From a virus (Duplodnaviria; Heunggongvirae; Uroviricota; Caudoviricetes): DNA of 6,364 nucleotides. The stretch lies in the IMG/VR virus record IMGVR_UViG_2537561713_000009; one strand, given 5' to 3'. The stretch's first letter is position 1; every line of letters begins with the position of its first letter. The notes beneath the pieces are model-generated. The model had not been told where the DNA came from. It ran no database searches and saw only the letters and a list, made by a program, of their open reading frames with translations. The translations under genes and the position numbers were made by a program. Positions 1 to 6,364 of the stretch are shown piece by piece.

Positions 1-4302: not shown

Positions 4303-5394
4303 ATGCGTGATTACGCAAAAGTTTCTCCGCGATTCTGGCTGGGAGAAACGGGGAGAGAACTTAGAAAGGCGGGTGCAGAAGCGCAAGTTGTTGCTTTTTA
4401 CCTGATGACATCCCCTCACGCAAATATGCTGGGTTTGTATTACCTGCCAGTTTTATACCTTGCTCATGAAACCGGGCTTGGTCTGGAAGGGGCTTCAAAG
4501 GGGCTTAAAAGGGCTGTTGAAGCTGGTTTTTGTAGCTATGACCATGATGCAGAGATGGTCTGGGTCCATGAAATGGCAGCCTGGCAGGTTGGGGAAACGT
4601 TGAAGCCTGGCGATAACCGTTGTGCAGGTGTCAGGAATGAGTATGCATCATTACCTGAAAACGCTTTTCTGTCAGTGTTTTACGACAGATATAAAACGGA
4701 TTTCCATCTGGATGTGAGGCGGAATAATAGCCGAAATTCGGTAAGGGGCTTCGAAGGGGCTTTTAAGGGGCTTCGAAGCCAAGAACAGGAACAGGAGCAG
4801 GAGAAAGAACAGGAACAGGACAAAAACACTATGGTTCATGGCAAAAAAAACACCACGAACCAGGCAGGGGATGTTCAGACCGTCAATCCTGGTCAGCCAG
4901 CAGGCACGACACCGGAAGCCGATTCGGGCGCTGTGCAGCAGGTGATGACCGCAGGGTCGGAGCAATCACACCAACTGCAGCAGCCTGAAGCCGATTCCGC
5001 CATTCAGCGGGAAGCCGATCGGGTAGTCCCGGAAAGCACCGGGCAGTCTGTGGGACGAGTGGATTATCCGGATGTGTTCGAACAGGTCTGGCGGGAATAC
5101 CCGTTGCGTGCTGGGGCAAACCCGAAGAAATCCGCTTTCAGTGCCTGGAAGGCCAGATTGCGCGAGGGGGTGCCACCAGAGACCATGCTGGATGGTGTGA
5201 GGCGTTACGCGAGATACCTGGCGGCGACCGGGAAAGCGGGAACGGAATTTGTTCAGCGAGCGACGACGTTTTTTGGGCCGGACCGGAATTTTGAAAACCC
5301 CTGGTTGCTCCCGGTAAGCGGCACGAACAACCAGCGTTGTGTGAATCATATTTCTGAACCGGATACCGAAATTCCGCCGGGATTCAGGGGGTGA
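4303..5394 (+). CDS. Phage replication initiator / replisome organiser (YdaU-like, DUF1376-type N-terminal domain, disordered linker, conserved C-terminal domain), 363 aa
   Basis: Track ORF 4192..5394 has an N-terminal extension with no SD. The ATG at 4303 has GAGG 5 nt upstream. N-terminal domain (VSPRFWLGETGRELRKAG...YYLPVLYLAHETG), EQ-rich linker, C-terminal motif block (FEQVWREYPLRAGANPKKSAFSAWKARL). Immediately followed by a DnaC-like gene, as for lambda O-P. Confidence 0.8.
   Translation: MRDYAKVSPRFWLGETGRELRKAGAEAQVVAFYLMTSPHANMLGLYYLPVLYLAHETGLGLEGASKGLKRAVEAGFCSYDHDAEMVWVHEMAAWQVGETLKPGDNRCAGVRNEYASLPENAFLSVFYDRYKTDFHLDVRRNNSRNSVRGFEGAFKGLRSQEQEQEQEKEQEQDKNTMVHGKKNTTNQAGDVQTVNPGQPAGTTPEADSGAVQQVMTAGSEQSHQLQQPEADSAIQREADRVVPESTGQSVGRVDYPDVFEQVWREYPLRAGANPKKSAFSAWKARLREGVPPETMLDGVRRYARYLAATGKAGTEFVQRATTFFGPDRNFENPWLLPVSGTNNQRCVNHISEPDTEIPPGFRG
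4487..4515. repeat. Iteron-like direct repeats, cluster 1: three 11-bp-phased copies of AAGGGGCTT (third copy AAGGGCT)
   Basis: AAGGGGCTT at 4487..4495 and 4498..4506, AAGGGCT at 4509..4515, all inside the replication-initiator gene. Confidence 0.6.
4743..4775. repeat. Iteron-like direct repeats, cluster 2: three exact AAGGGGCTT copies at an 11-bp period
   Basis: AAGGGGCTT at 4743..4751, 4754..4762 and 4765..4773, followed by the hexamer repeat and an A-rich tract. Confidence 0.65.
4783..4818. repeat. Hexanucleotide tandem repeat (GAACAG-like, 6 units) encoding an EQEQEQEKEQEQ linker
   Basis: GAACAG GAACAG GAGCAG GAGAAA GAACAG GAACAG, in frame within the initiator gene. Confidence 0.8.
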
Positions 5395-5400
5395 TGTGGC

Positions 5401-6147
5401 ATGAAAAACATTGCGGCAGCCGGGGTTCTTGAACGTATTCGCAGACTTGCACCACAGGCGTCGGTTCCACCGTACCGGACGGTGGAGGAGTGGCGGGAAT
5501 GGCAACTTGCTGAAGGACGAAAACGCAGCGAGGAGATTAACCGCCAGAATCACCAGTTGCGGGTGGAAAAAATCCTGAATCGTTCGGGCATCCAGCCTCT
5601 GCACAGCAAATGCTCGTTTGCGAATTATCAGGTGCAGAACGACGGGCAAAAATACGCGCTGAGCCAGGCCAAATCCATAGCTGACGAACTGATGACCGGG
5701 TGCACGAATTTTGTGTTCAGCGGTAAAACCGGCACCGGGAAAAATCACCTTGCAGCGGCGATGGGTAACCGGCTGATGGCGAAGGGGCGCAGCGTGATTA
5801 TCGTCACCGTGTCTGATGTCATGAGCGTGTTGCATGACAGCTACGACAACGGCAAATCCGGGGAAAAATTTTTACAGGAGCTTTGCAGTGTTGATTTGCT
5901 GGTCCTGGATGAAATAGGCGTTCAGCGGGAGACGAAAAACGAGCAGGTGGTATTACACCAGATAATTGATCGCCGGACAGCATCACTGTGCAGTGTCGGG
6001 ATGTTAACAAACCTGAATCATGCCGCAATGAGTACACTTCTTGGTGAGAGGATTATGGACCGCATGACCATGAACGGTGGTCGATGGGTGACGTTTAACT
6101 GGGATAGCTGGCGTCCAAATGTCAGCAATATGAGGGTTGTGAAGTAA
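5401..6147 (+). CDS. DnaC-like helicase loader (AAA+ ATPase of the DnaC/IstB family; lambda P-position analogue), 248 aa
   Basis: Walker A FSGKTGTGKNHLAAAMG (compare E. coli DnaC GKPGTGKNHLAAAI) and Walker B LLVLDEIG. Starts 7 nt after the initiator stop with GGGGGTGA as SD. Same 248-aa length as Rac YdaV from memory. Confidence 0.9.
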   Translation: MKNIAAAGVLERIRRLAPQASVPPYRTVEEWREWQLAEGRKRSEEINRQNHQLRVEKILNRSGIQPLHSKCSFANYQVQNDGQKYALSQAKSIADELMTGCTNFVFSGKTGTGKNHLAAAMGNRLMAKGRSVIIVTVSDVMSVLHDSYDNGKSGEKFLQELCSVDLLVLDEIGVQRETKNEQVVLHQIIDRRTASLCSVGMLTNLNHAAMSTLLGERIMDRMTMNGGRWVTFNWDSWRPNVSNMRVVK

Positions 6148-6168
6148 TTTTGTCCGGAGGAAATTTTA

Positions 6169-6364
6169 ATGGAAACCGTATCTGACGCACTGAAAGCACT
6201 GAAAAAAGCCTCTTCACATGTGGTGGCAGCTCGCCTTGGAATCAGTCGTGAAGAGGCTGTCAACGAGCTGTGGGAACTCAAAATAAATGGCGTCGTTGAT
6301 AAAACTGGTCACACCTGGTTTCTGGCTGGCGAAGGTGAATCCCGGGTAACCGAAGAGCGGCCAG
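6169..6364 (+). CDS. Hypothetical protein, 5' portion only (runs off the window end)
   Basis: ATG at 6169 with GGAGG 6156..6160. Open frame [65 protein letters not shown]... continues to the window edge; absent from the track because no stop is reached. Confidence 0.5.

Follow-up and report, generated by a model that had tools for sequence, protein, structure and literature searches.

A probable replication origin embedded in the initiator gene of a lambdoid prophage of Escherichia coli O157

The segment at positions 4487–4862 of the window (the whole 6364 base stretch of viral DNA that was analysed) is likely to be a prophage replication origin of the lambda-like class, embedded in the gene for its own initiator. 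At its core are copies of a 9 bp sequence, AAGGGGCTT, which are conserved as DNA and not as protein code in related phages and, hence, are very probably origin iterons. The source element is a lambdoid (Rac-like, DnaC-type) prophage of E. coli O157, probably Sakai Sp4. In O157 Sakai, Sp4, which has a DnaC-type loader, is amplified only by regional replication of the neighbouring prophage Sp5 (PMC2669165), and this passive amplification neither supports nor refutes the presence of an origin.

The initiator gene and its neighbours

The initiator ('replisome organizer') gene lies at 4303–5394 on the + strand, to which the RefSeq CDS WP_001205823.1 also maps, and encodes 363 aa. Its start is the ATG at 4303 (MRDYAKV...) and not the in-frame ATG at 4192; the homologues begin MRDY. 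The protein matches the profile of PHROG 1701 over its full length (residues 1–363, E = 8.9e-149), the functional name of this group, 'DnaD-like helicase loader', being annotation only. No family was found for the initiator in Pfam at E <= 0.01 or for its N-terminal domain in NCBIfam, and a PDB sequence search with the initiator family profile returned no match for the N-terminal domain. Identity with DnaT (primosomal protein I) was considered and rejected, as only the last 24 residues match and the score is 17.8 bits against a cut-off of 201; PDB DnaT chains match the end of the initiator with E = 0.02–0.07. Because the match is confined to these 24 residues, the record name 'Primosomal protein I' given to homologues is misleading.

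The next gene (5401–6147, + strand) encodes a DnaC-like helicase loader (NCBIfam PRK12377, 509 bits; DnaC model, E = 3e-89), the product of which also matches Pfam IstB_IS21 and Bac_DnaA and is presumed to be the partner of the C-terminal module of the initiator. Promoter and terminator scans of positions 3500–5500 gave counts at or below the shuffle expectation.

The N-terminal 140 residues of the initiator (codons 1–140, 4303–4722, + strand) are modelled as a winged helix of the 'replisome organizer' type and are predicted to bind DNA. The AlphaFold model covers residues 1–173, with pLDDT below 50 for residues 147–167, and in Foldseek searches the fold of the domain matches BFVD 'Replisome organizer' proteins and the 'Phage replisome organiser N-terminal domain' with E = 1e-5 to 4e-3. 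The papers on oriJ give no sequence detail and deal with a different type of initiator, that of YdaU.

Repeats in the initiator gene

Five exact copies of AAGGGGCTT were found on the + strand, at 4487–4495, 4498–4506, 4743–4751, 4754–4762 and 4765–4773, and there are no further exact copies in the 6364 bases. The chance expectation is 0.07 copies (sd 0.28) and none of 200 dinucleotide-preserving shuffles reached five, while Tandem Repeats Finder reported a period of 11 for 4487–4513 and 4743–4778. The five 9-mers and their exact 11 bp period, as described in the first-pass annotation of this DNA, are thus borne out, as are its two clusters, though the cluster ends it gave (4515 and 4775) are off by a trivial 2 bases.

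Cluster 1 (4487–4506) consists of two exact copies 11 bp apart and occupies codons 62–68 (EGASKGL). A degenerate sixth copy had also been proposed, and a sequence in 11 bp phase with this cluster, AAAGGGCTG at 4509–4517, is indeed present, but it has 2 mismatches and the codons beneath it (69–71) are only weakly conserved among 81 homologous genes. Because of this poor conservation it is graded as doubtful. Cluster 2 (4743–4773), 256 bp from cluster 1, includes three exact copies 11 bp apart that lie in a disordered linker and are read in three different frames (RGF, EGA and KGL). It is followed, in phase, by a half-site, AAGCCAAGA at 4776–4784, which is part of a junction, CGAAGCCAAGA, that is conserved as DNA in nearly all homologues, with third-position identities of 0.96, 0.93 and 0.77 at codons 158–160. 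It had been thought that all of the repeats fall in codons for the junction and linker between the two protein domains. This holds for cluster 2 and for the hexamer array and A-tract that follow it, which are all in the linker-coding part (residues 147–186), but not for cluster 1, which is within the folded N-terminal domain, where helix 3 (residues 60–73 in the AlphaFold model) begins.

The sites are conserved as DNA

The conservation of the 9-mer was examined in 81 homologous initiator genes from related phages of approximately 80 bacterial species, with genome GC contents from 33 to 68 %. It is found at the same gene offsets and with 11 bp spacing in about 61 of the 81. When matches with no more than 1 mismatch were counted in the 80 species loci (407 kb), there were 451, approximately 316 of them at gene offsets 150–200 and 400–500, against a background of about 1 match or fewer per 50 bp bin summed over all 80 loci. 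The cluster 1 site, at offsets 184/195, accounts for 136 matches on the + strand, and cluster 2 is represented by 2–3 copies at offsets of approximately 428–486. No other cluster of the motif was found within 2.5 kb on either side of the gene in the 80 loci. Of the 175 spacings within clusters, 158 measure 11 bp, 14 measure 12 bp and 3 measure 10 bp.

Third codon positions are 80–96 % identical inside the 9-mers compared with approximately 35–60 % elsewhere, at other conserved residues, and the third base in the 2 bp spacer between the 9-mers is variable, unlike those in the 9-mers. The codons of cluster 1 are frozen, with GGG used in 94 % (background 23 %), GCT in 81 % (background 18 %) and CTT in 89 % (background 13 %), and these codon tests hold in the high-GC and low-GC subsets alike. 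In 65 of 82 loci, the cluster 2 site is on the opposite strand (AAGCCCCTT) and the peptide is EAPSKPL, not EGASKGL. In Acinetobacter phages, extra copies that are noncoding are found upstream of the start codon, at -38 and -27. The concern that the repeats might be purely codon-driven, and lost in homologues, was hence addressed directly: the 9-mers are kept, with frozen synonymous positions, strand flips and noncoding copies. Together, these codon and strand patterns show selection on the 9-mer sites as DNA and not as protein code. A divergent member of the family (L164) keeps the cluster 2 sites though its helix 3 sequence differs and, hence, helix 3 is only a candidate for the element that reads the site. 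Tandem (two-copy) iteron sequences were not found in the literature, and the bare 9-mer, present in 189 papers, occurs there mostly in primers and guide sequences that look unrelated.

The purine-rich array, palindrome and AT content

The GAACAG array that had been reported to follow the second cluster was confirmed at 4783–4820 (+ strand; period 6, 6.3 copies, 81 % matches). It encodes a (QE)n linker and falls within 4775–4834, the 60 bp with the highest purine content in the window (80 % purine). Of 82 homologues, 73 have an array, which is 6–34 residues long and takes the form (KE)n in the Legionellales. However, it was rejected as a sequence-specific DNA element; codons in it are used as in the background, and both its length and its composition are variable. 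Since there is no synonymous-codon constraint, the array is conserved as a charged or purine-rich tract rather than as a specific sequence, and its role may be that of a charged linker or of a purine-rich stretch.

The array is followed by an A-rich segment (4821–4862) with an imperfect palindrome, TGGTTCATGG...CCACGAACCA, around an A8 loop. The palindrome, at 4832–4862, has a stem of 12 pairs counting G-T. It is conserved in phage Tritos, Shigella phage 75/02 and E. coli DEF10, where some of the changes are compensatory. Across the initiator family, hairpins are enriched immediately after the array. The A8 run is at 4843–4850 as first described, and the A-rich tract that was included in the candidate origin is present, but it is only mildly AT-rich (4813–4852, 65 % AT, z = 1.1), forms the loop of the palindrome and belongs to the exchangeable C-terminal module of the gene. 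High-GC relatives lack it, and its conservation does not extend past the enterobacterial C-terminal module. Only mildly unstable, the tract is not favoured as an unwinding element.

The least stable 40 bp stretch inside the gene, as judged by nearest-neighbour dG, lies between the clusters at 4664–4703 (68 % AT, dG = -48.9 kcal/mol, z = 1.6) and is a weak candidate for the unwinding region. Neither it nor 4813–4852 ranks among the 12 least stable 40 bp stretches of the window, and a strong AT-rich unwinding element was not seen beside the repeats. In 71 aligned loci, the AT content is 0.08–0.13 above the locus mean 50–100 bp upstream of the junction that closes cluster 2, and this AT excess between the clusters may instead reflect the encoded amino acids.

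Exchange of modules within the gene

Homology of the C-terminal part begins at base 632 of the query, i.e. at window position 4823, right after the array. This module (4823–5394, + strand) shares 91–95 % nucleotide identity with initiators that have other N-terminal domains. It ends in an IPPGFRG tail, which is also found in YdaU of Rac and resembles the DnaT tail. The K-12 Rac YdaU (DUF1376), considered in the homology searches for the N-terminal domain, shares only this C-terminal tail. In approximately 1,500 complete E. coli genomes, the shared DNA is limited to position 4823 and beyond, with a mosaic breakpoint at that position. One N-terminal domain is found with 20 or more unrelated C-terminal modules, which in part follow the partner gene (DnaB-like or DnaC-like).

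In the E. coli phage Tritos, the C-terminal module is the same from window position 4823 onward, but the N-terminal domain joined to it has no detectable similarity to that of the window (hhalign probability 0.16 %). Tritos has repeats of its own, GTCACG, in two clusters 260 bp apart with 4 and 5 copies, and the order is the GTCACG clusters, then a 12 bp array, then the same palindrome as in the window. As judged from these sequence comparisons, the site travels with the N-terminal domain and not with the C-terminal domain or the host, with the caveat to the co-variation seen in the Tritos swap that a second, sequence-unrelated family uses the same 9-mer.

Proposed mechanism

Binding by the N-terminal domain, origin firing and the place of unwinding are inferred. 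The winged-helix domain of the initiator would bind the AAGGGGCTT sites, functionally AAG-SSS-CTT in either orientation, of which two (perhaps three) would be in the domain-coding part and three plus a half-site in the linker-coding part. Because they are spaced 11 bp apart, the sites would lie on roughly one face of the helix, and binding would lead to a nucleoprotein complex that destabilises adjacent DNA, which could be the segment separating the two clusters or, to their right, the purine-rich array with the A-rich palindrome. The C-terminal module would then recruit the phage DnaC-like loader carrying the host DnaB.

Alternative explanations

It is scarcely credible that the repeats are no more than a by-product of codon habits and of a repeated peptide (EGASKGL). 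Though EGASKGL is itself conserved in cluster 1, the synonymous positions are frozen in hosts of 33 to 68 % GC, cluster 2 uses three reading frames in a segment that is modelled as disordered, the peptide becomes EAPSKPL while the site stays, on the opposite strand, and the Acinetobacter phages have noncoding copies. It is also very improbable that translation of the initiator is controlled by a long-range stem in which the two clusters pair in mRNA or single-stranded DNA. Because the clusters are reverse complements of each other in 65 of 82 loci, a stem of approximately 20 bp with a loop of approximately 230 nt is possible in most lineages, but the window and other Enterobacteriaceae have both clusters in direct orientation, which makes pairing impossible. 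In addition, the 2 nt spacers do not co-vary (15 complementary cases versus 12.6 expected, p = 0.19) and no Rfam family matches here.

The breakpoint at 4823 right after the array, the approximately 1,500 complete genomes sharing only the DNA beyond it, and the 20 or more C-terminal modules joined to one N-terminal domain would all suit a recombination 'linker', which would favour the swapping of modules among phages and have no replication role of its own. However, an origin that marks a module border would be expected to have breakpoints anyway, and a linker leaves unexplained the exact 11 bp phasing, the frozen synonymous sites of cluster 1 deep in the N-terminal domain, the strand flips of single sites, the noncoding copies and the different repeats of Tritos at the same two places; we consider it quite unlikely. 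Somewhat less improbable, though still unlikely, is that the sites are initiator-binding control sites (for autorepression, roadblock or handcuffing) and that replication starts elsewhere in the phage genome. The copies in Acinetobacter phages that overlap the Shine–Dalgarno region of the initiator gene (AAGCCCCTTcgAAGGAG...ATG) are typical of autoregulation, and no strong AT-rich element was seen beside the repeats. Against this, the motif forms no other cluster within 2.5 kb on either side in the 80 loci, and the order of sites, array and palindrome, placed between the DNA-binding and partner-recruiting modules, mirrors the lambda ori. Control and origin functions coexist in iteron plasmids and, hence, a control role would be more an addition to an origin than an alternative to it.

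Comparison with known systems

In lambda, as in the window, the iterons lie inside the initiator gene (gene O in the lambda record), with a purine-rich stretch and a palindrome after them; in lambda this stretch is AT-rich as well. The window gene is likewise in an early-right operon, after cro- and cII-like genes and with the loader gene directly next. The N-terminal domain of lambda O is origin-specific and its C-terminal domain is specific for the helicase-loading partner, a division of roles that is proposed for the window initiator too. However, the window initiator does not belong to the lambda O family, as no match to Pfam Phage_rep_O was found at E <= 0.01 and hhalign of the alignment of its family against lambda O gave a probability of 0.1 %. 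The sites also differ, being 9 bp long with an 11 bp period and in two clusters 256 bp apart, one of them inside codons for the DNA-binding domain, whereas lambda has four 18 bp sites approximately 20–24 bp apart (start to start). Further, the window has no clear AT-rich region and its loader is DnaC-like and not lambda P.

A direct-repeat origin inside the organizer gene is also known for SPP1 G38P (oriL inside gene 38) and for the rep genes of lactococcal and streptococcal phages, and the C-terminal part of these Gram-positive phage replisome organizers hands over to the helicase loader. The N-terminal domain of the window initiator resembles 'Replisome organizer' proteins in fold, but the initiator has no match to Pfam PF09681, and the repeat sequence and host range differ. 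The oriL-dependent replication of SPP1 has been described (PMC5737612). Iteron plasmids of the RepA/pi type (e.g. pPS10, R6K, pSC101) are different; the window initiator has a single winged helix and an exchangeable C-terminal module, not two winged helices, its origin is embedded in coding DNA and there is no Rep_3-type Pfam match.

A further likeness is to the 'Eru4' replication region of Shiga-toxin phages, with Shigella phage 75/02 Stx as the type phage, in which the homologue of the initiator shares approximately 70 % amino acid identity over the N-terminal 197 residues, the same DnaC-like gene follows, and the same sites are at offsets 184/195 and 439/450. The window, in contrast, is from an O157 prophage that is not of the Stx kind and that has another immunity region. 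The published description of Eru4 classifies only the gene pair next to cI and reports that nothing is known about the replication proteins of Eru phages (PMC8951638). No description of an origin was found in the Eru papers.

A second family with the same 9-mer

The same 9-mer layout was found in a second initiator-like family (MAKRFTDTEKW...), with 1566 relatives, in low-GC viral contigs. In these contigs, the gene is followed by one of primase/helicase type and by one for SSB. No similarity to the window N-terminal domain was detectable (hhalign probability below 1 %), and the AlphaFold model of this family has a pLDDT of 37. The two families may be very old relatives, or the site may be read by something other than the variable part of the N-terminal domain. 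The shared layout consists of 11 bp-phased sites in two clusters approximately 250–300 bp apart, the second followed by an array encoding charged dipeptides (purine-rich) and often by a short hairpin, and it is common to phages of alpha-, beta- and gamma-proteobacteria and to the second family. It is conceivable, though we hold this only tentatively, that AAG-SSS-CTT is an ancient, frozen initiator-origin module with one 9 bp origin 'code'. As some sites are written into codons for the DNA-binding domain, site and reader cannot drift independently, and this is a possible reason for the freezing.

Implications

The replication module is present in 469 of 5,426 complete E. coli genomes, in at least 572 IMG/VR contigs and in 100 of approximately 185,000 species-representative genomes. 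The assignments made here provide a concrete, testable origin and initiator domain for a module that is common and uncharacterised, including in the 'Eru4' Shiga-toxin phages. As synonymous mutations that destroy the sites are possible, origin function can be separated cleanly from protein function. The sites are also a clear natural case of overlapping codes, with predicted protein-binding sites in coding DNA in three frames and on both strands, and, unlike the rapidly diverging iterons of the lambda group, the 9-mer is invariant across very distant hosts. The motif can serve as a simple sequence marker to locate origins in phages and prophages of this kind and, if the module is indeed ancient, a single motif would predict the origins of thousands of uncharacterised phages.

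Repeats within the initiator gene

Exact copies of the 9-mer AAGGGGCTT occur in the window only at 4487, 4498, 4743, 4754 and 4765, all within the initiator gene (4303-5394, + strand); the chance expectation is 0.07 copies and five were reached in 0 of 200 shuffles. As the first-pass annotation had described, they form two clusters (4487-4506 and 4743-4773), both assigned a period of 11 by Tandem Repeats Finder, which also recovered the GAACAG hexamer array with period 6 at 4783-4820; the A8 run is present at 4843-4850. The proposed sixth, degenerate copy (4509-4517) is in phase with two mismatches, but is poorly conserved in homologues. An in-phase half-site, AAGCCAAGA, at 4776-4784 is conserved as DNA.

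An AlphaFold2 model of initiator residues 1-173, built from a 44-sequence alignment (mean pLDDT 84.5; >90 over residues 10-140), has the canonical winged-helix order of helix 25-36, strand 45-47, helix 50-57, helix 60-73 and hairpin 77-80/85-88, followed by two further helices, with residues 147-167 disordered. All of the repeats had been placed in codons for the junction and linker between the two domains, and this holds for cluster 2, the half-site and the array, which lie in the disordered linker, but not for cluster 1. In canonical winged helices, helix 3 is the recognition helix, and from the topology of the model cluster 1 (codons 62-68) would encode the start of this putative recognition helix. 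Helix 3 as the reading element is left in doubt because one homologous locus, L164, retains the cluster 2 sites with a different helix 3.

Conservation of the repeats as DNA

Homologues were gathered using the N-terminal 142 residues of the initiator, and comprised annotated phages of Shigella, Klebsiella, Acinetobacter, Ralstonia and Escherichia, 80 viral contigs, and 80 loci from different bacterial species (GC 33-68 %), chiefly beta- and gamma-proteobacteria with some alpha-proteobacteria and assorted metagenome bins. In the 407 kb of the 80 species loci there are 451 matches to the 9-mer (≤1 mismatch), of which 142 lie within gene offsets 150-200 and a further 174 within 400-500; other 50-bp bins hold roughly one match or fewer each, all 80 loci summed. 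The usual map is 184+ and 195+ plus two or three copies at approximately 428-486, and spacing within clusters is 11 bp (n=158), rarely 12 bp (n=14) or 10 bp (n=3).

The alternative that the sites simply reflect codon habit, raised in the first-pass annotation, was examined in the homologues. In an 81-gene codon alignment, codons 62-64 have third-position identities of 0.96, 0.96 and 0.80, and codons 66-68 of 0.95, 0.84 and 0.89, but the spacer codon 65 reaches only 0.62 and values outside the sites are approximately 0.35-0.6, invariant residues included; codons 151-159 follow the same pattern as codons 62-68. With the caveat that the genes are phylogenetically non-independent, and using control codons drawn from the same genes, Gly is encoded by GGG in 94 % of cases within sites vs 23 % elsewhere, Ala by GCT in 81 % vs 18 % and Leu by CTT in 89 % vs 13 %, and the bias is present separately in 52 high-GC and 12 low-GC loci. 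Cluster 2 contains three identical sites in three reading frames (RGF, EGA, KGL). In 65 of 82 loci its sites are AAGCCCCTT, the opposite-strand form of the same site, which encodes EAPSKPL in place of EGASKGL, the direct form being that of enterobacterial lineages, including the window. Acinetobacter phages and prophages carry extra non-coding copies 25-40 bp upstream of the initiator ATG (loci L004:2463-2482, L098, L100, L109, L112, L114, L126 and L131), overlapping the Shine-Dalgarno sequence, which suggests autoregulation of the initiator. The origin reading thus survives the comparison: frozen third positions, use of three frames, strand flips and non-coding copies together show that the repeats are selected as DNA.

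Exchange of N-domains and C-terminal modules

From 4823 onward the gene shares 91-95 % identity with initiators of other E. coli phages whose N-terminal parts differ, and the same is seen in approximately 1,500 complete E. coli genomes. Across the family, at least 20 unrelated C-terminal modules occur behind the unit of N-domain plus sites, and the choice of module partly tracks the downstream partner gene: a DnaB-like helicase adjoins one module in 13 of 15 cases, and DnaC-like loaders adjoin others.

The initiator of Escherichia phage Tritos (L172:1026-2096) shares the window's C-terminal module, and no similarity was detectable between the two N-domains. Its repeats are GTCACG at a spacing of 10-11 bp, with four copies in one cluster (gene offsets 128-196) and five in another (388-434), 260 bp away; all nine copies in the 3.6-kb locus fall within the initiator gene. 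The second cluster is followed by a 12-bp array, ACAGATAAAGAT ×3, encoding TDKD repeats, and then by the A-loop palindrome that the window also has. Hence, the repeat sequence follows the N-domain and not the host or the C-domain, a logic known for lambda-group phages.

K-12 Rac ydaU (L170:3620-4477, DUF1376) has only the IPPGFRG C-terminal tail in common with the window's initiator, and precedes a DnaC-like gene that is near-identical; the tail bears a weak resemblance to that of DnaT. GATGTTCAA-like repeats at ydaU offsets of approximately 143-230 and 350-440 form a looser version of the window's layout and may be the iterons of Rac oriJ, for which a sequence-level description was not found in the literature.

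A second family with the same 9-mer

When viral contigs were scanned for two sites in tandem, at least 120 stretches were found, and 48 of the 80 read encode the window-type N-domain. Approximately 25 of the remainder encode a second initiator-like family (MAKRFTDTEKWKKPFIRGLQGAYK...; L174-L253, e.g. L187:3317-4057, - strand, and L294:4001-4699) with 1566 relatives, no Pfam match and source contigs of 30-42 % GC, whose gene directly precedes a BT4734-like_N primase/helicase-type gene and an SSB gene. AAGGGGCTT/AAGCCCCTT sites lie in 11-bp phase at offsets 36-69 and 327-394, in clusters approximately 290 bp apart, with a DKDK or MDMD array afterwards. Single sites flip between a GGG and a CCC core (RGLQGAYK vs RGLQAPYK), which argues that the site can be used in either orientation.

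Profile comparison found no similarity between this family and the window-type N-domain, and a structure model gave no confident fold (pLDDT 37). The presence of the same 9-mer in a sequence-unrelated family makes it slightly less certain that the variable N-domain is the sole reader of the site, and points to a very old shared recognition module as an alternative. In an AT-rich viral contig (L252:2760-3840), AAGCCCCTT/AAGGGGCTT occurs approximately 15 times in non-coding DNA, chiefly as hairpin arms in a duplicated cassette between small genes; these copies may be the same origin in gene-free form, or terminator-like repeats of no relation to it.

Array, A-rich tract and palindrome

No segment of the window is richer in purines (80 %) than the array, which encodes (QE)n. 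Among homologues it is under no synonymous-codon constraint, varies from 6 to 34 residues and is (KE)n in Legionellales. The A-rich stretch had been proposed as an origin element; A8 is there, but 4813-4852 is only mildly unstable (65 % AT, z = 1.1) and the least stable stretch of the initiator gene, 4664-4703, lies between the clusters. Across the family, AT is only slightly in excess, perhaps for compositional reasons.

The A8 run forms the loop of an imperfect palindrome (4832-4862), which enterobacterial relatives retain, with compensatory changes in places. Family-wide, 26 % of loci vs 5.8 % of control windows have a perfect stem of ≥6 bp in the 45 nt that follow the array, and 10 % vs 0.5 % have one of ≥8 bp. 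Such hairpins are seen in the homologous loci L094, L095, L099, L149, L151, L157 and others, and close relatives show compensatory pairs, e.g. CCTCTCC/GGAGAGG vs CCTCACC/GGTGAGG. Lineages with a DnaB partner have another hairpin, GTCGGC-NNN-GCCGAC, after the first. The element order of iterons, purine-/AT-rich stretch and palindrome is that of lambda ori, and the hairpins may correspond to its palindrome, or act as a signal for priming or loading.

Prophage setting

The window is 100 % identical to an E. coli O157:H7 chromosome and spans the early region of a lambdoid, Rac-like prophage. DicF RNA (141-192, - strand; Rfam RF00039, full length, 76.9 bits) comes directly after the prophage's own dicB gene, seen in L001. 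At the immunity position, one operon (1865-2772, - strand) carries genes for an HTH repressor of 133 aa without a peptidase domain (2371-2772), a RelB-like antitoxin of 63 aa (2152-2343) and a ParE/RelE-like toxin of 95 aa (1865-2152), a toxin-antitoxin-like set similar to the three-component paaR-paaA-parE systems found in cryptic prophages of O157. Four copies of the 15-mer ACAATAAAAAACTGT (0.29 expected) form two inverted pairs, one downstream of the ParE-like gene (1774-1813) and one in the divergent repressor/cro-like intergenic region (2809-2847), and are probably operator sites of the HTH repressor.

Rightward lie cro/YdaS-like (2881-3153) and cII/YdaT-like (3137-3562) genes, the initiator gene, with a full-length match to PHROG 1701 (E = 8.9e-149) and none to Pfam, and, at 5401-6147, the gene for a DnaC-like helicase loader. 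A long ORF at 3576-4085 (+), matching PHROG 8304 over its full length (E = 4e-120), overlaps another on the opposite strand at 3769-4224 (-), annotated in RefSeq as 'ECs1072 family phage-associated protein' and without a Pfam match; which is real bears on rightward transcription reaching the candidate origin. The name ECs1072 suggests that the window is Sp4, a DnaC-type prophage of O157 Sakai for which only passive amplification was reported (PMC2669165).

A candidate origin of the lambda class

None of the papers searched contains the sites as a tandem pair, and the 189 papers in which the bare 9-mer occurs appear unrelated. The Shigella 75/02-type module has been catalogued as 'Eru4', with no origin described (PMC8951638). 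The repeats are selected at the DNA level, linked to the N-domain, helically phased and internal to the initiator gene, and they are best read as a candidate iteron-type origin of the lambda class, a reading we consider likely. The candidate origin would then be a widespread, previously undescribed case within the known lambda class of origins in initiator genes.
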